Of a stretch of 14,554 nt of DNA, positions 1-14,554 are shown in pieces (position 1 is the stretch's first letter; each line of letters opens with the position of its first letter). Origin of the DNA: Bdellovibrionales bacterium (lineage in GTDB: Bacteria > Bdellovibrionota > Bdellovibrionia > Bdellovibrionales > DASUEL01). The notes under the pieces were generated by a model. The model saw nothing but the letters and a program-made list of their open reading frames with translations. It was not told the origin of the DNA and searched no databases. Made by a program: the position numbers and the translations under genes. The DNA is taken from the NCBI GenBank assembly GCA_050250255.1, contig JBFWOZ010000060.1:1-14554 (forward strand). Direction: 5' to 3'.

Positions 1-36
1 CTAAGTCAGTAATATTTAAATAAAATTTAAACGGCT

Positions 37-220
37 CCGGTCGATTTCGAACCGGCGGCGTCACACAGGTGACCACACCAAAACACGCTCGTTGGCTTCG
101 TGAAGCCAGATTTTTGGATTCACGAAATCAGTGAGTGCGTCATGAATGCGAACTTTTTGGGCAGAAAACCCGTTTTGCTCAGTTGGTTGAGTAAGTGTCC
201 TCAACCAACTGAGCAGACGG
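37..220 (+). ncRNA. Candidate structured RNA/leader (four hairpins) upstream of the XRE gene
   Basis: Hairpins read by eye: 37-55; 60-73 (GTCAC/GTGAC); 83-140 (long stem with five G.U pairs on the + strand); 170-220 (perfect 16-bp IR TGCTCAGTTGGTTGAG 176-191 / 200-215). No convincing ORF overlaps it. Confidence 0.4.
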
Positions 221-244
221 AAACCTACAAGAAAGGACGCAAAA

Positions 245-592
245 ATGAAACAAAATCGAAATGTCGAAATCACGGGGGAAGTCAAAACGCTAAGGTACAT
301 GCGAATCCAGGCGGGTTTGTCCATGCGACAAGCGGGCCGCCTATTAGGAATTACGGATACGGCTATCAGCCACCTTGAGAATGGGAAAATGAAACTGCCT
401 TTAGCGAGAATCGAACAAATGGTCGTAGCTTATGGAGAAACAATGGATAACTTTTTTAGGACTTCAAGGGCAAAGACATTGCCTTGTACAACAAGAGAGG
501 AATGCGAAAGGCTATTGCGGAGAATTCCCATTGCAAAACTAAGATTAGCTTATGAGGCTCTAAAAAACCTCACTATACTCACTCCCGAATAA
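245..592 (+). CDS. XRE-family helix-turn-helix transcriptional regulator
   Basis: HTH_3 pattern LRYMRIQAGLSMRQAGRLLGITDTAISHLENGK; SD GAAAGGA at 231-237. Confidence 0.88.
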   Translation: MKQNRNVEITGEVKTLRYMRIQAGLSMRQAGRLLGITDTAISHLENGKMKLPLARIEQMVVAYGETMDNFFRTSRAKTLPCTTREECERLLRRIPIAKLRLAYEALKNLTILTPE

Positions 593-628
593 AATTAAAA
601 AAAAGGGGCATCCGTGCGATGCCCCTTT
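593..628. terminator. Bidirectional intrinsic terminator between the XRE and resolvase genes
   Basis: 11-bp stem AAAGGGGCATC (602-612) / GATGCCCCTTT (618-628); the A-run on the left gives a U-tract on the - strand. Confidence 0.85.
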
Positions 629-632
629 GAAA

Positions 633-1358
633 TTAGAAATATAAGCTTATATGATCATCTTCAGGGTCTGTTTTTGTTTTCGCCTCATCTATGGCCGACT
701 CAATCGAAGTTTGGACCTGTTGAACATCTTCGAGTTTCTTTTGTCGCGCAATCTCCTCTTCTTTTTTTATTGCGACCTTTTCTGCGTGAACTGCACCGTG
801 GGAACATTTTGCGATCTCCGCAATTCGTCGGTAAGTCACCTTGGCCTTTAATAGCTTACGAATCAAATCTGAATCGCGAAGCTTTTTCCGCCCAATGTGT
901 TTACCTTTTGCTCGTGCATTTTGAAGGCCTACGCGCACGCGTTCGGCGATCAGATCTCTCTCTAACTGAGAAACAGCAGCTAGAATCGAGAAGATCGCTA
1001 TTCCCACTGGAGTACTCGTATCGATTTTTTCGCTCAACGAGACAAAACCAACATTTTTTACCTTAAATTCAGAGAGCGCATTTAAAAGATGGGTTGTACT
1101 CCTGGCAAATCTACTAAATGCCGGAACTACAACCATTGAGATCTGGTTGTCCCTCACGGCTTGCATCAGTCGATCTAGCCCAGGACGTGATGATTTTGTG
1201 CCGCTTACGTTTTCATCGAGGAAAATCTCGTAGTCCGTAATATTATTTTGCTCAAAATATATTTTGATCACTCGAACTTGAGATTCGAGACCGGTACTTT
1301 GCATATTCGTACTGACCCTACAATAACCGGCAACTTTCTTTTTTTGTGTAAGTATCAT
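633..1358 (-). CDS. Small serine recombinase (resolvase/invertase family)
   Basis: Catalytic YCRVST, then SGTKSSRPGL, SRFARS, ERDLIAERVRVGLQNARAKGKHIGR and a C-terminal HTH (YRRIAEIAKCSHGAV); SD GAAAGGA. Confidence 0.95.
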   Translation of the reverse strand: MILTQKKKVAGYCRVSTNMQSTGLESQVRVIKIYFEQNNITDYEIFLDENVSGTKSSRPGLDRLMQAVRDNQISMVVVPAFSRFARSTTHLLNALSEFKVKNVGFVSLSEKIDTSTPVGIAIFSILAAVSQLERDLIAERVRVGLQNARAKGKHIGRKKLRDSDLIRKLLKAKVTYRRIAEIAKCSHGAVHAEKVAIKKEEEIARQKKLEDVQQVQTSIESAIDEAKTKTDPEDDHISLYF

Positions 1359-1491
1359 TTTTTTCCTTTCCAGCTCGTCGTTCCGAAGAACGGTGCTGAC
1401 AAGAATAGAAATGCAAAAAAAGAAAGACTTTGTGCCATCTGCACAAGTGTTTGAAAGCTAACTCAAATGTCGAACTAATATAATCGAGGGA

Positions 1492-1589
1492 TCTGAAAAA
1501 TGTTTCAGAGGAGAAACACCAGTTTCAAAATTGAAACGTAACCTGCCTCCTCAAATGTTCAGAAAAGGTCAAAGGGCAAAACCTGAACA
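1492..1589. promoter_or_regulatory. Putative res site (cluster of inverted half-sites) upstream of the resolvase
   Basis: TCTGAAA-N4-TTTCAGA (1492-1509), TGTTTC-N6-GAAACA (1501-1518), GTTTCAA-N2-TTGAAAC (1522-1537) and TGTTCAG-N20-CTGAACA (1556-1589) share a TGTT(T)CA-like half-site. Confidence 0.5.
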
Positions 1590-1654
1590 CGCCGGCTCGT
1601 TGGAGAGCGTCCTCATGACCACACAGATTTGCTCAAATGGATCTGGAAAATACG

Positions 1655-1674
1655 CTAGGTCCGTACGGACCTAG
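1655..1674. repeat. Perfect 20-bp palindrome CTAGGTCCGTACGGACCTAG (possible terminator or binding site)
   Basis: Exactly self-complementary; ~30 nt downstream of the stop of the 1703-2137 gene; weak U-tract on the - strand. Confidence 0.7.
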
Positions 1675-1702
1675 GCTCAAAAATAAGTGGTTTAATCTCC
1701 AG

Positions 1703-2137
1703 CTATCTTACTGTGCAGATCAAATAACCTGTATCAGCATCATCTGGTTGGTTAGAAGAACTATAAGCACATACGTTCTTAACATCTTTTCCTGTATAGC
1801 CTTTTGTTTTCAAGTATGAATTACTTTTTTCCCAATTCGTTGATCTATTGAGATGGAACACGACTTGAACCAGTCCTTCTGTCCCGCTTGTTACAAATAG
1901 TGGACAACCACCTATTTTTCCACCCGAGGTATTTGGGTTTTGAAATTGGTAAAGACGTGGGCGCACTCCAGAGTATCCTCTAACTTCATAATCAGGCATA
2001 ATAGTCTTTAAGACGAGCTCTTCCTTAGGTGCTACTAACAATCCACGAGAAAAATACTCAACACACTCGAACGTGTCCGCGGCTTTGGCTGTTGAAATCG
2101 TTAGCATCAAGACAAAAAACGTCATCAATATCTTCAT
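1703..2137 (-). CDS. Secreted hypothetical protein, 144 aa
   Basis: Start moved to ATG 2137 (SD AGGAGA at 2142-2147); signal peptide MKILMTFFVLMLTISTAKA; 4 Cys in the mature region; no recognisable family. Confidence 0.75.
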   Translation of the reverse strand: MKILMTFFVLMLTISTAKAADTFECVEYFSRGLLVAPKEELVLKTIMPDYEVRGYSGVRPRLYQFQNPNTSGGKIGGCPLFVTSGTEGLVQVVFHLNRSTNWEKSNSYLKTKGYTGKDVKNVCAYSSSNQPDDADTGYLICTVR

Positions 2138-2285
2138 AAAATCTCCTAAATTGCATTTGCTTTCAATCAATCAAAAGAACTGCAGGTTGTAGGCCATAAA
2201 ATTGTCCGCCGCGTGGAGGGTCGCTAATAGCTAAGCCGATGATTCTAAACTTAATCATTTGGTGCTGGAGCGAGATCGGCGGTAG

Positions 2286-2408
2286 CTTGTAGCCCGTCTT
2301 GCGAGATATTTTAAACTCTCGGCAAATCTCAGACATCTTCTCACCCTCCATGAGTCGGGCGATAAATCTTAACTTCTCATCCATGACGCTACACTCCTTC
2401 CATGGCAT
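2286..2408 (-). pseudogene. IS481 transposase N-terminal HTH fragment (41 codons)
   Basis: MPWKECSVMDEKLRFIARLMEGEKMSEICREFKISRKTGYK is a typical IS481 N-terminus. The ORF then runs into unrelated sequence (stop at 2163) and has no DDE domain. Confidence 0.88.
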
Positions 2409-2481
2409 AGACTTTCCTCCTATGCCAAAAGTGTAACCTATGTGTCCGGTACAAAATGTAACCTATGAGCCGGAACGCTCA
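2286..2481 (-). mobile_element. IS481-family left end with truncated transposase
   Basis: Tandem terminal repeats TGTAACCTATGTGTCCGGTACA (2432-2453) and TGTAACCTATGAGCCGGAACGCTCA (2457-2481), followed on the - strand by SD AGGAGG and the transposase start. Confidence 0.85.
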
Positions 2482-2492
2482 TCTTCTCCCTA

Positions 2493-2601
2493 TAAAAATC
2501 TTTGTGCCAAAAAGCTCAGACAGTCCTCGCTCGGGGGCTTTTGTCTTTTGCTTCACATTGAGAAGACGCTGTGGAACTCGTTTTTGGCACAAAGATTTTT
2601 A
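2493..2601. repeat. 109-bp element with perfect 21-bp terminal inverted repeats (MITE/REPIN-like or structured RNA)
   Basis: TAAAAATCTTTGTGCCAAAAA (2493-2513) / TTTTTGGCACAAAGATTTTTA (2581-2601); imperfect extension to about 2482/2615. Confidence 0.75.
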
Positions 2602-2735
2602 AAAAGGGCGGAAGAAAATAAATTCGGTGCTCCTTGCAGTGAGGAAAAGAGGAGAGACGATCTTCGGCGATTGGGGTTGCCACCGCTACGCTTTTTTATC
2701 TACAGTTGGTTTTCGGCTTTGCACACCAGAAAGAA

Positions 2736-4325
2736 ATGCTTTTGTTAGAAACTCAAAATTCTTCTTACGACTCTAAGAACTCGGATCAAAATATTCATGC
2801 TATTTTGCAGAGTCGGTTTGGCCTAAAAACTTTTCGTAAGGGTCAGCTCGACATTATAAAATCTGTTTTGAATCGCAAAGATGCACTTGCGGTGATGCCC
2901 ACGGGTGGGGGCAAATCGCTTTGTTATCAGTTGCCTGCGGTCTTTTTTAACAATCTCGTCATTGTCATTTCGCCTTTGATTGCCTTAATGAAAGATCAAG
3001 TGCGTTTGCTAAACTCTATAGGGATTGCGGCTGGGCACGTACATTCAGGGCAAAGCCTTGCGGAAAAACGAAAAGTTTTTTCTGACATGAACAAAGGTGG
3101 CGCTTTTGTTTTGTATCTGTCGCCGGAGCGTGTGCAAAAACCAGGGTTTGTCGATTGGATTAAAAAACAAAATGTCAGTTTATTTGCCATCGATGAAGCT
3201 CATTGCGTGTCGCAATGGGGGCCAGACTTTCGCGAAGACTTTCATAAGTTAGGTCTTCTTCGTAAAATGAAGCCCGATGTTCCAATTCTTGCTTTAACGG
3301 CCACCGCGACACCTGCGGTTTTGAAAGATGTCGGTTACCAGCTGCGGTTGCAAAAGCCAGATCGTCATATTCATGGCTTCTATCGTCCTAATTTATTTTA
3401 TCAAGTGGAAACCTGTTTAGATGATGATTACAAATTTCGTTTTTTAAAAAATGCGATTTCAAAAACCCCTGAGGGGCGTATTTTAATCTACTGTGGGACT
3501 CGTCAGAATGCCGAAACTATAGCGGAACAGCTTTCAGAGAGTTTTCTAGGTGTAGGATTTTATCACGCAGGTCTTGGTGCCGAAACACGCAAAGAGATTC
3601 AAGAGAAGTTTGATCGTAATGAGATGCGAATTCTTACCGCCACCAATGCTTTTGGGATGGGCATTGATTACCCTAACGTGCGGCTCGTTGTTCATTACCA
3701 AATGCCCGCAAATATAGAGTCTTTTTATCAAGAAATGGGTCGAGCGGGGCGTGATGGTGTAATGTCTCGCTGTCTGTTGCTCTATTCTAAAAAAGACAAA
3801 GGGCTTCAGTCTTATTTTATTCAACAGTCCCAAGCCGCTCATGACGTGATTCAACGTCGTTGGGATTGTCTAAACGCCATGACTCAGTTTGCAGAATCTC
3901 ATGAATGTCGCCATGAGGGCATTTTAACTTACTTCAAAGATTCGGAACGTATCAATTCCTGCGGTCACTGCGATGTGTGTGCGCCAACTGCGATCTGGGT
4001 GGTAGAAAAACCAACGCTGTTATCGCGCGGGACATTTAAAGAGAAATCCAAATTAAAAAAATCAAGCTTACCTAAGAAAAGAAATAGTTTTGAAATAGAA
4101 AACTCCGAAGCGGAAGCTCGTAAGATCCTATTAAAAGACTGGCGACGAGAGTACGCAAAAGAACACGACATGCCTACTTTTATCGTCTTTAGTGACCGTA
4201 CTCTCATTGATTTAGCAAATAAAAATCCTTCAACACTAGATGAGCTTGGAACGGTCTTTGGTTTTGGCCCCGCAAAAACGGAGTTACTAGGGCCCATTAT
4301 ATTGCAACAGCTTGGCCACTCATAA
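2736..4325 (+). CDS. recQ: ATP-dependent DNA helicase RecQ (with HRDC domain)
   Basis: MPTGGGKS, DEAH, SQWGPDFR, TATA, YHAG, ATNAFGMGID, QEMGRAGRDG, Zn site CRH...CGHCDVC and a C-terminal HRDC. Start uncertain (TTG 2706 or ATG 2736). Confidence 0.96.
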   Translation: MLLLETQNSSYDSKNSDQNIHAILQSRFGLKTFRKGQLDIIKSVLNRKDALAVMPTGGGKSLCYQLPAVFFNNLVIVISPLIALMKDQVRLLNSIGIAAGHVHSGQSLAEKRKVFSDMNKGGAFVLYLSPERVQKPGFVDWIKKQNVSLFAIDEAHCVSQWGPDFREDFHKLGLLRKMKPDVPILALTATATPAVLKDVGYQLRLQKPDRHIHGFYRPNLFYQVETCLDDDYKFRFLKNAISKTPEGRILIYCGTRQNAETIAEQLSESFLGVGFYHAGLGAETRKEIQEKFDRNEMRILTATNAFGMGIDYPNVRLVVHYQMPANIESFYQEMGRAGRDGVMSRCLLLYSKKDKGLQSYFIQQSQAAHDVIQRRWDCLNAMTQFAESHECRHEGILTYFKDSERINSCGHCDVCAPTAIWVVEKPTLLSRGTFKEKSKLKKSSLPKKRNSFEIENSEAEARKILLKDWRREYAKEHDMPTFIVFSDRTLIDLANKNPSTLDELGTVFGFGPAKTELLGPIILQQLGHS

Positions 4326-4398
4326 AACCAGCCCTAACTATTTTACATTTATGGCGTTGTTTCTAACTGCTTTCGCCATTTCTTCCTATAATGGACGA

Positions 4399-5193
4399 AT
4401 GCAAAAATATCTCATTCTCTTTGCAATCGTTTTTAGTTTTTCTATAAACGTGTTTTCTTCCGAACAGACAATTCGCTATTACTTCGAAGCTCCTCTGAAT
4501 GAACAAGAGCTGACTCAAAATATGTACACGAGACTTTCTTTTCTACGTGAGTCTGTAAAAAGAAATTGGAATACACCGGTCGATGTTCAGCAAATTTCTG
4601 TGGACCGTGTTCAATTTCTTGATTGTGAGGAAGCTGTTCTTGGTGGTGCCACCGCTTTAAGAAAGAATTATCTCGAGGGTCTTCAAAAAGGTTTAGCGTG
4701 TCTTTCAAGCATAGACCAGAGTCGTCGTGCTGATGCGAAAGCTTATTTTGCGCTCCTTACAGAACTAAAAACTCCCATCACTTTCTTTTGTCATAAAGGT
4801 GAGGATGTGAAGTTTTCTTCATTTACTGAAATGCCTGTGAAAAATGAATTAGGTGAGATCACTTCCTGGAAATTTGCTTACCCCGGTGTGACCAACAAAT
4901 GGTTCGGTGGCACCTTTGGCATAGCGATGGCCACAAAGATGGGCTACACGCGTTGGCCCTCTGCTGTGATTAGCATTGCGGCAATTGAGTATCAGCAAGC
5001 GCGCGGCAACGTCGTCAATATTTCCAAAACGCTATTTCACGAGGGTATGCATTGGCTCGGTTATTTTCATAAAGATTTTCTTTCGCAAGATCCAGATCTC
5101 ACAATCGATGCGGCGGACTGTTGCATAGAGCAAGATGTGAAGGCTTGTCAGCGCTTGCATTCCGCACCTTATGATCCAAGCCCCTATCTATAA
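4399..5193 (+). CDS. Secreted putative zinc metalloprotease (HExxHxxGxxH)
   Basis: Signal peptide MQKYLILFAIVFSFSINVFS; motif HEGMHWLGYFH. Start moved from 4312, which overlaps recQ, to ATG 4399. Confidence 0.7.
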   Translation: MQKYLILFAIVFSFSINVFSSEQTIRYYFEAPLNEQELTQNMYTRLSFLRESVKRNWNTPVDVQQISVDRVQFLDCEEAVLGGATALRKNYLEGLQKGLACLSSIDQSRRADAKAYFALLTELKTPITFFCHKGEDVKFSSFTEMPVKNELGEITSWKFAYPGVTNKWFGGTFGIAMATKMGYTRWPSAVISIAAIEYQQARGNVVNISKTLFHEGMHWLGYFHKDFLSQDPDLTIDAADCCIEQDVKACQRLHSAPYDPSPYL

Positions 5194-5262
5194 GGAAGCT
5201 GGCAAAAGAATGGGTATCATGGACGAAGCTTTGTGGGGAATTGTCGCCTTTTTAGACAAGTA

Positions 5263-6282
5263 TTATTTAGAGCTTCTAACAAACCAATCAAGTATTAGCT
5301 TCATCTGATTTCGCCACGAGATCCAATCGTGCGCAGTAAGAGTGGCGACGAGCTCGTTTGTTAAATTATTTCTGTCTAGAAAAGTTTTAAACTTCTGTGA
5401 GCCGGTGAGGATTTTCTCGTTTTCAAATATCCCGTAGGTAAGAAAAAATCGGGGAGAATTTGTTCGATGGGTAACAAGCATTTCAAGTTCCGGATCCACA
5501 TACCAAAAAGCTCCTGATTGACAGACGACAAAGCCAAAATCCGAAGTCACAAGCCCTGTGCGTGCGCTCGATAAGCCACCCAAAGATGGTCCAATCATCA
5601 CTCTTTTTTCGCGCGAACCTCCAGCGAACACGTGAGATTCCACATAAGGAACCGCTGTCTGTGAGATGAAGTTATCAAGGGAATTTTTCTGCACACTCCC
5701 GTATTCCCTTTCTCTTTCAATAGGTGAGATGAAAACGGCGGCAAAAGCTTTGCCTGTTGAGAGATAGTAGTTGGTCAAAATATTTTGAAGGAATGCAAAA
5801 TTTAAATAATCACCACCATCATTGAAATAGATAATGGGAATTCTCTGAGTGGGTAAAAAAGGTGGAGCAAGTACAGTAATGTCACGAGTTGTATTTTGAA
5901 ATGGGAGACGCACGGTCGACTGAATCCACAGGGAAGAGTTTGGCGGAGCTAAGAGCGGGCTTTCTTTGAAGCTAGTCAGATAGACAGAATTTAATCCGCC
6001 ATGTCCGTCAGGAGAAGATTTAGGATTATTTAAATCCTGCTGCCATTTTCCATCAACCACAAATTTATAACTGAAAGAGGGTGTCCAGGGAGTGGGGATC
6101 GTTAGTGAGTAAGTGCCAGGTGTGACTTCTTGGAAAGGCTTCGAATAAGTTCTCCAATTCATCAGGGAGCTTGCTAAGAAGACTTGCTGTTTTTGAATCC
6201 CTGTTTTTAAATGAAACGTGATTGAAGAAGAAGCGCTTGCTAAACTTGAAATAAAAATGAAGATGGCAAAGACAAATCGCAT
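5263..6282 (-). CDS. Secreted CBM48/AMPK-beta-like domain plus alpha/beta-hydrolase (Fes-like esterase)
   Basis: Signal peptide; YKFVVDGKWQQDLNNP...DGHGGLNS glycogen-binding-type signature; IIYFNDG, nucleophile elbow GPSLGG, QSGAFW and catalytic His in AHDWISW. Confidence 0.85.
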   Translation of the reverse strand: MRFVFAIFIFISSLASASSSITFHLKTGIQKQQVFLASSLMNWRTYSKPFQEVTPGTYSLTIPTPWTPSFSYKFVVDGKWQQDLNNPKSSPDGHGGLNSVYLTSFKESPLLAPPNSSLWIQSTVRLPFQNTTRDITVLAPPFLPTQRIPIIYFNDGGDYLNFAFLQNILTNYYLSTGKAFAAVFISPIEREREYGSVQKNSLDNFISQTAVPYVESHVFAGGSREKRVMIGPSLGGLSSARTGLVTSDFGFVVCQSGAFWYVDPELEMLVTHRTNSPRFFLTYGIFENEKILTGSQKFKTFLDRNNLTNELVATLTAHDWISWRNQMKLILDWFVRSSK

Positions 6283-6432
6283 CTCATCTGTTTACAGAGA
6301 ACAAGCTTAAAAATCGAGCATGAATATTACGCGCTGTAGACACAAAAGCTAAGGCATCTTTATTGCTTTAACAAAATGAGAAATTCAGTAAAGTGTTCAG
6401 GTGTCACCACGACATCATCAAAAGGGGGAGTC

Positions 6433-7929
6433 ATGTTGAAGTCTGTTTTGTTTATATTAAGTTTAATGGTTCTTGGAAGCGCGATCGCCGCCGAACAAGA
6501 GCTCACGCATGGTGACCTTTTGGCATCAGTAAGTGCTGATGGAGCCATGGAGCATCTCATAGCATTCCAAAAAATTGCGGATGAAAATAATGGCAATCGT
6601 TCCGCGGGAACTCGCGGTCACGAATTATCAGCAAACTATGTCGCACAAAAATTGATGGCGGCAGGTTACGAAGTGAAGCTTCATGCTTTTAATTTTGAAA
6701 AATTCAGCAAAATAGCTCCTGGAATGATGGAGTTACGAACTCCTACTCAGATTAAGTATGAAGAGGGCAAGCAGTTTGGTGTGATGACTTACAGTCCTTC
6801 AGGCGAAATAACGGCCGCTGTCACTGCGGTGGATGTGATGCTTGGACCTGACAACAAAAGTACAAGCGGTTGCGAAGCCCAAGACTTTGCGAACTTCCCA
6901 CGTGGGAACATTGCTTTGATTCAACGTGGAACTTGCCCGTTTGGTCAAAAGGCAAAAAATGCAATGGCGGCCGGCGCTTCGGGTGCAATTATCTTTAATC
7001 AAGGGGATCAAGAGTCTCGTAAAGAGTTATTGATTGGAACCCTCAGCGCTGATCGAGTGACCATTCCGGTGGTTGCAACAACTTATGATGTTGGTGCGAG
7101 CTTAGTTCAGGCACAAAATCCTACAGTTTATCTTCAAACATCGACAAAGATTGAACAGCTTCAAAGTTACAACGTGATTGCGGATTCAAAAACGGGTAAT
7201 CCAAACAACATTGTTGCCATCGGTGCGCATTTAGATGGTGTGGATGAGGGCCCAGGCATGAACGACAACGGATCGGGAAGCGCTGGTATTCTTGAAGTCG
7301 CATTAAAAATGCGCAACCTTATGCCGAACAACAAACTTCGTTTTGCATGGTGGAGTGCTGAAGAGCTAGGGCTTGTGGGTTCCACAAAGTATGTTGAGTC
7401 TTTATCCGCAGAAGAGAAGGCGAAAATTGCTCTCTACCTCAATTTTGATATGATTGCCTCTCCCAATTACATCTTAGGCGTTTACGATGGAGATGGATCA
7501 AAAACTCCACCTTCAGGGCCTGCGGGTTCAGGTGCTATCGAAAAACTCTTCCATATGTTTTTTAGTGTGTACGGACCTGGAAGTGTCGAGACTCCGATGA
7601 ACGGACGTTCTGATTATGCGGCGTTTGCGACAGCTGGTATTCCTGTTGGCGGAACTTTTACGGGAGCCGAAGGCACAAAGACAGAAGAAGAGGCCAGACT
7701 CTTTGGCGGTACGGCTGGCGAAGCTTACGATAAGTGTTATCACAAGGCTTGCGACAATATGACGAATCTTAACACTCAGGCGCTTGAGATTAATACGGAT
7801 GCGATTGCCTTTATGGCGTTAACCTACGGTCACTCAACGTCGTCTGTGCCGCGAAGTTCATTTAGTTCTGGTTTCACTCCATCAAAATCACTTCACATTG
7901 ATGGCGTGGGCGAGGCTTTCTTAGAATAA
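6433..7929 (+). CDS. Secreted M28 aminopeptidase with PA domain (PaAP/SGAP-like)
   Basis: SD GGGGAG before ATG 6433; signal peptide; PA domain IALIQRGTCPFGQKAKNA; M28 motifs GAHLD, NDNGSGS, AEELGLVGS, LNFDMI, RSDY, YHKACD. Confidence 0.95.
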   Translation: MLKSVLFILSLMVLGSAIAAEQELTHGDLLASVSADGAMEHLIAFQKIADENNGNRSAGTRGHELSANYVAQKLMAAGYEVKLHAFNFEKFSKIAPGMMELRTPTQIKYEEGKQFGVMTYSPSGEITAAVTAVDVMLGPDNKSTSGCEAQDFANFPRGNIALIQRGTCPFGQKAKNAMAAGASGAIIFNQGDQESRKELLIGTLSADRVTIPVVATTYDVGASLVQAQNPTVYLQTSTKIEQLQSYNVIADSKTGNPNNIVAIGAHLDGVDEGPGMNDNGSGSAGILEVALKMRNLMPNNKLRFAWWSAEELGLVGSTKYVESLSAEEKAKIALYLNFDMIASPNYILGVYDGDGSKTPPSGPAGSGAIEKLFHMFFSVYGPGSVETPMNGRSDYAAFATAGIPVGGTFTGAEGTKTEEEARLFGGTAGEAYDKCYHKACDNMTNLNTQALEINTDAIAFMALTYGHSTSSVPRSSFSSGFTPSKSLHIDGVGEAFLE

Positions 7930-7953
7930 ACGTTCTTTTAAACGGTATTTGTG

Positions 7954-7984
7954 AAAAAGGACTCAGCAATGAGTCCTTTTTTTT
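7954..7984 (+). terminator. Rho-independent terminator
   Basis: AAAAAGGACTCA-GCAA-TGAGTCCTTTTT, with the T-run extending to 7984. Confidence 0.92.
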
Positions 7985-8077
7985 GAGTTGTCATTTGTTT
8001 CGCAAGAACCTCCCTTCATTTTTCATGATCCGCTATCTGTACTTCACCTAAGGTCGGGTTCGGTTTATTTGGAACCT

Positions 8078-8111
8078 TCCCCAGCATGGGATTTGTACTC
8101 CTAACATGGGA
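8078..8111. promoter_or_regulatory. Tandem palindromic operator-like sites upstream of the XRE gene
   Basis: CCCA-GCA-TGGG (8080-8090) and TCCTA-ACA-TGGGA (8099-8111), exactly 20 bp apart. Confidence 0.6.
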
Positions 8112-8134
8112 ATTTGCTCGATAGAGAGGTTTCG

Positions 8135-8449
8135 ATGACCGAAGTTATACTTATGAAGTTAAGCACCACACTGCCTTATTTTTGTAAACAAAAAGAATGG
8201 AGTCTCTCTCAGCTTGCTCGAGAGTCAAAGGTGCCGATTCAAACTTTACATAACTGGGTTATTGGAAGCGGAAGAAAACATATCAGCATTGAACAGCTTA
8301 AAAAAGTGTCTGAGGCGCTTGAGGTGCCTTTGCATGAATTATGTTTTGGCACAAAAGACCCTTTTGAAAATTTCAGCGAAGAGGTTTTGCGCGAGCTCTT
8401 CTCGGGTGATATCCGGGTGACTTTACATAAGATTGAAAGATCGAAATAA
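8135..8449 (+). CDS. XRE-family HTH transcriptional regulator
   Basis: WSLSQLARESKVPIQTLHNW...IEQLKKVSEALEVPLHELCFG; SD GAGAGG before ATG 8135 (ATG 8153 is an alternative start). Confidence 0.88.
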   Translation: MTEVILMKLSTTLPYFCKQKEWSLSQLARESKVPIQTLHNWVIGSGRKHISIEQLKKVSEALEVPLHELCFGTKDPFENFSEEVLRELFSGDIRVTLHKIERSK

Positions 8450-8463
8450 TAATGGAGATTTCA

Positions 8464-8985
8464 ATGAAATACGCGATGCTTGTAGCAGTTATAGCTCTTG
8501 GACTAACCACCCTATTTCAAAATTGTGCAGGAAAAAATGAAGCGACTTCGGCCGCTCCAGAGCTAACTGGACAGCAGCAAATCGAGTCGATTCAGGGAAC
8601 TTGGAATTTTTTTTCGGCCACTTGTAACGGTCAGGTAGTTATTGTAAAAGGCTATAAAAATAAAATGTCAATCAATGGAAGTACTTATTCTGACATTTCA
8701 GAAAGTTATACATGTAAAGCTATGATTAGTAATATGACTCTTATACCTAGCGGGAATTATGTGAACCATTCTGGTGGTACTGCTACATGTGTGCCCGCTT
8801 CTTGTAATTTAAGTTATACATTCTCAATAAGTGGACAAGTCACTACTTCTTCAACAGATTGCCCGAGTGAAATGTTAACCAGTAGTCGTCCCGCTAAATT
8901 TAGTGTGGCTGCAGATATTCTCTATCAAACCTTTGATTATGGGAATGGAACGTTATGCACATTCGCATATAATAAAGTGCCTTAA
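8464..8985 (+). CDS. Cys-rich lipoprotein, possible lipocalin-like beta-barrel
   Basis: SD GGAG at 8454-8457; signal ending in the lipobox LFQNC; IQGTW (GxW) motif; six further Cys. Confidence 0.78.
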   Translation: MKYAMLVAVIALGLTTLFQNCAGKNEATSAAPELTGQQQIESIQGTWNFFSATCNGQVVIVKGYKNKMSINGSTYSDISESYTCKAMISNMTLIPSGNYVNHSGGTATCVPASCNLSYTFSISGQVTTSSTDCPSEMLTSSRPAKFSVAADILYQTFDYGNGTLCTFAYNKVP

Positions 8986-8992
8986 TGGTGCT

Positions 8993-10384
8993 TTAAGGAG
9001 ATAGAGCTTGAGCTTTGTGTTGAGGAGTCTCTGCATCTTTGCAAGCATATTCGATAAAGCCTTCAGAGGTTTTGACGATGGTGAGATTTTGCTTACAAGC
9101 TGGGCAACTGCGGTTTTGCGTATTCAAAATGCGAGGCTGAATATGATGGGCCGGAACGGGGATTTGAAAACCTTTTAGATTTTCGTAAACGACAGATTTG
9201 AAATTCCAACCTTTTAGAAGGTGTTTTAACACAAAACCTACGCGAGAGCTGACCACGAGTTCTCCGCTTTGAGCGCGCGCACAAAGTCGGGAGGCCAAAT
9301 TTACTTCGGGGCCCATCGCTGTAAAATAGGACTGACTCTTCCCAATAAAGCCTACGATGGCGGGACCCATGGCCACCCCACATTTGACTCCGGTTTTAAG
9401 GCCATCTACATTTTTTAATTTCTCTTGGGTGATTTTTTCAAAGTCGACAAGGAGAAGCTCAAAAAAAGTGATAATGTTAAATGTCCAGTCTTCTTTCTCC
9501 TCGTAGTTAGCAAGAAAAAGAAACCCATCGCCCGTATGAGTAAGCACAATCAACCCACACTCGGTGGCGCGTCGGGAGGCAGCCTCCAGAAACATTTCTT
9601 TGATTTCCCAATCTGTCATGAGGTCTACGGAATTGGAGATGTTAGTTGAAGATGCGATGTCGGCAAACCCGACCACGGCCGTGCTAATCACTTTTTTCTT
9701 TGTAAGTTTCATTCGTCCGGATTCAATTTCTTCACGTAACTGAGGCGGAAAGTTCTTTTTTAAAAATTCACTTCTGTTGAGTTTTTTTAATTCAGCGTCC
9801 ATTTCAAAACGATCTTCTGCCCAATCAACGGCAACGGCATACTCTGAAAAAGAGGTGAGGGAGGAGACAATAATTAAACCAACTAAAAATGATATTTGAG
9901 TGACCGCAAAAGGCCACTCATCCACATTCGTTGTCGAGAGAATAATGACAATTGTTGGAAACAAACTGAGAACGCTACTGATAAGAGTGAACTTTCTATC
10001 AAGGCGGAATATGCGTTGTCCTACTAGAGGAATTAAGAGCAATCCAGTGATGTACATTGATTTATATCCATCATTCTGAAAAACCATGAGATTGATGATG
10101 TTACAATAGAGAACAATGAGGTAGGCAGAGAGATGCTGTGAATAGTATTTTCTTATGTGGCTCCAGCGAAGCGAAAAAAACGCCAGCCACATACTTGCGG
10201 CACCAAATAATCTTAAACAAAGCCAAAGCTCAAAATTTTCCCGAGAGTAAAAATAATCTATAACAGCGTAAGATAAAAAAATAGGAGCGAGGACAAAGCG
10301 ACCCTGCCAGCGCATCATATGAAAGATGTGTCGTCGGATTTGCCTTTGAAGACTTTGATTGACGCTCTCGAGACTCGTAACCAT
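8993..10384 (-). CDS. Membrane-anchored (about 6 TM) class III nucleotide cyclase with a C-terminal Zn-ribbon-like tail
   Basis: Six hydrophobic segments; CTE-like SEFLKKNFPP; metal Asp in GFADI and TGD; FTAMGPEVNLASRL (N-x3-R). Start probably ATG 10384 (the ORF extends to GTG 10477). Confidence 0.9.
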   Translation of the reverse strand: MVTSLESVNQSLQRQIRRHIFHMMRWQGRFVLAPIFLSYAVIDYFYSRENFELWLCLRLFGAASMWLAFFSLRWSHIRKYYSQHLSAYLIVLYCNIINLMVFQNDGYKSMYITGLLLIPLVGQRIFRLDRKFTLISSVLSLFPTIVIILSTTNVDEWPFAVTQISFLVGLIIVSSLTSFSEYAVAVDWAEDRFEMDAELKKLNRSEFLKKNFPPQLREEIESGRMKLTKKKVISTAVVGFADIASSTNISNSVDLMTDWEIKEMFLEAASRRATECGLIVLTHTGDGFLFLANYEEKEDWTFNIITFFELLLVDFEKITQEKLKNVDGLKTGVKCGVAMGPAIVGFIGKSQSYFTAMGPEVNLASRLCARAQSGELVVSSRVGFVLKHLLKGWNFKSVVYENLKGFQIPVPAHHIQPRILNTQNRSCPACKQNLTIVKTSEGFIEYACKDAETPQHKAQALSP

Positions 10385-10393
10385 TAGTAAACT

Positions 10394-10421
10394 ATTATAG
10401 TTTGGTTTCCCTAAGTTGGGA
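10394..10421 (-). promoter_or_regulatory. -10 box and operator-like site for the cyclase gene
   Basis: TATAAT on the - strand at 10394-10399, 9 nt before ATG 10384; TCCCTA-AGT-TGGGA at 10408-10421 covers the spacer and -35 position. Confidence 0.5.
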
Positions 10422-10702
10422 TAAAAGCCTTTTGGCTCTAGACTTCTTTTTTTGTAGTGGTTAAACGAGACTGCCACGATAGGATTTCTCGTGGATCCAA
10501 TATTTTCTTTCCTTATTTGGATGTTTTGCCACCGACATTCTAATGCGACCTCACTCAGCCCCCAGTGTGAGTGCTTGAAATAGGATGATGGTGTCAGGAC
10601 TAAAAGATGGTCGAGTCAGACGAAGGTCTGAAAATAGGATGGAAGCTTTCTAAATGAATACAAAATGTCGATAGAACCTAGAGACCCAACTAGGAGAAAA
10701 AC

Positions 10703-11491
10703 GTGAATTTTTCAGGGATTATTGGCGTTATATCTGCTGCCGCAGTATTCGTTTTTGTCATTATCGAATCTGCGTCGGGACGAGAGATTTTTCTCAACTC
10801 TCATGCGATTATCATTGTAATGGGTGGCACTATGGCGGCCACACTTCTTTGTTTCCCTATAGGAACTTTGGTAACTCTTGTAAAAGTCTTTTTCCAAAAA
10901 ATCATTGGTAAACATAACGTACACCATAACGAAGTGATTGCTGAGGTTGTGGAACTTGCACGTGGTTACATCGAAGATCCGGCTTATTTACAAAACAATT
11001 ACGAAAAGATCAAAAATCCATTTTTGAAAGAAGCCGTTGAGTTAACCGTACAAAGTGGTATCAGTGCTTCAGAGGTAGATGCGATTTTAGAAATGAGAGC
11101 TCTTACACATTTTAAACGCTACGAAGGCGAAGCGGCTATTTTCAAAACGATCAGCAAATTTCCCCCAGCCTTCGGTCTAATGGGTACTACAGTGGGTATG
11201 ATTGCACTCCTTCAAGGGATCGGTACTCCTGACTCCTTTAAAACTATTGGTTCTTCAATGGCAGTGGGACTTGTCGCGACGTTTTATGGTATCGCAATAG
11301 CCAACCTAATTTTTATTCCTATGGGTGAGAACCTTTCAAAGCTCAATAAAGAAGATGAAGTGATGCGTGAAGTGGTGATCCAGGGGATCAAACTTTTAAG
11401 ACTCAAGAGCCATCCTTTGGTTGTTGAAGAGTACTTGAAGAGCTTCCTACTACCAAAAGAACGTCAATCGCTTCCTAAGCAAGCGGCTTAA
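10703..11491 (+). CDS. motA: MotA/PomA-family stator subunit
   Basis: SD AGGAGA plus GTG start; IIIVMGGT, NPFLKEAVEL, PPAFGLMGTTVGMI, MAVGLVATFYGIAIANLIFIP. Confidence 0.93.
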   Translation: MNFSGIIGVISAAAVFVFVIIESASGREIFLNSHAIIIVMGGTMAATLLCFPIGTLVTLVKVFFQKIIGKHNVHHNEVIAEVVELARGYIEDPAYLQNNYEKIKNPFLKEAVELTVQSGISASEVDAILEMRALTHFKRYEGEAAIFKTISKFPPAFGLMGTTVGMIALLQGIGTPDSFKTIGSSMAVGLVATFYGIAIANLIFIPMGENLSKLNKEDEVMREVVIQGIKLLRLKSHPLVVEEYLKSFLLPKERQSLPKQAA

Positions 11492-11502
11492 TAGGGTGAT
11501 GA

Positions 11503-12261
11503 ATGGCTGAACCAGCTAAGAAACTCAATCTTGAAGACGTGAAGAAGCTCAAGCTCGCGGAAGAGTCTTTGGCGGCGACGAGCATTCGTCATAAGCGTGA
11601 ACAGCTTCACGTGCATACAACTTCAGAGGAAGAGTCTTCTTGGCTTATCAGTTATGCCGACATGATGACTCTTCTTGTAGGTTTTTTTGTGATGCTTCAG
11701 TCTTTTTCTAAAATTGATAATACAAAATTCGAACAGATCAAGAAAGCCACGACAAAAGTATTTGGTGGAGAATACCAAGTTCCGTTTGAAAAGTTCTCTA
11801 AGTCGATGAAAGCCGTTGTCGGTGCCTCGGGAGCTGGGGATCAAGTGGTGTTTCATGAAACCGATGCGGGAGTCGATGTGACTTTTCGCGGAGCTCTCTT
11901 TTTTGATTCGGGCTCGACAGAGCTTCGCCAACAAGCAAAAGATCTTCTCAATAGTCTAGTTCCTATTATTACCGAACAAGCCCAAGATTTTGGCATCGTA
12001 GTTGAAGGACATACAGACAACAATCCCGTTTTAAAAGGCGGAATCTACCAGTCGAACTGGGAGCTTTCTAGCGTGCGAGCTTGTACGGTCGTACGAATTT
12101 TTGAAGAAATGGGTTTTGAGAGAACGCGATTAAAAGCACTAGGATGGGGGGACACGCGTCCTATTCTGCCAAATGCAGATGATAGCGGAAAAATCAATCC
12201 GGAGAATCAGTCTCAGAACCGAAGAGTTGTGATTAAAATTTTAAAAGATTTTGATAAATAA
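11503..12261 (+). CDS. motB: MotB-family stator subunit with OmpA-like peptidoglycan-binding domain
   Basis: WLISYADMMTLLVGFFVML (ion-binding Asp intact); FDSGS, VEGHTDN, SNWELSSVRA, QNRRVVI. Confidence 0.94.
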   Translation: MAEPAKKLNLEDVKKLKLAEESLAATSIRHKREQLHVHTTSEEESSWLISYADMMTLLVGFFVMLQSFSKIDNTKFEQIKKATTKVFGGEYQVPFEKFSKSMKAVVGASGAGDQVVFHETDAGVDVTFRGALFFDSGSTELRQQAKDLLNSLVPIITEQAQDFGIVVEGHTDNNPVLKGGIYQSNWELSSVRACTVVRIFEEMGFERTRLKALGWGDTRPILPNADDSGKINPENQSQNRRVVIKILKDFDK

Positions 12262-12282
12262 GCAGCAAATAGAGGACCCATA

Positions 12283-13431
12283 GTGAAATCACTTAGCATT
12301 GAAAAACGAATTGCTTTGGTGGGTGCAATCTTCGCCTTCGCGATTACGTTTCTTGCTTATCCAATCATCATTGGCGCCCTCAAGGATGGTTTTTTAGCTT
12401 ACAGTGTAAATGTTGTTGGCCAAGCAGTACAAAAAAAGATTGTGTCTACTGCAGATGTACTGAATCTTGGAGTAGATAAAGATCTCCTTGATGAATTTGT
12501 GACTTCTAATTACCCCGCACAGGGTTTTTTAGTTGATCAGCCGCACGAAACTCGTTTGGTCTATTTGAAAAAAGCAAATCCCGCACAGTTTGAACTTATT
12601 GACGCTCGACTTTCCTATTACGATATTCTCATTTCAAAAGCTTTTATCATTTTGGTGAGCGTATTCAGTGCTTTCTTGGGGGCCGGAACCATTCTTTATT
12701 TAATGGGGAAGTACGCTCTCGCGCCAATTAAGATTCTTCGAAGAACAACAGAAGACATTTTAGCAGGGCGTTTTGAAGTGAATTCGAGCTATCGAAGCTC
12801 AGATGAGATCGGAACTATGTTCGATGCTTTAAGACGCATGTGTGTGGAGATGGAAACTAAAGACAAGATGCTCGAAAAAATTTCGGAGCTTGCGACAACA
12901 GATGGGATGACGGGCCTTAAGAACCATCGTGCTTTTAAAGAAGAAATGACTCGCCAAATGAGTTTGATCCAACGGCATAAAGAGATGATTGGAATTTTGC
13001 TCCTCGACGTGGATCACTTTAAAAAGTTCAACGATACTTATGGGCATCAGCAAGGTGATGAGGTTTTGAAAACAGTCGGGAAGACTTTAAAGTCTATCAG
13101 TCGAGATTCTGACTTTGTGGCTCGTTATGGTGGTGAAGAGTTCGTTCTGGTTCTGCCAAAGACCGATGCAGTAGGTGTTGCAAAGATGGCTGAGAAAGTT
13201 CGCGCAAGCCTTGAAGCGGCGAAAGTCCCCATGCTCACGGATGTTACAAAAAATCTTTCGGTAACAGCAAGTGTAGGTGCTGTGTGTGTGGATGGCGCTA
13301 AACTTTTATTAGTTAAAGGCGGCGTGCCGATCTCTGTATTTATTGAAGAGGCCGATAAAAACCTTTACGTCTGCAAAAAGGCAGGCAGGAACTGTGTGAC
13401 GACGACTGAGTGGACGCCGGCGGCCGCATGA
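12283..13431 (+). CDS. Membrane diguanylate cyclase (2 TM, HAMP, GGDEF)
   Basis: HAMP LAPIKILRR...SSDEIGTMFDALRRM; TDGMTGLKNHR, DVDHFKKFNDTYGHQQGDEVL, I-site RDSD and active-site GGEEF; SD AGAGGA. Confidence 0.95.
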   Translation: MKSLSIEKRIALVGAIFAFAITFLAYPIIIGALKDGFLAYSVNVVGQAVQKKIVSTADVLNLGVDKDLLDEFVTSNYPAQGFLVDQPHETRLVYLKKANPAQFELIDARLSYYDILISKAFIILVSVFSAFLGAGTILYLMGKYALAPIKILRRTTEDILAGRFEVNSSYRSSDEIGTMFDALRRMCVEMETKDKMLEKISELATTDGMTGLKNHRAFKEEMTRQMSLIQRHKEMIGILLLDVDHFKKFNDTYGHQQGDEVLKTVGKTLKSISRDSDFVARYGGEEFVLVLPKTDAVGVAKMAEKVRASLEAAKVPMLTDVTKNLSVTASVGAVCVDGAKLLLVKGGVPISVFIEEADKNLYVCKKAGRNCVTTTEWTPAAA

Positions 13432-14201
13432 GTTCGTTCTTGAAATCTCTTTTATTAAGTTCCATTCTTATTTCTCACTCGGCTCTTGCGGACGTGGAAT
13501 TCCAAATGGGTTTTATGCTTGTGAATGGAATGCCAGTTTACAAAGCAAAAGAAATTCTTCCCTCTCAAATTCTTGTTTGCCCTAAAATGTGCGTGATAAA
13601 AATTAATGATTCAAGCGTAACAATTCGACGAGCCGGATTTACGACTTGGGAACAATTCCAAGTGATCAAAAAAGAAGTAGTGAGTACGCCAGATCTTTCA
13701 GCGGGCGGTGCGGGTGGTGCCGGAAGCGAATCGGGAGATCAAAAGTCTGATGTAGAAACAAAATCGACTCATCAAGATGAAGCTCCTGCAGTAGCAGAAG
13801 AAAAAGTAGAGGAAGTCGTAGAAGACGGTGCGCCTCCAGATCCGAATCCACGCTTTCCTCCTTCCGCACATCGATATCAACCAAGCCCATATCCTAAAGA
13901 CAACACACTTTTTCTTTTCCAGGCGGGAGAAAACGTCATTTTACGTCCAGCAAAAAAATGCAAGCAGACCTGCGTGTTCGTGGTGCAAAGTGAAAAGGGC
14001 AAAAGACAAGAAGCCCAATTCGCAGGCGGCAAAGACACAACAATCACAATCCACATCGACGCAAATTGGTCAGGCATTGTAAAATGGTCTCTCGTAGACG
14101 GCACAACCACAGTCAAAGGCCAATTCGAAGTCCAACGCCTAAGCCCTCAAGCCTTAAAAGCAGCCATCAAAGCCAACCGCTCCATCGAAATCCTCCCCTA
14201 A
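13428..14201 (+). CDS. Secreted two-domain hypothetical protein, translationally coupled to the DGC
   Basis: ATGA start/stop overlap at 13428-13431; signal peptide ending HSALA; beta-rich N-domain, a G/S/E/P-rich linker, then a beta-rich C-domain. Confidence 0.82.
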   Translation: MSSFLKSLLLSSILISHSALADVEFQMGFMLVNGMPVYKAKEILPSQILVCPKMCVIKINDSSVTIRRAGFTTWEQFQVIKKEVVSTPDLSAGGAGGAGSESGDQKSDVETKSTHQDEAPAVAEEKVEEVVEDGAPPDPNPRFPPSAHRYQPSPYPKDNTLFLFQAGENVILRPAKKCKQTCVFVVQSEKGKRQEAQFAGGKDTTITIHIDANWSGIVKWSLVDGTTTVKGQFEVQRLSPQALKAAIKANRSIEILP

Positions 14202-14221
14202 AAGGTCTCCGGGCCTTTTTT
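14200..14221. terminator. Short hairpin between convergent genes (terminator and/or REP-like site)
   Basis: AAAAGGTC-TCCG-GGCCTTTT followed by TT. Confidence 0.6.
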
Positions 14222-14225
14222 CTGG

Positions 14226-14554
14226 CTACAGCAAGTCAATTTCCAATGGATGTGGCCGCGAATCTATCTTCGGCAAACCAAATATTTTTCGGCGAAATCC
14301 TCTTTTGATTGCAAGATCGTATTCTGGATTTGATGGAGAGTTGAGCCATTTAAGGGTTCCTTCGAGATTAGAAAACAATGTGTAGTCTTGTTCGATCGGG
14401 ATAATTAATCTTGATTGACCTAAGAGGCCCTGAAGCGTGCTGTAAGGGTATTCTTCAACGTTTTGTACAATCCCAGCTTTCACTGGATTTCTATAATTAT
14501 ATTTATATGCGTTCAGAAAATAATGGTGAGACCGAATTTCGGTACGACGAAATC
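14226..14554 (-). CDS. REP-associated tyrosine transposase (RAYT, Y1 HUH family), C-terminal part; truncated by the window edge
   Basis: The frame is open to the window end and reads FRRTEIRSHHYFLNAYKYNYRNPVKAGIVQNVEEYPYST, matching the RAYT/IS200-like Y-x-x-x-NPVKAG...Y-x-W/Y-S-S/T motif. Confidence 0.85.
   Translation of the reverse strand, partial: FRRTEIRSHHYFLNAYKYNYRNPVKAGIVQNVEEYPYSTLQGLLGQSRLIIPIEQDYTLFSNLEGTLKWLNSPSNPEYDLAIKRGFRRKIFGLPKIDSRPHPLEIDLL

Follow-up and report, generated by a model that had tools for sequence, protein, structure and literature searches.

Using gene-neighbourhood comparison, profile searches, MotA phylogeny and structure prediction, our analysis of a 14,554-nt stretch of bacterial DNA (the window) suggests that a motAB pair within it encodes the stator of a rotary machine other than the flagellum. 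Its rotor would be a predicted ring of a FliF–FliG fusion protein encoded on a second contig of the same genome (C50), with a diguanylate cyclase and its putative periplasmic partner as an add-on. This reading has in our estimate a probability of roughly 60%. What stays with the stator across genomes is the fusion, not the cyclase beside it. An earlier note on this DNA had proposed a self-contained sensor in which stator and secreted protein control a dedicated cyclase; that interpretation is partly supported, and the fusion was invisible to its author because it lies on another contig.

The four-gene operon (Table 1) is confirmed, and two other genomes conserve it, its gene order recurring at G008:C76, G055:C82 and G055:C182 in the neighbourhood comparison that the earlier note had put forward as a check. 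ORF coordinates agree with the note's description of four co-oriented genes, with spacings of 11 nt (motA/motB) and 21 nt (motB/cyclase) and an overlap of 4 nt (cyclase/gene 4). MotB has a single transmembrane helix with the conserved aspartate D53, a plug and an OmpA-type peptidoglycan-binding domain, as judged by Pfam and sequence, and none of the 15 proteins of the window scanned with Pfam falls into a flagellar or chemotaxis family. The description of the stator as an orphan thus holds within the window and fails genome-wide, where the stator is not an orphan: the source genome is flagellated (FliG and six full-score flagellins), has two further motA genes and carries rotor genes on C50. 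In the window an Rfam search gave no match, promoter and terminator scans gave signals no higher than in shuffled sequence, and the hairpin behind gene 4 may end the operon but does not belong to the motor.

Table 1. Features of the window, with the evidence for each
Feature	Position	Strand	Start and length	Evidence and remarks
ORF	1703–2170			Pfam MotB_plug match restricted to the hydrophobic N-terminus
motA	10703–11491	+	GTG start, 262 aa	Pfam PF01618 (MotA_ExbB) 4e-20
motB	11503–12261	+	252 aa	PF13677 (MotB_plug) 3e-16; PF00691 (OmpA) 2e-15
Predicted diguanylate cyclase	12283–13431	+	GTG start, 382 aa	GGDEF 2e-44; HAMP 2e-4 (below the Pfam cut-off)
Gene 4	13428–14201	+	ATG start, 257 aa	ORF call; ATG overlaps the cyclase stop (ATGA)
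Hairpin	14199–14230	+		Immediately 3' of the gene-4 stop; REP-like repeat, 19 copies genome-wide

The link between stator and rotor emerges when 80 GTDB loci centred on the MotAs closest to that of the window are compared with 19 control loci around other motA types. At least one gene of a triplet, consisting of a fusion (signal peptide, FliF-RBM3, transmembrane helix, FliG), a PEGA–TPR lipoprotein and an outer-membrane barrel of ~200 aa, lies within 10 kb of motA at 58 of the 80 subfamily loci and at none of the 19 flagellar-type loci; individually, the fusion occurs at 55, the lipoprotein at 52 and the barrel at 50 of the 80. Where the fusion is missing from the locus, a match is found elsewhere in all 25 genomes checked (22 within a single long ORF, 2 interrupted by contig ends and 1 fragmentary). 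The matching triplet of the source genome adjoins a large Fn3 lipoprotein gene, and the fusions closest to its own come from L117, L115, L118 and L120, whose adjoining MotAs rank no lower than eighth of 80 against the window MotA and which also provide the best matches for the C50 lipoprotein and barrel. Against the pairing count the weak correlation between MotA and fusion similarity (Spearman 0.22, p 0.12, 51 loci) and the loci L114 and L116, which combine close MotAs with distant fusions. Against the rotor model itself counts the separation of stator (C60) and rotor (C50) on different contigs in the source genome, between which we found no end overlap and no bridging contig; the loose ends near position 14200 are due to the REP-like repeat. 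A further point against it is that ORFs of at least 900 aa are only moderately enriched around the subfamily (44/80 loci versus 5/19 controls). In its favour, a single cluster of co-oriented genes in G067 comprises motAB, the triplet and three giant lipoproteins.

Our AlphaFold2 model of the C50 fusion points to a rotor-type architecture. Residues 15–136 have FliF RBM3 (6scn) as their top structural match (Z 11.7, rmsd 2.1 Å over 99 aa), and residues 468–561 resemble FliG-C (1qc7; Z 10.5, rmsd 2.4 Å over 89 aa), although the pTM of 0.32 counts against the model. The fusion lacks RBM1, RBM2 and the two transmembrane helices of a true FliF, having only ~135 residues ahead of its linker and single transmembrane helix. 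A profile of the family recovers FliG at 2e-17 and SpoIIIAG at 0.005, with PrgK and EscJ also among its profile or fold matches; searched by itself, the C50 protein matches no Pfam family, YscJ_FliF included, and in a word-index homology search it retrieved only itself, while Pfam recognises FliG_M and FliG_C in its 577-aa homologue at L046. The family is highly divergent (mean column identity 18%), and the position corresponding to D288/D289 is, by eye, acidic in nearly all aligned rows. Fold and profile matches predict the C50 fusion to be a ring-forming rotor protein. At L333 the 575-aa protein in the expected fusion position was not confirmed as a family member (hhalign probability 2.4%).

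The window MotA is 62–64% identical to rotor-linked MotAs and 18–21% identical to the two other MotAs of its genome. It retains the channel residues P155, T193 and P206, invariant across 123 alignment rows, and has lost the flagellar torque charges, the equivalents of E. coli R90 and E98 (roles taken from the accessible part of PMC12505986) being Ile90 and Gln97 when aligned to the genome's own flagellar-type MotAs. The E98 equivalent is glutamate in 19 of 19 flagellar-type rows, a class named by tree position and not by function, versus 1 of the 17 nearest MotAs; the R90 equivalent is R or K in 15 of 17 neighbouring MotAs, and its loss in the window protein may reflect a remodelled or a decaying torque interface. 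MotA trees place the window protein on a branch apart from the flagellar types, and an AU test rejects its grouping with 14 of them (p 0.010). These differences, together with the persistence of the subfamily in genomes that yielded no flagellar gene, bear out the earlier suspicion that the window MotAB is probably not the flagellar stator.

FlhA is present in 44 of 50 carrier genomes tested, and most carriers are therefore flagellated. In four others, whose completeness is not stated (G065, G066, G067 and G076), we found no FlhA, flagellin, rod protein, FliM/N, FliF or separate FliG, whereas a control search returned five class-II synthetase matches in each. All four keep a subfamily MotA and the fusion, and in G066, G067 and G076 this motA is the sole full-length one. 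Counting against the weight of this observation, the four belong to a single MotA clade and so represent one event. Two further genomes, G074 and G113, are FlhA-negative yet have other flagellar genes.

The subfamily appears to extend to the motAB2 pair (Bd3020/21) of Bdellovibrio bacteriovorus. Seven gene lengths and the gene order of HD100 Bd3014–Bd3021 are identical to those of locus L046 (fusion through to motB and motA), a match by length and order rather than by sequence, and the L046 MotA is 39% identical to the window MotA. Bd3014, at the fusion position, is annotated as hypothetical. According to the supplement of PMC3627812, Bd3014, Bd3020 and Bd3021 are silent in both attack and growth phase and motAB3 is attack-phase specific. 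In print motAB2 is a flagellar stator, in contrast to the rotor-linked type to which it appears to belong: the accessible text of PMC13689555 assigns all three motAB pairs to one flagellum, and that of PMC11323537 describes altered motA2/motB2 expression in fliL mutants together with a two-hybrid assay that gave no interaction of FliL with either MotA2 or MotB2. We found neither a GGDEF gene nor a gene-4 homologue in the L046 locus.

By sequence, the window cyclase is an intact, canonical enzyme predicted to make c-di-GMP, in agreement with the earlier note. It carries the GG[DE]EF, DxDxFK and N..GH..GD motifs, with GGEEF at residues 283–287, the RDSD I-site at 274–277 and Asp259 at the PleD-D344 position, which was placed by motif in an alignment of the window protein with four orthologues (30–43% identical) and is occupied by Asp in 5/5 sequences. 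Following the Asp versus Hypr Ser/Thr rule for the product (accessible part of PMC9140294), Asp259 excludes a Hypr/cGAMP synthase; DgcN was likewise rejected (115 bits against an NCBIfam cut-off of 325). The layout is transmembrane helix, periplasmic domain, transmembrane helix, HAMP and GGEEF, with hydrophobic stretches at 6–24 and 110–140, so that what the note called a small periplasmic loop is indeed small (~80 residues) and is a domain rather than a loop. The cyclase adjoins the MotA subfamily at just 3 of 80 loci, each of which also holds the triplet. At L118, the closest relative, the 9.4-kb contig includes the triplet but no cyclase, and in G055:C193 the cyclase pair lies on the strand opposite to motAB. 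No further copy came from a metagenome scan, and the truncated gene upstream of the cyclase at G034:C149 had no convincing match.

Gene 4 encodes a likely exported protein, with a signal peptide read by eye, a disordered linker between two beta-domains, and the cysteine pairs C51/C55 and C178/C182. The C-terminal domain is generically Ig-like in fold searches (best Z 8.2), which barely covered the N-terminal one. It has no Pfam or NCBIfam match and is therefore, by that test, not YfiR; since a word-index search returned only the protein itself and a GTDB pattern scan nothing, profile searches were needed. These identify it as the short form of an unnamed family of 122 clusters, in which a transmembrane anchor and a FecR-like N-terminal domain (FecR matches) characterise the long forms; an Atlas search likewise gave unnamed clusters only (0.90–0.91). 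At E 1e-20 the family is confined to this order in a phylum-wide sample of 401 genomes, and 33 of 40 loci retrieved through it contain a gene of the motor module. A HAMP–SpoIIE (PP2C) phosphatase is its usual partner, at most loci, and 16 of 21 scanned partner proteins are of SpoIIE type. In all six short-form copies a GGDEF gene precedes gene 4, and the predicted complex with the cyclase scores 0.38 against 0.01 for the best control, a weakly supportive value. As the earlier note had suspected, gene 4 is thus probably the periplasmic partner of the cyclase, and the two together are probably an exchangeable signalling add-on to the motor.

We suggest that the exported N-terminal RBM3 of the fusion would polymerise on the periplasmic side of the inner membrane, giving a collar that resembles the S-ring, and its cytoplasmic FliG M/C domains would form a gear ring. 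Peptidoglycan-anchored MotA5B2 would push against FliG-C using ion flow through MotB D53, and the motor would be unswitched because no FliM/FliN was found in the four carriers described above. The PEGA–TPR lipoprotein and the beta-barrel could carry torque or force to the outer membrane, where large Fn3/Ig surface lipoproteins whose genes adjoin those of the rotor would be exported or moved along the surface, gliding being one version of this; such lipoproteins are the likeliest cargo, a choice we make with somewhat less than even confidence. Gene 4 would bind the periplasmic domain of the cyclase and set its activity, and c-di-GMP would therefore, we propose, report on or regulate the machine, with the PP2C phosphatase filling the cyclase slot in relatives. 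Still more tentatively, Bdellovibrionota might possess a second, flagellum-free rotary engine, a minimal flagellar core consisting of the fusion ring and a dedicated MotAB. It would export giant surface lipoproteins or drive them, possibly serving gliding or attachment; the gene-4 family and a swappable slot for a TM–HAMP cyclase, phosphatase or kinase would turn motor load into c-di-GMP, and in B. bacteriovorus the stator would be motAB2.

Alternatively, the fusion could form a static ring or channel scaffold like SpoIIIAG or SctJ, with MotAB powering transport or outer-membrane remodelling in Ton/Tol fashion and nothing turning. RBM3-type folds do form non-rotating rings (SpoIIIAG, PrgK, EscJ), there is no linked rod, hook or export gate, and both the altered MotA torque residues and the divergence of the fusion would fit; we nonetheless consider a scaffold unlikely, given that the FliG-C torque domain is kept with its acidic position and that the stator has the plug and OmpA domain of the flagellar type, which PMC12505986, in its accessible part, sets apart from Exb/Tol. 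Slightly less likely again is an alternative flagellar stator for special conditions, with neighbours independent of it. The flagella of the source genome and most carriers favour this, as do the published assignment of three B. bacteriovorus pairs to one flagellum and the expression shifts in fliL mutants, and some cross-talk between stator and flagellum may occur. However, it sits poorly with a sole full-length motA in three genomes where no flagellar gene was found, with a dedicated FliG fusion at most loci, with the lost E98 equivalent and separate branch, with motAB2 silence while motAB3 is on and with the two-hybrid result for FliL.

The self-contained sensor of the earlier note, in which stator and gene 4 would control the cyclase directly, as in MotC–SadC, and no rotor would be needed, now seems improbable. 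Its tight operon recurs in three other copies, lies apart from the rotor genes in the source genome and has a precedent in the stator–cyclase coupling of P. aeruginosa (accessible part of PMC12288467); against it stand the rarity of the cyclase compared with rotor-type partners, the presence of the triplet wherever the cyclase occurs, the arrangements at L118 and G055:C193, and the phosphatase as usual partner of gene 4. Very improbable is an anti-phage sensor of the Zorya kind, with MotAB detecting envelope damage and c-di-GMP or the rotor raising the alarm: the distribution is patchy with several paralogous modules per genome (G055, G065), the HD100 genes are silent in standard growth (PMC3627812) and MotB matches ZorB profiles, but that match reflects the shared OmpA-type domain, MotA (262 aa) has neither a ZorA match nor the long tail, and we saw no effector resembling ZorC, ZorD or ZorE among the tabulated neighbours.

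The proposed non-flagellar motor shares with the flagellar core (FliF, FliG, MotA5B2/PomA5B2) the stator plug, OmpA domain and Asp, the RBM3 fold and FliG M/C. It differs in joining RBM3 and FliG in one protein with a cleavable-looking signal peptide, in lacking RBM1/RBM2 and any linked export gate, rod, hook or FliM/N, and in having its own lipoprotein and barrel, altered torque residues and an occurrence in genomes that yielded no flagellar gene. The FliF–FliG fusion of Chlamydia (PMC4768692) is likewise natural and comes from a non-flagellated bacterium; as described in the accessible text it has ~330 aa, no SpoIIIAG-like RBM3, FliG-M only and no named stator, in contrast to the RBM3, FliG-C and linked stator found here. 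Bacteroidota GldLM/T9SS and myxobacterial AglRQS offer an analogy: 5:2 ion motors are proposed to move adhesins through envelope partners (accessible part of PMC13104615), with stators from other families and no FliG-type rotor. MotC–SadC, YfiBNR/DgcN and SiaABCD resemble the window in placing a membrane cyclase near a stator or OmpA protein with a periplasmic partner, and differ from our preferred reading in that the latter involves no flagellum-bound stator. We take the alternative HAMP–PP2C output to recall SiaA, its NCBIfam matches being below cut-off. To our knowledge, the flagellum is the sole setting in which a flagellar-type stator acts on a FliG ring. A natural FliF–FliG fusion has reportedly been mentioned for Chlorobium tepidum, a mention that our literature search did not recover; that search found no description of the motor, though subscription literature may mention the fusion.

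If true, a motor of two components, rotor and stator, that is retained where flagellar genes are lacking would represent a new kind of envelope machine. It would also be a minimal motor of natural origin, with implications for the origin or re-use of the flagellar motor. To this the window would add signalling, through a conserved periplasmic family whose outputs, c-di-GMP or phosphatase, are interchangeable. The gliding machinery of Bdellovibrio is unidentified according to a 2026 review (accessible part of PMC13104615), and the HD100 genes Bd3014–Bd3021, which appear to encode this module, make that question approachable in a genetically tractable predator. One of the two genomes with several paralogous modules, G065, holds two further fusion candidates, recognised by position alone.

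By six-frame profile searches around motA loci, the stator genes of the window prove to belong to a lineage that is repeatedly linked to a putative rotor triplet, made up of a ~600-aa FliF-RBM3/TM/FliG fusion, a PEGA-TPR lipoprotein and a ~200-aa outer-membrane barrel. Around the best 80 of 90 confirmed relatives of the window MotA in GTDB, which come from Bdellovibrionales/Bdellovibrionota and include two loci from some genomes, the fusion occurs in 55 loci, the lipoprotein in 52, the barrel in 50 and at least one of the three in 58; the gene-4 family, under a loose model, occurs in 23. None of the 19 loci around other motA types, of similar mean length and including the two other motA genes of the window's own genome (G000), holds a triplet member. 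For 26 loci without the 600-aa gene, a match lies elsewhere in 25 of 25 genomes: in 22 it is a single long ORF, in 2 it is divided between contig ends and in 1 it is fragmentary.

In G000 the triplet lies on contig C50, and the window covers the stator contig, C60, in full. The closest homologues of all three C50 proteins sit at loci L115, L117, L118 and L120, whose MotAs are within the top 8 of 80 by match to the window MotA; because the best homologues thus accompany the closest MotAs, we suggest from sequence comparison that one system is likely divided between C50 (rotor) and C60 (stator). Two observations count against the pairing: over 51 loci taken together the correlation is weak (rho 0.22, p 0.12), and no join was found between C50 and C60. 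The Fn3 lipoprotein 3′ of the triplet is 48-55% identical to its counterparts in L115 and L117, and its missing remainder was not found in the G000 assembly. Contig C19 encodes a stand-alone FliG_C-matching protein away from any flagellar or rotor gene, and several relatives have short matches of this kind.

Coordinates of features discussed in the text (genome G000)
Feature	Position	Strand	Remarks
Rotor triplet	C50:13337-16280		followed by coiled-coil gene and Fn3 lipoprotein cut off at contig end
Coiled-coil gene and Fn3 lipoprotein (locus L068)	C50:16290-19195		3′ of triplet
FliG_C-matching protein (locus L069)	C19:43240-43704		154 aa
HTH regulator and serine resolvase	245-1358		contig start
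Membrane class III nucleotidyl cyclase-like protein	8993-10477	-	PF00211 1e-9, weak PycC matches
Hairpin repeat, 32 nt	14199-14230		adjoins contig-end ORF
Contig-end ORF	14226-14552	-	three paralogues at 61, 43 and 38%

The fusion has a signal-peptide-like N-terminus, and its C-terminal part is helical; the single TM lies near residue 170. In an AF2 model (14-row alignment, mean pLDDT 70, pTM 0.32), residues 15-136 resemble FliF RBM3 (Z 11.7, rmsd 2.1 Å over 99 aa) and residues 468-561 FliG-C (Z 10.5, rmsd 2.4 Å over 89 aa); of the five Foldseek matches at E 0.001 or better, four are FliG/C-ring chains and the fifth is a FliF model, and the family profile reaches FliG at 2e-17. Structural modeling hence identifies it as a predicted FliF–FliG fusion. 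Since RBM1 and RBM2 are absent, it would not be FliF itself and would hold no export gate. The nearest published case, the FliF–FliG fusion of Chlamydia, has the opposite domain set according to the accessible part of PMC4768692. Atlas clusters resembling the fusion, leads only, have Bdellovibrionota, Myxococcota, Elusimicrobiota and Cloacimonadota among their commonest phyla.

G000 is a flagellated genome, and the window's motAB may, less probably, serve its flagellum; 44 of the 50 carriers searched have FlhA (50 of 74 loci covered). The window MotA nests, however, among triplet-linked MotAs both in a FastTree tree of 123 rows and in a quick IQ-TREE tree of 41 of them, with SH-aLRT 95 for the 11-row set, and an AU test rejects (p 0.010) forcing it together with 14 flagellar-type rows, a group chosen from an initial tree. 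Glu occupies the E98-equivalent position in 19/19 flagellar-type rows versus 1/17 nearest rows; the R90-equivalent, mostly retained in the clade, is Ile in the window MotA. MotA T162/T163, present in 17/17 nearest rows, and MotB M64 resemble Na+/K+ selectivity positions of PomAB and MotPS. Among the six FlhA-negative carriers, G074 has flagellins and G113 FliF, and searches of G065, G066, G067 and G076, assemblies of unstated completeness that each gave five class-II synthetase matches as a control, found no flagellin, rod protein, FliM/N, FliF or separate FliG. These four fall in one MotA clade, and in three of them the window-type motA is the sole full-length motA. A single co-oriented cluster in G067 holds motAB and the triplet together with three lipoproteins of 1083-2304 aa and four other genes. 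Judged on sequence, the window stator appears not to be the ordinary flagellar one.

The four genomes in which no flagellar gene was found share a conserved unannotated run 3′ of motAB (L133, L134, L137, L149), whose products are a ~500-aa protein with a single TM, a protein of 1050-1200 aa and a lipoprotein of 330-370 aa. A separate subgroup of MotA, paired with a long MotB of 389-432 aa and also found in G065, sits beside large lipoproteins at L056, L058 and L374, where the fetched stretch yielded no triplet. Extra paralogous modules at L375, L376 and L333 consist of a lipoprotein, motA, motB, a 575-663-aa signal-peptide/TM protein that the fusion profile no longer matches, and a barrel; G055 carries at least four modules and G065 at least three.

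The earlier note had read motA, motB, cyclase and gene 4 as an orphan operon forming a candidate stator-coupled c-di-GMP sensor. An ORF check agrees with its description of the genes (gaps of 11 and 21 nt, an ATGA overlap) and the cyclase motifs are intact as it stated (GGEEF at 283-287, I-site RDSD); Pfam gives MotA_ExbB for motA, MotB_plug and OmpA for motB, HAMP and GGDEF for the cyclase and no match for gene 4. In an alignment, cyclase Asp259 occupies the position separating c-di-GMP makers from Hypr cGAMP makers, a rule taken from the accessible part of PMC9140294. The gene order is kept in G008 (contig C76) and G055 (C82 and C182), but its distribution is narrow: a window-type cyclase lies in 3 of the 80 loci, and a profile search of 384 genomes of the order found six full-length short-form gene 4 copies in four genomes, each preceded by a TM-TM-GGDEF gene. 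Five of the six adjoin a motAB pair; the other one lies on a contig of 3.9 kb.

The gene 4 family is unnamed and comprises 122 clusters; its predicted structure has two beta-domains, the C-terminal one Ig-like by fold search, and long forms carry a TM anchor and weak FecR matches. The profile search of the 384 genomes gave 48 places, 7 already known beside window-type MotA and the other 41 examined as 40 loci. A gene of the motor module is present in 33 of the 40; the script had counted 34, but L339 was removed because it has a flagellar-type motA. Contigs under 9 kb account for four of the seven without one. A HAMP-phosphatase profile matches 27/40; among 21 partner proteins scanned, 16 had SpoIIE, 4 HAMP only and 1 nothing, and one FecR-only match is partnered by a kinase. 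As the partners are mostly SpoIIE, the window cyclase would, by domain content, fill a slot in which a PP2C phosphatase is usual. When two copies of the first 200 cyclase residues were modeled with gene 4, the predicted complex scored 0.38 versus 0.01 for the best control; the runs shared no fewer than 62% of contacts, and partner pLDDT was 62 or higher. In the benchmark, 116/157 solved versus 2/215 mismatched pairs reached the mark; because the range of 0.60 or under holds 18 solved pairs and both mismatches, the model weakly supports such a complex.

Gene content and linkage are the observed part, from which we infer the later steps. As the most plausible account, we posit that peptidoglycan-anchored MotA5B2 units would turn a ring built from the fusion, and the TPR lipoprotein and barrel would carry the force of that ring to the outer membrane; the output would probably be export or movement of large surface lipoproteins, and gene 4 and the cyclase may either regulate the machine or report on its state. 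ORFs of at least 900 aa occur in 44/80 clade loci versus 5/19 control loci. Ten were scanned: seven had Fn3, TIG, Big_1 or NHL, an eighth was a glycosyl hydrolase and the remaining two had no match.

In B. bacteriovorus HD100, Bd3014-Bd3021 agree in length and order with locus L046, from fusion to motA. Bd3014, 3016, 3017, 3018, 3019, 3020 and 3021 have 577, 325, 194, 302, 205, 319 and 293 codons in the accessible data of PMC3627812, where Bd3014, Bd3020 and Bd3021 are silent in both phases (RPKM 2-14) and motA3/motB3 are attack-phase specific (332 and 207). In the available portions of the literature, motAB2 (Bd3021/Bd3020) is treated as flagellar (PMC13689555, PMC11323537), epibiotic predators are without it (PMC11870529), and the gliding machinery is called unidentified (PMC13104615), though one of the two papers PMC13104615 and PMC13689555 counts several myxobacterial-type gliding operons. 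We found no description of the rotor–stator system in open-access full text, nor in the accessible parts of PMC11870540 and PMC12505986.

Elsewhere in the window, the class III cyclase-like gene is divergent from motA, with 225 nt between them, and its product has a C-terminal CxxC motif; no homologue lies beside motA among the neighborhoods listed. The hairpin has 19 genomic copies when up to 4 mismatches are allowed; 14 of these form 7 inverted pairs with spacings of 52-113 nt. By motif it presumably belongs to a REP/REPIN family, with the contig-end ORF, which has no Pfam match, as the RAYT-type transposase. The HTH regulator and serine resolvase are probably a mobile-element remnant, and the remaining window genes encode, by Pfam, RecQ, a CBM-esterase, an M28 aminopeptidase and an HTH protein.

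What the first reader, a model, noticed from the sequence alone, without database searches (positions are those of the whole stretch)
13860..14225. Extreme A/C third-codon-position skew building up toward the RAYT and hairpin junction
Seen, counted by hand in gene 13428-14201: codons ending in A or C are 6/20 at the gene start. They are 12/20 at 13860-13919, 13/20 at 13920-13979, 16/20 at 13980-14039 and 15/20 at 14040-14099, where two exceptions are Trp. At 14100-14201 they are 33/34. The protein stays open, so synonymous sites have been purged of G and T on one strand in a gradient peaking at the hairpin next to the RAYT. This is not ordinary GC3 or AT3 bias. Established: RAYTs are HUH ssDNA nucleases that act at REP hairpins. 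Inference: repeated RAYT nicking and repair near its hairpin, or selection removing its cleavage motifs, leaves a local strand-specific mutational footprint. That would be a localized genome-rewriting process I cannot assign to a described system.
Basis: partly seen in the sequence, partly recalled or inferred. Interest (0 to 1): 0.8.

Follow-up and report, generated by a model that had tools for sequence, protein, structure and literature searches.

The report
Strand-biased rewriting beside transposase repeats
Genes that end against a short repeat of the kind that borders this transposase-like gene have had the silent letters of their last 30-50 codons shifted towards C and A on one DNA strand, a still-running bias seen in many related bacteria that likely records repeated nicking and re-copying of the DNA next to the repeat.

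Summary
All counts are exact; 33/34 tops 2721 ORFs. The 'hairpin' is the outer end of a terminal inverted repeat (TIR) bordering RAYT-like genes; 129 TIR ends lie genome-wide. The skew follows the TIR, not the RAYT gene: 14 of 72 TIR-abutting genes score >=26/34 against 19 of 2572 others. It is mainly C gain, independent of neighbouring bases, fades over 100-150 nt, and appears in 57 of 62 host genes at related RAYT loci, in non-coding DNA upstream of mutS and on either replication strand, but not at E. coli REPs. In close relatives it is ongoing: T>C/G>A x2.2, reversions x0.5, total rate not raised. Best reading (0.5): RAYT nicks at the TIR and local resynthesis or repair, likely by this genome's proofreading-less Pol I, biases the flank. 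Selection is not excluded (0.25); removal of cut motifs is not supported. Four literature searches found no description; this scan noted the pattern seven times before on other DNA.

The parts
13428..14201 (+). Host gene, 257 aa (a GTG at 13410 would give 263), hypothetical, N-terminal hydrophobic stretch; no Pfam or NCBIfam family. It is the passive record of the bias, not part of the element.
   Evidence: distant homologues (22-29% identity) in 6 of 60 relatives
13860..14099 (+). Rising part of the gradient: T>C and G>A states accumulate; four-fold sites A about equal to C
14100..14201 (+). Saturated zone: 33 of 34 third positions C or A; four-fold sites C13 A4 T1 G0
14199..14229 (+). Terminal inverted repeat (family A1, 19 ends in the genome), read here from its outer end inwards; its outer end overlaps the host stop codon (14199-14201), its inner part supplies the RAYT stop (14226-14228). 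Hairpin at 14200-14219 is weak as single-stranded DNA (-5.5 kcal/mol, z -0.5).
14226..14554 (-). 3' half (108 aa) of a Y1/HUH tyrosine transposase (RAYT/TIRYT type), cut by the contig end; holds the catalytic tyrosine; 61% identical to a full paralogue on C1 that is bordered by a TIR pair. Its own last codons are not skewed.

Best explanation
The skew is a strand-polar substitution bias in the 100-150 bases of host DNA outside each terminal inverted repeat, and it likely arises because the repeat's RAYT-type nuclease repeatedly nicks one strand at the repeat and the host re-copies or repairs the neighbouring patch in a strand-biased way. Shown: the bias, its polarity (C > A > T ~ G on the strand read into the repeat), its range, its dependence on an intact repeat, that it is still running, and that this genome's Pol I has no recognisable proofreading domain. 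Inferred: the strand read out of the repeat is the one bound and nicked; its 3'-OH primes nick translation by Pol I, so G:T-type and G:A mispairs are fixed as G or T on that strand (C or A on the other); lowered reversion rates suggest that mismatch resolution in the patch is also one-sided. The RAYT would act in trans on all repeat copies.
For: TIR-abutting genes: mean 21.7/34 vs 16.9, 14 of 72 vs 19 of 2572 at >=26, p=2e-14; four-fold C 0.50 at 0-50 nt, 0.34 at 50-100, 0.28 at 100-200, background 0.24. Follows DNA polarity rather than the transcript: non-coding DNA upstream of genes pointing away is A .35-.38, C .28-.30, G .14-.17, T .18-.21 on the inward strand vs .29/.23/.22/.27 without TIR; 66 nt upstream of mutS: A+C 0.77 in 7 genomes with the element vs 0.61 in 22 without, in two clades; one element-bearing vs element-free pair differs 19:0 and 9:0 in the predicted direction on the two flanks. 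Genes with their own intrinsic terminator are as skewed (14 genes.57 vs .48) as those without (35 genes.58 vs .47). Side matters: solitary TIRs, outer side .69 vs .44 (32 genes), inner side .57 vs .50 (16 genes); RAYT genes .50 vs .46. Stronger at TIRs closer to consensus (rho -0.31, p=0.009), unrelated to downstream hairpin strength. Forward transitions x2.2 (26/216 vs 470/8600). PolA (869 aa) has no PF01612 hit at E<=0.1 and matches Klenow only from chain residue 187; error-prone Pol I gives A>G 32 vs T>C 9 and C>T 140 vs G>A 29 on the new strand (PMC3167613 Table 2), the direction seen if the outward strand is new. TnpA-REP nicks 5' or 3' of REPs and leaves a 3'-OH proposed to prime host polymerases (PMC8266576, PMC3333891). 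No skew at 31 REP-abutting E. coli genes (15.1 vs 15.7 for 200), whose Pol I proofreads (own knowledge).
Against: No nicking, strand or enzyme was measured. Total substitution rate near TIRs is not raised (0.071 vs 0.081) and reversions are halved (22/758 vs 510/8812, p=0.0005), which added errors alone do not predict and weak selection does; differences in the last 123 nt (77) lie between the expectation for added mutation (81-95) and for selection or biased repair (46-56). Across 15 flanks with a TIR in only one of two genomes, coding third positions within 120 nt were not directional overall (35 vs 36). Four-fold sites of genes pointing away show no G gain on their sense strand (small n). 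Family B has its own RAYT yet a weak skew. An unrelated palindrome family with no Y1 gene within 1 kb also shows a weaker skew (14 genes, 20.1 vs 16.9, p=0.0009). Pol I's published spectrum is C>T-dominated, whereas here A>G on the outward strand dominates. E. coli differs in RAYT group as well as in Pol I.
Confidence: 0.5

Rival explanations
1. Weak selection (about 1.5 units of Nes per site) favours C-rich, G/T-poor, unstructured sequence on the strand running into the repeat, for example to load Rho on sense or antisense RNA entering the element, or to keep single-stranded flank from interfering with the repeat.
For: Forward x2.2 with reverse x0.5 and no rise in total rate fits a mutation-selection balance; the nearest 60 nt fit selection better than added mutation (24 observed vs 15-17 and 30-39). 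Strongest in genes transcribed into the repeat. Rho is present. The last 90 nt fold less as RNA.
Against: A is preferred over T (odds 1.66) and T is no better than G (1.11), unlike the pyrimidine preference of Rho sites (recalled, not from a call). Present upstream of mutS, where the mRNA strand turns G/U-rich, and in genes that already have an intrinsic terminator. Absent at 97 genes with ordinary terminators and 614 convergent genes and at E. coli REPs. The 60-123 nt zone fits added mutation better (53 vs 50-56 and 36-39).
Confidence: 0.25
2. DNA-level footprint, but made by host proteins that recognise palindromic repeats (Pol I, gyrase, hairpin nucleases) without the RAYT.
For: Palindrome family F (13 copies, no Y1 gene within 1 kb) shows a weaker skew and family E a bimodal one (15 genes, 19.3, p=0.12). 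Pol I and gyrase binding to E. coli REP/BIME appears in reference titles of PMC3333891.
Against: Skew does not track hairpin strength (rho 0.11) and solitary weak-hairpin TIRs are as skewed as long palindromes (23.6 vs 21.3); the near-perfect family B palindromes are weakest; families G, H, J show none (1-4 genes each). It depends on TIR orientation and match to consensus.
Confidence: 0.15
3. Selection removes the RAYT's short cleavage motif (CT or CA in known enzymes) from the flank.
For: Known enzymes cut at C|T or C|A, mostly near the REP (PMC8266576); C is depleted on the outward strand.
Against: C over T holds in every 5' and 3' context (odds 2.7-4.2) and C over G likewise (3.0-5.2); no single dinucleotide explains it.
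Confidence: 0.05
4. Elements simply insert into DNA that was already C/A-rich.
For: Some TIR-free orthologues are as skewed as the TIR-bearing copy, one element-free genome has 0.77 upstream of mutS, and 19 of 2572 TIR-free genes score >=26.
Against: Directional substitution continues after insertion; TIR-free homologues of the window gene score 9-20 of 33; 22 element-free mutS flanks average 0.61. Skewed empty sites are also expected after loss of an element.
Confidence: 0.03

Closest known systems
TIRtrons / TIRYTs (Di Nocera et al. 2013, PMC3733652; section 16 read whole, other passages seen)
   Same: Y1 transposase gene bordered by long, partly self-complementary inverted repeats that may overlap the gene ends; the same repeats are dispersed as singles and dimers.
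   Different: Shared outer motif is AAGGTRC (50 of 61 loci), not GGGGWSAS; 'Bdellovibrio' does not occur in that paper's main text; the parts read mention no effect on flanking host sequence.
REPtron / REPIN-RAYT systems (E. coli rayT, Pseudomonas; PMC3333891, PMC8266576, PMC5581495, 10.1101/279083, 10.1101/2021.07.10.451892; passages read)
   Same: HUH + tyrosine enzyme, divergent non-duplicating paralogues each with its own repeat family, repeat doublets in intergenic DNA, often at stop codons.
   Different: 23% identity to E. coli RayT, C-terminal extension, below the NCBIfam cut-off; GTAG only in families A1/A2 and set back from the stem; E. coli K-12 REPs show no such flank skew.
Error-prone Pol I footprint at the ColE1 origin (PMC3167613, passages and Table 2) and the engineered EvolvR nickase-Pol I system (review PMC13510055, passages)
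   Same: Strand-polar bias decaying from a fixed start; A>G and C>T on the new strand; EvolvR window about 60 bp.
   Different: Those raise the mutation rate greatly; here the net rate is not raised, reversions fall, A>G outweighs C>T, and the effect is natural, chromosomal and at about a hundred sites.
Leading-strand G+T (keto) skew of replication (own knowledge)
   Same: The outward strand looks like a small leading strand.
   Different: Confined to about 150 nt, far stronger, and the same whether the inward strand is leading (23.5 vs 15.0 of 33) or lagging (23.6 vs 17.0).

Membership tests
RAYT / TnpA-REP (REPtron) | HUH motif and catalytic tyrosine of Y1 transposases | tested here: met
   H-x-H and Y119 conserved and aligned with E. 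coli RayT; the window fragment holds the tyrosine, its HUH lies beyond the contig end and is seen in the 61% identical paralogue
RAYT / TnpA-REP (REPtron) | Reaches the curated score of NF047646 (80 bits) | tested here: not met
   Full paralogues 50-68 bits, fragment 26 bits; still far above the IS200 model (at most 25 of 55)
RAYT / TnpA-REP (REPtron) | Flanking REP with GT(A/G)G at the 5' foot of the stem | tested here: inconclusive
   GTAG present on the outward strand of A1/A2 but several bases from the stem; not in that place in B, C, D
RAYT / TnpA-REP (REPtron) | Flanking repeat dispersed in the genome, mostly as inverted doublets | tested here: met
   129 ends in 5 families; 60 of 72 gene-abutting ends have a partner within 200 nt
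RAYT / TnpA-REP (REPtron) | Binds and nicks single-stranded repeat at a C|T-type site | not testable with these tools
   needs purified enzyme
TIRtron / TIRYT | Transposase gene enclosed by a pair of long inverted repeats | tested here: met
   Paralogues on C1, C8, C16 and 61 of 80 related loci; the window's second end lies beyond the contig end
TIRtron / TIRYT | GGGGWSAS motif of the main described TIR type | tested here: not met
   Outer motif is AAGGTRC; the paper also lists TIRs without that motif
Nick-primed error-prone Pol I footprint (ColE1 / EvolvR-like) | Strand-polar bias decaying from a fixed point | tested here: met
Nick-primed error-prone Pol I footprint (ColE1 / EvolvR-like) | Polymerase without proofreading | tested here: met
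   No PF01612 domain in PolA, no match to the Klenow exonuclease part; by sequence only
Nick-primed error-prone Pol I footprint (ColE1 / EvolvR-like) | Raised local mutation rate | tested here: inconclusive
   Forward x2.2, reverse x0.5, total 0.071 vs 0.081; model test falls between the rivals
Rho utilisation (rut) site | C-rich, G-poor, weakly structured stretch of 60-100 nt (recalled) | tested here: met
Rho utilisation (rut) site | Pyrimidine preference, U tolerated (recalled) | tested here: not met
   A over T 1.66, T over G 1.11
Rho utilisation (rut) site | Confined to the transcribed strand ahead of the termination point | tested here: not met
   Seen upstream of mutS on the non-mRNA strand and with intervening intrinsic terminators; antisense RNA was not measured

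The most novel reading that the evidence does not exclude
RAYT-type nucleases and their dispersed repeats form a natural, genome-wide, site-targeted rewriting system: each repeat end marks a nick from which a proofreading-less Pol I or one-sided repair steadily rewrites about 150 bases of neighbouring host genes and promoters, leaving a clock of element residence and in vivo RAYT activity, and surviving as a fossil after the element is lost.
Probability: 0.4. Interest if true: 0.88.

Novelty: new variant of a known kind. Interest (0 to 1): 0.72.

Why it matters
What RAYTs do in living cells, which strand they cut and why hosts keep them are open questions in the papers read. A measurable footprint at about a hundred sites per genome makes in vivo activity testable: polarity names the strand, range gives the patch length, strength may date the insertion. 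It also shows that a small mobile repeat can override codon usage and replication skew in host gene ends and promoters, which matters for codon-selection and horizontal-transfer analyses. If instead it is selection, it points to an unknown RNA or single-strand DNA function of the repeats. The element itself is a new member of a described kind (TIRtron); the flank effect is what I could not find described.

Tried and rejected
Population variation: no RNA holder listed, 3 DNA runs of one study, contigs only, no usable variation near the TIR. TIR present in one genome and absent in the other: 15 flanks, not directional overall at coding third positions (35 vs 36); several 'empty' sites held repeat remnants or other palindromes, or aligned badly in non-coding DNA, so only the RAYT locus (19:0, 9:0) and two others (8:0, 7:1) are clear and two run the other way (0:7, 3:7). 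Test of the Pol I idea inside the order failed: the long proteins with a PF01612 domain in G007 and G232 lack the 5' nuclease part and look like mobile-element polymerases, not host Pol I; G007 has a moderate skew (16 genes.55 vs .47). First polarised test used gene interiors as control; replaced by gene ends without TIR. Replication direction makes no difference. Dinucleotide avoidance rejected. A first pattern for E. coli REPs found nothing; units were then taken from the rayT locus. C-runs of 2-13 nt between terminators and TIRs (C43 G3) are weak evidence: orthologous loci were counted twice and the same 12-mer recurs at unrelated loci, so they may be element-derived. No Rfam match in the window; no terminator-like site called at the TIR; Atlas search left the host protein unnamed.

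Full report
Observation. I called 2721 non-overlapping ORFs of at least 100 aa mechanically (longest ORF, so starts may be wrong); this is the highest 34-codon window among them. The upper tail is heavy: 35 genes have >=26 of the last 34 where 4 are expected, 6 have >=31 where 0.001 are expected.

What the hairpin is. Many of those outliers end against the same repeat. Frequent 18-mers gave the repeat families; five motifs find 129 ends. All start with AAGGTRC at the outer end, often overlapping a TAA stop, and most pair head to head around a spacer of a few to about 130 nt. The same pairs enclose full Y1 transposase genes on C1, C8 and C16. The window's ORF 14226-14552 is the 3' half of such a gene, 61% identical to the C1 copy, with the catalytic tyrosine aligned to that of E. 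coli RayT, below the NCBIfam RAYT cut-off. This is the layout that Di Nocera et al. call a TIRtron (PMC3733652). The titles of the 80 best related loci are almost all Bdellovibrionales or close names.

The skew follows the repeat. 72 genes end within 60 nt of a TIR outer end: mean 21.7 of 34 against 16.9 for 2572 others; 14 of 72 against 19 of 2572 reach 26. By family the values run 16-33 (A1), 11-32 (A2), 20-31 (C), 15-27 (D) and 12-25 (B). Four-fold C is 0.50 at 0-50 nt, 0.34 at 50-100, 0.28 at 100-200 and 0.24-0.28 beyond; four-fold A falls to 0.15 nearest the repeat. Pooled over 99 genes from this genome and a related genus the order on the strand read into the repeat is C about 4, A about 1.8, T about equal to G at 1, in every neighbour context for C over T and C over G; A over G varies more (1.1-3.0). 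Controls without skew: 97 genes with ordinary terminator-like hairpins (16.9), 614 convergent genes (16.9), and the RAYT genes' own ends (0.50 vs 0.46 in 61 loci). Strength rises with match to the TIR consensus and is unrelated to downstream hairpin energy. About a dozen of the 35 outliers have no repeat that I found.

Relatives. Of 8 distant homologues of the host gene, the only one followed by a TIR scores 24 of 33; the other 7 score 9-20. Of 80 related RAYT loci, 61 had a detectable TIR pair; 57 of the 62 host genes ending at them have more A/C at their ends than inside (0.68 vs 0.49). G007, from another family, repeats it more weakly. In 300 kb of E. coli K-12 (6 stretches, 94 REP units) 31 REP-abutting genes do not differ from 200 others. 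Kin are not independent, so these p-values overstate.

DNA polarity or transcript? In genus g31 (93 flanks from three genomes, orthologues partly counted twice) non-coding DNA upstream of genes pointing away from the TIR is A/C-rich on the inward strand (G+T about 0.35 within 80 nt) against 0.49 upstream of TIR-free genes; in the window's genome the effect is small (C/(C+G) 0.56 for families A and C, 0.50 for B and D, control 0.51). At the mutS-mpl junction the element is present in 7 of 29 genomes counted (G081 dropped for a strand error in my script); the 66 nt upstream of mutS are 0.77 A+C with the element and 0.61 without, in two clades, with one element-free genome at 0.77. Conserved short motifs in that stretch stay unchanged while the free positions shift. 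Solitary TIRs skew their outer side strongly and their inner side weakly. Leading or lagging orientation makes no difference. Against full symmetry: four-fold sites in genes pointing away do not gain G on the sense strand (52-67 sites in the nearest bin).

Is it running, and how? Using two genomes about 88-98% identical over the loci compared and a third as outgroup, 14 TIR-ending genes were compared with 254 TIR-free genes. In the last 120 nt T>C and G>A run at 2.2 times the control rate (26/216 vs 470/8600), C>T and A>G at half (22/758 vs 510/8812), and the total is not raised (0.071 vs 0.081); beyond 120 nt there is no difference. Four-fold A>C is 8/68 against 23/1048. So the bias is current and directional but is not plain hypermutation. 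An equilibrium test on pairwise differences (19, 9 and 8 genes; pairs not independent) falls between the models: 77 differences against 81-95 for added mutation, 51-56 for selection and 46-50 for one-sided repair in the largest pair; the nearest 60 nt lean to selection or one-sided repair, the next 60 to added mutation. The comparison of TIR-bearing with TIR-free orthologues was directional only at a few loci.

Mechanism. RAYTs nick single-stranded DNA on either side of their repeat and leave a 3'-OH proposed to prime host polymerases. If the strand read out of the repeat is nicked and re-made, its gain of G and T matches the direction of error-prone Pol I on the new strand, the reach matches a short nick-translation patch (EvolvR about 60 bp), and this genome's PolA lacks a recognisable proofreading domain. 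MutS and Rho are present. The lowered reversions need either one-sided mismatch resolution in the patch or weak selection. I put 0.5 on RAYT-initiated DNA processing, 0.25 on selection, 0.15 on host proteins acting at palindromes without RAYT (family F shows a weaker skew with no Y1 gene nearby), 0.05 on motif removal, 0.03 on insertion preference. None of the enzymatic steps was observed.

Literature. Searches aimed at this effect: REPIN, RAYT, mutation rate, flanking, synonymous; REP, GC skew, codon, strand asymmetry; Bdellovibrio, REP; palindromic repeat, compositional bias, flanking genes, third codon position, transposase; I saw listings and abstract starts only, and none describes it. 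Searches supplied background. Passages were read in 10.1101/279083 ('skew' and 'Bdellovibrio' do not occur in its main text), PMC3733652 (plus section 16 whole), PMC8266576, PMC3167613, 10.1101/2021.07.10.451892, PMC13510055, PMC3333891 and PMC5581495. No supplements were read; the TIR lists in those of PMC3733652 and 10.1101/279083 could hold this repeat family. Subscription papers are not searched. Seven earlier notes of this scan report similar skew beside repeats in other genomes, one with the opposite sign and one judging it selected; I did not check them, and they are not counted as support.

Verdict. A real, strong, repeatable and ongoing strand-polar bias outside TIR ends. The element is a new member of a described kind; the effect on host flanks is, as far as I could search, undescribed; the cause is probably DNA processing at the repeat but is not proven. 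Interest 0.72.

Noticed in passing
window 2493-2601: 109-bp palindromic element with 21-bp perfect arms and an asymmetric core shared with 4 other copies (family G); unrelated to the TIRs; no skew in 4 neighbouring genes. A related core lies between two strongly skewed convergent genes on C67 (31 and 29 of 34).
   Followed up: partly
G000, e.g. C9:74818-74939, C19:14668-14788, C15:8711-8809: At least four further palindrome families with copy-specific arms and a conserved asymmetric core; family F shows a weaker A/C skew, family E a bimodal one; none lies within 1 kb of a Y1 gene.
   Followed up: partly
L030 / L150-L179 (mutS-mpl junction, genus g31): A RAYT element sits about 70 nt upstream of mutS in two separate clades and is missing in sister lineages, some of which keep C-rich flanks, a possible fossil of a lost element.
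   Followed up: partly
TIR outer junctions, e.g. G000 C16:28006-28032, L037, L074, L095: Short partial duplications of the TIR's outer end and recurring C-run plus AA tails lie directly outside many TIRs and differ between close genomes, a sign of DNA processing at the outer end.
   Followed up: partly
G000 C29:29147-31756 (L048): Host PolA lacks the 3'-5' exonuclease domain, while a stand-alone PF01612 protein of about 190 aa occurs in this genome and in many of the 87 of 301 order genomes with a match.
   Followed up: partly
L413:2581-5310 and L414:2462-5086: Family A polymerases with an N-terminal exonuclease domain and no 5' nuclease, each behind a long ORF that looks ParB-like by eye; probably mobile-element modules.
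   Followed up: no
window 245-2408 and 8114-8449: HTH regulators, a resolvase (633-1358) and a short transposase-like fragment at 2163-2408 (label from its look, no call) mark a mobile stretch; contigs of high depth join across 2306-2428 in all three runs.
   Followed up: no
window 10703-13431: motA/motB-like pair followed by a HAMP-GGDEF diguanylate cyclase whose stop overlaps the host gene's start.
   Followed up: no
window 118, 8648, 8668, 8708: Contigs of runs X1 and X2 read another letter than the window at these places; assembly differences or a close strain.
   Followed up: no
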